Assembly (NCBI GenBank): GCA_040386935.1
Contig: JAZKEQ010000013.1
Location: 2,399 to 66,398, forward strand
Length of the DNA stretch: 64,000 bases
Source of the DNA: Bacteroidota bacterium
GTDB lineage: Bacteria > Bacteroidota > Bacteroidia > NS11-12g > UBA955
Reading direction: 5' to 3'
The notes below the pieces were generated by a model. It was given only the letters and a program-made list of their open reading frames with translations. It did not search any database and had not been told where the DNA came from. The number at the start of each line of letters is the position of its first letter. Position 1 is the first letter of the stretch. The translations under genes and the position numbers were made by a program. Shown here one piece after another: positions 1 to 64,000 of this stretch.

Positions 1-162
1 TGGGTAGATAAGGAAGGTAACAAAAGAACCACCATGCGTATTCGCGCATTACAGTTTCAAGTGGTAAGCTCTCCATCAACCAACAATACTGATGCAAACG
101 GACACAACCCCGACAAGTCTACTCACTCCATACATGAAGAAGATTCGGGATTGCCATTTTAA
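1..162 (+). CDS. ssb: single-stranded DNA-binding protein, 3' fragment (start lies upstream of the window)
   Basis: Frame 1 is open from base 1 to TAA at 160-162. Translation WVDKEGNKRTTMRIRALQFQ...HEEDSGLPF ends in the acidic tail plus LPF terminus typical of bacterial SSB. It is missing from the ORF track because it has no start in the window. Confidence 0.55.
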   Translation, partial: WVDKEGNKRTTMRIRALQFQVVSSPSTNNTDANGHNPDKSTHSIHEEDSGLPF

Positions 163-180
163 TCAACTAATAATAACATT

Positions 181-1530
181 ATGGTAGCGGACGACCCTTA
201 CCCGATATTTACAATTCTCCTTCAAACCCAAAGCATACTTAATCCGGAACTATCTAGCGAAGTTTGGTTTCTTATCGGCTCTTGTTTCTTATTAATTTTT
301 CTTATCATTTGCTCTGCATTTTTTTCTGCCTCAGAAAATGCGCTGTTTTCATTGTCTCAAAATGATTTGGAAGATATCCGCAAAAATGAAACCCCAAGAA
401 ATAAAGCAGTCATCAAACTACTGAGCCAACCCAAGAAATTACTGGCCACCATACTTACAGCCAATAATTTTGTAAACGTAACCTTTGTAATTGTCAGTTC
501 CCTGGTGCTTGAAACTATTTTCAACAGCGAACTTAAAACAACTAGCCCTATTCTTTATTCAACATTTGAAGTGGCTATAGTTACTTTCCTCTTGTTATTG
601 TTTGGCGAAATGGTACCTAAAGTATATTCCATTAAACGCAATCTGGCCATCGCCCGATTAATGGCTATTCCAATATTAGTGACCCAAAAAATATTTGCTT
701 TCATTGTGATTCCTATGGTGAAATTCACCACTTTTATTGATAAACGTGTAAAGAAACACGAGCATTCTGTATCAGCTGATGAACTCAGTCATGCCATTGA
801 CATAACAGCCGACAGCAGTGCCAATAAAGAAGAGAAAGCCATTCTGAAAGGCATCGTTAACTTTGGCAATAAAACAGTGAGACAGATTATGAAAAACAGA
901 GGGGATGTATCTGCTCTGAATTACGATCTCACTTTCCCTGAATTACTCATCAAAATCAATGAACTTGGCTATAGTAGACTGCCCGTTTACGAAGATAATT
1001 TCGACAATATTAAAGGCATTATTTATATCAAAGAACTGTTGCCATACATTACAGATGCCGGTGATTTTAACTGGAAAAACTTGATGAAGCCGGCCTTCTT
1101 CGTTCCCGACAACAAGCGTATTGACTTATTGTTAGAAGAGTTTCAGGAACAGCGCATGCACATGGCTATTGTTGTAGATGAATATGGTGGCAAACTGGGT
1201 ATCGTGACCATGGAAGATATACTCGAGGAGATATTCGGTGAGATCAATGATGAGTTTGATGAAGAGCCCCTTAGTTACAGTAAAATTGATGACAACACCT
1301 ATGTAATTGAAGGCAAATTTTTAATCAATGACTTTTGTAAAATTCTGAATATCGACAGCAATTTTTTTGATGAAGTAAAAGGTGAAGCTGAGACAGTAGC
1401 CGGTATGTTATTGGAACTTGCAGGCAAAATACCCAACAGAGGTGAAACAATAAAATATCTGAATTTTAGTTTTACTGTTGAATCAGTTGATAACAGACGT
1501 ATTAAGAGAATAAAGGTGGACATTTCATGA
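181..1530 (+). CDS. gldE: gliding-motility-associated membrane protein GldE (DUF21 TM region, CBS pair, CorC_HlyC domain; hemolysin/CorC-like)
   Basis: 449-aa ORF with N-terminal TM helices, a CBS-pair region (VRQIMKNRGDV...; MHMAIVVDEYGGKLGIVTMEDILEEI) and a C-terminal CorC_HlyC-like domain. It overlaps the downstream GldD-like gene by 4 nt (ATGA). Confidence 0.75.
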   Translation: MVADDPYPIFTILLQTQSILNPELSSEVWFLIGSCFLLIFLIICSAFFSASENALFSLSQNDLEDIRKNETPRNKAVIKLLSQPKKLLATILTANNFVNVTFVIVSSLVLETIFNSELKTTSPILYSTFEVAIVTFLLLLFGEMVPKVYSIKRNLAIARLMAIPILVTQKIFAFIVIPMVKFTTFIDKRVKKHEHSVSADELSHAIDITADSSANKEEKAILKGIVNFGNKTVRQIMKNRGDVSALNYDLTFPELLIKINELGYSRLPVYEDNFDNIKGIIYIKELLPYITDAGDFNWKNLMKPAFFVPDNKRIDLLLEEFQEQRMHMAIVVDEYGGKLGIVTMEDILEEIFGEINDEFDEEPLSYSKIDDNTYVIEGKFLINDFCKILNIDSNFFDEVKGEAETVAGMLLELAGKIPNRGETIKYLNFSFTVESVDNRRIKRIKVDIS

Positions 1531-2099
1531 AACTCTATATAAGCATTGTATTGCTATCATTAATGGCTTGTAAAGACAATGCCTATACACCCAAACCACA
1601 TGGTTATCCGAGGGTGTATTACCCTGAGAAAAGCTATAGAATGTTCGACAGTATGTCGCCATACAGTTTCATGTACCCAACCTATGCTGTAATAACCGCA
1701 AAAGATGAAGCTGGATGGCAGAAAAACTGGTACAACATCAATTACCTCCCATTTAATGCCACATTGCATTTGAGTTATAAATCATTTACAAACCGTCATC
1801 AGTTTGATTCGCTATTTGATGATACACGTAAGTTGGCTTACAAGCATACTATTAAAGCTGATGAGATTGAAGAGATAGAAGTGAACAATCCTCAAACCGG
1901 CACATCGGGTATTATCTTCGATCTGAAAGGGAACACCGCTACTAATCTGAATTTTTATATCAGCGATGGCAAGCAACATTTTCTGAGAGGTGCGCTTTAT
2001 TTTAATGCCAAAACCACCAATGACAGCATTCAACCGGTTTTCAATTTTCTGAGAGATGATGTCATTAAGTTGATTGAAACCACCAAGTGGCGCTACTAA
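1527..2099 (+). CDS. gldD: gliding motility lipoprotein GldD
   Basis: 190 aa with a lipoprotein signal (LSLMAC). Motifs TPKPHGYPRVYYP, AYKHTIKADEI and HFLRGALYFNAK...DSIQP match my recollection of GldD. Translationally coupled to gldE. Confidence 0.65.
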   Translation: MKLYISIVLLSLMACKDNAYTPKPHGYPRVYYPEKSYRMFDSMSPYSFMYPTYAVITAKDEAGWQKNWYNINYLPFNATLHLSYKSFTNRHQFDSLFDDTRKLAYKHTIKADEIEEIEVNNPQTGTSGIIFDLKGNTATNLNFYISDGKQHFLRGALYFNAKTTNDSIQPVFNFLRDDVIKLIETTKWRY

Positions 2100-2117
2100 A
2101 TCTTTACTTATTAAACT

Positions 2118-2149
2118 AAAAAAGGCATTGCCGTGGCAACACCTTTTTT
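2118..2149 (+). terminator. candidate rho-independent terminator after gldD
   Basis: aaaaaggcattgcc-gt-ggcaacacctttttt forms a GC-containing stem with a 2x2 internal mismatch. It is flanked by an A-run and a T-run and sits between convergent genes. Confidence 0.4.
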
Positions 2150-2275
2150 ATACAATTTAACCAATGCAATGGGTGCATTTGATTAATCTTTATTCACCGG
2201 CATATTGAGTTTGCCTGATTTGAATGTTTTGCCTATGGCAAAAATGCATGAGGTTATTTTTATATGTTGTGTTAA

Positions 2276-2851
2276 TTAAATATTACATCCGGCCAGAAGC
2301 AGAATAATGGTGATGATCATTCCAATTATTTCGAGTATGGCTGAGCCTTGCAATAAAACTACTGCTAATCCAACTGCCCCTGCAATACAGGCTATTCCAA
2401 TCAACAGTGCTAAACCCATTACGCCCATAAAGTCAAGAAAATCATCTGACTGAACTTTTGTAGTTGTTGTCTTTTTTGTAGCATGGGAGACAGTTGATTT
2501 ATCAGCTGAGCGATTGGTGATCTTTTTTACCAATGGGGTATGTTTCTTTTTGTATATTTTTTTAAGTGATGCGCCTATTGCAAGTGGCTTGCGTTGAATC
2601 TTGGCAAATGTATCGCTATGGGTAGCAGCCGTTACAACAGTTGAAGTACTGTTGATACTTATAGCATTCGACTCGCGATTCACTTTCTTTGCAACTCTTG
2701 CCTGTTTGTTAATTGGTTCAACATCTTTTGTTTGGCGACCTGAACCGATGTCTATTTTCCACCCGCTGCTGTAGCGGCATTTATTTACCATGCATGAAGG
2801 TAGCAGCAATAAAACAACTGCTAAAAGAATGATTTTATTTAAATTTTTCAT
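2276..2851 (-). CDS. hypothetical lipoprotein-like membrane protein, tandem paralog 1 (LPSC lipobox, KCRYSxGW motif, C-terminal TM pair)
   Basis: 191 aa with signal MKNLNKIILLAVVLLLLPSC, then MVNKCRYSSGWKIDIG, a K/S/T-rich low-complexity middle and about 55 hydrophobic C-terminal residues. The N-terminus is clearly homologous to the next ORF. Confidence 0.6.
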   Translation of the reverse strand: MKNLNKIILLAVVLLLLPSCMVNKCRYSSGWKIDIGSGRQTKDVEPINKQARVAKKVNRESNAISINSTSTVVTAATHSDTFAKIQRKPLAIGASLKKIYKKKHTPLVKKITNRSADKSTVSHATKKTTTTKVQSDDFLDFMGVMGLALLIGIACIAGAVGLAVVLLQGSAILEIIGMIITIILLLAGCNI

Positions 2852-2862
2852 ATTGTATTTTA

Positions 2863-3441
2863 TTAAAAGACTAATGATGTATCAGTAATTGCCATCAGTA
2901 ATAACAGCCCTATAAACCCTAATAAAACTAGAAAAGCCAAAGGTTCAAAAATGAGCAATATGATAGCGAATATTATAACAGATGCAAGAATGATGTAACA
3001 GAAGACTAAAAAAACGGTATATAACTCATCGAATATGTTTGACGACTTATTGGTCTGTTTGGTAGCATTCAATGACGAATGTTTCAAATCATTTTGTCGT
3101 GTGATTGATGGTGCAATTTCTTTTGATTTTTTTCTAATGGTTCTTGTTGATTTAAGTGTTGCCGGTTTTTCAACATTGGCGATTGATTGAATGATAGAAT
3201 CTTTAAAAACTGACACCTGAGTTAAAGCAGTGTCAGTAGAACTCACAGGAGTTAGTACTACCGGATTTGTTTTCTTACGGGCAGATGCGGCCTGTTTTTC
3301 AACAACGGCAGTATTTTTACCACCTCTGTTACCTGATAGGTCTAGGTTCCATCCATTGCTGTAACGACATTTAGTCATCATACAAGAAGGAAGACATACC
3401 AATGCTATTAATAGCGCGAAGATTTTGTTTTTGTTTTTCAT
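2863..3441 (-). CDS. hypothetical lipoprotein-like membrane protein, tandem paralog 2
   Basis: ORF 2863..3474. I prefer the ATG at 3441 (MKNKNKIFALLIALVCLPSCMMTKCRYSNGWNLDLSG), which aligns with the N-terminus of paralog 1. Same architecture. Confidence 0.6.
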   Translation of the reverse strand: MKNKNKIFALLIALVCLPSCMMTKCRYSNGWNLDLSGNRGGKNTAVVEKQAASARKKTNPVVLTPVSSTDTALTQVSVFKDSIIQSIANVEKPATLKSTRTIRKKSKEIAPSITRQNDLKHSSLNATKQTNKSSNIFDELYTVFLVFCYIILASVIIFAIILLIFEPLAFLVLLGFIGLLLLMAITDTSLVF

Positions 3442-3642
3442 GTGCATTTGGTTAAAATTGTTGGTACAAAGCACGGTCGAAACAAATGCTATAATTTATT
3501 GCTAATTGAAACGGATTTAGAAAGACATTGATTATTTACTTTCATCGCATTGAATTAAGATTATTGCAATTAAAAAATACTTCAATATATTCGCATTTAT
3601 ATTTAAATTTGCAATAAATAATAAAACAAAACACCATTAAAA

Positions 3643-4644
3643 TTGAAAAATAATATTAATTTCCAAGAAAAACTGAACACTATTTTGCAGAAAAACACAC
3701 CTGCAAACGTTTCTTTAGCAAAAGAGATCAGTGAATTGCTTGATATTAGTCTCGATAGCACCTACAGAAGACTCCGCAATGAGACCGATTACACGCTCAA
3801 TGAAGTGGCGGCTATCTCTCAGCATTTTGATATACCTCTTGAGGCTTTAAACAACGAGTTACAGTCAGTCGTAACATTCAAGGTGAATATTCTCAATAAT
3901 GATATGGCATCCTATCAGCAGTATCTTGAACACATGATGAAAAACATTGACAAACTCAATCAGTTTGAAAATGCCCAGATTGTATTCGCTGCTGAAGATA
4001 TCCCGGTTTTCTACCACTTCAGTGAACCGCGACTGATGACTTTTAAAATTATTTATTGGCTAAAGTCATTATTAAACATCACTGATTTTCAGTTCAGCCA
4101 TTTTGAAAGCATTACACTGCCTCAGGAAATACTGGATACAGCTGAAAAAATATATGCAGGTTACGATAAGTTGAACTCCACAGAAATATGGACCACAGAA
4201 ACTACTCTGAGTACATTAAAGCAGATAAAATTCTACTGGGATGCCGGTTTTTTTGAATCAGTTGACACGGCTACGGGCATTCTGGATGATTTGGAAACCA
4301 TGATACGCAAACTGCAGCGCAACTCAGAAACGGGCTTTAAATTTAATAAAAGTGGATCAATGACACCTGTGCAACACCGTTTGTTTTTAAGTGATGTAAT
4401 GATAGGCACTAACTGTGTGTTCTGTAAGGCTGCTGGTTTTGCGACCTCATTCATCAGCTACAGTTCATTTAATTTTATGCAAACCACCAATAGCAACTTT
4501 AATGAGCAAAACGAACAGTGGTTGAATAATATCTTGTCGAAGTCAACCTTACTGAGTGGTGTTGCTGAAAAACAGCGCAATCAGTTTTTCAAACAGATCT
4601 ACAAACAGATTACTGAAATGAAAGACTATTTCAAAAACAGTTAA
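3643..4644 (+). CDS. HTH-domain protein, putative transcriptional regulator
   Basis: 333 aa with a TTG start. The N-terminus VSLAKEISELLDISLDSTYRRLRNETDYTLNEVAAISQHFDIPLEAL reads as a helix-turn-helix. The rest has no motif I recognise. Divergent from the paralog pair. Confidence 0.5.
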   Translation: MKNNINFQEKLNTILQKNTPANVSLAKEISELLDISLDSTYRRLRNETDYTLNEVAAISQHFDIPLEALNNELQSVVTFKVNILNNDMASYQQYLEHMMKNIDKLNQFENAQIVFAAEDIPVFYHFSEPRLMTFKIIYWLKSLLNITDFQFSHFESITLPQEILDTAEKIYAGYDKLNSTEIWTTETTLSTLKQIKFYWDAGFFESVDTATGILDDLETMIRKLQRNSETGFKFNKSGSMTPVQHRLFLSDVMIGTNCVFCKAAGFATSFISYSSFNFMQTTNSNFNEQNEQWLNNILSKSTLLSGVAEKQRNQFFKQIYKQITEMKDYFKNS

Positions 4645-4649
4645 ACTAT

Positions 4650-5414
4650 TCAGGATTTTAAAATACGGGACGATTTCAGATACACCTTGTTTGGGTAGTA
4701 TGCAAACAGGCAGGTACCATTGCTGATTGCAACAGCCAGATGATTAATGACCTCTTCGGAAACAGCAGGACAACCCTGACTGCGGCCCAAACGCTGATTA
4801 TTGGCGATGAATGATTCGCTCACATAGTTGGCCCCATGAATAACAATGCCTCTTTCAAAAGCCTTTCCATTGAACTTACTTTCCATACCAAACAAACGCA
4901 ATGATGTTTCGTGCTTGCCTTTATAAATATCGCCTGTGATATAGAAGCCCAGACTTGTTTTATAAGAATTGGTGGTATTTGAAAACGATGAAGCATAGAC
5001 ATTGCCGCTGTTTTTGCCGTGTGCGACTAATTCATTGAACAATACTACCTGATTTTTCAAATCAATCACCCACAATCTTTTTGAATTAGCTGACATTGAA
5101 TAATCGATGATGGTCATGGTGTCTTTCCTTTTCAAATTACCTTGCTGTAAAAGAAAATAATACCCCTTTAAACCGTAGTTGAAAACTTTTTTGTCAAGGC
5201 TGGTAGTGCCATTGAAAATTTGCTTGTAAAAACTGTCCGCCAAAACATCAAAAGATACCTGGGGAATTTCCACTTTGCATTCAACAGCCGGCTGACCAGT
5301 CGTTGAATCCTTGGTTTTATTGGGTTCTGTACTTGTCTTAACCCCTTCTTTATAAGTATTTGCACTTATTAAAAAACCAATCAAACTTAAAATTAAAATA
5401 TTTTTTAGAATCAT
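4650..5414 (-). CDS. L,D-transpeptidase catalytic-domain family protein (YkuD_2-like), secreted
   Basis: 254 aa with a signal peptide. Active-site-like motif GIVIHGANYVSE...GRSQGCPAV (His ... Cys). Confidence 0.7.
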   Translation of the reverse strand: MILKNILILSLIGFLISANTYKEGVKTSTEPNKTKDSTTGQPAVECKVEIPQVSFDVLADSFYKQIFNGTTSLDKKVFNYGLKGYYFLLQQGNLKRKDTMTIIDYSMSANSKRLWVIDLKNQVVLFNELVAHGKNSGNVYASSFSNTTNSYKTSLGFYITGDIYKGKHETSLRLFGMESKFNGKAFERGIVIHGANYVSESFIANNQRLGRSQGCPAVSEEVINHLAVAISNGTCLFAYYPNKVYLKSSRILKS

Positions 5415-5732
5415 GACAAGTACCGAAAATACGAAAAATTACCATTTTGTGCAACAAAAAATATAGACAGGCCAATGACTTTCAGCTGTAAAGGGACTTG
5501 GCGCATTCATCAGATACTTTCAATATCCCTGCCAAATTATGGGTAGACGGAAAAACGTCAGATAAATGCCCAAATCTGAGCAGGTTAGCGTGCATTGATT
5601 TCTATCAGAAATTTTGGGATAAAAATACCACTACCCAATTCGCCCTTAAATGTTCAAATTCTCTTGGTATGTATTAGCAGTGTGTATGCAATTAAATCGC
5701 AATAAATAGTATTTTCGCAATTCTAAACAATT

Positions 5733-7370
5733 ATGGCCGCTAAAGTCGATCTGGAATTCAACAAAAACGAGGACCTCAATAAACAACTGGTATACGAACT
5801 AAAGAGCAAATTTAAAAAAGTTGCTTTAGGTGGAGGCGAAAAAGCCGCTGCTAAACAAAAAGAAAAAGGCAAAATGCTTTGTCGCGAACGCATTGAATAT
5901 TTGCGTGACAAAGACACTCCTTTTATAGAGGTTGGGGCATTCACAGGCGAAGGCATGTATGCAGAATATGGCGGTTGCCCTAGTGGAGGTGTTGTTGCCG
6001 GTATTGGCTATGTAAGCGGCAGACAATGCATGATAGTGGCCAACGATGCGACAGTTAAAGCCGGTGCATGGTTCCCTATCACCGCTAAAAAGAATCTAAG
6101 AGCCCAGGAAATCGCCATGGAAAACAGATTGCCGATTATATATCTAGTAGACAGTGCGGGCGTATTCCTCCCTATGCAGGATGAAATATTTCCGGACAAG
6201 GAACACTTCGGTCGCATGTTCCGCAACAATGCCATCATGAGCAGCATGGGTATTACACAAATTGCAGCAGTAATGGGCAGTTGTGTAGCAGGTGGTGCTT
6301 ATTTGCCAATCATGAGCGATGAAGCTTTAATCGTTGAAAAAACAGGCTCTATCTTTTTAGCCGGGAGTTACCTGGTAAAAGCAGCCATAGGTGAAGACAT
6401 TGATAATGAAACACTGGGAGGCGCTACCACACAAAGTGAAATAAGTGGTGTAATAGACGATAAATTCCCGGATGATAAAAGCTGCTTAGACCGCATACGC
6501 TACATCATGGATAAAATCGGTCATTTTGAAAAAGCCGGTTTCGACAGAGTAACGCCTGTAAAACCTGTAAAAAAAGAATCGGATATATACGGTATACTGC
6601 CTGCTGAAAGATCAAAGACCTACGATACAATGGAAATTATTGAGCGTTTGGTTGACGGCAGCGAGTTTGAACAATACAAGGAAGGTTATGGCAAAAGCAT
6701 TATCTGCGGTTATGCCAGAATTGACGGATGGGCCGTAGGTATAATTGCCAACAACAGACAACTGGTAAAAAGCAAAAAAGGTGAGATGCAGTTTGGTGGT
6801 GTTATCTATAGCGACAGTGCTGATAAGTCAGCGCGCTTCATCATGAACTGCAATCAGAAAAAAATACCTCTTGTATTTCTACAGGACGTTACCGGATTCA
6901 TGGTAGGCAGTCGCAGCGAACAAGGCGGCATCATCAAAGACGGTGCTAAAATGGTGAATGCCATGAGCAACAGTACCGTTCCTAAATTCACCATCATCAT
7001 GGGCAATAGCTTTGGCGCAGGCAATTACGCCATGTGCGGTAAAGCGTACGACCCACGACTGATATACGCATGGCCGGGTGCTAAAATAGCGGTAATGGGT
7101 GGCGAACAGGCTGCTAAAACATTGTTGCAGATTGAAAAAGCGAGTCTCGAAGCAAGAGGTGAAAAAATTACCCCTGAAGCAGAAAAAGCTTTGCTGGATA
7201 AAATTACTGACCGATACAATACCCAGATGAGTCCTTATTATGCCGCTTCACGCCTATGGGTTGATGGTGTAATAGATCCATTGGAAACAAGAACTGTTAT
7301 CAGCGAAGGAATAGCCATGGCGAATCACGCTCCGGTGAAACAATTCAATGTGGGTGTACTACAAACCTAG
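5733..7370 (+). CDS. acyl-CoA carboxylase carboxyltransferase (beta) subunit, methylcrotonyl-/propionyl-CoA carboxylase type
   Basis: 545 aa. Carboxyl-transferase motifs are present throughout (ANDATVKAGAW, LVDSAGVFLP, GSCVAGGAYLP, FLQDVTGFMVG, NSFGAGNYAMCG). Confidence 0.85.
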   Translation: MAAKVDLEFNKNEDLNKQLVYELKSKFKKVALGGGEKAAAKQKEKGKMLCRERIEYLRDKDTPFIEVGAFTGEGMYAEYGGCPSGGVVAGIGYVSGRQCMIVANDATVKAGAWFPITAKKNLRAQEIAMENRLPIIYLVDSAGVFLPMQDEIFPDKEHFGRMFRNNAIMSSMGITQIAAVMGSCVAGGAYLPIMSDEALIVEKTGSIFLAGSYLVKAAIGEDIDNETLGGATTQSEISGVIDDKFPDDKSCLDRIRYIMDKIGHFEKAGFDRVTPVKPVKKESDIYGILPAERSKTYDTMEIIERLVDGSEFEQYKEGYGKSIICGYARIDGWAVGIIANNRQLVKSKKGEMQFGGVIYSDSADKSARFIMNCNQKKIPLVFLQDVTGFMVGSRSEQGGIIKDGAKMVNAMSNSTVPKFTIIMGNSFGAGNYAMCGKAYDPRLIYAWPGAKIAVMGGEQAAKTLLQIEKASLEARGEKITPEAEKALLDKITDRYNTQMSPYYAASRLWVDGVIDPLETRTVISEGIAMANHAPVKQFNVGVLQT

Positions 7371-7387
7371 TAACTAACGGTAAAAAC

Positions 7388-7759
7388 TTAGTGATTTTTC
7401 AGCCATTCAATGGCTTTTTCCTCATCGGTAAAAAACTTTGAGGGAAAGATATTTTTCATAAATGCCAGATAAAAATTGGTGGACATTTTCTGTGTAAATG
7501 AAGTAACGACTACAGCTTCTGCAATGATAATGTCTTTGAATTTCTTATTCTCAGTTTGAAGATAGGCTCTGGCTTCGCGATTGATTGTTGATTTTTCGGT
7601 ACAGATGACTAAGCGCTTCAATGGCCTATTCTCTGTAAATGAATACAAATCATCCATTACATCTACAATTTCAGTAAGTCCCACATGCACATTGTCGTGA
7701 TAACGAACTTCAACAGTTTTACTATCAATCATCTTAAGAGACTTGAGTACTGACGCCAT
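7388..7759 (-). CDS. hypothetical small protein, paralog of 35807..36217 (possibly a STAS/SpoIIAA-like fold)
   Basis: ORF 7388..7876. The ATG at 7759 (MASVLKSLKMIDSKTVEV...) is where similarity to the 35807..36217 product begins. Shared strings include LKSLKMID, IAEA.VV, FYL and KFFT....KA.EWL. The fold assignment is a guess. Confidence 0.55.
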   Translation of the reverse strand: MASVLKSLKMIDSKTVEVRYHDNVHVGLTEIVDVMDDLYSFTENRPLKRLVICTEKSTINREARAYLQTENKKFKDIIIAEAVVVTSFTQKMSTNFYLAFMKNIFPSKFFTDEEKAIEWLKNH

Positions 7760-7896
7760 AATCTTTTCACTAAACCTAGTATTGCAATTATACCACTTTT
7801 TGTTTTCTTGAACAAAATTCACACCATCATGACAAAAAATTGACATAGGCCTTACTAACGAATCCATAAAATGCATTAATTTGCACTACTACAGCC

Positions 7897-8445
7897 ATGC
7901 TATCATTTGTTTTCAACCCCTTCCCTGTTATACAAACCGAAAGATTAGTGCTTCGCAAAATTTCACACAGCGACACAGAAAGTCTTTTTGCCATGCGTTC
8001 TGATCCAAGCACCATGCGTTTTATTCCCAGGCCTGTTGCCCGACATCACGATGATGTAACGGAACTTATACAAAGGATATTATCTGAACTTAATGAAAAC
8101 AGAAGCATCAATTGGGCCATCACATTAAAAGAAGACAATATCTTAATCGGTACTATCGGGTATGTACGCATGTCGCCAGAAAACCACAGAGGTGAGGTTG
8201 GCTATATGCTATCGCAACACCATTACGGCAAAGGCATCATGAATGAAGCGTTGACTGCAGTGATTGATTATGGATTCAACAAGTTAAACCTCCACTCTAT
8301 TGAAGGCGTAGTGAGTCCTGAAAACATGGCTTCGTCAAACGTTTTAAAAAAATGTGGGTTTATTAGAGAGGCTTACTACAAAGAAAAAGAATATGTCAAC
8401 GGCAAATTCGAAGACATAGAAGTGTACTCACTGATCAAATCTTAA
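7897..8445 (+). CDS. GNAT family N-acetyltransferase (RimJ/RimL-like)
   Basis: 182 aa. Shows ERLVLRKIS...D, WAI..K.....IGTIG and GYML...YHGKGIMNEAL......GF..L.LH.IEG.V...N..S..VLKKCGF, a typical Acetyltransf_3 pattern. Confidence 0.8.
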   Translation: MLSFVFNPFPVIQTERLVLRKISHSDTESLFAMRSDPSTMRFIPRPVARHHDDVTELIQRILSELNENRSINWAITLKEDNILIGTIGYVRMSPENHRGEVGYMLSQHHYGKGIMNEALTAVIDYGFNKLNLHSIEGVVSPENMASSNVLKKCGFIREAYYKEKEYVNGKFEDIEVYSLIKS

Positions 8446-10061
8446 AATCTTGCAACAAGCGGAATCAATCTTCCTCTCCCAAATGCCTTGGCGGTTACAC
8501 GAAGAATTGGCGGTGCCTGATAGCGTTTGAATTCATTGCGATTAACCAATTGCAATACACGGGTAACAGTGGCCTCATCAAACCCTCTATTGACAATCGC
8601 AACTTTATCTTCGACACCTTCTATATAGCATTTCAAAATTGCATCCAAAACATCATAAGGTGGTAAACTGTCGCTGTCCTTTTGGTCGGGGCGCAACTCA
8701 GCGCTTGGCGCTTTATTGATGATATCAGAAGGTATTATTTCTTTTGAACGGTTGATGTAATTTGCCAGTGCATACACATCGGTTTTATAAACATCGCCAA
8801 TTACACTTAAGCTGCCGCACATATCGCCATACAAAGTACTGTAGCCAACAGCCATCTCACTTTTATTACTTGTATTAAGCAGGATATGGCCTTTTTTATT
8901 GCTGTAAGCCATTAACAAAACGCCTCTGATTCTTGCTTGTAAATTTTCTTCGGTTACATCTGCAGGTAGGTTATTGAACAATGGTTGCAAGGCTGAATCA
9001 AAACTGTCATAAGCATCTTTGATTGGCACTATAAAGTATGGATTGCCGAGATTTTCGGACAAGGCCTGCGCATCTGTTACACTACCGCCACTGCTGTATT
9101 GAGATGGCATTAATACTGCTGTAACATTTTCGGCACCTATGGCTTCGGATGCCAATGCTTGTACAACTGCTGAATCGATACCACCGGATGAACCCAGCAC
9201 AACTTTTGAAAAATTCATTTTTGTGAAATAATCTTTCAAACCAAATATAAGGGCCTTGTGTAATTGTTCAATGCGGGGCACTGCAACAGATGTTGAAGCC
9301 TGTGTTGTTGAAGTATCGATGATTACAAATTCTTCTTCGAAAGTGGCACATTGGTAAACCACTTTTCCATCGCGATTGATATACAATGAGCTGCCATCAA
9401 AAATCAAATCGGTGTGAGCACCAACCTGATTGACATACACCATGGGCAATTTAAAATTTGCAGACTGATGACTGAGTATATCGAGACGCTGTTCCAACTT
9501 ACCTTCATTGAATGGCGATGCTGAAATATTGATGATGAGTTCCGGTTGTAAAGCACTCAGATTCTTTAAAGGGTCTTCTGTATAACTGAAAAAATCCATC
9601 TCATCCCACAAGTCTTCGCAAATGGTTACTGCTGTTTTAACCCCACCTATTTCAATGGTTTTGAACACATCATTGCTTTGAAAATAGCGAGCTTCGCTGA
9701 ACACATCATAAGTGGGTAATAGTGTTTTATAAATGGTATCGCGATGTTCTCCATTTGTTAGAATACATGCTGCATTGTACAAGCGCCTTCCTTTAGGATG
9801 CGCATTGGTAACAGGGCAACCCACTATGGCAGTAATCCCTTGCGTAGCTGCCGCAATCTTTTGTAAAGCAGTTTCACATTTAGCTATGAAATGGGGGTAA
9901 TCCAATAAATCATCAGGAGGATAACCGCATACTGCCAGTTCACTAAAAACAATAAGGCCCGCACCTTCTGTACGAGCCTTATCAATGCTTTTGATTATTT
10001 TAAGGGTGTTACCTTCGAAATCTCCTATCGTATAGTTTAATTGAGCAAGAGCGATTTTCAT
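8442..10061 (-). CDS. nadE: glutamine-dependent NAD+ synthetase
   Basis: 539 aa. N-terminal nitrilase/CN-hydrolase domain (MKIALAQLN...FSELAVCGYPP, AVTICEDLW) plus a C-terminal NAD synthetase domain (VLGSSGGIDSAV, P-loop-like SGGxDS). Confidence 0.9.
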   Translation of the reverse strand: MKIALAQLNYTIGDFEGNTLKIIKSIDKARTEGAGLIVFSELAVCGYPPDDLLDYPHFIAKCETALQKIAAATQGITAIVGCPVTNAHPKGRRLYNAACILTNGEHRDTIYKTLLPTYDVFSEARYFQSNDVFKTIEIGGVKTAVTICEDLWDEMDFFSYTEDPLKNLSALQPELIINISASPFNEGKLEQRLDILSHQSANFKLPMVYVNQVGAHTDLIFDGSSLYINRDGKVVYQCATFEEEFVIIDTSTTQASTSVAVPRIEQLHKALIFGLKDYFTKMNFSKVVLGSSGGIDSAVVQALASEAIGAENVTAVLMPSQYSSGGSVTDAQALSENLGNPYFIVPIKDAYDSFDSALQPLFNNLPADVTEENLQARIRGVLLMAYSNKKGHILLNTSNKSEMAVGYSTLYGDMCGSLSVIGDVYKTDVYALANYINRSKEIIPSDIINKAPSAELRPDQKDSDSLPPYDVLDAILKCYIEGVEDKVAIVNRGFDEATVTRVLQLVNRNEFKRYQAPPILRVTAKAFGRGRLIPLVARF

Positions 10062-10083
10062 ACGCTTTGCAAAGAACGCTTTT

Positions 10084-10824
10084 TTAGAAGAAAATCCCTA
10101 ACTCAAGACCGAACACATTATTAATCATCTTTGATTTTTTATCGTTCAGTATATCTGTAAAACCGTTATTGAAACGAAGACCGGCATAAAAACTTGTGTT
10201 ACCACTCAGGCGGTATTCGATACCGGCACCTAATATCATAGAGGTTCTCAGCATATTAATATTATCGCTGTGCTCATTAAAATCATAGCGATCGTTTTCG
10301 CTTGCAGTTGAAATATATTTTTCGTTGGTTGGGAAGCCCGGTTGATTTTGTACATTCTGTTCGGCAGCTGTCGTTACCTGATTGCCAATTAAAATGCCCG
10401 GTGCAATACCTACTTGTCCCCAGTAACGCATACCGTTGCTTTCGTTGGTTCTGAATTTAAAAGTCAAAGGAATTTCAATGTACTTGAGATTGTATTTATA
10501 AGTCACTTTTGAAAAATTTCCACCCACATTCGGCAAAGTTAATTTTGCAGAATCTTTCAACTTCAGTGAATTAGACATTGACGTTACATTAAGTTCAGGT
10601 GTAAAAAAGTAATTTTGATCTAACTTAATATCTGCCATTAAACCAAAAGAGAATCCAATGCCTGAGCCATCTTTCAAAACATTTGATGTTTTCGCTTTTA
10701 CAACATTTAGTCCGGGTATAATTTTAAACCCTATTCTGAAGTCTCGGTCGTCCTGTGCCTGAACATTTGAAAAGAAAAATGAAACGAGTGCCAATAAAAA
10801 TGTAGATTTAATCGTTCTATTCAT
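10084..10824 (-). CDS. outer-membrane beta-barrel protein (porin-family, OMP_b-brl_2-like)
   Basis: ORF 10084..10848 starts at TTG. I prefer the ATG at 10824 (MNRTIKSTFLLALVSFFFSNVQAQ signal peptide). Alternating beta-strand pattern, ending in ...GLELGIFF. Confidence 0.6.
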   Translation of the reverse strand: MNRTIKSTFLLALVSFFFSNVQAQDDRDFRIGFKIIPGLNVVKAKTSNVLKDGSGIGFSFGLMADIKLDQNYFFTPELNVTSMSNSLKLKDSAKLTLPNVGGNFSKVTYKYNLKYIEIPLTFKFRTNESNGMRYWGQVGIAPGILIGNQVTTAAEQNVQNQPGFPTNEKYISTASENDRYDFNEHSDNINMLRTSMILGAGIEYRLSGNTSFYAGLRFNNGFTDILNDKKSKMINNVFGLELGIFF

Positions 10825-10850
10825 GTTATTATTATTTAATTTGCACAAAA

Positions 10851-11867
10851 ATGACTAAAAATTTTAGATATTTCGCTACTCCATTTGCATTATTTATAAT
10901 TTTAATGACCGGAGCCTGTAATGACAACCGTTTAGATGTGAACGTTTCAAACATCGCTGTGAAGCTCAACATCCAACACTTTGAACACGATTTATTCGAA
11001 AACACCTTCAACGATTATGGCACAGCTAAACAAAAGTTTGGCAATTTTGCTGATGACTATACCATGGGTATATTGGGTTTTAGAGGCGACAGTGTAACAG
11101 CATTCAATCAGTTATTGCTTTACAGGCAGGATCAGAATGCGCAAAAAATGTATGGATTGGTCAAACAAAAATTTGGCAACTTTAAACCTTATGAAGACGA
11201 GTTGACCAATGCTTACAAATATTTCAAATATTATTTTCCTGAAGAGCCCATCCCTACCATCATTACATTTACCGGAAATTTTAGTTTTTATCTCAATCCT
11301 GTGGGTCAGGGGTACATCGGCATAGCGCTCGACATGCACATGGGCAGCGATTTTAAACCTTATGAATACGCAAACATTGAACAGTACTGGCGAAAAATTT
11401 TAACCCCACAAACAATCGTTCCCAATCACATGATGGCCCATGCCAATGATTTATTTGCAGCCACTAACAAAGGGGAAACATTTGCCGACCACATGGTGTA
11501 CTATGGTAAATTGCTTTATTTTCTGGATGCAACAGTTCCGGGTGCAGCAGATGAAAATAAAATAGGCATGACAAAAGCAGAATTGGAATGGTGCAAGCGT
11601 GAAGAAAAAAGCATTTGGGCGTTTATCGTCAAGGAAAAAATGCTGTACGAAACCGAGTCGAAACGCTACGAAAAATTATTAAACGAAGGACCTAAAACTG
11701 TTATGAGCGGTGTGCCTCCTGATGCACCGGCTATGCTGGGCCGCTATATTGGATGGATGATGGTTCGACAATTAATGAACGAAAACAAAGACATTACGCT
11801 TCCCGAATTAATGAAAAACGACAATGCCAAGTCCATTATTCAGCAAAGCGGTTATAAGCCTGAATAA
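10851..11867 (+). CDS. gldB: gliding motility lipoprotein GldB
   Basis: 338 aa with a lipoprotein signal (LMTGAC). The early ...IAVKLNIQHFEHDLFE segment, the size, and the position next to nadE fit GldB as I recall it from Flavobacterium johnsoniae. Confidence 0.6.
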   Translation: MTKNFRYFATPFALFIILMTGACNDNRLDVNVSNIAVKLNIQHFEHDLFENTFNDYGTAKQKFGNFADDYTMGILGFRGDSVTAFNQLLLYRQDQNAQKMYGLVKQKFGNFKPYEDELTNAYKYFKYYFPEEPIPTIITFTGNFSFYLNPVGQGYIGIALDMHMGSDFKPYEYANIEQYWRKILTPQTIVPNHMMAHANDLFAATNKGETFADHMVYYGKLLYFLDATVPGAADENKIGMTKAELEWCKREEKSIWAFIVKEKMLYETESKRYEKLLNEGPKTVMSGVPPDAPAMLGRYIGWMMVRQLMNENKDITLPELMKNDNAKSIIQQSGYKPE

Positions 11868-11955
11868 AACTAATAGCGTTGGAATAAAAAATAACTTATT
11901 TAAATCTATTTAGATTGTAATTTGTTATTAAATTTGCAGTACTTATTCTGCTGAA

Positions 11956-13242
11956 ATGCAACCCAATTTACCGGATTCCTCATTGCCAAGAATAGTGATT
12001 GTTGGCGGGGGTTTTGGAGGATTAAAACTCGCTTCAAAATTAAAAAACGCTCCTTTTCAGGTGGTGTTACTGGACAAAAATAATTTCCATCAGTTCCAAC
12101 CTTTATTTTACCAGGTGGCCACTGCCGGATTAGAACCCAGCGCTATCTCATTTCCATTCAGAAAAATATTCCAAAAATTCAAGAATTTCCACTTCAGGGA
12201 AACCTATGTCAAAAACATCAGAAGTGAAGAACAAATACTTGAGTGCAGTATAGGGAATATCCACTACGATTATCTGGTACTGGCGCTTGGCACCGATACT
12301 AACTTTTACAAAATCGACTCTATTGCATCAAACGGTTTGCCAATGAAAACTGTTGCCGAAGCACTTAAAATTAGAAATGTAGTGCTAGAAAATTTTGAAT
12401 ATGCACTCGTATCCGAAAACCCTGATGAACTCAATAAAAATTTGGATGTGATTGTTGTTGGAGGCGGCCCTACTGGCGTTGAGCTTGCCGGTGCTTTAGC
12501 TGACTTGCGCAATGATGTATTACCCAAAGATTATCCTGAAATAGATTTCAGTAAAATGAATATTCATTTGATTGAAGCAGGTCCAAGGGTATTGGCCGCC
12601 ATGACAGAAAAGGCCGGACGTTTTGCAACAAGTTATTTGAAAAAACTGAATATCAATGTCAAATGTGGCATAAGTGTCAAAGAGTTCAATAATCACGAAG
12701 CATTACTTTCAGACGGCAGTACGATAAAAGCCAAAACACTGATATGGGCAGCCGGTGTAGCGGCTAACCGCGTAGCAGGTTTACCCGATACAAGTTATGG
12801 TCCCGCAGGTCGCTTATTGGTTAACAATGTGAATCAGGTACAAGGTGTTAAAAATGTGTATGCCATAGGCGATACCTGTTATATGACAGAAGACAAATAC
12901 CCAAAAGGACATCCACAGGTGGCACAGGTGGCAATTCAGCAAGCCAACCTTTTGTCAAAAAATATCGTCCTTATACAGAACATGCAAACACCACGCCCCT
13001 TCCAATACAATGACAAAGGCAGTATGGCCACTATCGGCCGTAATTTGGCTGTTGTCGATTTGCCGTTCTGGTCATTTGGCGGAACATTTGCATGGCTCAC
13101 CTGGATGCTGGTCCATTTAATGTCGATAGTTGGGGTAAAAAACCGATTTTTTATTTTCGTAAACTGGACCTGGAGCTATTTTACAAAGGATCAGTCGCTG
13201 CGACTTCTGATACGCCCAAAAACTAAGCAATCTTTTAGTTGA
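11956..13242 (+). CDS. ndh: type II NADH dehydrogenase (NAD(P)/FAD-dependent oxidoreductase)
   Basis: 428 aa with two Rossmann GxGxxG motifs (IVIVGGGFGG; VVGGGPTGVELAG), AIGD near the C-terminal third, and a C-terminal hydrophobic tail. Confidence 0.85.
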   Translation: MQPNLPDSSLPRIVIVGGGFGGLKLASKLKNAPFQVVLLDKNNFHQFQPLFYQVATAGLEPSAISFPFRKIFQKFKNFHFRETYVKNIRSEEQILECSIGNIHYDYLVLALGTDTNFYKIDSIASNGLPMKTVAEALKIRNVVLENFEYALVSENPDELNKNLDVIVVGGGPTGVELAGALADLRNDVLPKDYPEIDFSKMNIHLIEAGPRVLAAMTEKAGRFATSYLKKLNINVKCGISVKEFNNHEALLSDGSTIKAKTLIWAAGVAANRVAGLPDTSYGPAGRLLVNNVNQVQGVKNVYAIGDTCYMTEDKYPKGHPQVAQVAIQQANLLSKNIVLIQNMQTPRPFQYNDKGSMATIGRNLAVVDLPFWSFGGTFAWLTWMLVHLMSIVGVKNRFFIFVNWTWSYFTKDQSLRLLIRPKTKQSFS

Positions 13243-13261
13243 TATTTTAAAAAAAAGTAGT

Positions 13262-14191
13262 ATGTTTGAATTAAGAATGAATAGTTTTAGAACCGGTTTA
13301 TTGAGCACCTGTCTGTTTGCCTACTCCTCAGTGTGGGGGCAGAGCGAGAACTATTTTGACTTCTCTCCGAAATGGAAAAAAGGCGATAAATTTGTTTATC
13401 AATTAGCCGAAACCAAGTTTAAACAAAATCCATACGGTCAATATCTGTACATTCAATACGATACCAGTTACATGATTTTTAATGTGGCTGATAAGAACGA
13501 TAGTAATATTCTCGTTAACATGAATTATTCCGATGGTTATTACAATGGCATACCAACCAATGATGTAATGAGAGCACCGGATTTGCTGCAAACCGAAACG
13601 TATCAATTGGTATTCAATACCAAAGGTGAATTTATAGAACTGGCTAACTGGGAAAATTTTGCACGCATCCTCATTAACAATATTAAAGTGGAATATTCCA
13701 ACAATCAATTGGATTCCAATACGCTGAAATATTTTTATGTGTATTATCACAATCAGGAAAACGTGGAGAAAACAGTATTGGCAAGAGTATTGGAGCTTAC
13801 CGATTTATATGGAAAGGTTTACAATGCAGAAACCAATTACAGCATCGCTAAAGAAATCATCAATCCTTTCGGTGGCATGAACCTCATGAAATCCGGTTCA
13901 TTTAAAGCTTATAAAGATAACAAGGTAAAGAACTCTATTTTCTTTAGAGGGCAATTGACCACCAATTACGATGAGAATGAAGCGTTACAGGAAGATTATT
14001 ACGCATTTATCAATGCCGAAAAACCTGAAACATTTGTTGAAGCTGCGCCATATATCTATATACAAGATACTTATGAGTACCAGTTTGGCACCATCAATAA
14101 AAGTATCATTCAGTACAATACTACCCACACAGTTTATTTGGGTAATGACAAACAGGGTCTTGACAGAACCTACAAACTAATGAGTTTTTAA
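13262..14191 (+). CDS. hypothetical secreted protein
   Basis: 309 aa with a signal-like N-terminus (LLSTCLFAYSSVWGQ). N/Y-rich, with no recognisable motif. Sits 19 nt after ndh. Confidence 0.5.
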   Translation: MFELRMNSFRTGLLSTCLFAYSSVWGQSENYFDFSPKWKKGDKFVYQLAETKFKQNPYGQYLYIQYDTSYMIFNVADKNDSNILVNMNYSDGYYNGIPTNDVMRAPDLLQTETYQLVFNTKGEFIELANWENFARILINNIKVEYSNNQLDSNTLKYFYVYYHNQENVEKTVLARVLELTDLYGKVYNAETNYSIAKEIINPFGGMNLMKSGSFKAYKDNKVKNSIFFRGQLTTNYDENEALQEDYYAFINAEKPETFVEAAPYIYIQDTYEYQFGTINKSIIQYNTTHTVYLGNDKQGLDRTYKLMSF

Positions 14192-14205
14192 TTACTTTTG
14201 CGTTT

Positions 14206-15648
14206 ATGCGCAATAACCGTTCGATAAGTATAACACTACTCATAGTTGGTATACTTTATTGTTTTTTATTTTTCCAAAGTCAGGGAATTGAAGGCGGTCA
14301 GGACAGTTGGAAACATTTCATAGATTCTAAATATGCGCTAAAACACCCCTCGCTTTTACTCGACCAATGGAATAAACCTGTTTTCACCTGGACCACCCTA
14401 TTCATCTGCCAGATTGGAATGTCTGCTATGGTGATTTTTAATTTAATTTGTGTCTTATTTTCAGGTGCATTATTGGCGATAGCGCTACAGAAAAAACAAG
14501 TAGACAATGCCTGGCTGGTGATCCCTTTTTTGGCCTTCTGCCCCATCGTATTTGGCAATGTTATTTCCTGCTTAACCGAACCACTGAATATATTACTGTT
14601 GAGCATTGTGCTGTATTTATGGCTGACCGACCGTTACAAATGGGCCGTTATCATTGCCTCGTTTCTACCCTATGTGCGCACCGAAGGATTTGTGATATGC
14701 GGAGCCATTGTATTAATCATTTTATACATGCGTCAATTCAAACTATTGTTATGGTTGAGCATTGGCAGCATCGCCATGAATATTGCGGGATTTGCTTTAA
14801 CGGGTGAGCCATTTTGGATCATTACTTCTAACCCTTATCTCAAATTTGAGCAGGAAGGACAATTTGACCCGGGGTCAGGCGGCTTATTGTATTACGTGAA
14901 TCAGGCTAGGGCCTTATTCGGATTGCCATTGTTACTGTTATTTGTACTAACCAATATATGGTGTTTATGGTTGCTCATCAAGAAACGGGCATTGACCATG
15001 ATGCCATCAGTGGTATTGATATTGTTAATTTTCTGGTTCTATTTTGGCGCCCATACCATGATTTATTACCTCGGTATTTTGGGCAGCCATGGGCTGGTGA
15101 GAGTGATGGCTGTGATAGGACCATGTATTGCGATTGGCGCCTTGTATGGATTTAACAACATCATGCACTTAATGCCTGAGACGAGATTAACTAAATGGAT
15201 TTTACCCTTATTCATTACATTGGCTGTGATGCATGTGGGTTATAAAGAAAATAAGTATGCTAAGCCTTATCACCCTACAGAAGCTACAGTAAAGAAAGAC
15301 AAGACATTGACCAACTTTGAAGCGGCTAAAGATTGGTTGATTGCAAACAAACTGCAATCGCGCACACTCATCCACCAATTGCCTGCCTTCAATGTTTGGT
15401 TGAACAAAGACCCTTATGATGCCGCCTCGAGTTATTATGTATGGAGTATTAACAAACCTGACGACTGGGCAGCTAAAGGGGTAATAGTAGTTTGGGATGG
15501 TTTTTACAGCACCCGCGAGGGCAATATGCCATTGGATTGGCTAATGACCAACCCCAATTATAAATTGCTTCACAGCATTGAGGGATACGAAAAACCTGCG
15601 GACAATCCGACCATTTACGATGTGCATATTTTTGAAAAAATAAACTGA
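14206..15648 (+). CDS. polytopic membrane protein with C-terminal soluble domain (possibly a GT-C-type glycosyltransferase)
   Basis: 480 aa with about 11 predicted TM helices followed by roughly 130 soluble residues. The first extracytoplasmic loop carries an acidic motif (GGQDSWKHF), as in GT-C enzymes. The assignment is weak. Confidence 0.45.
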   Translation: MRNNRSISITLLIVGILYCFLFFQSQGIEGGQDSWKHFIDSKYALKHPSLLLDQWNKPVFTWTTLFICQIGMSAMVIFNLICVLFSGALLAIALQKKQVDNAWLVIPFLAFCPIVFGNVISCLTEPLNILLLSIVLYLWLTDRYKWAVIIASFLPYVRTEGFVICGAIVLIILYMRQFKLLLWLSIGSIAMNIAGFALTGEPFWIITSNPYLKFEQEGQFDPGSGGLLYYVNQARALFGLPLLLLFVLTNIWCLWLLIKKRALTMMPSVVLILLIFWFYFGAHTMIYYLGILGSHGLVRVMAVIGPCIAIGALYGFNNIMHLMPETRLTKWILPLFITLAVMHVGYKENKYAKPYHPTEATVKKDKTLTNFEAAKDWLIANKLQSRTLIHQLPAFNVWLNKDPYDAASSYYVWSINKPDDWAAKGVIVVWDGFYSTREGNMPLDWLMTNPNYKLLHSIEGYEKPADNPTIYDVHIFEKIN

Positions 15649-15686
15649 CAGTAGTTTACCTTTCTTACTATTTGCTATTAATCCCT

Positions 15687-17183
15687 ATGCAACATTTAAA
15701 GAAAATAATCTTCCTCTTGTTATGCTTGCAAGGATTAGCCTTGTACTCACAAAAGTATTCTGATAGTTTTTACAAGAACATTCCTGTTCATCAATATTAT
15801 TCTAAATTTAAAGGAGAAATAAAATATGACGAGTATTTTAAACCCACTTACTATATCAATAACAAAGAGGTCAGTCGCAGCGAATATAACAAAAACTGCA
15901 ATCAAGGAGAATGCTGCCCTTGCCTTTATCAATCATACAATGACAGTGATGTATTAGTTTATGAAGCCGTTACTTGTGGTGAATGTGCTATTGGGAAGTA
16001 TTCTGAATTTTACAACAATGGAAAAATAAAAGTAAGGGGGCAATACGAAACTACAAACCAAAAAAATTTTAACAAACTGTATAAAAGTGGCAACTGCTCA
16101 ATAAAAAACGGCCAATGGGTATATTATAAAGACAATGGAGATACTGCCTACTCTGAATTTTGGGATAATGATAAATTTATTAAACAAGTCCCTGAACAAA
16201 ACAAAACGGAAATTTGGAAAACCGAATTGATGTTTAATAACAATATACCTTACAATAACGACACATTGACGCCAGAAAAAATCAAACAATTAACTATTCA
16301 TAATTTTTTCAAGAACAAATCTCAGGACAGTTTGGATTTAAAATTTGAATTTTATTTTGCTAAACCTATGTTAAACAATCACTATAGTATTTTTTTAAAA
16401 GCAGACAGCCTCCAATTTTTTGACATAAGACAATACTTAATAGACAATGGTTTTTACAAAACCGGGTTCGGAATATTGTCTGGATTAGCTATCTACAATG
16501 GAGATAAAAGATTAAGAGGATATGATATTAGATTGAATGTTGATTTACCTGAAATGCCAAGTCAAGCAAGAATTAATACCATTAAGCACTTCCCTCGCCA
16601 AGATATTTATCTCATCAATTCATTTAATCCTAAAAAACGCAAAAAAATTTCATTTACATTCGAAACTGAGTTAGATTATGACGACAAATTAGTAGACTCA
16701 TTAATTAACTCACAATCGCACGCCTATAATGGTCAAATACTTCATATTGATTCTGCTAATGTTCTATTTAGACTCTATTCGGAAAGTTTTAATTCTATTA
16801 ACAAATTTGGAGTGTATACTTCAACTTATAAATATTACAACTATTACCTTTCAGACAATTACGATGATTCAATATACACTGTGAATCTTAACCCCAAGCA
16901 ATTAACCAATATATATTACACAAGCGCATCACGAAATACTTTTAGATCAATTGGGTATGGAATAACTATCGCTTCAGCCATCACAACATTTATAGTTGCT
17001 CCACTAGCCAGCATCAATTTCAATAATGGGAATTTCAACAAGAATCGTTTTTATAGTATTGCAGGCTCCGGCTTAATTGGCATATCTGTTGGCATTCCTC
17101 TTATCGTATTGGGAAGGGAAAGGTACTATAATCTAACCACACCAAACGGAATAAAGGACAAAAACTACTGGTACCTCAAGTAG
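15687..17183 (+). CDS. hypothetical protein with signal peptide, MORN-variant (YwqK-like) repeats and two C-terminal TM helices
   Basis: ORF 15672..17183 starts at TTG, with an ATG at 15687 (MQHLKKIIFLLLCLQGLALYSQ). Repeats GKYSEFYNNGKIKVRGQYE and NGQWVYYKDNGDTAYSEFWDNDKF. Hydrophobic segments lie near the C-terminus. Confidence 0.5.
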   Translation: MQHLKKIIFLLLCLQGLALYSQKYSDSFYKNIPVHQYYSKFKGEIKYDEYFKPTYYINNKEVSRSEYNKNCNQGECCPCLYQSYNDSDVLVYEAVTCGECAIGKYSEFYNNGKIKVRGQYETTNQKNFNKLYKSGNCSIKNGQWVYYKDNGDTAYSEFWDNDKFIKQVPEQNKTEIWKTELMFNNNIPYNNDTLTPEKIKQLTIHNFFKNKSQDSLDLKFEFYFAKPMLNNHYSIFLKADSLQFFDIRQYLIDNGFYKTGFGILSGLAIYNGDKRLRGYDIRLNVDLPEMPSQARINTIKHFPRQDIYLINSFNPKKRKKISFTFETELDYDDKLVDSLINSQSHAYNGQILHIDSANVLFRLYSESFNSINKFGVYTSTYKYYNYYLSDNYDDSIYTVNLNPKQLTNIYYTSASRNTFRSIGYGITIASAITTFIVAPLASINFNNGNFNKNRFYSIAGSGLIGISVGIPLIVLGRERYYNLTTPNGIKDKNYWYLK

Positions 17184-17610
17184 TCCTTTTTTTCAATGAC
17201 TGCCAGTAGCGCTTGCCATAACCGCAGAAAATCTCCTCACCTGCTTTGATGTTTCTGGTAGCCACTAAACAAACTTTTTGACTCTCATCAATTGTGATAA
17301 CGGTGTTATTTTTTGCCCTGGTTACTGCCGCCCCTTCTGCATCGTTGGCAAATTTGGCAAAGCAGTCAACATGCTTTGAATCCATGATATCGCCATTGAT
17401 CATGCTCACAAAATAGGCATCGTCATTATTTTTACTGCGACTATCGGCCTCTTCGTTGCTCAAAATTTCACCTTTAAAGAGGGAAACGATTTCATTTTTA
17501 TAAATGCTTATGGCAGTAAACAGTCCTTGTCCTGCATCAGCAATGGTGGATGTTTCGGTATACAAATAATCGGATTCAGGAGCGTCTATTTTTTCAGGTA
17601 CTTCAGTCAT
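17176..17610 (-). CDS. SET domain-containing protein (putative protein-lysine methyltransferase)
   Basis: 144 aa. DAGQGLFTA..I.KNEIV..FKGEI, FANDA and ATRNIKAGEEIFCGYGKRYW follow the SET-domain core and post-SET-like pattern. Confidence 0.7.
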   Translation of the reverse strand: MTEVPEKIDAPESDYLYTETSTIADAGQGLFTAISIYKNEIVSLFKGEILSNEEADSRSKNNDDAYFVSMINGDIMDSKHVDCFAKFANDAEGAAVTRAKNNTVITIDESQKVCLVATRNIKAGEEIFCGYGKRYWQSLKKRTT

Positions 17611-17708
17611 GTAAACGAGGGGCGCAAGATTACGACCAATTTACGAGAAACCTGTTTTTTTATTCTGTAATAAAGAACTAGTATTGTAATACATCTAAAA
17701 AATCCAAC

Positions 17709-17945
17709 ATGGAACTCATCACACTCAAAACCTTTAACTCCATCATTGAAGCCCATGTACTCAAGTCAAAGCTGGAAAGTGAAGACATTCATTGCTTTTT
17801 AAAAGACGAAACCATGATGGGCATCAATCCCTTGTTCAATATTTCACTGGGTGGGGTAAAGCTGATGATCAATAAGGAGGATTCTGAAAAGGCGTTGGAG
17901 ATTTTAAAGCAGATAGAAAGCTCAGAAGACAATTATGTAGACTAA
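17709..17945 (+). CDS. DUF2007-like small protein (putative signal-transducing protein)
   Basis: 78 aa. Pattern ...IEAHVLKSKLESEDIHCFLKDE....INP......VKLMI...D.EKA..IL. Confidence 0.5.
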   Translation: MELITLKTFNSIIEAHVLKSKLESEDIHCFLKDETMMGINPLFNISLGGVKLMINKEDSEKALEILKQIESSEDNYVD

Positions 17946-17949
17946 TGTT

Positions 17950-18519
17950 ATGACTGATTTAGAGCGTTGCATCCAAAGCTATTTCGGAATTCAACCCGAG
18001 GATTTAAAAACCATTGGCCAATTATTTCAAAAAAGTACACTAAAGAAAGGTGATTATTATATAAAAAGTGGTCACTCTTGCGACAAATTGAGTTTCATAC
18101 AATCAGGTTTAATCAGAATATACACTACTGCCAATGATAAAGAAGTAACCCAATGGATTTCTACGCCTGGCTATTTTGTTACAGATCTGGCCGGACTGCT
18201 GTTTGATTCTCCGGCACGCTGGAACATTCAAGCCATTACTGATGCAGACATTTATACAATTTCTAAAAAAGATTACATTAGAATAGGACAAATCATTCCA
18301 CAGTGGCATGAATTAGAAAAAAGATTTATTGCAAAGTGTTTCACCATTCTTGAAGATAGGATTTTCAGCCATTTATCAATGAGTGCAGAAGAACGCTATG
18401 CTGTATTTTTTGAAACAAACAAAAACCTATTCAATCAGGTACCCCTACAATACATTGCCTCGATGTTGGGAATGACACCTGAAACCTTCAGTAGAATTAG
18501 AAGAAAGCATTTGCAATAA
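17950..18519 (+). CDS. Crp/Fnr family transcriptional regulator
   Basis: 189 aa with a cNMP-binding-like N-terminal barrel (LKKGDYYIKSGHSCDKLSFIQSGLIRIY) and a C-terminal HTH (VPLQYIASMLGMTPETFSRIRRK). Confidence 0.8.
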   Translation: MTDLERCIQSYFGIQPEDLKTIGQLFQKSTLKKGDYYIKSGHSCDKLSFIQSGLIRIYTTANDKEVTQWISTPGYFVTDLAGLLFDSPARWNIQAITDADIYTISKKDYIRIGQIIPQWHELEKRFIAKCFTILEDRIFSHLSMSAEERYAVFFETNKNLFNQVPLQYIASMLGMTPETFSRIRRKHLQ

Positions 18520-18591
18520 TTTCTTGATATTTATCAAGTGTTCCTCCTTTCTTTTGTATGCAATTTTGTGACATCAAATAGATACAACTTT

Positions 18592-19029
18592 ATGTCACAA
18601 ACAATTAAAACTCAGATTATCATTCAGGCAACACCTGAAAAGGTTTGGCAAATGCTTACTAATTTTGAAAATTATCCACTTTGGAATCCATTCATTAAGT
18701 CTATTTCAGGAGATAAAACAGTTGGGGCAATCCTTGAGGCTCGTATAGAACCTCCTGGTGCTAGCGGCATGACATTCAAACCAAAGGTTTTGGCTTTTAC
18801 TCCAAACAAGGAATTTAGATGGCTTGGCCATTTTATTATTCCGGGATTATTTGATGGAGAACATCAATTTATAATAACAGATAATGGCGATGGCAGTATA
18901 ACTTTCCAACAGAATGAAAATTTTAAAGGTCTATTAGTCCCATTTTTCAAAAAACTACTTTCACAAAATACACCTGAAGGATTTAGACAAATGAATGAAG
19001 CATTAAAATCCATAGTTGAATCAAAATAA
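18592..19029 (+). CDS. SRPBCC domain protein (polyketide cyclase/dehydrase-like)
   Basis: ORF 18538..19029. I prefer the ATG at 18592 (MSQTIKTQIIIQATPEKVWQMLTNFENYPLWNPFI), a typical SRPBCC N-terminus. Confidence 0.65.
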   Translation: MSQTIKTQIIIQATPEKVWQMLTNFENYPLWNPFIKSISGDKTVGAILEARIEPPGASGMTFKPKVLAFTPNKEFRWLGHFIIPGLFDGEHQFIITDNGDGSITFQQNENFKGLLVPFFKKLLSQNTPEGFRQMNEALKSIVESK

Positions 19030-19099
19030 TTTTCAATGATTCATTTTTTTATCGATTTGGCTCAACAAATTTGAATATAACTCAATACATTTGTCTCTT

Positions 19100-21229
19100 A
19101 TGAAGTCAACCCTGTTATTTGCCCCTGTGATTGCATTGGCACTTACTGCCTGTAACAATCCCAACAAAACTGTGACCCAAGCCCCTATGAAATACCCTTT
19201 TACTGACACCAGCAATGCAGCCGACACATTCTTCGGCAAAATAATTCCCGACCCTTATCACTGGCTCGAAGATGATCTTTCAGAGAAAACCAAAGCATGG
19301 ATAGATTCTCAGAACAACCTCACCTTTGGCTACCTTTCAAAAATCCCCTACCGCGAACAATTGCGCAAACGCCTCGAAGACATCTGGAACTACGAACGTT
19401 TCTCGGCTCCTTTCAACGAAGGCAAATACACTTACTACTACAAAAATGACGGGCTGCAAAGTCAAAGCGTCTTATACCGTCAGATTGGCTCCGGTACACC
19501 TGAAATATTTCTGGACCCCAATCAGTTTTCACCCGATGGCACCACTTCTTTAGGCGGTATCGACTTTAGCAAGGACGGCAGTTTGGTAGCATATCAAATA
19601 AGCGAAGGTGGCAGCGACTGGCGCAAGGTTATCGTATTGAATGCTGAGACTAAAGCAGTAATAGAAGATACATTGATAGATGTAAAATTCAGTGGCCTTT
19701 CATGGAGAGGTAATGAAGGTTTTTATTACAGCAGCTACGACAAACCAAAGGGCAGTGAGCTGTCTGCCAAAACAGATCAACACAAATTGTATTTCCACAA
19801 ATTGGGCGAACCGCAGAGCAAAGATCAGTTGATATTCGGTGGCAGCAAAACACCCAGACGCTATGTTGGTGGTGGCGTTTCTGAAGATGAAAATTTCCTC
19901 ATTATTTCTGCCTCTACATCTACCAACGGCAATGAATTATACATACAAGACTTAAGACAAAAAAACGGCCCTATTCGCAACATTGTGAATCACTGTGACA
20001 ACAACAACGACATTGTACATACAGAAGGTAATACATTGTTCATCATCACAGATTTCAAAGCACCGAATATGCGTTTGGTAAAAGTAGATGTTGCCAATCC
20101 GGCTCCCGACCAATGGACCGATGTGATACCTGAAACTGATATGCCTTTAACCATAAGCACAGGTGGGGGCAAATTATTTGCTTCATATCTAAAAGATGCC
20201 TGCAGTCAATTACTCCAATACAATCTAGAAGGTAAGATGGAGAAAGAAATTGCATTGCCCGGCAAAGGCAGTGCCAGTGGCATTAGTGGCAAATGGGAAG
20301 AAACTACTTTGTATTATACCTATACCAGTTATATTTATCCTTCAACCATTTTTTCATTTAATGTAGGCAGTGGTCAATCAGAATTATACAAAAAATCGGG
20401 TATTAAGTTCGACCCAACAGGTTATGAATCCAAGCAGGTATTTTATACAAGCAAAGACGGCACTAAAATCCCGATGATGATTACCCATAAAAAAGGAATG
20501 AAAATGGATGGCAAGAATCCGATGTTGCTTTATGGCTATGGCGGATTCAATATCAGTTTAACACCTGCATTCAGCACTGCAATGGTGGCGTGGCTCGAAG
20601 CCGGTGGTGTGTATGCAGTTCCCAACATCAGAGGTGGTGGCGAATATGGCAAAGAATGGCACGATGCAGGTATACAAATGAAAAAACAAAATGTATTCAA
20701 TGATTTTACCGCTGCTGCTGAATGGCTGATTAAAGAAAAATACACCTCATCTGACTACCTGGCCATATCAGGCGGATCTAATGGCGGTTTATTAGTAGGC
20801 GCTTGCATGACTCAAAGACCAGAATTGTTCAGAGTGGCTTTGCCGGCTGTAGGTGTGCTTGATATGTTGCGTTACCATAAATTCACTGCTGGTGCCGGAT
20901 GGTCGTACGACTACGGAACAGCTGAAGATTCTGTTGAAATGTTGAATTACCTGCTCACCTATTCCCCATATCACAATTTACATAAAGGCAAAAACTATCC
21001 GGCTACCATGGTAACCACAGGCGACCATGACGACCGCGTAGTGCCTGCTCATTCATTTAAGTTTGCGGCAAGACTGCAATCTGTGAACGATGGCCCTAAC
21101 CCTACCCTTATCCGTATTGAAACAAAAGCTGGCCATGGTGCAGGGAAACCAACGGCTATGGTGATAGAAGAATATGCCGACCGGTTTGCATTTGCCCTAT
21201 ACAATATGGGTATAATGGACATTAAATAG
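19100..21229 (+). CDS. prolyl oligopeptidase (S9A serine peptidase), lipoprotein/secreted
   Basis: ORF starts at TTG 19091, with an ATG at 19100 (MKSTLLFAPVIALALTAC). DPYHWLED at the N-terminus, catalytic GGSNGGLL, and DDRV..AHS.KF at the C-terminus. Confidence 0.9.
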   Translation: MKSTLLFAPVIALALTACNNPNKTVTQAPMKYPFTDTSNAADTFFGKIIPDPYHWLEDDLSEKTKAWIDSQNNLTFGYLSKIPYREQLRKRLEDIWNYERFSAPFNEGKYTYYYKNDGLQSQSVLYRQIGSGTPEIFLDPNQFSPDGTTSLGGIDFSKDGSLVAYQISEGGSDWRKVIVLNAETKAVIEDTLIDVKFSGLSWRGNEGFYYSSYDKPKGSELSAKTDQHKLYFHKLGEPQSKDQLIFGGSKTPRRYVGGGVSEDENFLIISASTSTNGNELYIQDLRQKNGPIRNIVNHCDNNNDIVHTEGNTLFIITDFKAPNMRLVKVDVANPAPDQWTDVIPETDMPLTISTGGGKLFASYLKDACSQLLQYNLEGKMEKEIALPGKGSASGISGKWEETTLYYTYTSYIYPSTIFSFNVGSGQSELYKKSGIKFDPTGYESKQVFYTSKDGTKIPMMITHKKGMKMDGKNPMLLYGYGGFNISLTPAFSTAMVAWLEAGGVYAVPNIRGGGEYGKEWHDAGIQMKKQNVFNDFTAAAEWLIKEKYTSSDYLAISGGSNGGLLVGACMTQRPELFRVALPAVGVLDMLRYHKFTAGAGWSYDYGTAEDSVEMLNYLLTYSPYHNLHKGKNYPATMVTTGDHDDRVVPAHSFKFAARLQSVNDGPNPTLIRIETKAGHGAGKPTAMVIEEYADRFAFALYNMGIMDIK

Positions 21230-21500
21230 GCTGATTATTTTCATTAGGAAAATACTTTTATCAAATTGCGAAATTTAATCACTTTTATCGTGAAGCGATA
21301 AATAGGGAATAATCCGAATGGTGTGCAATAGTTGCTGATTCACCTTGCTTTTATTCCTGTTCGGCTCCGGGTGCTTATTTCAGATTGAAATGTAGTACCA
21401 TATTTGAAAAATTATGTGCACAGAGCAATGCTTCAGTATTGTTTCACTTGGTGCATCGCTGTGAAGTTTCTTACAATTAACATTTTAAAACCTTACTACG

Positions 21501-22094
21501 ATGAAACATGCAATATTTACCCTGCTATTGTTACTTTGCCTTAATAGTGTGCAAGGTACTACTTGGACAATCACCAATGTGGCCAATACTTTTTCACCGG
21601 CTACACTTACCATTCAATTCGGTGACTCCGTTATATTTTCTATCTCATCTTCTCACGATGCTTTAGAAATCAGTAATGAAACATGGAATACCAATGGCAC
21701 CACCCCGATTTCGGGCGGATTTGAAGTGCCCTTTGGTGGCGGCATTTTAGCACCCTCCGATTTAGGTGTCGGCACTCATTATTACATTTGTACTGCCCAT
21801 GCAGCAATGGAAATGAAAGGAATTATTATTGTGGAATCTGCAACGGGTATAGAACCGATGGTACCACTCCCCTATTTTATTTTATATCCAAATCCATGTA
21901 CCAATTTTATCACCATCGATTATGGATCTGAAAACTGTCATTATCTCATCATTAATTTTATGGGTCAACCGGTTAAATCTGCATTATTGACAAAAGGCGT
22001 CAATCTCATAGAATTATCTAACCTACCATCCGGTTTTTATTTTGTAAGCGTAATCGAACGCCCATCATACAGATATACACTTGTTAAACACTAA
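21501..22094 (+). CDS. cupredoxin (plastocyanin/azurin-like blue copper protein) with T9SS type-A C-terminal sorting domain
   Basis: 197 aa with a signal peptide. Type-1 Cu ligand pattern SSHD ... YYICTAHAAMEM (C-x2-H-x4-M). C-terminal LYPNPCTNFITIDY...LPSGFYFVSV is a T9SS CTD signature. Confidence 0.7.
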   Translation: MKHAIFTLLLLLCLNSVQGTTWTITNVANTFSPATLTIQFGDSVIFSISSSHDALEISNETWNTNGTTPISGGFEVPFGGGILAPSDLGVGTHYYICTAHAAMEMKGIIIVESATGIEPMVPLPYFILYPNPCTNFITIDYGSENCHYLIINFMGQPVKSALLTKGVNLIELSNLPSGFYFVSVIERPSYRYTLVKH

Positions 22095-22124
22095 TCCTTC
22101 AATAACCAACTAAATTTAACCATT

Positions 22125-22280
22125 ATGAACAGATTGCTTTATACCCTGGCCATTATTCTCCTTGTACTATGGGCCATTGGCTACTTTACTACCAATATTG
22201 GCAGTATTATCCATATACTATTAGTAATTGCAATAATCGCCATTCTTCTCCGTGTAATTAAGGGAAGAGATCCTCTCTAA
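22125..22280 (+). CDS. lmo0937-family small membrane protein (51 aa; below the ORF-track size cut-off)
   Basis: ATG at 22125, TAA at 22278-22280. Product MNRLLYTLAIILLVLWAIGYFTTNIGSIIHILLVIAIIAILLRVIKGRDPL is nearly co-linear with the product of 24218..24370. Confidence 0.7.
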   Translation: MNRLLYTLAIILLVLWAIGYFTTNIGSIIHILLVIAIIAILLRVIKGRDPL

Positions 22281-22319
22281 ATACTTACAAATTAATGTTT
22301 AACCTAAATAACAAACATC

Positions 22320-22607
22320 ATGAAAAAATCAATTTTAATCATCCTTGTACTCCTGGCATTTGCAATCGTTCCAATGAAAAGCTATGCAAGTAAAGCACAA
22401 CATGAAAGTGCTAATGAATCTTTAAATGTTTCTCACATTGAAGATAAAAAAGGAGAAAACGCTAAAACAGAAGTCATAATACATGAAGATGAAACAGCGC
22501 CTGATAAAAGCGAAATTAAAGAGCAATCAAATGCTGTAGGTGGTGGCGTATATATTTCGGCCGGCAGTCTTATTCTCATCATTGTTTTATTAATTATTTT
22601 TCTATAA
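22320..22607 (+). CDS. hypothetical secreted protein with C-terminal GGGVYISAG plus hydrophobic tail (paralog of 25540..25833)
   Basis: 95 aa with signal MKKSILIILVLLAFAIVPMKSYA, a charged low-complexity middle, and an end of [22 protein letters not shown]. Confidence 0.6.
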   Translation: MKKSILIILVLLAFAIVPMKSYASKAQHESANESLNVSHIEDKKGENAKTEVIIHEDETAPDKSEIKEQSNAVGGGVYISAGSLILIIVLLIIFL

Positions 22608-22650
22608 TTTTCAAGTAGAAACGTTATCCGTACATCTTTACTGAATTTAA

Positions 22651-22689
22651 AGAAAGCTATAGCAACAAAACTATAGCTTTCTTCATTTT
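22651..22689 (+). terminator. rho-independent terminator
   Basis: Perfect 12-bp stem agaaagctatag / ctatagctttct with an 8-nt loop, followed by tcatttt. Lies 44 nt after the stop at 22607. Confidence 0.65.
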
Positions 22690-22935
22690 GGAGACTCTAA
22701 AATTATAAGTTGAAAGATTGTCGACCGAAAAAAAATAATTGGTAAATTGTGCAATCGGATTCCGTAAAATACTATTTTTAATATTAAATAATTTATCGCC
22801 CTTTTTTTCATATTTTAAATTTGTTTAGTAAAACCTTATATTTGATAATTCACCTTTGCTCAAAAAATAAAAATATGAATTTTATATTTCAAGGTTTAAT
22901 TTTTAGCACAAGCATCAATTAACTGCAATCACAGA

Positions 22936-23541
22936 GTGCTTAAACACTTACCCATATTGTTAATTTATTCAAGATTGTTAATTGGCTGCCTGTTGTTATA
23001 CCTCAGTTTTACCGATATAGCGCATTACCCGACCATTGCCATCCTACTTTTTACCCTTGGTTTACTTACCGATATTTTTGATGGCATCATAGCCCGGAGA
23101 CTCGGCATATCGACTCAGCGTTTGCGTAGACTCGATTCGAGCATTGATCAGATTTTTTTTATATGTGTGGCGATTGCAACGTATATCCAATGTCCTGTTT
23201 TCTTTCAATCACATCTCACGGAAATAATCCTGCTTATTTCTTTTGAGGCTCTTACCTATTTGATTTGTTTCATTAAATTTAAAAAGGAAGTGGCCACCCA
23301 TGCCATATCATCCAAGATATGGACCTTGATTTTATTTGCCTCAATGATTCAGATTATGGGAACCTGTGATTCAGGTTGGCTTTTTCAAATTGCTATTTAT
23401 TTAGGATTGCTTACACGACTCGAGATTATGGCAATTATAATCACCATCAGAACCTGGACAAATGATGTACCGAGCATTTATCATGCTGTACAATTAAGAA
23501 AAGGGCTACCCATCAAGCGACACAAACTATTTAACGGGTAA
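22936..23541 (+). CDS. CDP-alcohol phosphatidyltransferase family protein
   Basis: 201 aa with a GTG start and multiple TM helices. Motif DIFDGIIARRLGISTQRLRRLDSSIDQ approximates D-x2-DG-x2-AR...D-x3-D. Confidence 0.65.
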   Translation: MLKHLPILLIYSRLLIGCLLLYLSFTDIAHYPTIAILLFTLGLLTDIFDGIIARRLGISTQRLRRLDSSIDQIFFICVAIATYIQCPVFFQSHLTEIILLISFEALTYLICFIKFKKEVATHAISSKIWTLILFASMIQIMGTCDSGWLFQIAIYLGLLTRLEIMAIIITIRTWTNDVPSIYHAVQLRKGLPIKRHKLFNG

Positions 23542-23579
23542 CACAGACAAGTTACATTTTTTCATTACATCAACTTTCA

Positions 23580-23747
23580 TCAAGCTTTGCACTTTTTCCT
23601 GAATTCATTGGGGCTGATACCCTCTGCCTGTTTAAATAATTTACTGAAATAAGATTCGTCTTCAAAGTCGAGCTTGTAGGCTATTTCCTTTACACTCTGG
23701 TCGGATGGATACAGCAATTTATTGGCTGCATGATTTCTACTTTTACA
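23580..23747 (-). pseudogene. remnant of an AraC-family regulator gene (only the last HTH retained)
   Basis: Minus-strand translation CKSRNHAANKLLYPSDQSVKEIAYKLDFEDESYFSKLFKQAEGISPNEFRKKCKA* (stop at 23580-23582) matches the AraC C-terminal HTH signature. It is preceded immediately by an in-frame TAA and has no start codon. Confidence 0.55.
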
Positions 23748-23845
23748 TTACAAAAGTAGGATAAGAAACCGGCCAGTGTATATGATAAAATTCATTTTTT
23801 ATCACAAAATTGTTCTTATAAAATGGGGTAAAGCTACTTCCAACT

Positions 23846-23909
23846 GTGAATTATGTAAGCATTCTAGTGAAATGTGTAAGACTTAAAGGTGTTGCATTAT
23901 TCATCTTTG
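23846..23909 (+). promoter_or_regulatory. copy A of the conserved 64-bp tripartite promoter/operator element
   Basis: GTGAATTATGTAAG-N7-GTGAAATGTGTAAG-N23-TCTTTG. The same layout and spacing occur at 25425 and 30374. It ends 25 nt before the ATG at 23934. Confidence 0.6.
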
Positions 23910-23933
23910 CATAGTTAATAAACAATCAAAATC

Positions 23934-24149
23934 ATGGAAAATAATCAACAAAGCAGCAGCGAGCCATTCAGCATTACAGGCGACTGGGACATCCAATCAA
24001 TTGCATTAAAAGAAAAGTATCCGCAACTGACGGATGCCGACTTGTTATTTGAAGCGGGTAAAGAAGACGAATTAATTGGCAGAATCGAATCACGTTTAAA
24101 TATAAATCGCAGCGAAATCATTAATATTTTAACTACGCCTGCGCTGTAA
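23934..24149 (+). CDS. CsbD-like general stress protein
   Basis: 71 aa. The pattern GDWD......LKEKYPQLTDADLLFEAGKEDELIGRI fits the CsbD/YjbJ-like small stress proteins. Confidence 0.5.
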   Translation: MENNQQSSSEPFSITGDWDIQSIALKEKYPQLTDADLLFEAGKEDELIGRIESRLNINRSEIINILTTPAL

Positions 24150-24217
24150 AACCATCCACCATGGCAAAATCAACTCAATATCCATTTCCATATTATATAG
24201 AATACAAAAAAAAACAC

Positions 24218-24370
24218 ATGAATAATCTACTTTATACCATTGCTATCATCCTTTTAATTATTTGGGCGATTGGCTACTTTTCATACAACACCGGCAATAT
24301 CATTCACATTTTATTAGTCATTGCTGTTATCGCTATACTTTTACGTGTAATCAGAGGCAGAGACATTTAG
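24218..24370 (+). CDS. lmo0937-family small membrane protein (50 aa)
   Basis: ORF 24161..24370. The internal ATG at 24218 gives MNNLLYTIAIILLIIWAIGYFSYNTGNIIHILLVIAVIAILLRVIRGRDI, co-linear with the 22125..22280 product. Confidence 0.65.
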   Translation: MNNLLYTIAIILLIIWAIGYFSYNTGNIIHILLVIAVIAILLRVIRGRDI

Positions 24371-24374
24371 TATT

Positions 24375-24641
24375 ATGAGTAAAAATAACAATACAGCTAA
24401 AGTCATTGGTGCTTTGGCTGTAGGCTTACTTGCCGGATCGGCCTTAGGAATGCTGTTTGCGCCTGATAAAGGTGCAATGACACGCAGAAATATTTCTGAT
24501 GGCTTAAAAGGTATGGCTCAGCGTATCAAAGACCCATTCAATAGCGCAAAAATACAATTGGCTATCGAGCAAAAGTTGCAGAAACAATGGGAAAAGAACC
24601 ATGACATTGTTTCTGGCAATCAAACAGAGCATAATTACTAA
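24375..24641 (+). CDS. YtxH domain-containing protein
   Basis: 88 aa. The N-terminus KVIGALAVGLLAGSALGMLFAPDKGAMTRR is the YtxH signature (TM helix plus LFAP..G...R). Confidence 0.7.
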   Translation: MSKNNNTAKVIGALAVGLLAGSALGMLFAPDKGAMTRRNISDGLKGMAQRIKDPFNSAKIQLAIEQKLQKQWEKNHDIVSGNQTEHNY

Positions 24642-24683
24642 CGTACAATTTATCCAGTTAAAATACTTAATGCACAACTACAA

Positions 24684-25028
24684 ATGAATGAACCAGGATC
24701 AACAGAAGAAATTACCGAGAGTTTAAAAACTTATATTAACAACTATTATGAGTTAATCAAACTACAAGCGACTGAAAGGGCATCTGTCATTGGCAGTGCA
24801 TTAATTAGCGGATTTTTGATTGTAATGACCGTATTTCTCATCATTTTATTCTGCAGTCTTGGTGCAGGTTTTTACCTGTCTCAATGTTTTAACAATAATT
24901 ATATTGGATTTGTTATCGTTGCCGGGTTTTACCTGATATTGTCATTAATCATCATTTTGAATAAGAAAAAAATGATCGACACCCCCATGAGAGACAGAAT
25001 CATCAGAAAAATGCTGCAAGAGGATTAA
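24684..25028 (+). CDS. two-TM membrane protein, Holin-X/DUF1469-like ('phage holin family' annotation type)
   Basis: 114 aa with an amphipathic N-terminus (YYELIKLQATERAS) followed by two long TM helices. This type commonly travels with YtxH genes. It is not evidence of a prophage. Confidence 0.45.
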   Translation: MNEPGSTEEITESLKTYINNYYELIKLQATERASVIGSALISGFLIVMTVFLIILFCSLGAGFYLSQCFNNNYIGFVIVAGFYLILSLIIILNKKKMIDTPMRDRIIRKMLQED

Positions 25029-25050
25029 ATCTATTTAATGAGCCTATTCT

Positions 25051-25428
25051 ATGGATAATACAGAAATCAAAGACTATACAGATTTAATGATAAGCATTAA
25101 ACTGCTGAAAGAAAAAAAATTCAGACAGGAAACTGAACTCAAGTCTATTTTTAAAAACTTCGCCAATGCCCATGATCCTATTTCAATTTTAAAAGGATCC
25201 ATTAAGTCAATTTCGTCAAATAGAGAAATTCAAGGTGATTTGTTAAAAGTCACCATCAACACAGGTGTTCATTACTTGATGGGTAAAATTTTAAATAGAA
25301 ATCTGCCAATTAAAGACTTTCTGAGTTCCGTAATGGTGGAAAAAATATCGACAACACTTACGAATATCAATATCACAGGGCTTATTGCCAAAGGCATAGC
25401 CTTTATTAATCCAAAAAAGAATCAGTGA
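25051..25428 (+). CDS. hypothetical protein
   Basis: 125-aa ORF in an operon-like array (22-nt gap from the previous gene). No motif recognised. Confidence 0.45.
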   Translation: MDNTEIKDYTDLMISIKLLKEKKFRQETELKSIFKNFANAHDPISILKGSIKSISSNREIQGDLLKVTINTGVHYLMGKILNRNLPIKDFLSSVMVEKISTTLTNINITGLIAKGIAFINPKKNQ

Positions 25429-25488
25429 ATTATGTAATGAATTCATTGAAATGTATAATCATTCCAATAGCCATTACACCCACCTTTG
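25425..25488 (+). promoter_or_regulatory. copy B of the conserved 64-bp tripartite promoter/operator element
   Basis: GTGAATTATGTAAT-N7-TTGAAATGTATAAT-N23-CCTTTG. The GTGAA overlaps the TGA stop of the upstream gene (25426-25428). Confidence 0.6.
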
Positions 25489-25539
25489 TATCCGAATCAT
25501 TTGAATATCCAAATGAACAACAACCAAATCAAATATAAA

Positions 25540-25833
25540 ATGAAAAAATCAATCATCACAGCCTTTATTGTTATTGTAAGCATGTTTGCAATTCCGGTAC
25601 AATCATTTGCAGGTAATGCAGTAAATTCAAAAAGTTCAAGCACAATGAACAGCGAAGAATTTTCCGGTTCAGAGCAATCAACTTCTGACAAATCTGTAAG
25701 AACTAGCCCAACAACTCAGTCAGAAAAATCAAAGAAAGAAAACACAACAGCCAACCAGAGCATAGGCGGTGGTGTTTATATTTCAGCCGGTGCTATCATA
25801 TTGATTATCGTACTGATTATCATCCTTCTTTAA
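25540..25833 (+). CDS. hypothetical secreted protein with C-terminal GGGVYISAG plus hydrophobic tail (paralog of 22320..22607)
   Basis: ORF 25486..25833 starts at a TTG inside the regulatory element. The ATG at 25540 gives [24 protein letters not shown]..., an S/T/E-rich middle, and an end of [22 protein letters not shown]. Confidence 0.6.
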
Positions 25834-25837
25834 AACT

Positions 25838-26128
25838 ATGGAAAACTCAAATAACACAATGAAACTAATCGGAGCCCTCATTTTAGGGGGGGTGACCGGT
25901 GCTGCTCTGGGTATTTTGTTTGCACCTGACAAAGGCAGCAATACAAGAAGTAAATTAATGACCGGTGCTAAAGACATGATTGGTGATATAAGCAATAAAT
26001 TAAAGGAAGAAGCCAGAATATTAAGAGGTAAGGCTGAAGAACTGGAAGCACTTGCGGAAGAAAAAATTGCGGTCTTAAAACAAAAAGCAGATTCATTATT
26101 AAATAAAGAACCTGAACAAAGCACTTAA
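25838..26128 (+). CDS. YtxH domain-containing protein
   Basis: 96 aa with [32 protein letters not shown] followed by a coiled-coil-like tail. Second YtxH gene in the island. Confidence 0.7.
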
Positions 26129-26160
26129 ACTTCTTAACGCTTTTTAATCTGTATACATAA

Positions 26161-26186
26161 AATGCGAACAATCTTTTGTTCGCATT
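26161..26186 (+). terminator. perfect hairpin (terminator/attenuator-like) between the YtxH gene and the AI-2E transporter gene
   Basis: aatgcgaacaa-tctt-ttgttcgcatt is an 11-bp perfect stem with a 4-nt loop. The trailing U-tract is weak (atcattt). It lies inside the ORF-track N-terminal extension of 26162..27304. Confidence 0.4.
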
Positions 26187-26209
26187 ATCATTTAAAAAGC
26201 ATCCCATTC

Positions 26210-27304
26210 ATGGAACCAGTTAAAATTCCTTTTTACGCCAAAGCATCGCTGATATTTATCGGCATGTTTGCATTTATCAGCATGCTGTATATTGCTCAGA
26301 AAATCATTCTCCCTATTATTTTTTCTGTCATCATTGCTATTGTCATGAGCCCATTGGTTGATTTTCTTGTCAGAAAAAAATTCAATCGCGTATTCGCTAT
26401 TTTCACGGCACTGATTATAGTGGGATGTGTTACATTTAGTTGTATTTTCACCATATCTACACAATTAAGTATTTTCGGACAATCATTCCCTCAATTCATT
26501 GATAAACTCTATCTGTCACTTGACAACACTGTTCTATGGATAGCTGACAATTCATCTATTAGCGCTCAAAAGTGCAATGAGTTCATTGCGTATTCAAAAA
26601 ATGAGATACTCAATCTTGGTAAATCATCAATAGGTGCCACCATTTCATCCATAGGAGACATGATCATTATTCTGGTATTAATCCCTGTTTATGTGTTCAT
26701 GTTTTTATTTTACAGACCCTTACTTCTCGACTTTATTCGCAGCGTATTTGGGGAAGTCCATCAGGTAGAAGTGAATGCCGTTTTGAATTCTACCAAAAGA
26801 ATTGTGCAACAATATTTGATTGCTTTGCTGTTTGAAGCCATTATAGTTGCCATCCTGAATACGAGTGGCCTATTGATTATAGGCATTGATCATGCAATCA
26901 TTCTCGGCATCATTGGGGCATTATTAAATATTATTCCGTACATCGGTGGCATAATAGCCGTATCTTTACCCATGATAGTAGCGTATACCACCAAATCCTC
27001 CCCCAGTTTTGCGCTACTGGTTTTACTGCTCTATGGGGTCATTCAGTTTATTGACAACAATTACATTATCCCAAAACTAGTCGCTTCAAAAGTCAAAATA
27101 AATGCATTGGTATCTATTGTTGTCGTAATTGCAGGTAGTGCCTTATGGGGCATACCCGGCATGTTTCTTTCCATACCATTGACAGCCATTATCAAAGTGA
27201 TATTTGACCATATCGAACAACTTAAGCCATGGGGATTATTGCTCGGAGACACATTGCCAAAAATTACCATTTTTAAAATTAAGTTAAATTACAAAAAATC
27301 ATGA
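26210..27304 (+). CDS. AI-2E family transporter (PerM/UPF0118 permease)
   Basis: I prefer the ATG at 26210 (MEPVKIPFYAKASLIFIGMF...), downstream of the hairpin. Polytopic, with LLNIIPYIGGIIA, typical of the family. Confidence 0.75.
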   Translation: MEPVKIPFYAKASLIFIGMFAFISMLYIAQKIILPIIFSVIIAIVMSPLVDFLVRKKFNRVFAIFTALIIVGCVTFSCIFTISTQLSIFGQSFPQFIDKLYLSLDNTVLWIADNSSISAQKCNEFIAYSKNEILNLGKSSIGATISSIGDMIIILVLIPVYVFMFLFYRPLLLDFIRSVFGEVHQVEVNAVLNSTKRIVQQYLIALLFEAIIVAILNTSGLLIIGIDHAIILGIIGALLNIIPYIGGIIAVSLPMIVAYTTKSSPSFALLVLLLYGVIQFIDNNYIIPKLVASKVKINALVSIVVVIAGSALWGIPGMFLSIPLTAIIKVIFDHIEQLKPWGLLLGDTLPKITIFKIKLNYKKS

Positions 27305-29304
27305 AAACTCTTGAAAGAGAAGCTTCCCAATACGCCAGGAGTTTGATTGAAGCCAGTCTTGACCCCTTAATCACCATCAATAATGAAGGAAAGATTACGG
27401 ATATGAATGAAGCTCTCGCCAATATCACCGGAATATCTCGAGAAAACTTAACCGGTACAGATTTTTTCGATTATTTCACCGACCCTCAGAAAGCGCGTGA
27501 AGTATACCAAGAGGTATTCGCTAAAGGTTCAGTTGCCGACTTACCACTTACACTGCGCCATAAAGATGGCAAACTAACAGATGTTAAATTCAATGGCTCG
27601 GTTTATAAAGATGATAAAGGCATTGTGTTGGGAATTGTAATTGTGGCAAGAGATGTAACTGAACAAAAACGCATTGCAACAGAATTAACCGAAGCGAAGA
27701 TATTTGCTGAAAAAGCTACAAAAATTGCGGAAGATGCACAAAGCAAAGCTGAAATGGCCACTGAAATTGCTGTAAATGCTGTTAAAGCAAAACAACAGTT
27801 TTTGTCGAACATGAGTCATGAAATCAGAACACCGATGAATGCCATCATAGGCTTTACCAAAGTGGTACTCAGAACAGAATTAACAGACAAACAAAATGAA
27901 TACCTTACCGCAATTAAAATAAGCGGAGATGCACTGATTGTATTAATCAACGATATATTGGATTTAGCAAAAGTAGATGCAGGAAAGATGACCTTTGAAA
28001 AAACTCCTTTCAAATTGGCCTCTTCTATTTCAGCCATGTTGCATTTATTTGAAACCAAAATCATGGAAAAAAACCTGATTTTAATCAAAGAGTATGACAA
28101 AAATATTCCTGAGGTGCTGATAGGCGACCCTGTGCGATTACACCAAATCATTAATAATCTTGTTAGCAATGCAGTAAAATTTACCATTAAAGGATCCATT
28201 ACTGTAAGTGTCACCATGATTGAAGAATCTGAGGACCAGGTAACCATAGAATTTGCCATAAGCGATACCGGCATTGGTATTGTAGACAGTAAAATTGACA
28301 ATATTTTTGAAAACTTCCAGCAGGCTACCAGCGGCACTTCGCGATTATATGGCGGTACCGGATTGGGATTGGCCATTGTCAAACAATTGGTAGAACATCA
28401 AGGTGGCAGTATCAGAGTTAAAAGTTATATCGATAAAGGGTCAACCTTTAGCTTTACTTTAAATTTCCAGAAAACAGTTGAAGCAACGGAAATTGAGTCA
28501 GGATTGGTAGAGCTCGATAAAGAAGTTATCGACTTGAACATATTGGTAGTAGAAGATATTGCACTGAATCAATTATTGATGAAAACACTTTTAGAGGACT
28601 TCGGTTTCAAATGTGATATCGCTGAAAACGGTAAAATAGCCATAGAAAAACTCCTGCTAAAAACTTATGACATGATTCTAATGGACCTGCAAATGCCTGA
28701 AATGAATGGATTTGAAGCCACAGAATACATCAGAAAAAAACTCAATCTCAATATTCCTATCATAGCTTTAACTGCAGATGTCACAACTGTTGACCTTGCG
28801 AAATGCAATGCTGTGGGTATGAATGATTATATCGCTAAGCCTGTTGATGAGCGATTACTGCACCATAAAATTACCGGTATTATTAAGAAAAATATTTTGA
28901 ATAACAGACGCCATGAGCATCCCCCAGTAATAATAAACTCAATTAAATGCACCAATCTCGACAGACTTAGACAGATTACAAAATCAAAAACTGAACTGAT
29001 GATGCAAATGATTGATTTGTATTTGACTCAAACCAGGTATTTGGTTCCTAAGATGAAAGAAAGTTCCAATAACAAGGACTGGCATGCGCTTGAAGCAACC
29101 ATACACAAAATGATTCCTTCATTTTCAATTATGGGTTTTGATACTGAATACGAGACCATTGCTAAAAAAATACAAGAGAATGCGGTCTTACAAACACATA
29201 TTGACAAGATACCTGCAATGGTTACACAAATAGAACAAATTTGTTTACAGGCCTGTATAGAACTTGAAATGGAATATGTCACTTTAAAAAACAACAACCA
29301 ATGA
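27301..29304 (+). CDS. PAS-domain hybrid sensor histidine kinase/response regulator with C-terminal HPt-like domain
   Basis: 667 aa with an N-terminal PAS, a coiled coil, the H-box FLSNMSHEIRTPMNAIIGF, ATPase boxes (DTGIGI, GGTGLGLAIV), a receiver (DMILMDLQMPEMNG ... ALTA) and a terminal HPt-like ATIHKMIPSFSIMGF. The start overlaps the transporter stop (ATGA). Confidence 0.9.
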   Translation: MKTLEREASQYARSLIEASLDPLITINNEGKITDMNEALANITGISRENLTGTDFFDYFTDPQKAREVYQEVFAKGSVADLPLTLRHKDGKLTDVKFNGSVYKDDKGIVLGIVIVARDVTEQKRIATELTEAKIFAEKATKIAEDAQSKAEMATEIAVNAVKAKQQFLSNMSHEIRTPMNAIIGFTKVVLRTELTDKQNEYLTAIKISGDALIVLINDILDLAKVDAGKMTFEKTPFKLASSISAMLHLFETKIMEKNLILIKEYDKNIPEVLIGDPVRLHQIINNLVSNAVKFTIKGSITVSVTMIEESEDQVTIEFAISDTGIGIVDSKIDNIFENFQQATSGTSRLYGGTGLGLAIVKQLVEHQGGSIRVKSYIDKGSTFSFTLNFQKTVEATEIESGLVELDKEVIDLNILVVEDIALNQLLMKTLLEDFGFKCDIAENGKIAIEKLLLKTYDMILMDLQMPEMNGFEATEYIRKKLNLNIPIIALTADVTTVDLAKCNAVGMNDYIAKPVDERLLHHKITGIIKKNILNNRRHEHPPVIINSIKCTNLDRLRQITKSKTELMMQMIDLYLTQTRYLVPKMKESSNNKDWHALEATIHKMIPSFSIMGFDTEYETIAKKIQENAVLQTHIDKIPAMVTQIEQICLQACIELEMEYVTLKNNNQ

Positions 29305-29732
29305 CTTTAAAAAAAGATATGATATTTCTGGTAGATGATGATGCGCTATTTCTTAAATCACTCGAAATAGAATTTCTATTGGATGAAGGTTATAATGTTA
29401 AAACCTTTGCAACAGGAGAACTTTGCATTGATCATTTGTTTATCAATCCTGAAATAATTATCCTGGATTATCATTTGGATGATATTGACAAAACAGCCAT
29501 GAATGGTATTCAGACTTTGGATGAAATCAAAAAAATCAATTCTGACATTTCAGTTGTAATGCTTTCGGCTCAAGACAAGATCAATGTAGCAATAGATTGT
29601 ATGCATCATGGGGCAACAGACTATGTTGTAAAAAGTGAAACCACTTTTATACGATTAAAAACCATCATCAAGGTCATTAATGACCGAAAAAAACTGGAAA
29701 AAGAAGTCAATTGGTATATGGAAAGATTGTAA
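29301..29732 (+). CDS. single-domain response regulator (receiver only)
   Basis: 143 aa with LVDDDALF, IILDYHLDD, VVMLSAQ and DYVVKS. No output domain. The start overlaps the kinase stop (ATGA). Confidence 0.85.
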   Translation: MTLKKDMIFLVDDDALFLKSLEIEFLLDEGYNVKTFATGELCIDHLFINPEIIILDYHLDDIDKTAMNGIQTLDEIKKINSDISVVMLSAQDKINVAIDCMHHGATDYVVKSETTFIRLKTIIKVINDRKKLEKEVNWYMERL

Positions 29733-29837
29733 TCCCCCTCATAGTACCATATAATAAAAAAACCAATCGCGGCTAATTCACCTACATTTACACCAATCTA
29801 GTTCATTTAACAGTATATGATACTCTACATTAAGTAT

Positions 29838-30377
29838 ATGGTGAGTCTTCGTTGTAAAATGATGGTAAAAGATGAGCTAAAAAAAATGGGCTTGCATTTT
29901 ATTATTGTTGATTTGGGAGTAGTCGAAATTCTTGAAGACTTATCAATCATAGAACATGATTTACTCAAAGTTAACCTGCTCAAATCCGGGCTGGAATTGC
30001 TGGATGACAAGAAAAGCATATTGATAGAAAAAATCAAAAATGTGATAATTGAGATTATCCATTACTCAGATGAAATTCCAAAAATGAATTATTCGGATTA
30101 TATCAGTGAAAAACTGAATTATGATTATACTTATTTATCAAATGTGTTTTCTGAAGTAAAAGGCATTACCATACAGCAATTTATCATCATCAATAAAATT
30201 GAAAGAGTAAAAGAGTTATTGCTATATGATGAAATGAATATGACTGAAATTGCTGATAAAATGCACTACAGCAGTGTGGCCCACCTCTCTAATCAATTTA
30301 AAAAAACCACAGGTCTCTCTCCTACTTTTTATAAACAAATGAAAGTAAAGCGACTGACCAATCTCGAAAACATGTGA
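29838..30377 (+). CDS. small AraC-family transcriptional regulator
   Basis: ORF 29817..30377. I prefer the ATG at 29838 (MVSLRCKMMVKDELKKMGL...). The C-terminal double HTH includes ...YLSNVFSEVKGITIQQF... and MTEIADKMHYSSVAHLSNQFKKTTGLSPTFY. Confidence 0.8.
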   Translation: MVSLRCKMMVKDELKKMGLHFIIVDLGVVEILEDLSIIEHDLLKVNLLKSGLELLDDKKSILIEKIKNVIIEIIHYSDEIPKMNYSDYISEKLNYDYTYLSNVFSEVKGITIQQFIIINKIERVKELLLYDEMNMTEIADKMHYSSVAHLSNQFKKTTGLSPTFYKQMKVKRLTNLENM

Positions 30378-30437
30378 AATATGTAATACTCATACTTATT
30401 CATGTAATATTCAACCACTCGAATTGATTCATCTTTG
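30374..30437 (+). promoter_or_regulatory. copy C of the conserved 64-bp tripartite promoter/operator element
   Basis: GTGAAATATGTAAT-N7-CTTATTCATGTAAT-N23-TCTTTG. The GTGAA overlaps the TGA stop of the AraC gene (30375-30377). Confidence 0.55.
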
Positions 30438-30523
30438 CCCCTGTAAGTTTGATTGTTTCGCAATACCAAATACGAATTTGGTTAATAGCATTTTCTCAAA
30501 AGAACTTACTCAATCAATATACA

Positions 30524-31279
30524 ATGAGAAATCCTCTATCACAAAAAATCGCAGCTTCAGCCTTCACCTTTATGGTTGTCTGTTCTGCTTCTGCCTTTAC
30601 TACACCTGCCGTTAAGCATCAGCCACGTTTTAAAACAAATATGACTGAGTCTGATTCAAACAATCAGCCTAATTCTAAACTGAAACACTTTGAATTCGGA
30701 TTGCGCTACATGCCTACTTTTACAAATCTTGAGTTACAAAACAGAGATGGCAATGTCATTGAAAGTTCAGGTAGTTTTAGCAATGGTTTCGGTGCCATGT
30801 TGGGATTCAACATTACCAATCACATAGGCATACAAGCTGAAGCCAGTTTTTATTCTGCTTCACAGAAGTACACTGAAGGCGGATATGACCAGAATGTAAA
30901 AATAAAGTATATTAACATTCCCTTGTTTTTCTCACTAAACACGAATAAAACTTCCCGCTTCAATTTAAATCTTGTTGCTGGACCTCAATTTGGTGTTAAT
31001 GCAGGGTCTAAAATTTCATCAGGAGGGTCAGGCAGTAAAGACACACTTATGGCAGTCGTTGCATTAAAACGTGCAGACTTCGGTTTTGCGTTTGGTGGTG
31101 GTGCAGAAATTATACTGAATACTGACGAAACATTGCGTTTGGATATCGGTTTAAGAGCCTATCGTGGATTTTTAAACATCAATAACGAAACTCAAACTGA
31201 AAACGGCACATACAATGTAATGGTTAAATCAACCCGTAAAACAAACTCAGCTTACATCGGAATTTCATTCCTTTTTTAA
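30524..31279 (+). CDS. outer-membrane beta-barrel protein (porin-family, OMP_b-brl_2-like)
   Basis: ORF 30449..31279. The ATG at 30524 gives MRNPLSQKIAASAFTFMVVCSASAF (signal peptide). Beta-strand alternation, ending in AYIGISFLF. Confidence 0.6.
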   Translation: MRNPLSQKIAASAFTFMVVCSASAFTTPAVKHQPRFKTNMTESDSNNQPNSKLKHFEFGLRYMPTFTNLELQNRDGNVIESSGSFSNGFGAMLGFNITNHIGIQAEASFYSASQKYTEGGYDQNVKIKYINIPLFFSLNTNKTSRFNLNLVAGPQFGVNAGSKISSGGSGSKDTLMAVVALKRADFGFAFGGGAEIILNTDETLRLDIGLRAYRGFLNINNETQTENGTYNVMVKSTRKTNSAYIGISFLF

Positions 31280-31301
31280 AAAAATATTAGTGCTTAAATT
31301 C

Positions 31302-31333
31302 AAAAGTGCCACGAGAAATTGTGGTGCTTTTTT
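31302..31333. terminator. bidirectional rho-independent terminator between convergent genes
   Basis: aaaagtgccac-gagaaatt-gtggtgctttttt forms a stem with two G-U pairs. An A-run precedes it and a T-run follows it. Confidence 0.55.
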
Positions 31334-31336
31334 ATT

Positions 31337-32161
31337 TTATCTCGAAAAAATTTCCGAGAAGAGTCGTTGTATTTTAGCAAAATCATAATGCTTATCGCCA
31401 TAGCTTTCTACCCATTGCATGCCCTTACTGGCATTAGATACAAATACTTCATCGGCCATTCGCAATTCCTCTTCGGTAATCGCTGTTTCATGGATGTTTT
31501 TATTCAGCATCTTGCATTGAGTAATGATATGCTGGCGCATCACGCCATCTAAACAATACTCGCTAAGTGATGGTGTAAGAATATCATCATCCACCATTAA
31601 AAAAATATTGGCGTTATACACTTCACACACCCGTTGGTATTCATTGAACAATACCACTGTATCACAATGTTGTTCGTTAGCTGCAATACCTGCCATTACA
31701 TATTGAATAGCCGAAAGCGGTTTAAAGAAACTGATAAAATTCGATGGTTTTAATATCTGTCCGTACGACCCCATGGCAAGCCCTTTATCATTGAGTTTAT
31801 AACTGCCGGTATCTTCCATAATATCAATAATGAAATTCCCTTTATTGGATGCAGGTGCATAAAATCCTGTAGAGTCGCGGTAAAATGTAATGCGGCAACG
31901 GGCGTTTACAAATCCATTTTTAAGACACAAAAGATTGAGTTGCTCTTCAAAGTACAACTGGGTCCATTTTTCGTTTAAATTAATTTTTAAAAGCTTAGAT
32001 GCTCTTTGAATGCGGTTGTAATGCAAACTGAATAGCTGTGGTAATTTGCCAATGATTTTGATGCTTTCAAAAAAGCCATCTCCGTATTTGTAAATACGGC
32101 TGTGCGATGCAAATATCTTGTCGTCAGCATCGGTTAAAACCCCATTGAAACTAATCAACAT
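31337..32161 (-). CDS. aminotransferase class IV (aminodeoxychorismate lyase / branched-chain or D-amino-acid aminotransferase family)
   Basis: 274 aa with FxYGDGFFE near the N-terminus, and a size and overall pattern typical of PLP fold-type IV enzymes. Confidence 0.7.
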   Translation of the reverse strand: MLISFNGVLTDADDKIFASHSRIYKYGDGFFESIKIIGKLPQLFSLHYNRIQRASKLLKINLNEKWTQLYFEEQLNLLCLKNGFVNARCRITFYRDSTGFYAPASNKGNFIIDIMEDTGSYKLNDKGLAMGSYGQILKPSNFISFFKPLSAIQYVMAGIAANEQHCDTVVLFNEYQRVCEVYNANIFLMVDDDILTPSLSEYCLDGVMRQHIITQCKMLNKNIHETAITEEELRMADEVFVSNASKGMQWVESYGDKHYDFAKIQRLFSEIFSR

Positions 32162-32281
32162 GGTTGCAATTTAAGGAATTTTAAAAAAAAGCAAACAATT
32201 ATTCTAACTAAAGTCTAAATAATGCAGGTTAATCACTGATTGTGTGGATGGGGGCATTATGTTCACCCCATTTAGAAAAAT

Positions 32282-32659
32282 TTAATCCTGACGTTTTAAA
32301 ACAAACTTCATATCATTTTCTGTGATAATAAAGTCCTTATCAGAAATAATCTCTACATCAAAATAGCGTGTTGTATCGGGCTCATCATATTTGAGTTCAA
32401 GGCGATGTTTATTGTACCCCCACTTGCCGGTCATTTTTTTATTGGCCAACAAAATTTCATATCTGAATGTACTGTCTGCAGACAATTCAAGAAAATCTGT
32501 TTCAACAGCAGCAATGAATATTGAATCGGCTTTTAATATCTGCATGTACTGCCAACGGCCTGTCACCCTATCGCGTTCAGATACATGAACACAGGCATTA
32601 AAAAAGACCAATGCAAAAAGTGCTAAGAGTGTGTATTTACTTACGTTTATCAATTTCAT
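32282..32659 (-). CDS. hypothetical lipoprotein (lipocalin-like size)
   Basis: 125 aa with a lipobox in LFALVFFNAC. The ATG at 32659 overlaps the upstream gene end by 23 nt. Confidence 0.45.
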   Translation of the reverse strand: MKLINVSKYTLLALFALVFFNACVHVSERDRVTGRWQYMQILKADSIFIAAVETDFLELSADSTFRYEILLANKKMTGKWGYNKHRLELKYDEPDTTRYFDVEIISDKDFIITENDMKFVLKRQD

Positions 32660-33227
32660 CGCGGATATGGGCAGCTTTTAAATAATCTTCGTTGTTTAAC
32701 GCTGTTTGCAACATTTTTTCTAATTCATCGATGGTTTTATTTTTGTAGCGATCCTCGTCTGATTTAGGTTTTTGTGCAGGCATATCCTCATTTCTTCGTC
32801 CAGGCTTTTCGATTGAATGATCCTCAATTGTGATACCGGCTGCTTCCATAATTTCTTCAGTGGTATAAATCGGACAATCAAAACGCACAGCCAATGCTAT
32901 GGCATCGCTTGTTCTGCTGTCAATTTCCTTAACAACACCATCCATTTCGCATACCAGCATGGAGTAAAATACGCCTTCTTTCAATTTGTGAATCACCACT
33001 TCATTTACCTTGATGTTAAACTCTTTGGCAAAAGATAAAAACAAATCGTGGGTCAATGGGCGTCCGGTATTAATTCCTTCAATCTGAATAGCTATGGCCT
33101 GGGCCTCATACTGACCGACAATAACAGGTATCTTTCGATCACCGCCTTCTTCTGCCAGAATAAGGCTGTATGAGCCTTGCATCTGACTTGGGGCTATACC
33201 GTAGATATCGACTTTTACCTTTTTCAA
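32637..33227 (-). CDS. bifunctional nuclease family protein (DUF151) with C-terminal UVR motif
   Basis: 196 aa. IPVIVGQYEAQAIAI...RPLTHDL is the DUF151 core. The C-terminal LEKMLQTALNNEDYLKAAHIRDEI is a UvrB/C-type motif. Confidence 0.7.
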   Translation of the reverse strand: MKKVKVDIYGIAPSQMQGSYSLILAEEGGDRKIPVIVGQYEAQAIAIQIEGINTGRPLTHDLFLSFAKEFNIKVNEVVIHKLKEGVFYSMLVCEMDGVVKEIDSRTSDAIALAVRFDCPIYTTEEIMEAAGITIEDHSIEKPGRRNEDMPAQKPKSDEDRYKNKTIDELEKMLQTALNNEDYLKAAHIRDEIDKRK

Positions 33228-33238
33228 TGTGATGCCGT

Positions 33239-34183
33239 TTAGTTTTTGGCTGCTTTAGCCGCTGCTATTAACTGTGGTAATATTTCAAATGCATCGCCTA
33301 CGATGCCGTAATCTGCTGCTTTAAAGAAAGGTGCTTCAGGGTCTTTGTTGATGGCAACAATTACTTTACTGCTGCTTACACCGGCCAGATGCTGTATAGC
33401 GCCTGAAATACCGATGGCAATGTATAAATTCGGCTTAATGGTGATACCGGTTTGTCCTACGTGTTCGCTGTGCGGACGCCACCCCATATCACTTACCGGT
33501 TTTGAACAAGCTGTAGCTGCTCCAAGAATTTGCGCCAGTTCTTCAACCATTGCCCAATTCTCAGGACCTTTCATTCCTCTACCTGCAGAAACCACTATTT
33601 CAGCTTCTGTTAATGGAATTTTACCAACTGTTTTGCTGGTATTGGTTATATTGGTTAAACTGCCTGCACCTGTTGCTGCATATGTTTCAGTAGCAATACT
33701 GACATTGTTTTCTTTTAACTCGGTACTGTTTGGTGTCAATGCAATAATTTTACCGGCTCTTTGCATGGTAACATAGGCAAAACCTTTACCTGAAAACACA
33801 CCGCGTTTTACTTTAAAACCATTGGATGCATCCGGGAAATCAACCACATTGGTTACCAATGAAGCGTCTGTTAATACAGCGATGCGTGGTCCCAAGGCTT
33901 TACCTGAATAGGTATTGGCCATTACGATGGTTTGCAAACTGTTGTTTTTTATTACATCTGCTATATTGCGGCTGTAGGTTTGTGCATCAAATGCGCTTAA
34001 ACCTTCAATGACGATTAATTTATTAACGCCATAACGGGCCAGTTTATCTGCTTCTCCTGCATTGGGCTGACCAACACAAATAGCGGTTACCGGACCATTG
34101 TTTACAATACTTGCGTATGAAGCAGCTTCTAATACTGCCTTTTTAAAAATACCTTCTGAATTCTCTGCGTATATACCTGTCAT
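33239..34183 (-). CDS. etfA: electron transfer flavoprotein subunit alpha
   Basis: 314 aa with an FAD-binding C-terminal domain (VVSAGRGM, LYIAIGISGAIQHLAG, IVAINKDPEAPFF). Confidence 0.9.
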   Translation of the reverse strand: MTGIYAENSEGIFKKAVLEAASYASIVNNGPVTAICVGQPNAGEADKLARYGVNKLIVIEGLSAFDAQTYSRNIADVIKNNSLQTIVMANTYSGKALGPRIAVLTDASLVTNVVDFPDASNGFKVKRGVFSGKGFAYVTMQRAGKIIALTPNSTELKENNVSIATETYAATGAGSLTNITNTSKTVGKIPLTEAEIVVSAGRGMKGPENWAMVEELAQILGAATACSKPVSDMGWRPHSEHVGQTGITIKPNLYIAIGISGAIQHLAGVSSSKVIVAINKDPEAPFFKAADYGIVGDAFEILPQLIAAAKAAKN

Positions 34184-34194
34184 TTGTCTTGTTC

Positions 34195-34932
34195 TTATAT
34201 TACTTTAACTTCGTTTTTTAATGCGTCTATCAACTGCCCTGCATTTTGAGCATCGAATAATTTAACTGCTTGCTTGGCAACAGGATTTTCGAATGCACTG
34301 TAGGTATTATAACCTTCTGATGCTTTTGGTTCAACAACACTCAAAGGTTTTGTTCTGGCCGCCATAATCCCTTTCATATTCGGAATACGCGGTTCGCATA
34401 AATCTTTTTGAGCACTGGCTACAACCGGCAATGCCGAAATAATGGTTTCTCTACCGCCATCGATATCGCGTTCGAAATGTGCTTTACCATCAACAATATC
34501 CATTTTTGCACAAACGTTTACTGAAGGCCAGTCGAGAATAGCTCCCAACAAACCGCACATTTGGCCACCGTTATAATCGATGCTCTCGCGACCGGTTAAC
34601 ACCATGTCGTAACCACCGTCTTTAATAATTTGAGCCAATTGCTCAGCTACGAATTGTCCATCTTCAGGATTTGCATTGATGCGGATGGCATCATTGGCAC
34701 CTATTGCCAAAGCTTTGCGTATTACCGCATCAGCATCGGCCAATCCAACATTGGCTACTGTTACGGTGCCTCCGTTTTTTTCGGTTAGTTCTAGCGCTTT
34801 GGTAAGCGAAAGCTCATCGTAAGGATTAATAATAAACTGAACACCCTGTGAATTGAATTTGGTGTTGTTGTCTGTAAATGTAATTTTGGTAGTCGTATCA
34901 GGCACTACACTCATGCACACTAAAATTTTCAT
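34195..34932 (-). CDS. etfB: electron transfer flavoprotein subunit beta
   Basis: 245 aa with MKILVCMSVVPDTTTKI, INPYDELSLTKALEL and LTGRESIDYNGGQ. Sits directly upstream of etfA. Confidence 0.9.
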   Translation of the reverse strand: MKILVCMSVVPDTTTKITFTDNNTKFNSQGVQFIINPYDELSLTKALELTEKNGGTVTVANVGLADADAVIRKALAIGANDAIRINANPEDGQFVAEQLAQIIKDGGYDMVLTGRESIDYNGGQMCGLLGAILDWPSVNVCAKMDIVDGKAHFERDIDGGRETIISALPVVASAQKDLCEPRIPNMKGIMAARTKPLSVVEPKASEGYNTYSAFENPVAKQAVKLFDAQNAGQLIDALKNEVKVI

Positions 34933-35017
34933 CTGTTAATTGATTGTTGCAAAATTAAGCATAAAATGTGCGAAGAAAAAAGGAGTTTTGCAAAGAAAAT
35001 CAACATACTGAAACAGT

Positions 35018-35353
35018 TTGGATGATTCTTTAACAAAACAGATGGATAGAATTCAAATTTTAAGCGACTGGATTAAACAAACACCCGATGACCCATTTCT
35101 TCATTTCGGGTTGGCGATGGAATACCTTTCTATCAGCGATACCGATAAAGCCTTGCAAAAAATGGAAGAGGTTTTCCACTTGTTTCCCGACTATCTGGCT
35201 AATTATTATCAATTGGCTAAGCTCTATGAGACATTGAGCAAAACTGACGATGCCATCAATATCTATGAAAAAGGTATTGCCCTTGCGCTTTTACAAAAAG
35301 AAACTAAAACAGCCAATGAACTGAGAAGTGCATTGGAAGAATTGACCTTTTAA
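35018..35353 (+). CDS. small TPR-like protein
   Basis: 111 aa with a TTG start (alternative ATG at 35042). Helical repeats with a TPR-like pattern (FGLAMEYLSISDTDKALQ..; YYQLAKLYETLSKTDDAINIYEKGI). Confidence 0.5.
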   Translation: MDDSLTKQMDRIQILSDWIKQTPDDPFLHFGLAMEYLSISDTDKALQKMEEVFHLFPDYLANYYQLAKLYETLSKTDDAINIYEKGIALALLQKETKTANELRSALEELTF

Positions 35354-35363
35354 AAATATTTTA

Positions 35364-35798
35364 ATGACTCCAAAAAATCCCCATTACGAACAAACTATCA
35401 GAGAAAAACTGAAGGACCAGCATTTTATGCGCCACATAGGTTTTAACCTCACCCACATACAACCCGGTGAAGTTGAAGGTGAACTGATACTCGAGCAACA
35501 CCACAAGCAACAAAATGGTTTTTTACACGGAGGCGTTACTGCTACTGTAGCAGATCTGGTAATGGGATTTGCCGCTTACACACTTGTTGATACAAACGAA
35601 GGAACGGTAACATCCGACCTTAAAGTCGCGTACATGAGACCCGGATTAGGGCAAAAAATTATTGGCAGAGGGAAAGTAATTAAAGCAGGCAATCTATTAT
35701 TCTATTGCGAAGCCGACATCATCAGTGTTGATGAAAAAGGGGCAGAAACGCTGATAGCAAGAGGCTATTCAACAATGTGCGCTATTAAAATAGGCTAG
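35364..35798 (+). CDS. PaaI-family hotdog-fold thioesterase
   Basis: 144 aa with ...QQNGFLHGGVTATVADLVMGFAA, the PaaI/4HBT signature. Confidence 0.8.
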   Translation: MTPKNPHYEQTIREKLKDQHFMRHIGFNLTHIQPGEVEGELILEQHHKQQNGFLHGGVTATVADLVMGFAAYTLVDTNEGTVTSDLKVAYMRPGLGQKIIGRGKVIKAGNLLFYCEADIISVDEKGAETLIARGYSTMCAIKIG

Positions 35799-35806
35799 TA
35801 GACGAT

Positions 35807-36217
35807 TTAATTTCTAAAACCATCGGGTTGGTCGTTCAGCCATTCTTTGGCTTTTTGAACTTCCGTAAAGAATTTAACAGGGTAGATGTTTTTAATACAT
35901 CTCAAATAAAAATTGGCCACCATTTTTTGGCCCAATGAGTGTACCACCATGGCCTCAGCAATAACTTTATCTTTAATTTTATGGCTTTCATTATGTCCAT
36001 ACTCACGGGCTTGACGGGTTATCTCAGTAAATTTACCTGACACAATCAATTTTTTTATACGCTTGCCGTTGGTGAACTGATGCAATTTGGAGTAAGAGTC
36101 TTTTAATTCCTCCACATCAATAATAGAATGATCTTTAAAAACAATCTCTACTGTTTGTTCATCTATCATTTTCAATGATTTCAGAACAATACTTTCCTGT
36201 TCCATAGTGTTTAACAA
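35807..36217 (-). CDS. hypothetical small protein, paralog of 7388..7759
   Basis: 136 aa. IVLKSLKMIDEQTVEIVF...VIAEAMVVHSLGQKMVANFYL...KFFTEVQKAKEWL aligns along its length with the 7388..7759 product. Confidence 0.55.
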   Translation of the reverse strand: MLNTMEQESIVLKSLKMIDEQTVEIVFKDHSIIDVEELKDSYSKLHQFTNGKRIKKLIVSGKFTEITRQAREYGHNESHKIKDKVIAEAMVVHSLGQKMVANFYLRCIKNIYPVKFFTEVQKAKEWLNDQPDGFRN

Positions 36218-36302
36218 TTTTTTAGTTTTGACAAATGTAACTTGTAAGCACTAAAGATTCACTATGTTAGTTTATTTTTTTAACTAAACAATTGAAAATA
36301 AC

Positions 36303-37475
36303 TTATTTAGATTTTAGTATTTTTAACCTAGCTGTCAGTACAATGAAAAAAGTACCAGCCAAAGCTAATAGGCCACAGATAATGAATGCCGGTTGAAAAT
36401 TCGCCACGTTGTTGTTATACAATAACCCACAAATAGATGCGCCTAAAATAACACCGCCTTCGAGATAAAGGAATAAGGTGCCAATGGCTTTTCCTTTCTT
36501 TCCTTCTTCTGCTAAATCAACTGCCCAGGCAAAGAGTGAAGGCGAAAGCAACCCGAAACCTACACCAAAAAATACCGAAGAGATGGTGTACATCCAAATG
36601 CCCTGTGTAGCTGCAAGACCAAACATGCTGATGGCCAGCAAAAATGCCCCAATACCTGCTACCCATTTGCGCCCGTAGCGGTCGCTCCACCTGCCTGCCA
36701 GAAAGCGAATGAATAGTGATGACCCAATATAAATGGCCATAAAAATCCCTTTATTTTTCAATCCGACATGAATGGTAAAATCGCTGATAAGGGCCAACAC
36801 AGCACCTGATGAAAACACCACCAGTAACATCACGATACCCGGCTCCCACACACGTGTCTCGAAAATTTCATCTTTCTTTATTTTCAACATTGAGAAGCTG
36901 AACTTTTCTTTTACAATCACATGCTCCTTTAAAGTCATAAACATTAAAAGTGAAATGAAGCCCAACATAGATGCAATTAAAAACATGGTATGAATGCCAA
37001 ACATGTTGGTGCATTCACTTCCCAACACCCAACCCAGTGCATTGCCTACATTGTTACAAATACCAACAATCCCCATGGCTTCTCCCCTTTTTGACAAAGG
37101 CACCACATCATCAGCGAAAGCTGTAAATCCGGTAGGTGTAAAACCGGCACATAAGCCGTGAAATGCCCGGGTGAAAAAGAAAAATCCGACTATGGGAATA
37201 AAGATATAAAAGTCGCAGGCAAGCGTAGTGACCACAGCACCAATGCACATCACATTGACACGACCGATGGTATCACATAATTTACCGCTAAAGGGTCTGC
37301 AAATAAGTGCGATGATTGAAAAAACCGGAATGATTAACCAAGTATGAGACTTACCCCCAATTTGATTGAGCAGCAAAGGCAAATCGGGCAACACCATATT
37401 AAAACTACTGAAAAATATAAGACACGCAATACAAAGCTTCCAAAATTGTGGCGGATATGCTCTGTATAGTCCCAA
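36303..37475 (-). CDS. MFS transporter
   Basis: 390 aa with 12 predicted TM helices and MFS loop motifs (GKLCDTIGR; GRWSDRYGRK). Confidence 0.8.
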   Translation of the reverse strand: MGLYRAYPPQFWKLCIACLIFFSSFNMVLPDLPLLLNQIGGKSHTWLIIPVFSIIALICRPFSGKLCDTIGRVNVMCIGAVVTTLACDFYIFIPIVGFFFFTRAFHGLCAGFTPTGFTAFADDVVPLSKRGEAMGIVGICNNVGNALGWVLGSECTNMFGIHTMFLIASMLGFISLLMFMTLKEHVIVKEKFSFSMLKIKKDEIFETRVWEPGIVMLLVVFSSGAVLALISDFTIHVGLKNKGIFMAIYIGSSLFIRFLAGRWSDRYGRKWVAGIGAFLLAISMFGLAATQGIWMYTISSVFFGVGFGLLSPSLFAWAVDLAEEGKKGKAIGTLFLYLEGGVILGASICGLLYNNNVANFQPAFIICGLLALAGTFFIVLTARLKILKSK

Positions 37476-37478
37476 ATA

Positions 37479-39269
37479 TTATTCGTCTAGTTTTAATACT
37501 GCCATGAAGGCTGATTGTGGTATTTCCACATTGCCTACCTGACGCATCCGTTTTTTACCTTCTTTTTGTTTTTCTAATAATTTACGTTTTCTGCTGATAT
37601 CACCACCGTAACATTTTGCTGTTACATCTTTACGCAAAGCGCTCAGCGATTCACGTGCAATAATTTTAGCACCGATGGCAGCTTGTATAGCGATATCAAA
37701 TTGTTGACGAGGAATTAACTCTCTTAATTTTTTACAGATTTTCTTACCCAGATCGTAAGCTCTGTCTCTGTGAATAATGGATGACAAGGCATCAACAGGA
37801 TCTTTATTCAGCATGATGTCCATTTTTACCAAATGGGATAATTTATATTCCGATGGTGCGTAATCGAAAGATGCATAACCACGGCTGATGGATTTTAATT
37901 TATCGTAAAAATCAAATACAACTTCTGCTAACGGCATTTCGAAAGTCAGTTCCACCCTATTGGTTGTCAGGTACACCTGATTTTTGATGGTGCCCCTTTT
38001 ATCCATACACAATGCAATTACAGGACCTACAAAATCTGTAGAGGTAATAATGGTTGCATTGATATAAGGTTCTTCTACATAATCAATATGACTTGGATCA
38101 GGCAAATCGCTTGGGTTATTCACCTCAATGTACTCACCTTTATTGGTATAGGCTTTATAAGATACGTTGGGAACTGTTGTAATAACAGTCATTCCAAACT
38201 CACGTTCCAAGCGCTCCTGAATAATCTCCATGTGCAGCATGCCAAGGAATCCACAACGGAAACCAAAGCCCAGTGCTGCAGAACTTTCAGGTTCAAACAC
38301 CAAAGATGCATCGTTCAATTGCAACTTGAACATACTCTCGCGCAACTCTTCGTAATCTTCTGTATCTACAGGATATATACCTGCGAATACCATTGGCTTT
38401 ACATCTTCAAAACCTCTGATGGCTTCGGCTGTCGGATTCACAACACTGGTGATTGTATCACCTACTTTTACTTCTTTCGCTTGTTTAATACCGGTAATGA
38501 TATACCCTACATCGCCCGCTAATACTTGTTTTTTAGGTTCCATTTCAAGGCGAAGTGAACCTACTTCATCGGCAAAATATTCATTGTTGGTATTCATGAA
38601 TTTCACCTTTTCACCTTTGTTTATTTTACCGTCTAATACCTTGTAGTAAGCAATGATACCGCGGAATGAATTGAAAACTGAGTCGAAAATCAGCGCTTTC
38701 AATGGCGCATCCAAATTGCCTTTAGGTGTTGGTACACGGTCGACAATGGCTCTTAATATATCGTGAACACCCTGACCTGTTTTACCACTGGCAGGGATAA
38801 TGCTTTCGCGACTGCAACCTATTAAATCTACTATCTGATCCTTCACTTCTTCTGGCATAGCACCGGGAAGATCCATTTTATTGAGAATCGGAATAATTTC
38901 TAAATTGTGTTCGATGGCTAGGTACAGGTTACTGATGGTTTGTGCCTGTATACCTTGTGAAGCGTCAACAATTAGCAAAGCGCCTTCGCAGGCTGCAATA
39001 CTTCTACTCACTTCGTAACTAAAGTCAACGTGACCGGGTGTATCAATCAGATTCAATACATAGTGATTACCCTCGAGTTCGTAATTCATTTGAATGGCGT
39101 GACTCTTAATGGTAATCCCTCTTTCGCGTTCAAGGTCCATATCATCGAGCACCTGAGCCATCATTTCGCGTTTGGTAATGGTATTGGTGTATTCCAGCAA
39201 ACGGTCAGCCAGTGTGCTTTTACCGTGGTCGATGTGTGCGATGATACAAAAGTTCCGAATGTGTTGCAT
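37479..39269 (-). CDS. lepA: translation elongation factor 4
   Basis: ORF starts at TTG 39284, with an ATG at 39269 giving [25 protein letters not shown]. Shows [12 protein letters not shown] and a conserved LepA C-terminus. Confidence 0.95.
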
Positions 39270-39351
39270 AAAAAAGGAGTGCAAAAGTACAAAATTCTGC
39301 GCGTAAATTCACTATTTCCTGTAACATCAGGAGTAGCAAGGGAAGAAGCAA

Positions 39352-39738
39352 TTAGAATTTGCCGAAGAAATCAGATATATCAAAGTAAACGTTCACTTTG
39401 GTACTATCAGGAAGTGTGGTAATTTTCAACACATCATAACTTCTTTTACCTTCCGACATTAAAGCTTGTCCATTAAACAGATATTCCTCGTCACGTACAC
39501 CGTATTTTTGTCTGAGATAAGCATACTCAACCGGAATACCATCCATACTCGATTTGGCATTTTTTATGTAAATGGCTGTAGGCATGCTCAGACCATCGCC
39601 TCCCCATAATTCAATTTTCCCTACAGTACCTATTAATTTATAGGCTTTATACGCTGTTGGCATTTTACTGCTGGCTGCACAAGCTGCAATACAAATAACA
39701 ATGAAACAAAATGCTAAACGGTTGATGTTTTTTCTCAT
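39352..39738 (-). CDS. hypothetical lipoprotein
   Basis: 128 aa with signal plus Cys (FIVICIAACAAS). No recognised motif. Confidence 0.45.
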   Translation of the reverse strand: MRKNINRLAFCFIVICIAACAASSKMPTAYKAYKLIGTVGKIELWGGDGLSMPTAIYIKNAKSSMDGIPVEYAYLRQKYGVRDEEYLFNGQALMSEGKRSYDVLKITTLPDSTKVNVYFDISDFFGKF

Positions 39739-39800
39739 GACTTTTTTTATTCAAAACAAATCAATTTATTGAAACAAACAAATTAAAATAAATTCAAATA

Positions 39801-40670
39801 CTAAAGTAGTCTATAATTTTTATACTCCCCAACTCTATAGCCGGTTAATTGCTCAATAGCATATAGTATTCGCATTTTGAGTCCCATATTTTTTCTTGAA
39901 ATATCGTATTCAAACTGCCAGTTTTGCTGAGCAATGCGAGGTTGCATCACCAAAGGATGTGTGCCTGTGTATTTTTTTAATGAATCTACTTCACTGAAAT
40001 CAAAGGCTTCAACACTGGCATACTCTTTTTCTAAAAACTCATCGCTGTGCCACAACTTGCGGGCCTGTTTCAGCTTTTCCAATTGTAGTGAAGGATTTTT
40101 GACCCAACCGTAGTGATTAATTGTGGCATTGGCTTTTTTTACATTGAGTTTGCGCCCATCTATTCTGAATCCCTGAGCATCTTTGTATGAAGATATGCCC
40201 TTTAAATTTTTCACTACACGTATTTCGTGACGGTACCAAGTTCTGCTGTCGGCTACATAATCATAACTGCCATAGAAATGTCTGTAATCAAATAATAACC
40301 CTTCTACAGTTTGTTCATCTTTGTATTTTTCAAGCTGGGTTTTCAATGAATTGATAGTGGTATCATCCAAACATTCATCAGCCTGAATATAGAAACACCA
40401 GTCGGCCTTCGGGTTGATGGCTGCCATTGCCTTATTGGTTTCAACCGCCAATACCTTACCTCCTTCTCTTAACGTATCATCCCATATGGTTTCAATGATG
40501 CGTATTTTAGGTTCGTTAAAACTTTTGATGTATTCCAATGTGGTGTCTTCGCTTTTACCTACTGCTACCACTACTTCATCGCAAAGCGGCAGTATGGAAT
40601 AGATGGCCTCCCTGATGGGATAGTCTGCCTTAACAACATTGCGGGCTATGGTAAAACCTGAAATATACAC
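39801..40670 (-). CDS. glycosyltransferase family 2 protein
   Basis: 289 aa. The N-terminus ISGFTIARNVVKADYPIREAI.S.LPLCDEVVVAVG.S.D.T and the later IQADE acidic motif resemble a GT2-like family. Confidence 0.65.
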   Translation of the reverse strand: MYISGFTIARNVVKADYPIREAIYSILPLCDEVVVAVGKSEDTTLEYIKSFNEPKIRIIETIWDDTLREGGKVLAVETNKAMAAINPKADWCFYIQADECLDDTTINSLKTQLEKYKDEQTVEGLLFDYRHFYGSYDYVADSRTWYRHEIRVVKNLKGISSYKDAQGFRIDGRKLNVKKANATINHYGWVKNPSLQLEKLKQARKLWHSDEFLEKEYASVEAFDFSEVDSLKKYTGTHPLVMQPRIAQQNWQFEYDISRKNMGLKMRILYAIEQLTGYRVGEYKNYRLL

Positions 40671-40738
40671 AGGGCAAAATTAAATTTTTATTGTTAATTA
40701 AATGGCCTTAGTCAAATATAAATTATTATATTTGCTTT

Positions 40739-41119
40739 GTGAAAAAATGCATTGCCTTAGTGCTATTGCTTACAATTGTCAGTTCAAAAACAGAGATGCA
40801 CGAGGTCTTTAAGTTCCCTTTATTGCTTCACCATTTCTTTGAACACAGAGAAGACGACAAGAGCATTTCATTCATAGATTTCATTCAAATGCACTATTCT
40901 GAAGGTAGCCATCAAAAGCAAAATCACCACCACGAAAAACTACCTTTTAAATCACATTGCACCCAATTAAACTACAGCATTGCCGATGTTATTTTCAATG
41001 CTGATATCGCCATTCAATTTGAATTGAGTCCCGGACTAAAAACGCCTGCCATCTATCAGGAACCTTATTATGGTTTAACAGGTTTGGACAATATCTGGCA
41101 ACCCCCTAAAACAGTTTAA
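40739..41119 (+). CDS. hypothetical His-rich small protein upstream of czcA
   Basis: 126 aa with a GTG start and a signal-like N-terminus. His-rich stretches (LLLHHFFEHRED, GSHQKQNHHHEKLPFKSH). Confidence 0.45.
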   Translation: MKKCIALVLLLTIVSSKTEMHEVFKFPLLLHHFFEHREDDKSISFIDFIQMHYSEGSHQKQNHHHEKLPFKSHCTQLNYSIADVIFNADIAIQFELSPGLKTPAIYQEPYYGLTGLDNIWQPPKTV

Positions 41120-41307
41120 TTTTTTCTTATAATCCCTACCCTTCGGTAAGGTTTTAAAACATTTTCAAACATAGCTGCTTTATGTGCTACTCCCGCATTG
41201 ATGCGCTATTCAAATGCTTTCAGGGAGATTTTTATAGAAATAAAAATTAGAGCGACAGAAAAGTGTTTTTATACTTTTTGCTTCACTCGAAATTGAAAAA
41301 GACAGAT

Positions 41308-44300
41308 ATGTTAAAACACATCATAACATTTTCAGTAAACAATAAATTACTGATAGGGTTACTGACAGGCTTGCTGGTAATTGCGGGCGTATACAACGCT
41401 TACCGATTGCCCATTGACGCAGTGCCTGACATTACAGACAATCAGGTTCAGGTCATCACTGTTGCCCCTTCATACGGTGCCACAGATATTGAAAGACTGG
41501 TTACCTTTCCCATAGAACAAGTCAACAACAACATTGACGGCCTCAAAGAAATCAGGAGTTTTTCTCGATTCGGATTATCGCTGGTGACCATCGTTTTTGA
41601 AGACCATATCGATATTTACAAAGCCCGTCAACAAGTGGCCGAACGCTTGCAAAAAGTGCAATCGCAAATTCCTAAAGACATTGGCACCCCTGAATTGGGG
41701 CCGGTATCAACAGGATTGGGTGAAATTTATCAATATGTATTAAGACCCGACAAGGGCTACGAAAACAAATACGATATTTCAGAATTAAGAACTCTGCAAG
41801 ACTGGATTGTGAGACGGCAATTGCTAGGTATTAAAGGCATCGCAGAGGTCAGCAGTTTTGGCGGAAAACTGAAACAATTTTCAGTAGAAATAGACCCTGA
41901 CCAATTAAAAGCCCGCGATGTAAACATATCTGATGTTTTCAAAGCATTGGAAAACAACAACAGCAATACGGGTGGCGCTTATATTGAACAACAATCAACC
42001 GTCTTATACATCCGCTCTGAAGGATTATTAAACTCTACTTCGCAAATAGAAGAAACGGTTATAAAACCCGATAACAACGGTCATCCTATTTTTATCAGAG
42101 ATGTCGCAACAATTAAAATCGGCCATGCGGTACGCTATGGCGCATTGACCTATAATGATTACGGAGAAGTGGCCGGTGGCATTGTGATGATGTTAAAAGG
42201 CGGCAATAGTAGTGAGATCATCAGGGATGTAAAAAAGAAAGTCGAAGAAATTAAAAAGACCTTACCAAAGGGTGTTATCCTCGAGCCTTTCCTCGACCGT
42301 ACAAAAATGGTGAACAATGCCATTGGCACAGTTGAAACCAATTTGACGGAAGGTGCGTTAATTGTTGTATTTATACTGGTATTATTTTTAGGCAATGTAA
42401 GAGCGGGTTTATTAGTTGCTTCAGTAATTCCACTGGCCATGTTATTTGCGGTTATCATGATGAATGCCTTTGGTGTGAGCGGCAATCTAATGAGCTTAGG
42501 TGCCCTTGACTTTGGATTGATTGTAGACGGTGCTGTTATTATTGTAGAAGCCGTGATGCATCAAACAGTAAGCAAAGGACTAATACCTGTTAATGGCAAT
42601 GATACGGGAAACGACATGAATGGTTTGGTATCAAAAACTGCAGGACGCATTATGAACAGTGCGGTATTCGGACAAGCCATTATTTTAATTGTATACTTAC
42701 CCATACTCACCCTTGAAGGCATAGAAGGCAAAATGTTTAAACCCATGGCACAAACCGTAAGTTTTGCATTATTGGGTGCATTTATTCTTTCACTCACGTA
42801 TATCCCCATGATGAGTGCATTGATCATTAAAAAACCCAATGGCAACAAACCGGGTTTCTCTGATAGATTGATGGCAAAACTGGAAAACGGCTATAGAAAA
42901 ATGCTACAAAAAGCCTTGCACTACCCTATTCAGATTATTGCCATTGTATCCATCTTATTTACTTCAGCAGTCATTATATTTTCGAACATGGGTGGTGAGT
43001 TTATACCAACACTTGAAGAAGGCGACTTTGCACTTGAGACAAGGGTTTTACCGGGAAGCAATTTGAATGTTAGTACCGATGCTGCTTTAAAAAGTTCAGC
43101 GCTATTGAAAAATAAGTTTCCTGAAATAGAAAAGATAGTAACCAAAATAGGCAGTGGCGAAGTGCCTACCGACCCCATGCCAATTGAAGCCATGGACATG
43201 ATGATTATTTTAAAAGACAAGAAAGATTGGACCAGTGCAGAAACCTTTGATGAATTATCAGAAAAAATGGGCAAGGAACTTGAGAAAATCCCGGGTGTTA
43301 CCTATGGCTTTCAATATCCTGTTCAAATGCGTTTCAATGAATTAATGACAGGGGCTAAACAAGATGTTGTTTGTAAAATATTTGGCGAGAATCTGGATAC
43401 GCTGACCCATTATGCCTCATTACTCGATAACATCATACAAACAATAGATGGTGCTGAAGACATATACATAGAAACTGTTACAGGCTTACCAGAAATTATT
43501 ATTGAATACAACCGACCGGCCATAGCGCAATACAACATGACCATTAACGACATTAACAATACGGTGAATATGGCATTTGCCGGAAAAACAAGCGGGCATG
43601 TATATGAAGGTGAGAAGAAATTCGATCTTGTGGTAAGACTTACAGGCAATAAGCGCAACGATCTCAGCGATGTAAGAAACCTGTTGGTACACACTCCCGA
43701 TGGGCATACAGTGCCACTTTCTTCGCTAGCCAATGTTGAAATTAAAGATGGTCCCAATCAAATACAACGCGAAAATACCCGCAGAAGAATTATTGCAGGG
43801 TTCAATGTAAAAGGCAGAGATGTGGAAAGCATAGTGAATGAATTGCAACAAAAAGCAGATAAGCAATTGCATTTTGCTCCTGGCTACAGCTTGAGTTTTG
43901 GTGGTGCATTTGAAAATTTGCAAGCTGCAAAAAAACGTTTACTGGTGGCCGTTCCCATATCACTTGTTTTGATTTTTATTTTGCTCTACTTTGCTTTTAA
44001 TTCTGTGAAACAAGGTTTGCTCATTTACACTGCCATCCCATTATCAGCCATAGGTGGTATTTTCTTTTTAGCGTTAAGGGGCATGCCTTTTAGCATCAGT
44101 GCCGGTATTGGTTTTATTGCCTTGTTCGGAGTTGCTGTTTTAAATGGCATTGTACTGATAGCAGAATTCAATCGCTTAAAATCAGAGACAGATGACAGTC
44201 CTGAAGACATTGTATTAAAAGGCGCTTCATCGCGACTGCGACCCGTATTGATGACTGCAGCAGTAGCATCGCTTGGCTTTCTACCCATGGCGCTAAGCAA

Positions 44301-45663
44301 TGGTGCAGGTGCCGAAGTACAACGTCCATTAGCTACTGTGGTAATAGGTGGGTTGATTATCGCCACTTTCCTAACCTTATTTTTAATTCCCATTATCTTT
44401 ACACTGATGGAACTCAAAACCTATCGCATCAAATTAAACCATAAAAATGCATTGATGTTATTGATTTGTGTGGCTGCTTCAAATGGCTTATTTGCCCAGA
44501 AAGAAATAACACTTCAGGCTGCCATAGATACTGCCATTAAAAACAACAGAACCATTAAAATAGAACGATTGAAACTCGACTACCGCAAAGCTATGGCAAA
44601 AACGGCAATCGACATTCAACCTACTATTGCAAGTGTTGAGTATGGTCAAATAAATAGTTCGTACTCTGATCTGTTGTTCGGGCTTTCGCAAACCATTAAT
44701 TTCCCTACTGTTTATAAGCGTCAGCAATATGTATTGCGCGAAGAAGTATTGCTTCAGGAAACAACAATTGCAAAAAAAGAATTGCAGTTAAAAAAAGAAG
44801 TGACGGATATCTATATTCAACTTTCCAATTTATTTGCGAAGCAACAATTGATGTTAAAGAATGATACCCTGTACAACAATTTTGCGCAAAGGGCATCACA
44901 GCAATTTGAAAAAGGCGAAAGCAATTTATCTGAAAAAACAATTGCAGATAATCAATTGTATCAATTGAGGGCACAGCTTGAATTATTAAAAGCAGACATC
45001 GCTATTTTAGAACTACAGTTTCAATATTTACTCAATACATATGAACCATTCATTCCTGAAGCAGGTTTCAACACGATTGAAAAATCTTTTTTCACAGATT
45101 CAGCAGCATTGAACAAGCATCCTGAAATACAAGCAATGGCAAGGCATATTAAAATAGCACAAGCGCAAAACAGATTAGAGAAATCAAAACTATTGCCCGA
45201 TTTAACTGCCGGCTACAGCAATATGAGTATGCGGGGTTATGGTGCAGACAATATTTTGTATACAAGTTCAACCCGTTTTCAATCCTTTCAGTTTGGAATT
45301 GGCATTCCGATATTTTACGGCTCACAAAAAGCCCATATCAATGCAACTGCAATTAATGAAACCATCGCAGTGGCACAATTCAATGCAGGGAAAAGCAAAT
45401 TGGCTATGGCGTTGCAACAAGCCTATATCAAATTTCAACAACTAGAAGTAGCGGTTAAGTTATATGAAAATCAATTGTTACCCAATGCCCGAATCATGAA
45501 GGCGACCACTGCGCTAAAATTTGAAAAAGGGGAAATTGATTATCTTGAATTTGTGCTGCTCACCAATCAAGCCATTGCGACTGAAACCATGTATATTGAC
45601 ACATTGAAAGATTACAATATCAGCATTAATCACCTTAATAACTTTACATCAGAACAACCATGA
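41308..45663 (+). CDS. czcA: CusA/CzcA-family heavy-metal RND efflux pump fused in frame to a TolC-like outer-membrane factor (CzcC-like)
   Basis: ORF 41263..45663. The ATG at 41308 gives MLKHIITFSVNNKLLIGLL...YRLPIDAVPDITDNQVQVIT, a canonical CzcA N-terminus. The RND part covers 41308..44406 (1033 aa). From the ATG at 44407, MELKTYRIKLNHKNALMLLICVAASNGLFAQ is followed by 2x OEP-repeat-like sequence (418 aa). Confidence 0.8.
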   Translation: MLKHIITFSVNNKLLIGLLTGLLVIAGVYNAYRLPIDAVPDITDNQVQVITVAPSYGATDIERLVTFPIEQVNNNIDGLKEIRSFSRFGLSLVTIVFEDHIDIYKARQQVAERLQKVQSQIPKDIGTPELGPVSTGLGEIYQYVLRPDKGYENKYDISELRTLQDWIVRRQLLGIKGIAEVSSFGGKLKQFSVEIDPDQLKARDVNISDVFKALENNNSNTGGAYIEQQSTVLYIRSEGLLNSTSQIEETVIKPDNNGHPIFIRDVATIKIGHAVRYGALTYNDYGEVAGGIVMMLKGGNSSEIIRDVKKKVEEIKKTLPKGVILEPFLDRTKMVNNAIGTVETNLTEGALIVVFILVLFLGNVRAGLLVASVIPLAMLFAVIMMNAFGVSGNLMSLGALDFGLIVDGAVIIVEAVMHQTVSKGLIPVNGNDTGNDMNGLVSKTAGRIMNSAVFGQAIILIVYLPILTLEGIEGKMFKPMAQTVSFALLGAFILSLTYIPMMSALIIKKPNGNKPGFSDRLMAKLENGYRKMLQKALHYPIQIIAIVSILFTSAVIIFSNMGGEFIPTLEEGDFALETRVLPGSNLNVSTDAALKSSALLKNKFPEIEKIVTKIGSGEVPTDPMPIEAMDMMIILKDKKDWTSAETFDELSEKMGKELEKIPGVTYGFQYPVQMRFNELMTGAKQDVVCKIFGENLDTLTHYASLLDNIIQTIDGAEDIYIETVTGLPEIIIEYNRPAIAQYNMTINDINNTVNMAFAGKTSGHVYEGEKKFDLVVRLTGNKRNDLSDVRNLLVHTPDGHTVPLSSLANVEIKDGPNQIQRENTRRRIIAGFNVKGRDVESIVNELQQKADKQLHFAPGYSLSFGGAFENLQAAKKRLLVAVPISLVLIFILLYFAFNSVKQGLLIYTAIPLSAIGGIFFLALRGMPFSISAGIGFIALFGVAVLNGIVLIAEFNRLKSETDDSPEDIVLKGASSRLRPVLMTAAVASLGFLPMALSNGAGAEVQRPLATVVIGGLIIATFLTLFLIPIIFTLMELKTYRIKLNHKNALMLLICVAASNGLFAQKEITLQAAIDTAIKNNRTIKIERLKLDYRKAMAKTAIDIQPTIASVEYGQINSSYSDLLFGLSQTINFPTVYKRQQYVLREEVLLQETTIAKKELQLKKEVTDIYIQLSNLFAKQQLMLKNDTLYNNFAQRASQQFEKGESNLSEKTIADNQLYQLRAQLELLKADIAILELQFQYLLNTYEPFIPEAGFNTIEKSFFTDSAALNKHPEIQAMARHIKIAQAQNRLEKSKLLPDLTAGYSNMSMRGYGADNILYTSSTRFQSFQFGIGIPIFYGSQKAHINATAINETIAVAQFNAGKSKLAMALQQAYIKFQQLEVAVKLYENQLLPNARIMKATTALKFEKGEIDYLEFVLLTNQAIATETMYIDTLKDYNISINHLNNFTSEQP

Positions 45664-46658
45664 TACAAGTCAATTCATTTAACACCATACGGATGCAAAA
45701 GTTGCTGGTACTTGTATCGGTCACATTGTTTATCCTAAAAATAATTGCCTGGGCCATGACAGGTTCTGTTGCCATACTCACTGATGCACTTGAAAGCACT
45801 GTGAATGTTATTGCAGGATTTATCGGTTTGTACAGCATTATTTTATCAGCCAAACCAAAAGACCAGGACCATCCTTACGGCCATGGTAAGGTGGAGTTTA
45901 TTTCTTCAGCCATAGAAGGTGTGCTGATTACTATTGCCGGACTGATCATCATTTATGAATCCATCAACAACCTCATACATCCACACAATATACAACAGCT
46001 GAATATCGGTATCATCATTATGGCCATTACTGCTATTATCAATTTTATCGTTGGGCAATTGTGTGTCAATAAAGGCAAAAAAGACAACTCCCCTATTTTA
46101 ATTGCCAGCGGCTCACACTTGAAATCTGATACTTATTCCACCATCGGATTACTGATTGGTCTTGGATTGATCATGCTAACAGGCTTCAAATGGATTGACA
46201 GTGCTGCTGCCCTAGTTTTTGCATTTATCATCATTTTTACCGGTTATAAAATCATTCGCAAGTCTATAGGTGGCATTATGGATGAATCGGACAATGCCAT
46301 ACTTGATGACATTGTAGAATTGCTCAATCAAAATAGGAATGAACGCTGGATAGATGTTCACAACATGCGGGTGATTAACTATGCAGGCTTTTATCACATA
46401 GATTGCCATCTAACAGTCCCTTATTATGTGAATGTCAACGAAGCTCATCAAATTCTCGATGAACTGACCGACATGTTCAAGAAACATTTTCAAGAACGGG
46501 TAGAATTCTTTGTACATATTGACGGCTGCATTCCCGAAAAACAATGCAGCATCTGCAATGTACAGTCATGCTCAGTCAGACAACAACCTTTTGAGTCGCA
46601 CGTACAATGGACCCGCGACAATATTATTTCCAACAAAAAACACGCTAAACAACAATAA
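45660..46658 (+). CDS. cation diffusion facilitator (CDF) family transporter
   Basis: 332 aa with SVAILTDALESTVN, DHPYGHGKVE and six TM helices plus a cytoplasmic C-terminal domain. The start overlaps the fusion-gene stop (ATGA). Confidence 0.85.
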   Translation: MIQVNSFNTIRMQKLLVLVSVTLFILKIIAWAMTGSVAILTDALESTVNVIAGFIGLYSIILSAKPKDQDHPYGHGKVEFISSAIEGVLITIAGLIIIYESINNLIHPHNIQQLNIGIIIMAITAIINFIVGQLCVNKGKKDNSPILIASGSHLKSDTYSTIGLLIGLGLIMLTGFKWIDSAAALVFAFIIIFTGYKIIRKSIGGIMDESDNAILDDIVELLNQNRNERWIDVHNMRVINYAGFYHIDCHLTVPYYVNVNEAHQILDELTDMFKKHFQERVEFFVHIDGCIPEKQCSICNVQSCSVRQQPFESHVQWTRDNIISNKKHAKQQ

Positions 46659-46663
46659 GCCTC

Positions 46664-47797
46664 ATGAATCATTTATATAAACATATACTGTTCACTCTAC
46701 CATTATTTATAGTGGCCTGTAACTCGGCCAGTAAAGAAATTGCTACTGAAAGCACATCAGCAGAAACCAATACAATTACATTGAGCAAAGAACAATTCAA
46801 AAATGCCGGTATTGAAATCGGCAGTATAAGTTCGCGCACAATTTCAGAAACAATAAAAGCCAATGGCAAAATAGATGTGCCACCACAAAACATGGTCTCT
46901 ATCAGTGTACCATTAGGTGGTTACTTAAAATACACCAAGCTATTGCCCGGCACACATGTCAACAAAGGCGATGTGTTGGCAGTATTGGAAGACCCGCAAT
47001 ACATCCAGATCCAACAAGACTATTTGGTAGCAGGAGCGCAATTGGCCAGTATTGAAAGCGAATACCAACGTCAGTTAGAACTCAACAAGAATAAATCAAT
47101 CAGCGACAAAGTATTTGAACAAACACGCGCCAATTATCAGACCCAAAAAATCACCATTCAGGCCTTATCTGAAAAATTAAAACTGATAGGCATCAATCCA
47201 CAAAAGTTGAATGAAAACAGTTTGTCGCGATCAGTGAACATTCTTTCTCCTATCAATGGGTATACGACTAAAATAAATGCGAACATCGGCAAGTACATTA
47301 ACCCAAACGACATTTTATTTGAATTGGTGGATCCATCCGACATCCATTTAAACCTGAACATTTATGAAAAGGATTTGCATAAACTCTATACCGATCAGCC
47401 TTTGGTGGCATTCAATAACACCCACCCTGAAATAAAACACAAATGCAAAATACTGCTGATAGCTAAAGACATCAATGATGGTATTGCCGAAGTTCACTGC
47501 CATTTTGATGCGTACGATAAGCAACTGGCTCCGGGCATGTATATGAATGCTGAGATAGAAATTCAAAACAAGGCCGCCAATGTTTTACCTGAGGATGCGA
47601 TTGTGCGCCACGAAGGGAAATACTACATTTTTGAAAGTACAGGCAACAATACATTTGAAATGCGCCAGGTAGAGATTGGCGTAACCAATGAGAATTTCAC
47701 TGAAATACTCAGCACTGACTTCGAAAAAAAGCAAATTGTCACAAAAGGGGCTTATACACTTTTGATGACTTTAATGAATAAAGCAGAAGAAGAATAA
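46664..47797 (+). CDS. efflux RND periplasmic adaptor subunit (CzcB/HlyD-like)
   Basis: 377 aa with a lipoprotein-like signal (LFIVAC), a barrel-sandwich segment (GDVLAVLEDPQYIQIQQDYL), a coiled-coil hairpin and a C-terminal beta domain. Confidence 0.8.
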   Translation: MNHLYKHILFTLPLFIVACNSASKEIATESTSAETNTITLSKEQFKNAGIEIGSISSRTISETIKANGKIDVPPQNMVSISVPLGGYLKYTKLLPGTHVNKGDVLAVLEDPQYIQIQQDYLVAGAQLASIESEYQRQLELNKNKSISDKVFEQTRANYQTQKITIQALSEKLKLIGINPQKLNENSLSRSVNILSPINGYTTKINANIGKYINPNDILFELVDPSDIHLNLNIYEKDLHKLYTDQPLVAFNNTHPEIKHKCKILLIAKDINDGIAEVHCHFDAYDKQLAPGMYMNAEIEIQNKAANVLPEDAIVRHEGKYYIFESTGNNTFEMRQVEIGVTNENFTEILSTDFEKKQIVTKGAYTLLMTLMNKAEEE

Positions 47798-47879
47798 TCC
47801 CTTTAACTGCCGCTAACCTACACTATCAGTAGATGCAAGTCTGCTTACAATAATTTTTTGTTATTTTTTTATTACCGGC

Positions 47880-47910
47880 TTGGTTTTTCAGTTGCAAGCC
47901 GTTAGTTTTG
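47880..47910 (+). promoter_or_regulatory. candidate Bacteroidetes sigma-A promoter for the DUF4856-imelysin-HTTM-TBDR operon
   Basis: TTG at 47880-47882, a 20-nt spacer, then TAGTTTTG at 47903-47910, an exact match to the TAnnTTTG -7 consensus. Lies 33 nt upstream of the ATG at 47944. Confidence 0.35.
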
Positions 47911-47943
47911 CGGCTCTATTTATAATTAATCTAAATAAAAATA

Positions 47944-49041
47944 ATGCTTACAATTAGCCCGATTTCCTTTCTTAAAAAAGCCTCTTTAGTGCTGGTATTA
48001 GTGACTGTAGCTTCATGCAAAGACAACAAACCCGGCCCGGACAATCCGGGTCCATCTGTCCCTACTACCTATAATTTCTCTAACGTTTCTTATACCGGTC
48101 AGACCCAACGCTTGTCGATGTTGGATTCTATTACCAAATACATGAGTACTGCCAATACCGGCATGACATTAAATGCCATTACATTGAAAAACATGTATGC
48201 CAATTCAGGCAATCCTTTTAACAACGCAACGCTTGATGCGAGTGGCAAACAGTTGAAAAATAAAACTTATGCAGGCGACCAGATGTATTTCGACAACCTA
48301 TTTGATTCAATTGCCGCTAACAGTTTAGCCGGTAACAAAACAGGTTCAAACGGTGTAGCAGGTTTAGTGGCAAGTACTGTTAATCCTTCTAAAAAATATT
48401 TATTTAATGCCAATGGTGTTGAATATGCTCAGGTGATCAGAAAACAATTAATGGGTGCTGTATTTTATTACCAAGCTTTAGAAACTTACTTAGCGCAACT
48501 GGCAACTAAAGACAACAATACTATAGTAACAGGTGAAGGTACAGTAATGGAACACAGCTGCGATGAAGCATTCGGATACTTCGGTGTTCCGGTTGATTTC
48601 CCAACAAACTTAACCGGTTTAAGATACTGGGGTTCATACGCTAATCAGGTGAATAAAGCGACTTCCTCTAATGCTAACATGATGAATGCTTTCCTTAAAT
48701 TAAGAAACGCAATTTCTACTAAAGATTATACAACCCGCGATGCGCAAATTATTGTAGTTCGTGAAGAGTGGGAAAAAATGGTAGCTGCTTCAGCTATTCT
48801 TGAATTGACAGAAGCTAAAAAAGCATTCTCGGATGATGCAGTGCGCAACCACTATTTATCTGAAGGCATTGGTTTTATTCATTCATTAAAATACAACACT
48901 TATAAAAAAATTACTCAAAGCCAAATAGATGCCGCAGTCAATGCACTTGGCACTAATCTATACGATATTTCAACTACTAAAATTGACAATGCCATTGGCA
49001 TCATTAACGGTGTTTACGGTTTAAATTTGAGCGCTTTTTAA
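47944..49041 (+). CDS. DUF4856-like lipoprotein
   Basis: 365 aa with lipobox VTVASC. The size and the position directly upstream of an imelysin-like gene fit the DUF4856 family as I recall it. Confidence 0.5.
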   Translation: MLTISPISFLKKASLVLVLVTVASCKDNKPGPDNPGPSVPTTYNFSNVSYTGQTQRLSMLDSITKYMSTANTGMTLNAITLKNMYANSGNPFNNATLDASGKQLKNKTYAGDQMYFDNLFDSIAANSLAGNKTGSNGVAGLVASTVNPSKKYLFNANGVEYAQVIRKQLMGAVFYYQALETYLAQLATKDNNTIVTGEGTVMEHSCDEAFGYFGVPVDFPTNLTGLRYWGSYANQVNKATSSNANMMNAFLKLRNAISTKDYTTRDAQIIVVREEWEKMVAASAILELTEAKKAFSDDAVRNHYLSEGIGFIHSLKYNTYKKITQSQIDAAVNALGTNLYDISTTKIDNAIGIINGVYGLNLSAF

Positions 49042-49060
49042 TTCATTGCATAACGAACAC

Positions 49061-50173
49061 ATGTCATTATCAAAAATATCTCTCCGTCTTTTTATTCTAG
49101 TTCTTACAGGTTCTGTATTGCTGACAGCCTGTAAAGAAAAAGAAAAGGATAAACCGGGTGATACGTTTGATAAAGCCGGCATATTGACCAATCTCTCCGA
49201 CAATCTGATAATGCCTGCTTATGCAGATTTGAAAAAAGCCGTTGACTCATTAGTTGTTGCCAACAATAACTTTTCAACCGACTTAACTTTTCAATCATTT
49301 GTTGAATTACAAACAAAATTCAAATCTGCATACTCAGCTTATCAATGGTGTTCAACTTCGGAATTTGGCCCTGCAGAATCAGAAATCATTCGCGCCAGTT
49401 TCAATACATTTCCCTGCGATGAAGGACAGATCATCAATAATTACACTACAGGCACTTATGACCTTGGATCGGCATCCAATATAGATGCAAAAGGATTCCC
49501 TGCTATTGATTACTTATTGCACAAATCAGGTTCCGACAACAGCAAAAACTTTTCGATGCTCAGCAACTCAAGCCCATCAATCAGTTATCTGACAGCATTG
49601 ATTGCAGAATTAAAAACTAAAACAGACATAGTGAATACAACATGGTCAAATGGCTATCGGGCAACTTTTTCTAATAACACGGGAACTGATGCCGGTGGTT
49701 CAGTTGGCTTACTTGTCAATCAATTAAACTACGATTTCGAATTGCTAAAAAATGCCAAAATAGGTATTCCATTAGGCAAAAGAACATTAGGCACTCCAAT
49801 GCCTGAAAAAATTGAGGGCTATTACAGTGAAACGTCTTTGCAATTGATTACTGAACAAATCAAAAGCATTGAAAACATGTATTTGGGTCGCAGCAAAAGC
49901 GGCATTGATGGCAAAGGACTCGATGACTATCTTGACCACATCAATGCACAATACAATTCAGGTTCATTGAATACAGCCATTAAAAACAAATTCATTTCTG
50001 TTAAAACAAAACTTGCGGCTATTCCTGAAAGTTTAGCAAATTCTGTGGTAAACAATCAGGCCATAGTTGATGCGGCCTATGCAGAAATGCAACAATTAGT
50101 GGTTCTACTCAAAGTAGATATGCCATCGGCTCTAGGCGTTTTAATTACATATCAGGACAATGACGGAGATTAA
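49061..50173 (+). CDS. imelysin family (peptidase M75 / iron-regulated protein A-like) lipoprotein
   Basis: ORF starts at TTG 49046, with an ATG at 49061 (MSLSKISLRLFILVLTGSVLLTAC). Helical two-domain pattern including ...GPAESEIIRASFNTFP and FELLKNAKIGIPLGK. Confidence 0.6.
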   Translation: MSLSKISLRLFILVLTGSVLLTACKEKEKDKPGDTFDKAGILTNLSDNLIMPAYADLKKAVDSLVVANNNFSTDLTFQSFVELQTKFKSAYSAYQWCSTSEFGPAESEIIRASFNTFPCDEGQIINNYTTGTYDLGSASNIDAKGFPAIDYLLHKSGSDNSKNFSMLSNSSPSISYLTALIAELKTKTDIVNTTWSNGYRATFSNNTGTDAGGSVGLLVNQLNYDFELLKNAKIGIPLGKRTLGTPMPEKIEGYYSETSLQLITEQIKSIENMYLGRSKSGIDGKGLDDYLDHINAQYNSGSLNTAIKNKFISVKTKLAAIPESLANSVVNNQAIVDAAYAEMQQLVVLLKVDMPSALGVLITYQDNDGD

Positions 50174-50176
50174 CAA

Positions 50177-51559
50177 TTGAGTCAAGATCAAACAAATAGC
50201 TTCCATCAGTTTTTAAACACACGGGTGCACATTGCACCTCTGGCAGTATTTCGCATTTTGTTCGGAGCCATGATGTTTGCCTCTACACTCCGATTCATGC
50301 TGAAAGGCTGGGTGTATGACTTGTACATCAAGCCCCAATTTTATTTTAAATACTACGGTTTTGAATGGGTGCAACCATTCGACAGCGTTGGCATGTATAC
50401 CTTATTTGTCATAATGGCTATAGCTGCACTGTTAATAATGCTGGGTTACAAGTACCGACTTGCGACCCTTCTCTTTTTTTTAAGCTTTACCTATGTAGAA
50501 CTCATTGACAAAAGCAATTACCTCAACCATTACTACTTTGTAAGCATTGTTTCATTTCTTTTAATACTGTTACCTGCGGGGCGGTATTTTTCAATTGACA
50601 CTTATTTAAATCCGTTAAAAACCGTTACACACATTCCCCGCTGGCTGATGCTGCCATTGCAATTGCAAATGGGACTGGTATACTTTTTTGCAGGTGTTGC
50701 GAAAATCAATGCCGACTGGCTATTGCATGCGCTGCCATTGCGAATATGGTTACCGCCTCATACCAACCTGCCTATCATTGGTGGTTTTATGGAAGAATTA
50801 TGGGTGGCCTATCTCTTCAGTTGGTTTGGCGCCATTTATGATTTGAGCATTCCGTTCTTATTGATTTTCAAACGCACCCGAACCATCGCCTACGGACTGG
50901 TTATTATTTTCCATATTGCAACTGCCATTTTATTTCCAATTGGCATGTTTCCATACATCATGATTATTTGCACATTGATATTCTTTTCTGAAAGTTTTCA
51001 TTTGCGCTTTATACAAATTATACAACAACTGATTGAAAGTTTGCATTTGTATAAATCAGAAAATAGAGTTTCAGAAATCAAACCTTATTTATTCTCTATT
51101 CGTCTTAAAAAAATTTTAACTCTGGTCCTCATCACCCATTTTTCAATACAACTGTTTATGCCTTTCCGCTACTTATTATACCCGGGGAAACTTTTCTGGA
51201 CAGAACAGGGTTACCGCTTCTCGTGGCGCGTTATGTTAATGGAGAAAGCAGGCAAAACATTCTTTTATGTGAAAGACAAAACCACTCAAAAAAGTGGTGA
51301 GGTTATGATGAGCGAAATATTAACACCCAATCAAGAAAAGATGATGGCTACTCAGCCTGATATGATATTACAATACGCCCACTTCTTGAAACAAAAATAT
51401 CAAGAACAGGGCATCGCTAATCCTGAAATAAAAGTTTTGAGTTATGTTAGTTTAAATGGCAGTGGCAGTCGCTTATTTATTGACTCTTCAGTAGACTTAA
51501 CAACTCAAAAAGAAAGTTTCAGAAACAAAACATGGATACTCCCATTTACTACAAACTAA
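50177..51559 (+). CDS. HTTM domain-containing membrane protein (vitamin K-dependent gamma-carboxylase-like)
   Basis: 460 aa with a TTG start. The N-terminal VHIAPLAVFRILFGAMMF... and the following TM pattern (NHYYFVSIVSFLL, FFAGVAKINADWL) match the HTTM domain. Confidence 0.7.
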   Translation: MSQDQTNSFHQFLNTRVHIAPLAVFRILFGAMMFASTLRFMLKGWVYDLYIKPQFYFKYYGFEWVQPFDSVGMYTLFVIMAIAALLIMLGYKYRLATLLFFLSFTYVELIDKSNYLNHYYFVSIVSFLLILLPAGRYFSIDTYLNPLKTVTHIPRWLMLPLQLQMGLVYFFAGVAKINADWLLHALPLRIWLPPHTNLPIIGGFMEELWVAYLFSWFGAIYDLSIPFLLIFKRTRTIAYGLVIIFHIATAILFPIGMFPYIMIICTLIFFSESFHLRFIQIIQQLIESLHLYKSENRVSEIKPYLFSIRLKKILTLVLITHFSIQLFMPFRYLLYPGKLFWTEQGYRFSWRVMLMEKAGKTFFYVKDKTTQKSGEVMMSEILTPNQEKMMATQPDMILQYAHFLKQKYQEQGIANPEIKVLSYVSLNGSGSRLFIDSSVDLTTQKESFRNKTWILPFTTN

Positions 51560-51563
51560 CTGA

Positions 51564-53780
51564 ATGTCATTTTATCGCCTAACCATATCTCTTATTTTAA
51601 TCAGCTTGCATGGCATTGTACAGGCACAACACAAAGGAGTAAAGGATAGCATTAAGCACAATAAGGACACTGTATTCAGCATGAATACCCTCATTATTGA
51701 AACAGACAGGATTAAACAAACTCACCTCAATCAACTGGAAGGCACAGCCATATATGCCGGCAAGAAAAGTGAAGTGATACTACTGAGCAACACGGCAGGC
51801 AATACGGCAACAAACAACGCCCGTCAGATATACAACAAAATAGCCGGTCTTAATATTTGGGAAAGTGATGGAGCCGGTATGCAGTTAGGCATTGGCGGTC
51901 GTGGATTAAATCCCAATCGCGTTTCGAATTTCAACACCCGTCAAAATGGATACGACATCAGTGCAGACGCTTTGGGCTATCCCGAAAGTTATTACTCACC
52001 GCCTACCGAGGCATTGGAACGCATTGAAGTTGTTAGAGGTGCTGCATCATTGCAATACGGTACACAGTTTGGTGGATTTATCAATTTTAAATTCAAACAA
52101 CCTCCCCCTGATAAAGTATTTCAGATAGAAGCCAGACAAACTATCGCATCATTTGGTTTTTACAATGCCTATACAAGCATTGCAGGCACAAAAAACAAAT
52201 TCAGTTACTTTGCCTTTCACCAATACAAAAGAGGTGATGGATGGCGCAAGAATTCAGAATTCAATGTGCACACCGCCCACGCTTCAGTCAGTTATAAATT
52301 TACTTCTAAAATAAAACTAACGGCTGAATACACTTTCATGGATTACTTGACACATCAGGCCGGTGGTTTGACTGACAATCAATTTAAAACCAATCCCCGT
52401 GAATCATACCGTTCGCGTAACTGGTTCAAAGTAAACTGGAATCTGGCGGCATTGAATCTCGACTACAATATCTCATCAAATGCACGATTAAATTTCAGAA
52501 TGTTCGGTTTGTACGCACAGCGAGATGCTCTGGGTTTTCTAGGATTTATTAACCGCACCGACCCTATGCAAGAGCGCGATTTATTGCAGGATAAATTCAG
52601 AAATACCGGTGCTGAATTGCGCTATGTATACCGTTATAAATTGCACAACCAAATTTCCACTTTACTAGTAGGATCAAGACTTTACAAAGGATTTACATTT
52701 CGCAAACAGGGCTATGGCAGCAAAGGTAGCGATGCAGATTTCAACTACCTCAATCCCGGTGATTTGGAACACTCCGACTATAAATTTCCCAGTGGCAACA
52801 CCGCAGTATTTGCAGAAAATATTTTCAAACTTTCTCCTCGCATGACCGTCACTCCCGGCTTGCGTATGGAACACATCTCCACACAATCTATCGGTTATTA
52901 CAACGAACAATATACCGACCTGGCAGGCAATATTATTTACAAAAACAAAGTTGAGGACAATCGCAACAGCAAACGTAATTTCCTTTTGGCAGGCTTGGGA
53001 ATCAGTTATAAAATAACACCAACCATTGAAACCTACGCCAACTTTTCACAAAACTACCGATCAATTAATTTCAATGACATGCGCATTGTTAATCCCAATT
53101 CAAGAGTTGACAATAACTTAAAAGATGAAACAGGGTTCTCCACAGATTGGGGCATACGCGGAAATTTGAAAAAAAACATCACCTTCGACATCAGTGCTTT
53201 TTATTTGAGATACAACAATCGCATCGGTGCCATATTTCTTGTTGATTCATTTACTTACCAACCCTATCGCTACCGCACCAATATTTCCGATTCACGCAAT
53301 ATCGGGATAGAATCATTGGTGGAGGTAGATGCAATGGGATTATTATTTAAAAAGAAACACAAATTGGGTATAACAGTATTTGGGAATTTTTCATTTATTG
53401 ACGCCCGCTATACTGACAGCAAACAAGCTGCATTCACCAATAAAAAAGTAGAATTTGTTCCAAAAACAATTTTACGAACAGGCATTAGTTTCAGTTATCA
53501 AACATTTAAACTCACTTATCAGTTTGCACATACAGGCGATCAATTTACTGACGCTTCAAACACCGTTTATTCTGCCAATGCTGTCACCGGATTAATTCCT
53601 GCTTATACTGTGATGGACCTTGCCATAAGCTATCAATACAAAAAAATATCACTGGCAACCGGCATCAACAATCTGAGCAATAATATGTACTTTACAAGAC
53701 GTGCTGATGGCTATCCCGGGCCTGGCATTATCCCTTCTGATGGTCGCAGCGTTTACCTAACGCTTGGTGTAAAAATTTAA
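51564..53780 (+). CDS. TonB-dependent receptor (siderophore-receptor-like)
   Basis: 738 aa with a signal peptide, a plug domain (ERIEVVRGAASLQYGTQFGGFINF) and a beta-barrel ending in ...GRSVYLTLGVKI. Confidence 0.85.
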   Translation: MSFYRLTISLILISLHGIVQAQHKGVKDSIKHNKDTVFSMNTLIIETDRIKQTHLNQLEGTAIYAGKKSEVILLSNTAGNTATNNARQIYNKIAGLNIWESDGAGMQLGIGGRGLNPNRVSNFNTRQNGYDISADALGYPESYYSPPTEALERIEVVRGAASLQYGTQFGGFINFKFKQPPPDKVFQIEARQTIASFGFYNAYTSIAGTKNKFSYFAFHQYKRGDGWRKNSEFNVHTAHASVSYKFTSKIKLTAEYTFMDYLTHQAGGLTDNQFKTNPRESYRSRNWFKVNWNLAALNLDYNISSNARLNFRMFGLYAQRDALGFLGFINRTDPMQERDLLQDKFRNTGAELRYVYRYKLHNQISTLLVGSRLYKGFTFRKQGYGSKGSDADFNYLNPGDLEHSDYKFPSGNTAVFAENIFKLSPRMTVTPGLRMEHISTQSIGYYNEQYTDLAGNIIYKNKVEDNRNSKRNFLLAGLGISYKITPTIETYANFSQNYRSINFNDMRIVNPNSRVDNNLKDETGFSTDWGIRGNLKKNITFDISAFYLRYNNRIGAIFLVDSFTYQPYRYRTNISDSRNIGIESLVEVDAMGLLFKKKHKLGITVFGNFSFIDARYTDSKQAAFTNKKVEFVPKTILRTGISFSYQTFKLTYQFAHTGDQFTDASNTVYSANAVTGLIPAYTVMDLAISYQYKKISLATGINNLSNNMYFTRRADGYPGPGIIPSDGRSVYLTLGVKI

Positions 53781-53784
53781 GATT

Positions 53785-56700
53785 TTAAAACAAATACCTC
53801 GCTTCGGCTCTGCCGATGTGAATGGTTTTAAATGTCTGTGTTTTGCGCCCCTCGTAGGTGAGGTTAATTTGAATATTGCCCGCTACTTTACCACCAAAAC
53901 CCAGATTCCATGTAAGGTTATTGCCATTGCTTAATCCATTCAGTAAATCAAAAGCGAGGGGACTGTTTGAGTTACCTTTGTAATTGATGCTGTGATAGGT
54001 AAATTTCGCATCGATGTTTCCCTTGTTTACTACAAAGTAACGCACCTCAGTTCCAAGCTCAGCAATATAGGCTTCTTCACCACCCAATTCTTTGGCGTTA
54101 AATGCCTCTAAGTATTTATAAAACAATCCCATTCTAAAACCTTTGATGTGCTGATAAAACAATTCAGGAAACACTGAACGCGTATTGTAATTGTAATTCC
54201 TATTGACAAAAAACTGATTGGTATTGGTTTTATTCTGCATTTCAAACGCATTCACTAAATTGACTGCTTTACTGAAACTGTAACGCACAATCATGTTTTG
54301 TTTGTCGATTTTACGCCACTCAAATCCGCTGTTTAAAAATGTTTTGGTGCGCCCGGTTTGAATGGTATGCTCGATTCCAAACTTGGCACTGGTGCGATTG
54401 TAAAAAGTAGTTTGTTTGATTAAGCTACTGACTGCAATCAATGAGGTGTCTGCCACATCCAATTTAAAAGGATTGATGATTGTAGAGAATCTATTATCTG
54501 TTATTTTGCGATCAGCTTTATACGAAGTGATGGTATTGAAACGCGACAGTGAGCGCTTAAACCAGCGTTTGGTTTGCCACGACTGAGGAGCCTGAATGCG
54601 CAGCGTTTGATTGAATTCATTGGTATTACTTCTTATGAATTCATTGGTAGGAATGTATACTTTTACATAACGTCCCTGATCGGTATAGGTAGCCAATTCA
54701 AACTCATTCAATTCTTCGATGCCATTGCCATTATAATCAACCCAGGTATAATTACCCTGACCCGGCTGTACCAATGTAAAAGTAAATTGCCGCTTTTGCT
54801 CACGACCTGTACCAATTTGGTAGTAGGTAGTGGTTGATACTACTCTTTTAAACAGATTGGCACTGTGCTCAATTCTATTCAGAATAGTTTGTTCAGCATC
54901 GGGTGAAGTAACATTTTTAATATTCCGAAAATTAGTGGTAACACTTAGTCGGTTGCTCTTTGCGCTGTTGTACTCTGCTGTTGATGTGGCATTGTACGCA
55001 ACTGCCGACTGTGCAAGCGATTGCTGTTCCGGCAAATAATCTGTGCGGGCTGATCCTTCTAATTTATACTTCCATCGCAGTGTATTCACACTTTGAATAT
55101 AAGCAGAAACCTGATTGAAAGCATAAGTTCCAAAGGCCAGATTGTTACTTGTATCAATCATAAACAAACTTTGCTCAGTACTGGCTTCAGAACCAATTTT
55201 TAATTTTTTAAATGTATAGCCTATTCCGGCTCGATACCGACTGAATTGATTGGTTTGCTTAATACCGGTTGTACGATTATCAGTAGTTTGCAATTCTGTT
55301 TGACTCAGTAACTGCAATTGTTTTCCTGTATACGCCAACTCACCAACCCCGCGATAACCGGCAAACAACTTATCCTTATTGTAATTGGATAATTCTATGG
55401 TCAGTTTTGTTTTTTCTTTATAGGTTGCCGATGATTTAACAGCACCTATCAGCTCATTCAGTCCACCTTTCTGATTGCCATTATTATTCAGTTGTCGGTT
55501 CCAAATCCTGTCGAATTCTACTGCGCGATAACGCTCTACATAATTGAAATTCTTATTGGCAAATTCCACTTTTACTTCGTTGTCAAATTGAAAATCCCTG
55601 TATTTGATCCCTTTTTGTGTAAAGCTTGTAAACAATCCAAATCCATCATCATCTCTTTTATCCAATGCACTGAGTGTGTTTTTATCAAATTTCGAATATG
55701 CCCCTTCTAATTTAAGAGTGGTTTGCTTATTGACTTTCAAAGTACTTGAAGCTGTTAACATCTGCATTTTATTTGGCGCCACAAGTTCAATATAAGGCTC
55801 ATAACTTCCCTGTGGCTGGCCGCTAACAGGTTCAACCCAGGCATACACCCTGCCATTAGATGAACTGGCTACAGAAATATAATTCCCTTTGCCAGTGCCT
55901 ACCAAAGAAAAACTGACCGTATAAAATGTATCAGATGACCCTTCAGTGGCCTGAATAAATATAGGATAACCCAATGAATCAATTTTGCGGTACATCACTC
56001 TGTCTTTTTGAAAAACAGTATATGTTTTTAAGTTCTGATATAAGGCCTGACCATCGCCTGCATTCTCGAGAATTTTAGTAATATTATTTCTGTTTGATGT
56101 ATCTGTTGGCTGTTGCTTATTGTCCTGTTCGCTGAAATACTGAATACTGGTGAGCCATTTTCCTTTTTTAAAATCATGTCCTGTTTGCAACACTGAACGG
56201 GCATAATTGCGGTCGCTGTACTGAAATTCTACCACTATCCTGCTGTATTGTGTAATTAACTTGCGGGGCATAAAAGTTAATTCACCCGTGTTGTAATCGA
56301 TGACATAATCATTTTGCTGACCTCTGCTTAATTTCTCACCATCGACATACACCACTTCTGTTCCTGAAATAATGATGATGTTCAATTCATTGTTGGCGCC
56401 TGATAATCTGTAAGGACCTTGATTGCCCTCACTTCCCTGAATTTCATTTCTCACAAATCTTCCACGCGAAACAGCTGCATCGGCATGCATGTGGTACTGT
56501 AATTTATTACCCATTCGATGATCGAATTGTACACCTCTCGATTTTTTATTGTACTTCATGAAATAATTACCGGTGTTTGACCGCATCAGCACATCACCCA
56601 CTGTTAATGCGCTGCTGTCTTTCTGAAGTGTGATGTACACTTTATCAAAGTCTTGTATTTGCTGGGTATTCCCATCGGGTTGTATGGGATTGTTTTCATC

Positions 56701-57219
56701 ACTGATGGCGGCTAAAATAGAAATTCCCTTACCCAAATTACCGCTCAGTTGTAAATTTAAATTGCTATTGACAACAACATCCTGATTGTTACCAAACCCT
56801 AATCCCCGGGCAATATTACCATTGATATTTAACCCCGAATTACCAAATAACAAACTCGAATTATCCTGCCTGTAATCGTAAAAGTTTTCAGGACGTGGAA
56901 TATCAGTAGGCTCTATCATCAAAGGGTTTTTGTGGGTATAACTCTTACTGATATTAACCTGAATGATGCGGTAGTAAATTTTAATGGCACCTTTAAGCAC
57001 AGTGGTATCAATTATCAGGCAACCCCTTCTCTCATTGAATTGATAGCCCTTTTCAATTAATTCACCTTGCTTAAATACGAATACGGAATTGGCCACCACC
57101 GGCATTGAATCCAATTTCAGAGTATCTGCATTCACCCGCCACTCGCGTATTTTTAGCGTTTGTGCATTCATTTGAATGCCCGCCAACATTAGCAATATGA
57201 GGACGTAGCAGTGTTTCAA
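53785..57219 (-). CDS. large predicted outer-membrane beta-barrel protein, function unknown
   Basis: 1144 aa with signal MKHCYVLILLMLAGIQMNAQ. Long runs of alternating-polarity strands rich in Y/N/G/T, with a C-terminal ...RAEARYLF aromatic terminus. The start lies 5 nt after the kinase stop. Confidence 0.55.
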   Translation of the reverse strand: MKHCYVLILLMLAGIQMNAQTLKIREWRVNADTLKLDSMPVVANSVFVFKQGELIEKGYQFNERRGCLIIDTTVLKGAIKIYYRIIQVNISKSYTHKNPLMIEPTDIPRPENFYDYRQDNSSLLFGNSGLNINGNIARGLGFGNNQDVVVNSNLNLQLSGNLGKGISILAAISDENNPIQPDGNTQQIQDFDKVYITLQKDSSALTVGDVLMRSNTGNYFMKYNKKSRGVQFDHRMGNKLQYHMHADAAVSRGRFVRNEIQGSEGNQGPYRLSGANNELNIIIISGTEVVYVDGEKLSRGQQNDYVIDYNTGELTFMPRKLITQYSRIVVEFQYSDRNYARSVLQTGHDFKKGKWLTSIQYFSEQDNKQQPTDTSNRNNITKILENAGDGQALYQNLKTYTVFQKDRVMYRKIDSLGYPIFIQATEGSSDTFYTVSFSLVGTGKGNYISVASSSNGRVYAWVEPVSGQPQGSYEPYIELVAPNKMQMLTASSTLKVNKQTTLKLEGAYSKFDKNTLSALDKRDDDGFGLFTSFTQKGIKYRDFQFDNEVKVEFANKNFNYVERYRAVEFDRIWNRQLNNNGNQKGGLNELIGAVKSSATYKEKTKLTIELSNYNKDKLFAGYRGVGELAYTGKQLQLLSQTELQTTDNRTTGIKQTNQFSRYRAGIGYTFKKLKIGSEASTEQSLFMIDTSNNLAFGTYAFNQVSAYIQSVNTLRWKYKLEGSARTDYLPEQQSLAQSAVAYNATSTAEYNSAKSNRLSVTTNFRNIKNVTSPDAEQTILNRIEHSANLFKRVVSTTTYYQIGTGREQKRQFTFTLVQPGQGNYTWVDYNGNGIEELNEFELATYTDQGRYVKVYIPTNEFIRSNTNEFNQTLRIQAPQSWQTKRWFKRSLSRFNTITSYKADRKITDNRFSTIINPFKLDVADTSLIAVSSLIKQTTFYNRTSAKFGIEHTIQTGRTKTFLNSGFEWRKIDKQNMIVRYSFSKAVNLVNAFEMQNKTNTNQFFVNRNYNYNTRSVFPELFYQHIKGFRMGLFYKYLEAFNAKELGGEEAYIAELGTEVRYFVVNKGNIDAKFTYHSINYKGNSNSPLAFDLLNGLSNGNNLTWNLGFGGKVAGNIQINLTYEGRKTQTFKTIHIGRAEARYLF

Positions 57220-57224
57220 TGGTT

Positions 57225-60200
57225 TTATTTCCCGCTATACAATGGTAATGTAACGTAAAAAGTAGTGCCAATATTGACCTTGCTGAAAAATGTGATACTT
57301 CCGTTAACATTCTCAATTATTTTTTTGCAGATGGCCAAGCCCAATCCCATGCCTGATGTTTTAGTACTGAAGTTAGGAATAAAGATTTTTTCTTTCAAAT
57401 CATCATCCATGCCTTTGCCATTGTCTTCAAAACTGATGTGAATGAAATCATCCAGAATTTTCATCTCTACTTTTATAATACAAGGTGTATCATCTTTGGC
57501 CGCCTGTTGAGCATTCTTTAAAATATTGGTAAATACCCGCTGTACCTGTCCTTTATCAATATAAGCAGGTGCTACAGCATCAACAGGTTCAAAATGAATT
57601 TCGATACCGGATTGCACTTTAAACAGCTGCACGGTTGAGGTCAGAATTTCTGTTACATTACTTACTTCCAGAATAGCCAAAGGCATTTGGGCAAACGAAG
57701 AAAACTCTTCTGCCATGCGACTCAACTGATCAATTTGTTCAATCAGTATGCTGGTGATTTTTTTAATCTTATCTGGTAAATTATCGTCATTGCGCTCAAT
57801 GGCAAATTGCAAATGTTGTAAATGCAATTTCATGGGTGTCAAGGGATTTTTAATCTCATGGGCCACCTGTTTCGCCATTTCTTTCCACGCCCCTTCCCTT
57901 TCGCTTTGCGCCAGCCGTTCGGTACTAATGGCAAGCTTCTCCAACATCAGATTGTACTGCTCTACCAGTTGTCCTATTTCATCATTGCCCGACCATTGTA
58001 TGGGCGTATTTTGCAATCCCACACGAATGTGAGACAAACGGTCAATCATTATTTTCAAAGGCTGTACAAGGGTCTTACCCACATAAGTTGCTACCGCCAA
58101 AGAGATGAGCAACAACAAGGTCGAAATATTCAATAAGCCACCCAAATATTTTGAGAATTCTTTCTTTAAATCGAGGGACTTTGAAAAGTAGGGTAAATGA
58201 ACATACCCTATCAATTTTCTATTCTCATCAAACAAGGCATTATAACTTGAAAGATAGGACAGCTTCCCTATCCTTTCCGTTTGTTTAAAACTGTATTGCT
58301 TGTTTTTTGCCAACTCGTAATAAGCTGTACAATTCATGAGAGGTGCAAACCAACCCTCTTTGTATATCTTATCATTACCTGCCTGAATCAGTGAGCCATC
58401 CGGTTGATATAAATTAATGTCCACTTCATACGTATTCGATAAGTGTTTAATCAAAGTACTCACTGAATGCTCTGTTTTACGCTGAAAACCAATCTCAATT
58501 TCATTGACAATCTGTGACATTTTTTTATCCAACTCTTCATTCTGTTTCTCATTGAAACTGGAGTTCACGTTCTGTACAGTAAAGTAGGACACCAGAGAAC
58601 AAATGATTACAGCCATCATTAAAAATGATATCCTGATTTTGGTTTCCAGGTACAAGCGATTTGCTTTTACAATACGCAGATGCGAGAGAAATGCTACATA
58701 AATTTTATTGAAGGATCGGCTTGCAGAGAATAGTCGCATCACAAATGTGAGACAGTACAAGAGCAAGTAACCGACACATAAAACGCCAATGAAAAACAAA
58801 AACACAAAGGTCAGACCCCCTGTTTTTTTCTGCCAGTTGGTGGCCTTTTGTGAAACAATCAGGAAGGTTTGTTGATCTATTTTTTTGAGTAAATGAGAGA
58901 AATCCTGCTGCTCGAAAAACGAGGCATCTTCCATTGTCAAAAACTTGGTATTGTCTTTTAATTTAAATGGAAAACTACCGATACTTTTAATCAACTCTTT
59001 ATTTTGATATACCGCGAAGGAATACTGCACACTCGATGTAACAGAATTGGCTTTCTTATTAAAGAAATAATCCAGATTGTACAATTCGCTCTTAATTTTT
59101 GGTATCAGGATTACAAAAACATAACCCAGTGTTTTTTTGGCAGGACATATCTCGTATTTAGACAGGTAACCGCCCAAATAATTGACATCCTTGATTTGAA
59201 GAAAATAATTAGAGATGCTACGATGTGTTGAACTGTTGTAAATGCTGTTAATGGCATTAAAACTAAAATTATTCGCTGTTATCTCTTTACCCAGACTATC
59301 GTATCTCAAAAAATCTATGTCATAGTTTTTGATGTAGTCCGAGAAATAGGTGTATTTATAATTGAGTTCAAGCTCTGGGAAATCATTTTTCTGATAATCG
59401 AAAAATTCCGAAAACACATTTTCCAATACCAGCTCATTTTCAATCTTTGAGAGGTTCAATTCATTTTCAAAGTCTTCCTGAGAAATGAATTTATTGGCGA
59501 AAATCTTCCTTTGTTCATGCTCCTTTTCACTGTTCAGCTGATCGAACTGTACGGCCAGATATGCTGAAAAAATCGCTGATGCGAACAATACATGTTTTAC
59601 CTTCAATGCAACAGGAAACAGCAACAAATAACATGTAATGATAGAAAGTGTAAAAAAACACAACAGCAAAAATCCATTGGTATGGTCATGTAAATACAAG
59701 ATTAAAAACACAGGCACACCAATAACAAAATGATAGATGATAAATTGCTTGCGTTTAAACTGATGGTTGAAGGTATGGGATAGTATCCTAAAGTAAATCA
59801 CCATTATCAGGAAGAACTGAAACACCGCAAACATGGCGACCAGTGTTAGAAAACTGACATTGGCTAAATCTGTAAAATCAAAATTGATTTGCGAATTCAT
59901 TATGAATGTCGGGAATACATTCAGAAATAAAATATAAAACGAAAACCAGATGGCCAGTGAAACAGGGATATAATGCCAAACATGGCCGAAATACGATTGA
60001 TTTTTATTAGTGATTAACTGATAAATGATGATGAGAATACAAATGATGCAAAATGAAAAAATAATGCTGTGCCCCAATGATGGTATAAACTGATTGTAGG
60101 CAGCTACTTCAGGCTGAAACAATGCATACCCGCTGCGCTGTTTCATAATCACATTAAAGAACAACAAGCACAGCAGGATGAATACAAAAATTGTTGATAC

Positions 60201-60905
60201 GATTACAAACTTTTTGAAATCAAATCGCCTGTCTCTGAACGATAACATCCCACTGAAAATAACAAACAATACAAAGCCCAAAATATACAACCATTGGGCA
60301 TAGCGCGATTTCTGATTGCCGTTATAAATTGTTTCATCTATGGGTGGCAATTGCTCAATGCTTCTATACTGAGTAGAATCATTATCGAAAGTCGGCATTG
60401 CACCTGCAAAATCGGCTTTATTGAAATTGAGATGTTTGCTGATACCATTGCTAAAAAATTCATTATTGATGAGGTAATGGTTATAGAACTTAAATACTGC
60501 AAAACATGAAATATTGTTTTTCACCTTACAAGTAGCCAGATAAAAACCCATTCTGTTTTTAAAATAGAATGGTGTTTCATTCTTTTTCTTGAAATGCTGC
60601 AATTCATGTGGATCGACATCATTGTTGGTCCAGAATACCAGTTGAGTATCCTTGAATATATACAACTCGTGATTTTTCGATTTTAGTAATTCTACACCTT
60701 CGTCATAGGTATTGAAGAATCGGGTAAGTGGCGTAAAGTCGTGGTCGTGAAGTAACGCCAGTTGCTCGTCTTCCTTTATTCTCAGTTTTTGCCTGAATTC
60801 AGAATTGATATCAGTATCGGGTATCAATCCACTTCCCTTGTTTTCAAGGACAATACCTGTTATCAGGCATATCAGGGACGATATCAGAAAAAGATATTTT
60901 TTCAA
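57225..60905 (-). CDS. large polytopic NtrY-like sensor histidine kinase
   Basis: 1226 aa with about 12 TM helices and three extracytoplasmic or soluble inserts. HAMP region (NDEIGQLVEQYNLMLEKL), H-box AWKEMAKQVAHEIKNPLTPM and ATPase boxes (DNGKGM, GMGLGLAICK). The start abuts the hldD stop. Confidence 0.85.
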   Translation of the reverse strand: MKKYLFLISSLICLITGIVLENKGSGLIPDTDINSEFRQKLRIKEDEQLALLHDHDFTPLTRFFNTYDEGVELLKSKNHELYIFKDTQLVFWTNNDVDPHELQHFKKKNETPFYFKNRMGFYLATCKVKNNISCFAVFKFYNHYLINNEFFSNGISKHLNFNKADFAGAMPTFDNDSTQYRSIEQLPPIDETIYNGNQKSRYAQWLYILGFVLFVIFSGMLSFRDRRFDFKKFVIVSTIFVFILLCLLFFNVIMKQRSGYALFQPEVAAYNQFIPSLGHSIIFSFCIICILIIIYQLITNKNQSYFGHVWHYIPVSLAIWFSFYILFLNVFPTFIMNSQINFDFTDLANVSFLTLVAMFAVFQFFLIMVIYFRILSHTFNHQFKRKQFIIYHFVIGVPVFLILYLHDHTNGFLLLCFFTLSIITCYLLLFPVALKVKHVLFASAIFSAYLAVQFDQLNSEKEHEQRKIFANKFISQEDFENELNLSKIENELVLENVFSEFFDYQKNDFPELELNYKYTYFSDYIKNYDIDFLRYDSLGKEITANNFSFNAINSIYNSSTHRSISNYFLQIKDVNYLGGYLSKYEICPAKKTLGYVFVILIPKIKSELYNLDYFFNKKANSVTSSVQYSFAVYQNKELIKSIGSFPFKLKDNTKFLTMEDASFFEQQDFSHLLKKIDQQTFLIVSQKATNWQKKTGGLTFVFLFFIGVLCVGYLLLYCLTFVMRLFSASRSFNKIYVAFLSHLRIVKANRLYLETKIRISFLMMAVIICSLVSYFTVQNVNSSFNEKQNEELDKKMSQIVNEIEIGFQRKTEHSVSTLIKHLSNTYEVDINLYQPDGSLIQAGNDKIYKEGWFAPLMNCTAYYELAKNKQYSFKQTERIGKLSYLSSYNALFDENRKLIGYVHLPYFSKSLDLKKEFSKYLGGLLNISTLLLLISLAVATYVGKTLVQPLKIMIDRLSHIRVGLQNTPIQWSGNDEIGQLVEQYNLMLEKLAISTERLAQSEREGAWKEMAKQVAHEIKNPLTPMKLHLQHLQFAIERNDDNLPDKIKKITSILIEQIDQLSRMAEEFSSFAQMPLAILEVSNVTEILTSTVQLFKVQSGIEIHFEPVDAVAPAYIDKGQVQRVFTNILKNAQQAAKDDTPCIIKVEMKILDDFIHISFEDNGKGMDDDLKEKIFIPNFSTKTSGMGLGLAICKKIIENVNGSITFFSKVNIGTTFYVTLPLYSGK

Positions 60906-61871
60906 TTATAAAATATCGCGGTTGAGCAAATAATTACGGACATAGTCGCGGGTACCTTCTTCTAAAGTATGGAAAGGTATATCGTATCCAACGGACTTCA
61001 ACTTGGCCATATTAGCTTCGGTATAGTACTGGTATTTATCGCGGATATCGGCAGGAGTATCAATGTAATCAATTGATGAGTCGAGGTCGAGACTGGCAAA
61101 TACCGCATTTCCCAAATCATTGAAAGTACGGGCTGTACCGCTGCCCAGATTGTAAATACCACTGTCTTTGCGATGGTGCAACCAAAAGTACAAGACATTG
61201 ACAACATCCTTCACATAAACGAAATCGCGTTTTTGACCGCCATCCGTATACTCGGGTTTATGTGATCTGAACAATTTCAGGTGACCATTCTTTTTGATTT
61301 GATTAACGGCATGGAAAATAACAGAAGCCATACGTTCTTTGTGGTATTCATTAGGACCATACACATTAAAGAATTTTAGTCCTACCCAAAAATAAGGTTG
61401 CTTTTCCTGAGCCAATGCCCAAACATCAAAGTCTTGCTTACTTTGTCCATATGCATTCAAGGGTTTTAATTCTGAAATAGTTGCGTGATTATCGTCAAAT
61501 CCATGCTCCCCCATACCATAAGTAGCGGCACTGCTGGCGTACACCAATGGCAAGCCCTCTTCTACACAAAGGTTCCAAATGGCTTTGGTGTATTCAAAAT
61601 TTAATTGATTCAATAGATTGGTGTCGAATTCGGCTGTATCGGTTCTTGCCCCGATGTGATAAATAAACTGAATGCGATTGGCATTTGCTTTGGCCCAAGT
61701 CAGAAACTCCGATCTTTCAATGATTGCCGTATATTTTTTTCCTTCCCAGTTGTGTTTTTTTTCTTCTTTTGTAAAATCATCAACCAGCACCAAATCTACA
61801 TATCCTTCGCTGTTCAATTTGGCTACCATACAACTTCCTATGAATCCTGCCGCACCTGTTATAACTATCAT
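60906..61871 (-). CDS. hldD: ADP-L-glycero-D-manno-heptose 6-epimerase-like SDR
   Basis: 321 aa with MIVITGAAGFIGS, YASSAATYG, FNVYGPNEYHKERMASV and KRDFVYVKDV. These are co-linear with E. coli HldD (RfaD) motifs. Confidence 0.75.
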   Translation of the reverse strand: MIVITGAAGFIGSCMVAKLNSEGYVDLVLVDDFTKEEKKHNWEGKKYTAIIERSEFLTWAKANANRIQFIYHIGARTDTAEFDTNLLNQLNFEYTKAIWNLCVEEGLPLVYASSAATYGMGEHGFDDNHATISELKPLNAYGQSKQDFDVWALAQEKQPYFWVGLKFFNVYGPNEYHKERMASVIFHAVNQIKKNGHLKLFRSHKPEYTDGGQKRDFVYVKDVVNVLYFWLHHRKDSGIYNLGSGTARTFNDLGNAVFASLDLDSSIDYIDTPADIRDKYQYYTEANMAKLKSVGYDIPFHTLEEGTRDYVRNYLLNRDIL

Positions 61872-61938
61872 AATCTAAGTTTCCAAAATTAGATAATATT
61901 GCCCTAACTTTGCAACCTATTTTTAAGATCTGCCGATA

Positions 61939-62373
61939 ATGTCAGCCCCTGTTATTTTTGTTACAAGAAAAGCCCACTTTAATGCTGCTCATAAACTGTT
62001 CAATCCAAAATGGACAGTCGAAGAAAATGAAGCTGTTTTTGGAAAATGCGCCAACGCCAACTGGCACGGACACAACTTTGATTTGTATGTAACGATAAAA
62101 GGTCGGCCATCTGAAGACACAGGATTTGTAATGGATCTGAAGAGCCTTAAACACCTTATCGAAAATGAAGCGGTTGTGCACCTTGACCATAAAAATCTTA
62201 ATACCGATGTGCCATTTCTAAAGGACATCCTGCCATCAGTTGAGAATGTTGCCATTGCTATCTGGAATCGTTTGGAGGATAAATTACCTGAAGGCGTAAA
62301 GCTTCACAAAATATTACTGTACGAAACAGAGCGCAATTTTGTTGAGTATTTTGGCCCTAATACTCCATTTTAA
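61939..62373 (+). CDS. queD: 6-carboxy-5,6,7,8-tetrahydropterin synthase / 6-pyruvoyl-tetrahydropterin synthase family
   Basis: 144 aa with FNAAHKL, WHGHNFDLYVTIKG and LDHKNLN motifs. Confidence 0.85.
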   Translation: MSAPVIFVTRKAHFNAAHKLFNPKWTVEENEAVFGKCANANWHGHNFDLYVTIKGRPSEDTGFVMDLKSLKHLIENEAVVHLDHKNLNTDVPFLKDILPSVENVAIAIWNRLEDKLPEGVKLHKILLYETERNFVEYFGPNTPF

Positions 62374-62429
62374 TAGACAACCATCTTTTTACTGTTACTT
62401 TTCTTTCAAAGCCTTTTTATTACTTTGCA

Positions 62430-62723
62430 ATGGTGAAAAAACTATGGGATAAATACAAATACTGGTTGATAGGACTGACAGCCATTGTATGGATGTCGAT
62501 ATTTGACAGCAACAATTTCATTGAACTGATTCAATTGAGAAGAGAAATCAATGGGTTAGAGAAAAAGGAGGCTTACTATATCGAAGAAATCACCGCAGCC
62601 AAGAAAATGCAACTGGAATTATTCAGCAATATCCGCAATCTTGAGAAGTTTGCACGTGAAAAATACTACATGAAAAAGGACAATGAGGACCTTTTCATAT
62701 TCAGAGAAAGCGCTAAGCAATAG
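62430..62723 (+). CDS. septum formation initiator family protein (FtsB/DivIC-like)
   Basis: 97 aa with a single N-terminal TM helix, a coiled coil, and a C-terminal EKFAREKYYMKKDNEDLFIF. Confidence 0.6.
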   Translation: MVKKLWDKYKYWLIGLTAIVWMSIFDSNNFIELIQLRREINGLEKKEAYYIEEITAAKKMQLELFSNIRNLEKFAREKYYMKKDNEDLFIFRESAKQ

Positions 62724-62726
62724 CCG

Positions 62727-64000
62727 TTATCGCTGAATACTCAGTTTCGCTACTTTTATTTTACCGTCTGTTGTTTCTATATTGATAAAATAGATACCGG
62801 TACTTAATCCATTTAAATCCAATACTATTTTATTACCCCCTGCATCAGCATATGAAGGCGTGAATATTTGACCTGCTACAGTAATCAGTTTAACACTTTT
62901 CACATTGTTAAAATCGATCTCTGCAAAGCATTCATTCACAGTTGGATTCGGGTAGATACTTAACAATTCAGCAACTAGTAAATGAATGAGGCCACTTCCT
63001 TTTGAGTATATAAAATCAGGTCTAAAATATTGAATTCCGCCTCTATTGATTCCCACTAATATTTCAGGCACACTATCGCCTTCAAGATTGGCTAAAACAG
63101 GTGAAATACGATTGCCAATATCAAATGAGGTAATGCGTTGGTTCTGCAACAATTTATAGTAATAGAAGTCTTTGTATTCAACAAATCGGGTATTTACTGA
63201 AGCGGAATTGATGGCATATAATTTCATATGACCGACAGTATTTCCTACCAGCAGTTCGAGTTGTTTATCGCCATTGATATCCATTATCTGAGGCGAAGAA
63301 AATATGGTAGACTCGTAATATACTTTTATGCCGATGATACTGTCTTTAATGATATTGCCGAGTGTATCGTACTCATAACCGTGTATGTAATCGAAATTGA
63401 AAGAGTCTTTAGGAGAAGCGTAACCGAAGTTTTTGGTCACAAAATTAAAGTCAGGGTTAGTTTTAGTACCGATGTTCTGGTAGTATTTCAGAAAAGTATC
63501 TGAATGTCCAATCACCAAATCATTCATGCCATCTTTATTGATATCGGCTACTGCAGGCCAGCTATAGAATCCAACATCGATGTTGAAGCCCGGAAAAGCA
63601 TTGTTGCTCAGTAAAAATGTTGGTGTAAGGGTATTATTGGTGGATGACGTATTTTTATAATACTTAATTTCACCTCTGTCGTTACCTGTTACCAAATCTA
63701 TTTTACCGTCATTGTCCATATCAGCAAGAGATAGTGTTAATGAGTTAATTTTCTGTGAGGCCAGATTGGCAAAATTTCTGTTCTTTAATTTAAATGAAGG
63801 TTTACTAGCTGTACCGGTATTCTCATATAGATACACCCGGTCGTACAACACCCCTAAATACGCAGAATCGGCATTATTGGCGCAAAGACAGTCGAGATCA
63901 CCATCCTTGTCGAGATCGGCACAAGCCCAACTACTTCTGTTGCCCACATCCATTATTTCTTCAGTAAACAAAGGTTGTTTTTGAGCAAATACAGGTGCCA
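62727..64000 (-). CDS. FG-GAP/VCBS-repeat protein with T9SS type-A C-terminal sorting domain (5' end just beyond the window)
   Basis: The reading frame stays open upstream of the listed start to base 64000 (...APVFAQKQPLFTEE, which looks like the end of a signal peptide). It has repeated D.D.DG..D Ca-binding-type motifs (DLDKDGDLD, DMDNDGKIDLV, DINKDGMNDLV, DINGDKQLELLV) and a C-terminal LSIYPNPTVNE...STGIYFINI. Confidence 0.7.
   Translation of the reverse strand, partial: APVFAQKQPLFTEEIMDVGNRSSWACADLDKDGDLDCLCANNADSAYLGVLYDRVYLYENTGTASKPSFKLKNRNFANLASQKINSLTLSLADMDNDGKIDLVTGNDRGEIKYYKNTSSTNNTLTPTFLLSNNAFPGFNIDVGFYSWPAVADINKDGMNDLVIGHSDTFLKYYQNIGTKTNPDFNFVTKNFGYASPKDSFNFDYIHGYEYDTLGNIIKDSIIGIKVYYESTIFSSPQIMDINGDKQLELLVGNTVGHMKLYAINSASVNTRFVEYKDFYYYKLLQNQRITSFDIGNRISPVLANLEGDSVPEILVGINRGGIQYFRPDFIYSKGSGLIHLLVAELLSIYPNPTVNECFAEIDFNNVKSVKLITVAGQIFTPSYADAGGNKIVLDLNGLSTGIYFINIETTDGKIKVAKLSIQR

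Follow-up and report, generated by a model that had tools for sequence, protein, structure and literature searches.

The island spans about 9 kb (22125-31279) of the window, a stretch of 64,000 nucleotides from a Bacteroidota genome (contig JAZKEQ010000013.1), and brings together small membrane and stress-type proteins, a permease, a histidine kinase with a receiver protein, an AraC-type regulator and an outer-membrane barrel. Every gene named in the initial annotation is present in the window, as are both reported ATGA overlaps and the three copies of a shared promoter element. Element scores in the following list come from R1, a model trained on the genome's own sites.

22125-22280, + strand: DUF5670 (lmo0937-like) 51-aa two-TM protein, copy a (Pfam PF18919, E=2.3e-13)
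22320-22607, + strand: GGGVYISAG protein, copy a, 95 aa, secreted or anchored, with a hydrophobic C-terminal tail (ORF and translation)
23580-23717, - strand: remnant (45 aa) of an unrelated AraC-type gene, with just the second HTH left (Pfam HTH_18 match to positions 40-80 of 80, E=2.8e-11)
23846-23909, + strand: promoter element E1, GTGAATTATGTAA, N8, GTGAAATGTGTAA, N21, TCATCTTTG (R1 score 42.5 bits)
23934-24149, + strand: CsbD-like 71-aa protein, first gene of operon 1 (Pfam CsbD, E=0.004, a weak match below cutoff; NCBIfam PRK10428, E=1e-5)
24215-24370, + strand: DUF5670 51-aa protein, copy b (Pfam PF18919, E=5.8e-14)
24375-24641, + strand: YtxH protein a, N-terminal TM and helical region (Pfam PF12732, E=5.6e-10)
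24684-25028, + strand: PF07332 ("Holin-X", YqjE-type) 114-aa two-TM protein (Pfam, E=9.2e-7)
25051-25428, + strand: 125-aa protein, third of a trio with YtxH and PF07332; its TGA stop lies inside E2
25425-25488, + strand: promoter element E2 (R1 score 43.4 bits)
25537-25833, + strand: GGGVYISAG-tail protein, copy b (ORF and translation)
25838-26128, + strand: YtxH protein b (Pfam, E=3.1e-12)
26161-26186: perfect 11-bp hairpin between the small-protein and signalling genes (terminator-like scan)
26210-27304, + strand: AI-2E family permease, start at 26162 or, more likely, 26210 (Pfam PF01594, E=1.8e-50, full profile)
27301-29304, + strand: cytoplasmic hybrid histidine kinase, PAS-HisKA-HATPase-REC-HPt (Pfam; HPt via profile)
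29301-29732, + strand: receiver-only response regulator whose C-terminal helix (…WYM…) is conserved (Pfam REC, E=1.6e-16)
29817-30377, + strand: small AraC regulator, type A, 186 aa, with an N-terminal HMA-like domain (MVSLRC) and two HTH (Pfam HTH_18, E=2.6e-15); its stop codon lies inside E3
30374-30437, + strand: promoter element E3 (R1 score 37.3 bits)
30449/30524-31279, + strand: outer-membrane beta-barrel protein, start probably ATG 30524 (Pfam OMP_b-brl_2, E=6.8e-12)
31302-31331, + strand: terminator-like hairpin at the island end (terminator-like scan)

Gene content of the island

The whole region had initially been read as one island with a shared promoter element. This description holds for 23846-31279 and fails for 22125-23717, which is without the element: specifically, none lies upstream of the first DUF5670/GGGVY pair (22125-22607), and 22608-23933 is occupied by an unrelated CDP-alcohol phosphatidyltransferase and the AraC remnant of another type, so the co-regulated part is 23846-31279. 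The two DUF5670 copies share 71% DNA identity. Neither of the GGGVYISAG-tail proteins matched a Pfam or NCBIfam family, and the exact motif is rare, occurring in this genome and in one of 150 others. The 125-aa protein likewise matched no Pfam or NCBIfam family and has a homolog in the matching position in the same-genus genome G003 (E=1e-5), while the CsbD-like protein is homologous to one behind the same element in G007 (E=7e-12), also of this genus. The hairpin that follows the small-protein genes of operon 2 is possibly a partial terminator or a processing site.

The signalling genes overlap by 4-nt ATGA junctions at 27301 (AI-2E/kinase) and 29301 (kinase/receiver). Membership of the permease in the AI-2E family (PF01594) does not imply AI-2 export. 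The kinase contains a SHEIRTP H-box and matches HisKA (E=7e-20), HATPase_c (E=5e-28) and REC (E=3e-26). Its HPt domain went undetected by Pfam and by a single-sequence PDB search of the island kinase, whereas a profile of six orthologous C-termini matches the solved domains 3myf (E=7.7e-4) and plant AHP2 (E=0.008) and places the invariant His of "HK(M/I)IPSFSIMG" in the alignment. Furthermore, the Flavobacterium fluvii ortholog matches Pfam Hpt (E=0.0017), and the whole kinase aligns to ArcB through the HPt region, to profile position 761 of 779. The HPt proposed in the initial annotation, apparently with a conserved phospho-His, thus finds moderate support. The receiver protein has the properties of a single-domain response regulator, with D12, D13, D56, S89 and K111 invariant in six orthologs, no output domain and only a 25-residue C-terminal helix after REC.

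A shared promoter element and its distribution

The element spans 64 bp and comprises GTGAAnnATGTAA, N8, a second ..TGTrTAA half-site 21 bp downstream, N21 and a Bacteroidota -7 box (yCAyCTTTG), with identical spacing in E1, E2 and E3. The promoters have a housekeeping-type -7 box (nAnnTTTG) and no -33 box, in the place of which lie two direct half-sites, GTGAAnnATGTAA(C) and ..TTnTGTAAC (about -42 to -36), 21 bp apart. Both half-sites and the -7 box are invariant across an alignment of 40 sites, in all of which the half-site starts are 21 bp apart and the end of the proximal TGTAAC stands 22 nt before the -7 box. Judged by sequence, this arrangement matches the geometry of AraC/XylS class II promoters, namely tandem direct half-sites, separated by about two helical turns, with the proximal one over the -35 region.

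A whole-genome PWM scan returned 11 full-geometry copies, three in the island and eight elsewhere, each of them 35-150 nt 5' of a same-strand ORF. Outside the island they front genes for OmpA plus Gly-zipper, DUF748/AsmA-like plus BrkB, CsbD, an Ice_binding lipoprotein and MlaE-linked small TM proteins, as well as a copper operon. The dedicated unit suggested at first fits the gene content, but the island is not self-contained: with at least 11 promoters genome-wide and a phylum-wide system, the regulon extends beyond it.

The element tends to occur together with a close AraC regulator. At the genus level it occurs at E<=2e-4, on the rough E-values of R1, in each of the five genomes that carry an AraC ortholog (63-69% identity) and in a further one whose paralog is 51% identical, and none of nine others has it at E<1e-3. 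Eighty loci with AraC relatives yielded 165 element matches, 146 of them on the AraC strand, and at about 30 of these 80 foreign loci, across classes, the element begins at the AraC stop codon, with TGA within GTGA, as it does in the island. Among 150 sampled genomes, ten of the 13 element-positive ones belong to the 20 with a close AraC (Fisher p=3.7e-8, phylogenetic non-independence ignored); under stricter filters, half of the close-AraC genomes have no element at E<=1e-4.

These patterns bear on whether a different factor, either a transcription factor or an alternative sigma, reads the element, with AraC a mere member of the regulon. Binding of AraC to the element is something we infer, and family f17 retains the element although its AraC homologs are distant: its genomes G094, G099 and G104 have good copies 5' of Usp, OmpA-like and OMP genes and no AraC homolog closer than 32-43% identity. 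In addition, ECF-type -35 boxes have an AAC core, which TGTAAC resembles. However, the 21-22 nt spacing from TGTAAC and nAnnTTTG fit a Bacteroidota housekeeping -7 box and not an ECF -10 box at 16-17 nt, the element contains two phased direct repeats, and no sigma or anti-sigma genes were found in the examined islands. Together with the embedded stop codons and the strong phyletic association, this makes a different factor very unlikely.

The AraC regulator and its putative signalling partners

The C-terminal domain of the regulator (HTH_18, E=2.6e-15; HTH_AraC, E=7.5e-13) places it in the AraC/XylS family, and in its AF2 model (pLDDT 86.7) the DNA-binding domain superposes on those of AraT, YesN, MarA and SoxS (TM 0.7-0.8). 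Sequence identity is 65-80% across Bacteroidota, and OMP barrel genes lie downstream of AraC also in G007, G003 and Pontibacter. The N-domain is modelled as beta-alpha-beta-beta-alpha-beta (E2-6, H11-23, E28-32, E35-38, H44-56, E60-62; pLDDT ~87-91), to which CopZ (2qif) aligns with a TM of 0.70 (prob 0.98). In all 29 island-type sequences MVSxRC is invariant, Ser replaces the first Cys and the MxCxxC metal-binding loop of HMA domains is absent; Cys13 and His82 are invariant as well. The island AraC is not the exclusive candidate for reading the element, for the genome holds two AraC paralogs with a nearly identical second HTH; the paralogs C57 and C38 keep CxxC.

The copper-chaperone fold predicted for the N-domain raises the question whether the regulon serves a specific response to metals or thiols (copper, redox) instead of a general envelope or dormancy response. 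The CxxC of the paralogs, one of which sits within its own copper operon (DUF326 Cys-rich protein, CopA, CopZ) behind a strong element copy, would fit such a role, as would the invariant Cys13 and His82 of the island type and the Dps gene in the G007 operon. Yet the island-type AraC has an invariant SxxC and not CxxC, ten of the 11 target units are without a metal link (CsbD, YtxH, DUF5670, OmpA, DUF748, Ice_binding, OMP), and other genomes, too, have envelope or stress genes as targets, so that we give a metal or thiol response scarcely any credence.

Whether the gene set recurs in other genomes had been named at the outset as a test of the module, and it does recur, in variable order. AraC, hybrid kinase and receiver adjoin in the same-genus G003 and G007 and in the distant Bacteroidota L051, L084 and F. 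fluvii (L119). Likewise, the element elsewhere precedes genes for DUF5670, the YtxH/PF07332/125-aa trio, CsbD-like proteins, OMP barrels and AI-2E: YtxH, PF07332 and the third trio protein in G003; DUF748 in G007, where the element is also followed by CsbD-like, Dps, AraC, kinase and receiver; and DUF5670, AI-2E and Ice_binding in L084. The kinase/receiver pair is found in 13 of 50 close-AraC genomes, at 0.1-5 kb from AraC in at least nine of the 13. Since it is absent from the other 37, the pair is accessory and not a general input, and since only about a quarter of AraC genomes have it, the conserved centre is the AraC protein and not the two-component system. An AI-2E ortholog is enriched in kinase/receiver genomes (7/11; Fisher p=0.003, phylogenetic non-independence ignored). 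The tight translational coupling of permease and kinase proposed earlier is real as an ATGA overlap and is a local feature, with co-occurrence kept at the genome level.

In the mechanism that we propose, the island AraC would bind both half-sites as two tandem subunits and recruit RNA polymerase in class II activation. It would thereby turn on operon 1 (CsbD-like, DUF5670, YtxH, PF07332 and 125-aa proteins), operon 2 (the GGGVY protein and YtxH; read-through past the hairpin would take in AI-2E, kinase and receiver, and perhaps also AraC), the OMP gene and eight or more promoters in the rest of the genome. These genes encode proteins of the envelope or anchored in a membrane, such as other phyla put under sigma-B or sigma-S. 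In turn, the kinase would hand phosphate along His-Asp-His(HPt) to the receiver-only protein, and the pair, co-inherited with the AI-2E permease, would form an accessory input or feedback arm that most likely reaches AraC by protein contact.

Since kinase and receiver lie downstream of E2 in the window and are its presumed transcriptional targets, they could also be output only. AraC would then activate the regulon, and the permease, kinase and receiver, encoded in one co-directional overlapping block behind E2, would form a signalling module that is induced by stress and has a different object, for instance a further regulator, an enzyme or the permease. The many close-AraC genomes without the pair and the missing output domain of the receiver agree with this, and AraC could sense a signal directly through its ligand-type domain, where Cys13 and His82 are invariant. 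However, where the pair is present it nearly always shares an operon with an AraC gene (type B AraC, kinase, receiver), as is typical when regulators are encoded with their signalling partners, and it may be input and output together, as in feedback. A purely downstream role thus appears rather unlikely. The reading that we favour, and hold to be reasonably probable, is that the 9-kb island forms, in this genome, the core of a Bacteroidota-conserved regulon with AraC-activated (class II) stress/envelope promoters, to which the PAS hybrid kinase/HPt/receiver phosphorelay adds an optional input or feedback.

Relation to known regulatory systems

The literature yielded no published description of this gene circuit, although several known systems share parts of it. 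Class II activators of the AraC/XylS family (AraC at araI1-I2, XylS at Pm, RhaS; MarA/SoxS for the model of the DNA-binding domain) have the two-HTH domain in common with the island regulator, together with two direct half-sites, the proximal one replacing the -35/-33 box. Unlike these systems, the island has promoters of the Bacteroidota -7/-33 type and an AraC stop codon within the presumed operator. Moreover, a 65-residue HMA-like ferredoxin fold stands in place of a cupin or sugar-binding N-domain, and the targets are stress/envelope genes instead of a catabolic operon.

Bacteroides hybrid two-component systems (HTCS) and YesM/YesN-type pairs of a kinase and a REC-AraC protein also combine a histidine kinase, a receiver and an AraC-type domain in one signalling unit, and the best fold matches of the AraC DNA-binding domain are the REC-AraC regulators AraT and YesN. 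The island system is nevertheless not an HTCS. The latter fuses a sensor with HisKA, HATPase, REC and an AraC domain, whereas the island has three separate ORFs, no single fused polypeptide and an AraC without the receiver found in HTCS and REC-AraC regulators. Its kinase is cytoplasmic and carries an HPt, and its targets are not polysaccharide-utilisation loci.

The gene content is consistent with the envelope or desiccation-type stress module suggested at first and resembles that of the stress regulons of sigma-B (Bacillus/Listeria), RpoS (E. coli) and EcfG (Alphaproteobacteria), with CsbD, YtxH, DUF5670, Dps (in G007), an OmpA/Gly-zipper lipoprotein and small membrane proteins, and with one promoter signature over many loci. 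YtxH belongs to the B. subtilis ytxGHJ operon, lmo0937-type DUF5670 is reportedly sigma-B dependent in Listeria, and a phosphorelay through a receiver-only protein upstream of a regulon is also a feature of the EcfG/PhyR system. Those regulons have a dedicated alternative sigma, whereas the island promoters keep the housekeeping -7 box with a putative activator site, and the examined islands lack a sigma or anti-sigma gene. The island may work like a sigma-B/RpoS/EcfG response, yet it is not a member, and its products probably safeguard ribosomes, membrane and envelope when cells do not grow or face water or cold stress.

The E. coli block yqjD-yqjE-yqjK is RpoS-dependent, and YqjD, ElaB and YgaM tether and inactivate ribosomes at the membrane; yqjE/yqjK synteny is conserved beside DUF883 genes (bioRxiv 10.1101/2024.08.16.608256). 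A ribosome link for the island YtxH is offered purely as an analogy. The first gene of the island trio encodes YtxH with an N-terminal anchor, whereas the E. coli block has DUF883 with a C-tail anchor, and the third trio protein has no YqjK match. Both three-gene blocks run from a helical protein anchored in the membrane through a two-TM protein of PF07332 to a small protein, and E. coli YqjE belongs to PF07332 (E=3.5e-21), the family of the island 114-aa protein.

The promoter module and its targets

A rigid 64-bp promoter module, conserved among Bacteroidota and linked both physically and phyletically to the gene of a small AraC regulator, occurs in three copies (E1, E2 and E3) in the island at 22125-31279. 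The initial annotation had read this island as a compact stress unit of small membrane proteins with its own phosphorelay, and ORF calling with Pfam finds each protein it named where it had been placed: two DUF5670 proteins, two YtxH proteins, a weakly matching CsbD-like protein, the PF07332 'Holin-X' protein, an unknown 125-aa protein, two proteins with GGGVYISAG and a hydrophobic tail, an OMP beta-barrel, an AI-2E permease, a PAS-HisKA-HATPase-REC kinase, a receiver-only protein and the 186-aa AraC. ATGA overlaps are present at both the AI-2E/kinase and the kinase/receiver junctions. The stretch 22608-23933 is off-theme: Pfam identifies a CDP-alcohol phosphatidyltransferase there, along with what is left (45 aa) of an AraC gene of a different type.

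Island features referred to in the text
22320-22607, first GGGVYISAG-tail protein
23846-23909, element copy E1
25425-25488, element copy E2
25537-25833, second GGGVYISAG-tail protein
26161-26186, perfect 11-bp hairpin with a weak T-tract
26210-27304, AI-2E permease
27301-29304, hybrid kinase
29301-29732, receiver-only protein
29817-30377, AraC regulator
30374-30437, element copy E3

Repeat search and reading resolve the module as GTGAAnnATGTAA, 8 nt, a second half-site ending TGTrTAA, 21 nt, and then yCAyCTTTG. Forty sites from 20 genomes align without gaps, with G1 T2 G3 A4, T9, A12 A13, T32 A33, A58 and T61-G64 invariant and a consensus of GTGAATnATGTAAC..TTnTGTAACAC..CACCTTTG. The first GTGA of E2 (25425-25428) contains the TGA stop of the 125-aa gene, and that of E3 (30374-30377) the TGA stop of the AraC gene; in another Bacteroidota locus, L111, the element starts at the stop of the receiver gene (position 13005). 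The shared element proposed initially thus stands for the copies at 23846, 25425 and 30374 and falls away for the first DUF5670/GGGVY pair (22125-22607), before which a search with R1, a sequence-only covariance model built from the own genome's 11 sites and giving rough E-values, returned no match. A three-mismatch candidate at 22009 was rejected, as it has neither a second half-site nor a -7 box at the right distance. Reading the module as an ECF-sigma promoter was rejected because of the spacing and the kind of box that lies downstream. A sigma-70 scan, which does not model Bacteroidota promoters, gave 51 sites where chance predicts 51.4, hence no enrichment.

A position-weight scan of the entire 3.4-Mb assembly (81 contigs) found eight further copies of full geometry, and all 11 copies sit 35-150 nt 5' of an ORF on the same strand. 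The island is therefore the densest part of a scattered regulon and not a self-contained unit.

Targets of element copies outside the island (Pfam assignments)
OmpA plus Gly-zipper lipoprotein
DUF748/AsmA-like protein, then BrkB/YihY
Two small two-TM proteins 5' of MlaE
Ice_binding-like lipoprotein
Canonical CsbD
Lipoprotein without an assigned family
Copper operon: DUF326 Cys-rich protein, membrane protein, HMA-AraC paralog with intact CxxC, CopA, CopZ

The AraC regulator and the linked signalling genes

In an AlphaFold model from 29 orthologs (pLDDT 86.7), residues 2-62 of the regulator are predicted to fold as a beta-alpha-beta-beta-alpha-beta domain, after which come a long helix and a two-HTH domain resembling that of MarA. 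Compared with the PDB, the modelled DNA-binding domain matches AraT, YesN, MarA and SoxS, and the N-terminal domain resembles the copper chaperone CopZ (TM 0.70). In island-type AraC, MVSxRC (with its Ser and Cys13) and His82 are invariant, and CxxC is retained in both AraC paralogs of the own genome. One paralog belongs to the copper operon, whose element is a strong copy (contig C57:18732-18795, minus strand; locus L019, C57:8000-24000); the paralogs may share the operator or cross-talk on it. The other, on contig C38, was set aside, since neither an element nor stress genes adjoin it. The copper operon and the CopZ-like fold would suit a regulon devoted to a metal- or thiol-specific response, against which stands a target set made up overwhelmingly of small membrane-anchored or envelope proteins; we regard this specialized reading as highly improbable.

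The small AraC proteins form two conserved orthogroups, found for instance in loci L011, L012, L119 (Flavobacterium fluvii) and, as A and B in tandem, L051:10001-11240. Type A, which includes the window's AraC and that of Pontibacter, ends …NLENM-stop within the element. Type B ends …RRxPxEExGN directly 5' of the kinase and receiver genes; identity among its members, which include those of the congeneric genomes G003 and G007, the second AraC of L051 and that of F. fluvii, is 79-84%. The own genome has type A only, sited after the receiver gene, an arrangement seen in no other sampled locus that was read.

The HPt domain of the kinase was the one doubtful item of the initial annotation. Neither Pfam nor a single-sequence PDB search matched it; a profile of six orthologous kinase C-termini bore it out, matching solved HPt structures (3myf, E=7.7e-4; AHP2, E=0.008) with the invariant His aligned to the HPt His, and the kinase aligns with ArcB through the HPt region. 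In the receiver, D12, D13, D56, S89 and K111 are all preserved, as is a C-terminal helix with WYM, and judged by the phospho-site residues the phosphorelay appears intact. The sensor part of the kinase varies, with one PAS domain in the window, three in L051, and CHASE3 plus two PAS domains in F. fluvii.

Among 50 genomes with a close AraC, 11 have a receiver ortholog (at least 58% identity), and in two more the receiver is matched with an identity of about 40-64% (E<=1e-25); for at least nine of these 13 genomes the receiver lies 0.1-5 kb 3' of AraC, in the order AraC, kinase, receiver, element. AI-2E orthologs likewise occur in 11 of the 50, seven of which also have the receiver ortholog (p=0.003), and in six the distance between the AI-2E gene and AraC is 0.4-29 kb, with the two genes side by side in L108 and 4.6 kb apart in L084. 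This co-occurrence and proximity mark the kinase/receiver/AI-2E trio as an accessory inherited together with the AraC system; that AI-2E is translationally coupled to the kinase is a local feature.

We propose that AraC would bind the element as two tandem subunits, replacing the absent -33 contact, and that the phosphorylated receiver would modulate AraC by contact. The hairpin at 26161-26186 separates the abundant-type small-protein genes from the AI-2E/kinase/receiver genes, and the permease start is more likely 26210 because ATG 26162 falls within it. By passage through this hairpin, operon 2, the genes behind E2, could feed back positively on kinase and receiver, and perhaps on AraC as well. 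It is also conceivable, if rather unlikely, that the AI-2E, kinase and receiver genes are regulon output only and give no input to AraC; their position behind E2 would suit that reading, against which stands the usual placement of the kinase/receiver pair beside an AraC gene in the genomes that have it.

Distribution in the genus and the phylum

AraC orthologs (63-69% identity) are present in four of 18 congeneric genomes. The order in G007 is CsbD-like, Dps, AraC, kinase (667 aa), receiver (ATGA overlap) and then OMP, with an element preceding the CsbD-like gene; another G007 element precedes the ortholog of the own genome's DUF748 target. In G003, AraC, kinase and receiver form a single overlapping operon convergent with an OMP/DUF5670 pair, and at a second site an element about 12 kb off drives a lipoprotein, YtxH, PF07332 and a homolog of the 125-aa protein. 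R1 matches at E<=2e-4 occur in the own genome, the four AraC-ortholog genomes and G011, which has a 51% paralog; the nine other genomes gave none at E<1e-3.

At phylum level, at least 590 AraC relatives are found in the species-representative collection, and the best 80, 65-80% identical, span Cytophagales, Chitinophagales, Flavobacteriales, Sphingobacteriales, Bacteroidales, Saprospiraceae and Balneolales. Carriers that can be cultured include Flavobacterium fluvii DSM 19978 (L119), with type B AraC, kinase, receiver and element; Pontibacter humidus BT310 (L050), whose type A AraC has the element at its stop; Chryseobacterium shigense DSM 17126; and Algoriphagus aquimarinus. In the 1.36 Mb surrounding these 80, R1 has 165 matches at E<=1, 146 of them on the AraC strand, and in about 30 loci a match begins exactly at the AraC stop codon. 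Synteny in foreign loci comes from ORF and Pfam reading of sampled loci, and for some co-location calls contig identity was inferred from matching coordinates.

Of 150 evenly sampled Bacteroidota genomes, 76 carry a member of the AraC family and 20 a close one. The element (E<=1e-4) is found in 13 genomes, ten of them among those 20 (Fisher p=3.7e-8, not tree-corrected). The three exceptions, G094, G099 and G104, belong to one family, f17, whose full-length AraC homolog is only 32-43% identical and whose elements (for example in L130, G094:C70:8000-23000) are good copies 5' of Usp, OmpA/MotB-like and OMP-barrel genes. In this family the reader of the operator would be either a divergent regulator or a different factor. 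For the system as a whole, binding by a factor other than AraC would draw on these f17 copies and runs against the association with close AraC; it is highly improbable, and AraC remains the preferred reader of the element.

Function, wider reading and flanking genes

Homologs of ytxH depend on sigma-B or RpoS in other bacteria, lmo0937 is reportedly sigma-B dependent, and csbD and Dps (the latter in G007) likewise have sigma-B- or RpoS-dependent homologs elsewhere. Given such homologs and the membrane and envelope location of the targets, the regulon is read, by analogy, as a stress, dormancy and envelope-protection programme; a stress of the water, cold or oxidative type is what its hydrophilic low-complexity proteins, Ice_binding-like proteins and Dps suggest. 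The island's YtxH/PF07332/unknown block mirrors yqjD-yqjE-yqjK of E. coli, where YqjE is PF07332. In stationary phase, proteins of the YqjD type hold ribosomes at the membrane and silence them, and the yqjE/yqjK synteny is conserved (bioRxiv 10.1101/2024.08.16.608256). A literature search on YqjD/ElaB/YgaM yielded no more than this analogy.

Bacteroidota dominate soils, oceans and guts; to our knowledge they are without RpoS, sigma-B and EcfG, and we know of no general-stress master regulator for them. Full-text literature searching for this system, or for parts of it, in Bacteroidota turned up neither a description nor such a regulator. The locus supplies a candidate, and the circuit may, though this is less likely than not, be the master switch by which Bacteroidota respond to general stress (dormancy, desiccation, cold). 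It would rest on a transcription factor in place of a sigma factor: a single rigid promoter module would be read by a nearly invariant HMA-like/AraC activator with two orthogroups, A and B. In some lineages a phosphorelay of PAS hybrid kinase, HPt and receiver-only protein, together with an AI-2E-family membrane partner, would control this activator, the phosphorylated receiver touching the HMA-like domain directly in what would be a new kind of partner switch. The kinase, receiver and permease are a candidate sensing arm. The circuit would also be the first regulatory and physiological context for several families that are widespread but lack a known function, namely DUF5670/lmo0937, YtxH, PF07332/YqjE, CsbD and Ice_binding-like lipoproteins. 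The exact operator/promoter design predicts regulon members in any Bacteroidota genome, and in Bacteroidota genetics the rigid 64-bp module could be used as a promoter part that responds to stress. Specifically, the window contributes the type A/B distinction and its odd type A/kinase/receiver wiring, the quantified accessory status of kinase and receiver, the AI-2E association, the HPt verification, the SxxC signature, the element copy at the copper operon and the f17 exception.

GGGVYISAG was rejected as a wide family: the own genome has the exact back-translated motif twice, and of 150 further Bacteroidota genomes sampled only one has it (as GGGVYITAG in G166), so the family is narrow or fast-evolving. 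In the 390-bp spacer just 5' of E1, the 45-aa ORF at 23580-23717 (minus strand) consists of the second HTH alone of a different AraC type and is probably a decayed gene. The gene at 21501-22094 encodes 197 aa, with a C-terminal sorting domain of the T9SS (Por_Secre_tail, E=4e-9) and weak similarity to copper-binding proteins of the plastocyanin/azurin type (E=0.014); situated 30 nt 5' of the first DUF5670 gene, it may be co-transcribed with it.

Follow-up and report, generated by a model that had tools for sequence, protein, structure and literature searches.

Within the window analysed here, a stretch of 64,000 nucleotides from a Bacteroidota bacterium, an island of genes on the + strand can be divided into transcription units on the basis of ORFs and Pfam matches. 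Unit A (23934..25428) encodes a CsbD-like protein (23934-24149), a DUF5670 protein (24218-24370), a YtxH protein (24375-24641), a holin-X/YqjE-like membrane protein (24684-25028), and an unknown protein of 125 aa (25051-25428). Unit B starts (25540..26128) with two genes, one for a secreted protein carrying the GGGVYISAG membrane tail (25540-25833) and one for another YtxH protein (25838-26128), and these are followed by a hairpin (26160-26186) with no T-run on the + strand. Transcription of unit B possibly reads through this hairpin into genes for an AI-2E family transporter, a kinase, a receiver regulator, and an AraC-family regulator. Unit C consists of the gene of an outer-membrane beta-barrel protein (30524..31279; Pfam OMP_b-brl_2) with an intrinsic terminator behind it (31302-31331).

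The stop of the AI-2E family transporter gene (26207..27304, + strand; Pfam E=1.6e-50) overlaps the start of the gene for a cytoplasmic hybrid histidine kinase (27301..29304, + strand), which has the Pfam domain order PAS-HisKA-HATPase-REC and NCBIfam alignments to BarA/ArcB. An Hpt domain is probably present in its ArcB/BarA-like C-terminus. The next gene, translationally coupled to that of the kinase, encodes a receiver-only response regulator of 143 aa (29301..29732, + strand; Pfam), and beyond it lies a 179-aa AraC/XylS-family regulator (29838..30377, + strand; Pfam, AlphaFold2, and Foldseek), the proposed binder of the elements described below. The sequence-only reading had named it the only DNA-binding protein in the island, which does not hold strictly, since two other such coding sequences lie nearby, a truncated AraC-family remnant on the - strand (23580-23717) and a Crp-type gene (17950-18519; Pfam).

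Three tripartite elements in the window

Three 64-bp elements had been read on the + strand at 23846-23909, 25425-25488, and 30374-30437; their sequence proved exact, their internal distances are identical in 3/3 copies, and ATGs were confirmed 3′ of them at 23934, 25540, and 30524. Copy A (23841..23909) consists of a distal full site, CAACTGTGAATTATGTAAG (23841-23859), a proximal site ending in TGTAAG (23875-23880), and a -7-like box, CATCTTTG (23902-23909), with a transcription start predicted at ~23914 from placing the box at -12..-5 and from purine enrichment at column 68. In copy B (25420..25488), the distal site (25420-25438) is followed by a proximal TATAAT/TGTAA-like block (25454-25459) and the box CACCTTTG (25481-25488), and the start is predicted at ~25493. 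Copy C (30369..30437) has a distal site (30369-30387) that extends over the final codons of the AraC gene and its TGA stop, then ATGTAAT (30402-30408) and again the box CATCTTTG (30430-30437), with a predicted start at ~30442. In both copy B (ORF 25051..25428) and copy C (ORF 29817..30377), the ORF in front ends on the TGA within GTGAA, as first read. The two 14-bp direct repeats described at the same time are present in window copies A and B; elsewhere, at 194 sites of other genomes, T.TGTAAC is all that is conserved of the proximal repeat and the GTGAA part is not, so a second full site exists in these two copies and not generally.

The core GTGAANNNTGTAA occurs exactly four times in the window, always within the three elements and always on the + strand, whereas 100 dinucleotide shuffles averaged 0.19 occurrences and never gave more than 2. 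When one mismatch is allowed the enrichment is gone (10 matches versus 7.6 expected), and therefore the signal lies in the exact core together with the architecture. A scoring matrix of 72 columns, trained solely on other genomes, gave 39.7 bits for copy A, 46.3 bits for copy B, and 42.9 bits for copy C, with 9.5 bits for the runner-up position in the 64-kb window and a maximum of 13 bits in shuffled sequence (~1.1 million positions), which places the three copies far above chance.

Conservation of the signature across Bacteroidota

The three elements are instances of a promoter signature that two samples show to be conserved throughout the phylum Bacteroidota. The first comprised 80 loci or genomes from many Bacteroidota orders, anchored only on orthologues of the 179-aa AraC protein, and the second, independent of it, comprised 120 metagenome contigs (median 4.4 kb) chosen by DNA pattern alone. 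Among the AraC-anchored loci, 61 exact distal cores were found in 41 loci; TGTAA at +29..33 (42-60 of the 61 per column) and A.CTTTG at +57..63 both emerged without having been searched for. The shuffle maximum was exceeded by 212 sites, 194 unique sites supplied the consensus, and the sites number 417 in all. The element recurs beside AraC orthologues in 80 genomes, and the original description of a small regulon fails on size and locality, the element being phylum-wide.

The consensus reads AAtnTGTGAWWtATGTAAC, with a second TGTAAC exactly 21 bp on and cAcCTTTG after a further 21 nt. Its distal block (columns -5..+13, 19 bp) is non-palindromic, and TGTGA and (A)TGTAA(C) start 9 bp apart within it. 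Consensus columns that had not been searched are 70-99% conserved, the spacers are not conserved, and column analysis of the sites found no conservation beyond -6..+64 of the element. With the distal site as the sole anchor, a second TGTAA was found at +21 in 87 of 130 anchors, at +20 in 3, and elsewhere as scattered singletons, and NTTTG started at +59 or +58 in 82 anchors, bearing out the claim that motifs and spacing are conserved and spacers are not. As far as it could be checked in silico, the sequence-only interpretation was supported throughout. In related genomes the expected intergenic enrichment is clear: 90% of sites are intergenic compared with 22% of random positions, 61% have a same-strand ORF start within 150 nt compared with 6%, and the box precedes the ATG by a median of 41 nt. 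The DNA pattern gave only 2 matches in 2.9 million viral contigs.

The three copies lie within 6.6 kb of an island that also contains paralogues, namely two YtxH genes and DUF5670 and GGGVYISAG-tail paralogues at 22125-22607, as would be expected if the elements had no function and had arisen by local duplication, as a small mobile repeat, or by chance in AT-rich sequence. Such an origin has practically no probability, as the spacers and flanks are dissimilar, the architecture is kept in distant orders at >400 sites, the paralogues at 22125-22607 are without a copy, and the observed count was never reached by shuffles. The shuffle counts, the AraC-anchored conservation, and the metagenome sample refute it.

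Promoter geometry and the AraC-family regulator

The likeness of CAYCTTTG to the Bacteroidetes -7 box, pointed out in the sequence-only reading, generalizes to cAcCTTTG and fits TAnnTTTG. At sites of the metagenome sample where the box had not been searched for (n=144), A occupies position 2 in 132, TTT is found in 124-143, and G in 102. Its first base is C in 114 and T in 22 of 194 sites, and with C the more frequent the box is a variant of the TAnnTTTG consensus. The sigma-A -7 box TAnnTTTG of Bacteroidota is located at -12..-5 (PMC9723704; PMC7366714), and therefore the proximal TGTAAC is predicted to lie at ~-39..-34. At the predicted +1 (column 68), purines account for 67% of sites and G for 35%, compared with a G background of 16%. 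A conserved -33 TTTG is absent between the proximal TGTAAC and the -7 box, where only a weak T-rich patch is found (columns 37-39). Flavobacteria conserve the -33 element poorly in any case, and it is undetectable in F. johnsoniae promoters (PMC7366714), so its absence says little about membership among sigma-A promoters and is no proof of activator dependence.

The same arrangement could be read as the promoter of an alternative, ECF-type sigma factor, with TGTAAC as the -35, CTTTG as a -10-like element, and the distal block as an activator or UP-like site. Under this reading the sigma regulon would count the AraC gene as just one member, and the element does often precede that gene, which fits a regulon member as well as a regulator. 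ECF -35 boxes typically contain AAC, which GTAAC resembles, and the -35 of B. subtilis SigX is TGTAAC. Nevertheless, ECF control is quite unlikely: the 21-nt spacer between TGTAAC and CAnCTTTG exceeds the 16-17 nt of ECF geometry, the box matches the sigma-A nAnnTTTG and not a CGT-type ECF -10, the best conserved block is the distal one (~-73..-55), beyond any sigma contact, and neither sigma nor anti-sigma genes recur in the 80 neighbourhoods.

In the AraC protein, a linker helix separates a small alpha/beta N-terminal domain (residues ~1-56) from a canonical two-HTH DNA-binding domain (85-178), with Pfam matches to HTH_18 (E=2.4e-15) and HTH_AraC (E=6.7e-13). Foldseek matches of its AlphaFold2 model (pLDDT 80) include AraT/YesN, MarA, SoxS, and AraC DNA-binding domains, and target-normalised TM-scores to the DNA-binding domains of MarA, SoxS, AdpA, Rob, and AraC are 0.68-0.82; the score against full-length Rob is only 0.31 because Rob is much longer. 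Identity across Bacteroidota orders is 70-80%, and the best conserved segments are the DNA-binding helices H85-93, H97-108, and H147-158, of which the latter two would be the recognition helices.

Sites number 0.72 per locus in the first kb past the AraC stop compared with 0.02-0.04 at 6-8 kb upstream, an association ~20-fold over the distal background, and 18 sites lie directly 5′ of an AraC gene. The AraC stop codon falls inside a site in 30 of 97 AraC genes in other genomes, and 16 of the 97 have a site upstream, 14 of these with a predicted leader of 40-59 nt. Among the 120 pattern-found contigs, 17 carry an AraC orthologue and 103 are without an AraC gene. No other DNA-binding family recurs in the 80 neighbourhoods, and by this, the site density, and the 18 upstream sites the link that had made the AraC protein the candidate binder is strong. 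Kinase orthologues (66-81% identity) adjoin an AraC paralogue in 23 or more of the 80 loci and receiver orthologues (~60-65% identity) follow the kinase in 19, the recurrent synteny being SITE-AraC-kinase-receiver-SITE.

The AraC gene might instead be merely co-regulated or co-located, with the elements bound by another transcription factor encoded elsewhere, such as one of the OmpR/PhoB or Crp/Fnr type. Three direct TGTRA units recall Pho-box-like repeats, which replace a -35 element, TGTGA is a CRP half-site, and a Crp-type gene is present at 17950-18519. This is unlikely, as the units are 9 and 21 bp apart and not at a regular 10-11 bp, a Crp dimer would find no palindrome for lack of a TCACA partner, genes of the OmpR or Crp type do not recur near the sites, the linked response regulator is without a DNA-binding domain, and the site density around AraC genes far exceeds the distal background.

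The elements are probably activator-dependent sigma-A promoters with tandem AraC sites centred at ~-64 and ~-43, serving a stress-type regulon tied to the kinase and receiver. The distal 19-bp block (~-73..-55) would bind a single molecule of the 179-aa regulator as a full site, with TGTGA and TGTAA(C), 9 bp apart, each contacted by one of its two HTH units. Exactly 21 bp (two helical turns) further downstream, a weaker site would take a second molecule, and the only part conserved there, T.TGTAAC (~-41..-34), would abut or cover the -33 region; this second binding event is assumed, the proximal site being without the TGTGA half. RNA polymerase would be recruited by the pair to the cAcCTTTG -7 box, and transcription is predicted to begin ~5 nt past its G, and the promoters would drive small stress and envelope proteins. 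The regulator's own operon would also be driven in many genomes, giving positive feedback; in the present window the AraC gene has no site immediately 5′ of it, so feedback would depend on transcription reading through from copy B. The genetic tie of the AraC regulator to the PAS hybrid kinase and receiver-only regulator makes a phosphorelay the probable input; it would end on the receiver protein, which would act on the conserved N-terminal domain of the regulator.

At AraC araI1-araI2 and XylS Pm, asymmetric sites of ~17-20 bp each take one two-HTH domain, and two such sites stand in direct orientation with a 21-bp period, the weaker proximal one abutting or overlapping the -35 region. The arrangement proposed for the elements would match this class II one, and the DNA-binding fold is the same; a two-HTH domain and an asymmetric site with subsites about one helical turn apart are found in both. 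However, the site sequence is unrelated, the promoter is of the Bacteroidota sigma-A type (-7 box nAnnTTTG) rather than -35/-10, the N-terminal domain is ~56 aa of alpha/beta structure rather than a cupin sugar or effector domain, and a phosphorelay is the probable input in place of a small ligand.

Regulon content and comparison with known systems

All three target families of the window recur as targets at other sites. CsbD-like genes are the commonest (47 sites), followed among the counted families by OmpA/Gly-zipper (16), DUF5670 (12), OMP barrel (11), GGGVYISAG-tail (10), YtxH (5), and Usp (4); ice-binding-like type IX secretion (T9SS) proteins, the AraC gene, and cupin also recur, and YceI and M48 are among the targets. 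The same families are found in both samples, such that unlinked promoters with one signature, at 417 sites, precede stress-protective gene families. The YtxH-holin-X-unknown series of unit A, with an upstream site, is also present in loci L056 and L080, and an AI-2E gene lies directly 3′ of a site in two metagenome loci. No published description of this stress-type regulon was found.

A probable orthologous module in F. psychrophilum, with orthology judged by size and synteny only, is among the least expressed genes in 32/32 conditions, and the F. psychrophilum supplement has no transcription-start entry for it. Silence of this module and its neighbours would suit an AraC protein acting mainly as a repressor or anti-activator, with the element marking genes that are silent until the regulator is released, and many AraC-family proteins are dual regulators. 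Repression is very unlikely as the main mode, since the sites (~-73..-34) lie 5′ of the -7 box and start, the usual activator position, no site overlaps the -7 box or +1, and strict helical phasing to the -7 box is a requirement for RNA polymerase contact.

Read as activated promoters, the elements define a regulon similar to those of SigB (Bacillus), RpoS (E. coli), and EcfG/PhyR (Alphaproteobacteria), which share the CsbD, YtxH (YqjD/ElaB-like), and Usp content, OsmB-like Gly-zipper/OmpA lipoproteins, small membrane proteins, one signature at many scattered promoters, and a regulator that appears self-feeding. Those systems use an alternative sigma factor, whereas an activator and the primary sigma factor are apparently used here. 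It is tentatively proposed, as a possibility somewhat short of probable, that a phylum-wide general-stress-type regulon is run by a split three-component system of PAS hybrid kinase, receiver-only regulator, and small AraC protein, with primary-sigma output and receiver-AraC contact. If true, this would be the functional counterpart of SigB, RpoS, and EcfG in Bacteroidota, for which no master stress regulator has been described to our knowledge; output would pass through an activator and the primary sigma factor, without replacement of sigma, and the receiver would exert its control over the AraC protein through protein-protein contact.

In sequence and structure alike, the DNA-binding domain matches the C-terminal domains of YesN/AraT most closely, and a hybrid two-component system protein also matches it. 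Like YesN/AraT and the Bacteroides hybrid two-component systems, the module couples His-Asp signalling to AraC-type output, yet its receiver (143 aa) and AraC (179 aa) are separate proteins rather than one, and its targets are stress and envelope genes rather than polysaccharide utilisation loci.

MarA, SoxS, and Rob offer another likeness, being small AraC-family proteins of matching fold that serve a stress regulon scattered over many promoters, and the marbox is likewise a degenerate asymmetric ~20-bp site whose position and orientation are fixed with respect to RNA polymerase. A single marbox is bound by a MarA or SoxS monomer, and neither protein carries an extra domain, whereas here two phased sites are proposed and the regulator has an added N-terminal domain, and control is probably post-translational via the two-component module and not only through regulator abundance. 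The 9-bp subsite spacing of the element is slightly under that of MarA-type subsites, which is roughly 10-11 bp.

Architecture of the element and its predicted promoter

The three 64-bp elements, copies A (23846-23909), B (25425-25488) and C (30374-30437), all lie on the + strand, with ATGs downstream at 23934, 25540 and 30524, and each heads one same-strand transcription unit. The sequences and identical internal distances given for them by the sequence-only reading were confirmed by re-reading the window directly, as was its observation that the TGA of GTGAA is the stop codon of the preceding ORF in copies B and C. In the window, which has a G+C content of 37.9%, the exact core GTGAANNNTGTAA has four matches, every one within the elements, where 0.19 would be expected and none of 100 shuffles gave more than 2. 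With one mismatch permitted, the same pattern is not enriched in the window, so the signal consists of the exact core plus the architecture. A matrix built from sites of other genomes finds solely the three known copies in the window, at 40-46 bits; the next best score is 9.5, and neither the AraC gene nor the paralogous genes at 22125-22607 have a further copy upstream.

Motif spacing is fixed while the spacers vary, as had been proposed from the three copies: among 130 distal anchors, the next TGTAA begins at +21 in 87 and at +20 in 3, and NTTTG begins at +59 in 67 anchors and one position earlier, at +58, in another 15. The description of the element as two full direct repeats fits copies A and B and is a local feature of this window; elsewhere, the proximal repeat is reduced to T.TGTAAC.

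The sigma-A -7 box of Flavobacterium psychrophilum, TAnnTTTG, is located at -12..-5 (PMC9723704), and the phylum consensus combines this -7 box with a weak -33 TTTG (PMC7366714). Placing the -7 box of the element at -12..-5 predicts a start at matrix column 68, equivalent to window positions 23914, 25493 and 30442. Purines make up 67% of this column, and G 35% compared with 16% in the background. With this start, the distal site is predicted to cover about -73..-55, and the proximal TGTAAC would fall at about -39..-34, adjoining the -33 region. Most probably, the element is a sigma-A promoter that depends on an activator and carries two phased AraC sites, at which the regulator would bind, activate and set transcription off from the predicted positions. 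The araI1-I2 and Pm systems also use two phased AraC-type sites, the proximal one adjoining the corresponding promoter region, and the element may be likened to both in its phased pair and in the proximal site beside the -33 region. It is of a known kind, in which an AraC-type operator is combined with a promoter. A repressor role for the AraC protein at these sites is a less likely alternative.

Several other assignments were rejected. An RNA element is contradicted by an Rfam search at a permissive threshold, which gave zero matches in 21000-32000, by the variable spacers, and by the aligned sites, which show no conservation beyond columns -6..+64. A Crp palindrome lacks its TCACA partner in the element. 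A sigma-70 promoter scan gave no more matches than in shuffles; such a scan is inapplicable to this phylum.

Conservation across Bacteroidota

The 179-aa AraC/XylS-family product of 29838..30377 (+) has more than 8000 database relatives, of which the best 120 are ~77-83% identical, two near-identical hits aside, and are labeled as Saprospiraceae, Flavobacteriales and Bacteroidia. Eighty loci, each with about 8 kb on either side of the anchor, were retrieved by this protein alone at 68-80% identity, spanning Cytophagales, Chitinophagales, Flavobacteriales, Bacteroidales and others; Fluviicola, Pontibacter, Ohtaekwangia and Flavobacterium ardleyense are among the cultivable carriers. Exact distal cores number 61 and are spread over 41 of these 80 loci, and columns that were no part of the search are conserved around them: TGTAA at +29..33 (42-60 of 61 per column) and, further on, A57, C59, T60, T61, T62 and G63. 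A matrix from the distal-core sites recovers 212 sites above the shuffle maximum across the protein-anchored loci, and 194 unique sites give the consensus AAtnTGTGAWWtATGTAAC - ttttt - N8 - tTgTGTAAcac - N20 - cAcCTTTGt.

A metagenome scan by the DNA pattern TGTGAATNATGTAAC-N15-TGTAA returned at least 120 contigs with 144 full matches listed, and the box, again unsearched, recurs among these as A 132, T 142, T 143, T 124 and G 102. The feature is real and conserved phylum-wide. Duplication or chance could also be invoked for three copies within one island, but is the less likely source of an element that recurs with fixed motifs in both samples.

Among 2.9 million viral contigs, TGTGAATNATGTAAC-N15-TGTAA has 2 matches, on IMG/VR contigs of 299 kb and 71 kb (L201:372-406, -, and L202:1685-1719, +). 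Both show the two sites and the typical AAATGTGTGAATCATGTAAC flank, followed by TATTTAT in place of CTTTG. These contigs may be mis-binned Bacteroidota DNA, or may carry phage genes that exploit the host regulon.

The AraC regulator and its neighborhood

In an AlphaFold2 model of the AraC protein (pLDDT 80), a linker helix connects a small alpha/beta N-terminal domain to an AraC DNA-binding domain of the canonical seven-helix form. The C-terminal domains of AraT and YesN are the top structural matches, followed by MarA, SoxS, AdpA and AraC. The best conserved segments among 98 orthologs and paralogs are the DNA-binding helices H85-93, H97-108 and H147-158, the latter two being the presumed recognition helices. 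Modeled alone, the N-terminal domain reached a pLDDT of 60.6 and had no Foldseek match at E < 0.1; a specific fold for it was dropped, leaving a small alpha/beta domain. The protein, N-terminal domain included, is 70-80% identical across Bacteroidota orders, far above what is usual for a transcription factor, with M1, V2, S3, R5, C6 and K7 invariant, and this conservation suggests a core function and several fixed interaction partners. NCBIfam holds no model specific to it.

Sites cluster around the AraC gene, with a density per locus of 0.72 in the first kb after the stop codon and 0.38 in the kb immediately preceding the gene, falling to 0.02-0.04 at 6-8 kb upstream. The gene ends inside a site, exactly as at copy C, in 30 of 97 cases, and a site lies upstream in 16 of 97; for 14 of those, the leader is predicted to be 40-59 nt long. 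AraC orthologs were also found on 17 of the 120 pattern-found contigs listed (median 4.4 kb). The commonest neighbors are a hybrid kinase (27 loci), cupin-like proteins (26), Ig/ice-binding-like proteins (21) and a receiver-only regulator (19). Use of the element as a promoter by an alternative sigma factor, or its binding by another transcription factor, would also account for its conservation; both are less likely, and neither a recurrent sigma factor nor another recurrent DNA-binding family was found in the 80 AraC neighborhoods.

The AraC regulator is the proposed binder. It is not, as previously stated, the island's sole DNA-binding coding sequence. A 45-aa ORF at 23580-23717 (-), just upstream of copy A, encodes no more of an AraC-family protein than its second helix-turn-helix (…SVKEIAYKLDFEDESYFSKLFKQAEGISPNEFRKK), so the island has more than one AraC-type coding sequence. 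With upstream stops in every frame, this ORF looks like a truncated gene remnant.

A fixed kinase-receiver-AraC order was rejected: the window has this order, whereas AraC-kinase-receiver is usual elsewhere, in the synteny SITE-AraC-kinase-receiver-SITE, often with a second AraC paralog in front. Two or three paralogs lie close together, mostly in tandem and usually with the element between them, in 19 of 80 loci (around 8000-9400 in L001, L004, L012, L017, L018, L020, L055, L072, L077 and others). Of these paralogs, one is ~75-80% and one ~65-70% identical to the window protein. Fluviicola loci have an additional 41-43% paralog immediately upstream.

Target genes and physiological context

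Sites are intergenic in 90% of cases compared with 22% of random positions, and 61% have a same-strand ORF (>=70 aa) starting within 150 nt, compared with 6% at random; the median box-to-ATG distance is 41 nt. The ORFs downstream of 417 sites fall into recurrent families common to the protein-anchored and metagenome samples: CsbD (47 sites), ice-binding-like proteins (PF11999) with a T9SS sorting tail (35, e.g., L152:1765-3387, -), the AraC regulator itself and cupin-like proteins (18 each), OmpA with a glycine zipper (16), a 149-aa coiled protein and DUF5670 (12 each), a short histidine kinase and OMP beta-barrels (11 each), GGGVYISAG-tail proteins (10), MlaE (7), YtxH (5), the receiver-only regulator and Usp (4 each), and, less often still, M48 peptidase, YceI and AI-2E.

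The window's three targets each belong to such a family. Unit A encodes CsbD-like, DUF5670, YtxH, holin-X/YqjE-like membrane and 125-aa unknown proteins. Unit B begins with a secreted GGGVYISAG-tail protein and a second YtxH, after which an AI-2E permease, PAS hybrid histidine kinase, receiver-only response regulator and the AraC protein follow with overlaps or short gaps. Unit C is an outer-membrane beta-barrel gene followed by a terminator. Between the second YtxH and AI-2E genes, a hairpin with a perfect 11-bp stem (AATGCGAACAA-TCTT-TTGTTCGCATT, 26160-26186) has a T-run on the minus strand only and could attenuate or stabilize the copy-B transcript. Downstream of a T9SS-tailed protein (21501-22094), a second DUF5670 and a second GGGVYISAG-tail gene (22125-22607, +) lack an element and are paralogs of regulon genes apparently outside the regulon.

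The promoters would drive a stress and envelope regulon in answer to a presumed stimulus, feeding back on the regulator module, and the input would probably be a phosphorelay with the receiver-only protein as its end point. The ice-binding-like targets hint at cold, freezing or surface stress and, together with CsbD, YtxH and Usp, suggest a part in surviving cold, osmotic stress, drying or starvation among Bacteroidota of soil, water and sediment.

Gene regulation in Bacteroidota is poorly mapped, polysaccharide utilization aside. In full-text literature, no description of the regulator, motif or regulon was found, and a TGTAAC query returned primer sequences only. At about 40 bits, the element is a sharp, portable predictor by which the regulon can be enumerated in any Bacteroidota genome and its probable regulator and kinase named, with one 540-bp gene and one pentamer as simple experimental handles. 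In F. psychrophilum, genes for a hybrid kinase and a response regulator (435 nt) lie downstream of a 540-nt AraC gene, and these genes are all in the lowest 25% of expression in each of 32 conditions (PMC9723704); by size and synteny, this is probably the orthologous module, for which the supplement of PMC9723704 has no transcription-start entry. The module shares THC0290_1129-1210 (~75 kb) with a UspA gene and numerous small hypothetical genes. Many genes of this region are in the lowest quartile in all 32 conditions (PMC9723704, Table S4), and it may be a stress island that stays silent until its signal arrives.

Follow-up and report, generated by a model that had tools for sequence, protein, structure and literature searches.

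Within the window, a 64,000 nt stretch of a Bacteroidota contig, positions 41308-45663 of the forward strand form a single uninterrupted reading frame encoding 1451 aa and ending in a TGA codon (45661-45663). The frame is open from either GTG 41263 or ATG 41308; as both the TIGR00914 profile and the homologous proteins align from residue 1 of the shorter form, ATG 41308 is taken to be the start. The gene is single-copy in the source genome, a 3.41 Mb draft assembly of 81 contigs. Its product is laid out as a pump (residues 1-1033), a linker (1034-1063) and an outer membrane factor (OMF; 1064-1451), in agreement with the initial annotation, which had described one ORF encoding a complete CzcA-type RND pump and a complete TolC/CzcC-like OMF with no intervening stop codon; the frame itself, Pfam and TIGR00914 all bear this out. 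The junction reads ...LIPIIFTL-MELKTYRIKLNHKNALMLLICVAASNGLFA-QKEITLQAAIDTAIKNN, with an ATG at 44407 and a CAG codon (Gln) at 44497, and re-reading of the sequence found the in-frame ATG and the LFA/Q site exactly as originally noted.

Directly downstream on the same strand is the operon partner of the fusion, a cation diffusion facilitator (CDF) transporter gene (45660-46658; Cation_efflux and ZT_dimer domains, TIGR01297), the ATG of which overlaps the TGA of the fusion in the sequence ATGA. Then follows, also on the forward strand, the third pump component, a CzcB-like periplasmic adaptor or membrane-fusion protein (46664-47797; HlyD_D23; TIGR01730 at 137.9 bits against a cut-off of 94.9). 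Pump, OMF and adaptor are the same three components as make up the CzcCBA, CusCBA and ZneCAB HME-RND systems of Proteobacteria, with which the window shares a CusA/CzcA pump, a CzcB-like adaptor, a TolC/CusC/SilC OMF fold and the acidic residues of the TM4 motif DFG..DGA..VE. However, pump and OMF are separate genes in those systems rather than one ORF, and their order is czcC-B-A, whereas here it is pump-OMF, CDF, adaptor.

Judged by its profile matches and transmembrane (TM) segments, the first part of the chain (residues 1-1033; 41308-44406, forward strand) is a complete CusA/CzcA-type heavy-metal RND pump. Pfam ACR_tran covers residues 5-1034 (E = 8e-270), and the CusA/CzcA model TIGR00914 matches residues 1-1042 over 1043 of its 1051 positions, scoring 1136.7 bits (cut-off 701.45). 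All 12 TM segments reach the threshold of 1.6 in a 19-residue hydropathy window; the scan places TM1 at 14-32, TM2 and TM3 merged at around 348-385, then TM4 to TM7 and TM8 to TM12, the last ending at residue 1030, with two large loops at about 33-345 and 560-877. AcrB and CusA have a 12-TM architecture with both termini in the cytoplasm, and it is from this, not from hydropathy, that the loops are assigned to the periplasm and the end of TM12 to the cytoplasm. TM12 itself (approximately residues 1009-1033; 44332-44406, forward strand), ATVVIGGLIIATFLTLFLIPIIFTL, has its hydropathy peak at 1012-1030, and the block QRPLATVVIGGL...P..Y found there is almost invariant among 55 full-length fusions. 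The TM4 segment DFGLIVDGAVIIVEA (residues 401-415) retains the D, D and E of the acidic proton-relay motif, all three of which are invariant in the family; its last residue is Ala, where the consensus, reportedly DFG-DGA-VEN according to Nies in 2003, has Asn. Metal cation efflux is the predicted function of the pump, a prediction supported by the CDF and CzcB-like genes sharing its operon.

The mature OMF (residues 1064-1451, 388 aa; 44497-45660, forward strand) is predicted to have the TolC/CusC fold. Pfam OEP matches the protein in two stretches (71.1 bits), and a search of the genome locates the repeats at 44512-45036 and 45103-45642 with scores of 58.3 and 30.4 bits, both above the 22-bit cut-off; the expectation of ACR_tran in the pump half and two OEP repeats in the tail was hence correct on both counts. 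An AF2 model of the tail (pLDDT 87.2, pTM 0.78) contains four beta strands (model residues 73-80, 87-97, 265-278 and 284-299) and four long helices (100-168, 174-209, 305-373 and 379-414). Foldseek matched this model to TolC, TOprJ1, SilC, CusC and OprM with TM scores of 0.70-0.78 and E values of about 1e-16 to 1e-13, and SilC (9rmm) is also matched at the sequence level over residues 39-415 (E = 2e-6). The C-terminal 418 aa do, then, correspond to known OMFs, and the fold is complete and conserved. A strand at 32-34 begins one residue past Gln31 of the model, leaving no spacer between the cut site discussed below and the first OMF element. Assignment to the NodT/CusC-type OMF lipoproteins was rejected: there is no Cys at LFA/Q, and the 39.2 bits obtained with TIGR01845 lie well under its cut-off of 210. 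A lipobox at LLIC does not fit either, with Ile preceding the Cys and the Cys column not conserved. In having no lipobox Cys the OMF of the window differs from CusC, SilC and the NodT family.

The segment joining the two domains appears, from its composition and from comparison across the family, to consist of a short cytoplasmic pump tail together with the OMF's own signal peptide. Its n-region, MELKTYRIKLNHKN (residues 1034-1047; 44407-44448), starts with the in-frame ATG and has four Lys or Arg residues, one Glu and one His; as TIGR00914 aligns up to residue 1042, this part is likely to serve also as the native cytoplasmic C-tail of the pump. The h-region, ALMLLICVAA (1048-1057; 44449-44478), is a short core which AF2 models as part of a helix (model residues 12-26, at low to moderate confidence); no 19-residue window of the linker reaches a hydropathy of 1.6, and hence its length is that of a signal peptide and below that of a TM segment. 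In the c-region, SNGLFA (1058-1063; 44479-44496), Leu occupies position -3 and Ala position -1. Signal peptidase I (SPase I) is predicted to cut between 44496 and 44497, making Gln1064 (CAG, 44497-44499) the putative N-terminus of the mature OMF; all of these features lie on the forward strand.

These properties recur in 96 fused representatives, a diverse set clustered at 50% identity or less. The linker has a median length of 30 aa, the n-part carries a median net charge of +3, with at least +2 in 96%, position -1 is Ala in 82, Ser in eight, Gly in five and Val in one, and most have a small or aliphatic residue at -3. Gln is found at +1 in all 96, as well as in 46 of 48 standalone representatives. 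Among the 55 full-length fusions, Gln1064 is one of just five invariant residues past the RND part, with no conserved columns between residues 1032 and 1063. By this comparison, and on heuristic signal-peptide criteria, the sole linker trait conserved across the family is a Sec/SPase I signal-peptide anatomy that obeys the Q-rule, which supports the original description of the linker as resembling an internal signal peptide. The Q-rule has been documented for the Bacteroidetes, where on average 71% of the substrates of SPase I follow it (PMC5837995; PMC10653852). It holds in the source genome too: at the candidate cut sites called by our home-made heuristic signal-peptide models, Gln occupies +1 more often than any other residue (16.6%, against a background of 3.5%). 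The linker has in common with Q-rule substrates the n/h/c anatomy, the small -1 residue and the +1 Gln; however, the +1 Gln is fixed in the fusion family, rather than present in around 71% on average, and the signal of those substrates is N-terminal, whereas here it is internal (residues 1034-1063 of 1451), behind a 12-TM protein, and is not an N-terminal Sec signal on a separate OMF pre-protein.

Relatives in which the two genes are separate provide a direct comparison. In split Bacteroidota operons (loci L013-L016) homologous genes occur in the same order as in the window, czcA, OMF, adaptor, but the czcA stop codon overlaps or abuts the OMF start and the OMF is an ordinary pre-protein, whereas the window frame runs straight through. 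As the initial annotation had suggested such relatives might be informative, it is relevant that a normal N-terminal signal peptide was found at the site of the linker; in the loci read through this site, it ends in S/Q or A/Q at the homologous position. The uncharged h and c portions are of equal length in the two forms (medians of 17 in fused and 16 in standalone proteins, p = 0.98). On the OMF tree, fused and split states have interchanged at least six times, and 14 times by parsimony. Since the states have been exchanged so repeatedly, both must give working products.

We consider it likely, from the sequence features above, that a single precursor of approximately 160 kDa is resolved by signal peptidase I into two proteins destined for two membranes. 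The 12-TM CzcA part would insert co-translationally, with TM12 ending in the cytoplasm and the Lys/Arg-rich tail remaining there; the short h-region would then go back into the translocon in an N-in/C-out orientation, threading the OMF to the periplasm. Cleavage after LFA (residue 1063) would leave CzcA with a C-terminal hairpin remnant of about 30 residues and expose Gln1064 as a new N-terminus, probably cyclised to pyroglutamate. However, a search of the source genome for the plant-type glutaminyl cyclase family PF05096 found no member. The 388 aa OMF would fold into the outer membrane as other TolC-type proteins do, and both products could join the separately encoded adaptor (46664-47797) in an ordinary tripartite efflux pump for divalent metals. 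The fusion would also set RND and OMF synthesis at 1:1, in line with the 3:3 stoichiometry of such pumps.

A bacterial parallel is the cytochrome b-c1 precursor FbcH of Bradyrhizobium japonicum, which is reported, in work by Thony-Meyer and colleagues from about 1989 to 1991, to be split into two subunits of the same complex. It likewise has a polytopic protein, an internal signal-like segment and an exported partner in one chain, and the fusion sequence has this anatomy throughout: a polytopic domain whose end is cytoplasmic, a signal-like segment and an exported partner from the same tripartite pump. However, both FbcH products reportedly stay at the inner membrane, whereas the second product of the fusion would be bound for the outer membrane, and there is no relationship between the families. 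Polyproteins of viruses and eukaryotes that are cut at internal signals (e.g. PMC13578380, PMC5010249) similarly have a short h-region, small residues at -1 and -3, and a cut on the trans side; these are processed by the ER signal peptidase complex, and the analogy is one of mechanism alone, with no evolutionary relationship to the fusion.

Two routes for the OMF had initially been offered, namely an internal segment cut by signal peptidase and separate translation starting at the internal ATG. Comparison across the family favours the former. The latter would have the OMF made mainly from ATG 44407 with MELKTYRIKLNHKN-ALMLLICVAA-SNGLFA as a workable n/h/c signal peptide ahead of the Gln, the fusion being a tolerated by-product, and we regard this as unlikely. 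In the source genome the context of the codon does resemble that of a start: the upstream 30 nt are G-poor and AT-rich, and by our heuristic start-site model they score 4.6, at the 75th percentile among the genome's confident starts and at the 99.4th among internal ATGs, remaining in approximately the top 5% of internal ATGs preceded by hydrophobic segments. Bacteroidota, moreover, initiate translation without strong Shine-Dalgarno sites. However, the AT-rich context mostly reflects the TM12 codons for Phe, Leu and Ile, and the start is not conserved: of the 96 fused representatives, five have Met in the corresponding column and 52 have Phe. In the stretch from TM12 to the h-region, an in-frame ATG occurs in just 25 of 76 fused loci, and 42 have no ATG, GTG or TTG at all. 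With the codon not conserved and over half of the fused loci devoid of a start codon in this stretch, the family cannot depend on internal initiation. Furthermore, in the absence of a stop codon each ribosome that completes CzcA makes the fusion, which could be harmless only through cleavage. An internal start at 44407 may nevertheless be a possible additional route to the OMF in the source genome, given its start-like context.

Cleavage of the precursor by a different protease, or at a different site, is still less probable. An intramembrane protease of the rhomboid or site-2 type, or else a periplasmic protease, might act on the chain, with A/Q retained for some other reason; the SPase I site is deduced from sequence rules, and to our knowledge the action of this enzyme at an internal site after a 12-TM domain is unusual and rarely documented in bacteria. 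However, the conserved traits, a small -1 residue, a small or aliphatic -3 residue, a +1 Gln and a short h-region, match those of SPase I substrates across the phylum, and standalone homologues share them in a motif that there belongs to an ordinary N-terminal signal peptide.

That the chain persists uncut as a tethered polypeptide, or that its OMF half is non-functional baggage, has nothing beyond the single open frame in its favour and seems highly improbable. In solved TolC and CusC assemblies (1ek9, 3pik) the OMF N-terminus is far from the inner membrane; from this geometry, and the lack of a spacer separating the first OMF element from the h-region, we infer that an uncut chain would be unable to reach the outer membrane. 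The complete and conserved OMF fold argues against baggage, and the repeated switching between fused and split states implies equivalent end products.

The same fusion is present in about a third of the sampled Bacteroidota species, with matches to the tail in 102 of 301 species and 59 of 144 genera. In the genomes of these 102 species, 117 of 123 tail matches sit in long open frames, 115 of which encode 1437-1523 aa, whilst one is ended by a contig edge and one encodes 1899 aa. Among 80 named loci, drawn from the Flavobacteriales, Chitinophagales, Sphingobacteriales, Cytophagales and Bacteroidales, 72 read open across the junction. The pump-OMF architecture occurs in thousands of database proteins: there are 4978 tail matches among long proteins, and nearly all of the best 120 homologues are around 1447-1452 aa long and have both domains. 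The belief that long CzcA annotations occur in other Bacteroidota was thus correct. An artefact, in which a lost stop codon or 1 nt indel has fused two genes in the 81-contig draft, is barely credible: although fused and split relatives differ by small frame changes within the A-rich overlap, fused frames recur so consistently as to be the norm for the phylum, and across the junction the chain aligns position by position with other fused proteins, giving no indication of an altered frame.

No paper describing the pump-OMF fusion, its maturation or its processing came up in searches of the literature, nor did proteomic, N-terminal sequencing or blot data on its cleavage, in accordance with the earlier view that the maturation route is uncharacterised. 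The fusion of pump and channel, and probably this route with it, is widespread in the Bacteroidota.

The open reading frame at 41308-45663 on the forward strand runs uninterrupted from either a GTG at 41263 or an ATG at 41308 to the TGA at 45661-45663; since both the family models and the homologues align from the methionine at 41308, the product was taken to be 1451 aa long. Residues 5-1034 match the Pfam ACR_tran domain (E value 8e-270), and the entire N-terminal part matches TIGR00914, the CusA/CzcA heavy metal RND family, with a score of 1136.7 bits (family cut-off, 701). The expected 12 transmembrane (TM) segments of the pump were found by hydropathy scan, with TM12 at approximately residues 1009-1033. 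The TM4 motif is DFGLIVDGAVIIVEA, the last residue of which is alanine rather than the asparagine of the consensus; this motif excepted, both halves have the features by which their families are recognised. The C-terminal part comprises two OEP repeats, each above the Pfam cut-off, and an AlphaFold2 model of residues 1034-1451, for which 44 homologues were supplied, has four beta strands and four long helices (pLDDT 87.2, pTM 0.78), the predicted fold being that of a duplicated outer membrane factor (OMF) protomer. Foldseek matched this model to TolC, TOprJ1, SilC, CusC and OprM, with TM scores of 0.70-0.78 over approximately 405-415 columns, and SilC was also matched at the sequence level. 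Hence the claim of the initial annotation, that a complete pump is followed in frame by a complete OMF, was borne out, and the junction sequence it gave is identical to that read here.

A search of long proteins with residues 1000-1451 returned 4978 significant matches; among the best 120, nearly all were 1447-1452 aa in length and contained both Pfam domains. Across an evenly drawn sample of 301 Bacteroidota species, matches with an E value of 1e-20 or better were present in 102 species and in 59 of 144 genera. All but six of these 123 genomic matches lie in long open frames: 115 are 1437-1523 aa in length, one is truncated where its contig ends and another reaches 1899 aa, the six others being standalone OMF frames of 402-453 aa. 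The junction was also open in 72 of 80 named loci, from taxa including Flavobacterium, Chryseobacterium, Myroides, Chitinophaga, Niabella, Pedobacter, Dyadobacter, Hymenobacter, Pontibacter, Algoriphagus, Bacteroidaceae and Paludibacter. This comparative evidence in practice settles the question of an assembly artefact, and the gene is a real, conserved pump-channel fusion.

The 1899 aa frame (the match in sampled genome G151, contig C9, at 144387-145736) exceeds the usual fusion by around 450 aa, and may include a further fused domain. Fusion genes of Bacteroidota type, 48-59% identical to that in the window, were also found in MAGs labelled Comamonas, Gemmatimonadota and Vulcanococcus (loci L043, L065 and L072); these contigs are probably mis-binned, with genuine occurrence of the fusion outside Bacteroidota, for example in Gemmatimonadota, being possible. 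The genome from which the window comes has a single fusion gene, its other OMFs being standalone open frames of 461, 466 and 486 aa. It also encodes, outside the window at C17:27532-31837, a second RND pump (an open frame of 1044 aa), 24% identical to the first, the OMF of which is a separate downstream gene; hence in this organism fusion is confined to the heavy metal type.

The TIGR00914 alignment extends through residue 1042, and therefore the first part of the linker (residues 1034-1063) is the ordinary cytoplasmic C-terminal tail of the pump. The hydrophobic core that follows is short: no 19-residue stretch of the linker attains the hydropathy reached by all 12 of the pump's TM segments. 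The junction was aligned across 150 representatives clustered at no more than 50% identity, 96 of which have the TM12 of an RND pump ahead of the junction within one polypeptide. Every one of these 96 fused representatives has glutamine at the position of Gln1064 (codon CAG at 44497), preceded by alanine in 82 cases, serine in eight, glycine in five and valine in one, and most have a small or aliphatic residue at -3. Between TM12 and the proposed cut there is a median of 30 residues, the charged part of which carries a median net charge of +3. When 55 full-length fusions were aligned, only five residues C-terminal to the RND part proved invariant, Gln1064 among them, and no column between residues 1032 and 1063 was conserved. 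The linker is thus free in sequence but constrained in pattern, the signature of a signal peptide and not of a structural helix.

In Bacteroidetes, most substrates of signal peptidase I (SPase I) expose an N-terminal glutamine, cyclised to pyroglutamate, with a species average of 71% (PMC5837995; PMC10653852). In this genome, a heuristic scan likewise found glutamine to be the commonest residue following candidate cut sites (16.6%, against a background of 3.5%); of the 840 signal peptide-like ORFs in which a candidate site was identified, 354 have a small residue followed by glutamine. No member of the plant-type glutaminyl cyclase family PF05096 is present, although the rule clearly holds in this genome; the organism presumably uses an animal-type (M28) cyclase. 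Given this rule, the A/Q junction, which is fixed in every fused relative, bears by its sequence the characteristic mark of SPase I cleavage in this phylum.

Relatives in which the two genes are separate allow this to be compared with the unfused state, as the initial annotation had proposed. In the four split loci examined closely, the gene order is czcA, OMF, adaptor, with the czcA stop codon overlapping or shortly preceding the OMF start. The OMF signal peptide could be read through its site in three of these, and is an ordinary N-terminal one ending VNS/Q, FA/Q or SS/Q at the position homologous to the LFA/Q of the window's linker. Glutamine occupies the Gln1064 column in 46 of 48 standalone representatives, and the length of the uncharged h- and c-regions is similar in fused and standalone forms (medians of 17 and 16 respectively; p = 0.98). 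On a tree of the OMF part, parsimony places 14 changes between the fused and standalone states, at least six of them on well-supported branches. The two states are evidently interchangeable in evolution, which is intelligible only if fused and split forms give rise to identical mature proteins. We consider it probable, on these comparisons, that the fusion is a polyprotein cut by SPase I at LFA(1063)/Q(1064).

In one of the split loci (L013:2150-2330, minus strand), the czcA stop and OMF start overlap within an A-rich tract (GAAAAAAATAAAAAATAAAAAA). A single-base indel here would be predicted to turn the split form into the fused one, and such indels may be the reason for the large number of state changes on the tree.

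The other route to a separate OMF envisaged in the initial annotation was independent translation from the in-frame ATG at 44407 (Met1034). The 30 nt upstream of this ATG were scored with a start-context position matrix trained on 355 confident starts of signal peptide proteins with a Q site, and the score falls at the 75th percentile among true starts and at the 99.4th among internal ATGs. Only around 5% of internal ATGs following equally hydrophobic segments score as high, and much of the score is due to the T-rich, G-poor codons of TM12. Whilst this start-like context makes a supplementary start possible in this genome, the proposal fails as a feature of the family: the aligned residue is methionine in just five of the 96 fused representatives, and phenylalanine in 52. 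Only 25 of 76 fused loci have an in-frame ATG between TM12 and the h-region (ALMLLICVAA in the window), and 42 have no ATG, GTG or TTG there at all; hence the family cannot depend on a second start, and a conserved internal start codon is ruled out. The lipoprotein (SPase II) route was rejected, as the cut site has neither a lipobox nor a cysteine and the TIGR01845 score falls well short of the family cut-off; for the same reason the OMF is predicted to be non-lipidated. The TGATG at 44404-44408, considered as a relic stop/start overlap, was taken to be a coincidence, the TGA being out of the pump frame, which is maintained to TM12.

Processing of the fusion by SPase I is readily compatible with the expected topology, and would proceed from the C-terminal end of TM12 in the cytoplasm, where the Lys/Arg-rich tail would remain in accordance with the positive-inside rule. 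The short h-region would then span the membrane N-in/C-out, such that the c-region SNGLFA would offer alanine at -1 and leucine at -3 to SPase I on the periplasmic face, and the mature OMF is predicted to start with pyroGlu/Gln1064 (QKEITLQAAIDTAIK). In the AlphaFold2 model, the first secondary structure element of the OMF lies one residue past Gln1064, leaving no tether by which the OMF could get to the outer membrane if the chain were not cut. Cleavage would probably yield a CzcA of approximately 117 kDa, retaining a C-terminal hairpin remnant, and an OMF of approximately 43 kDa. Together with the periplasmic adaptor encoded at 46664-47797, these would assemble into a standard tripartite divalent metal pump, with the CDF transporter (45660-46658) supplying metal from the cytoplasm to the periplasm; the fusion would set synthesis of pump and channel at 1:1.

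The CDF gene intervenes between the fusion and adaptor genes (45660-47797), its ATG overlapping the TGA of the fusion (ATGA), whereas the OMF is followed directly by the adaptor in the four split relatives. Upstream of czcA, within 40727-41119, is a His-rich 126 aa ORF with a signal-like N terminus. A Bacteroidota-type -7 box (TATATTTG) at 40727-40734 is separated by only four bases from the proposed GTG start at 40739, and hence either this start or the promoter assignment is doubtful.

Tripartite efflux pumps are textbook three-gene machines. By predicted function the fusion is of the same type as CzcCBA and CusCBA, from which it differs in that the signal peptide of the OMF is internal. Among known systems, the FbcH cytochrome b-c1 precursor of Bradyrhizobium is the nearest in mechanism, and viral and ER polyproteins cut by signal peptidase provide a further analogy. 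The fusion proteins are named in databases solely as CusA/CzcA, and neither an RND-OMF fusion nor the processing of one was found described in the literature searched, which included the texts of a tripartite pump review (Chem Rev), a survey of outer membrane protein fusions and the Q-rule paper; this agrees with the earlier view that the maturation route appears uncharacterised.

Taken as a whole, a tentative reading, which we regard as rather unlikely in its entirety, is that across Bacteroidota synthesis of the heavy metal pump and its channel as a single polyprotein for two membranes is obligatory. The translocon, already engaged with TM12, would accept the hydrophobic segment that follows as a signal peptide, SPase I would cut at the fixed A/Q, and the used signal peptide would stay on CzcA as a 13th membrane hairpin. 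The fusion would then exist because it enforces 1:1 synthesis in a phylum where Shine-Dalgarno-based translational coupling is weak, and in this genome the start-like ATG at 44407 might add a supply of channel independent of the pump.

In around a third of the sampled Bacteroidota species, a single chain thus contains two pump components that are destined for different membranes. If the cleavage is true, this would be a natural bacterial polyprotein resolved by SPase I across two membranes, and would bear on how signal peptidase discriminates internal signals from TM helices. Annotation would also need correcting, as thousands of 'CusA/CzcA' database entries would conceal an outer membrane channel, and the fusion would account for the setting of pump stoichiometry in a phylum that lacks classical translational coupling.
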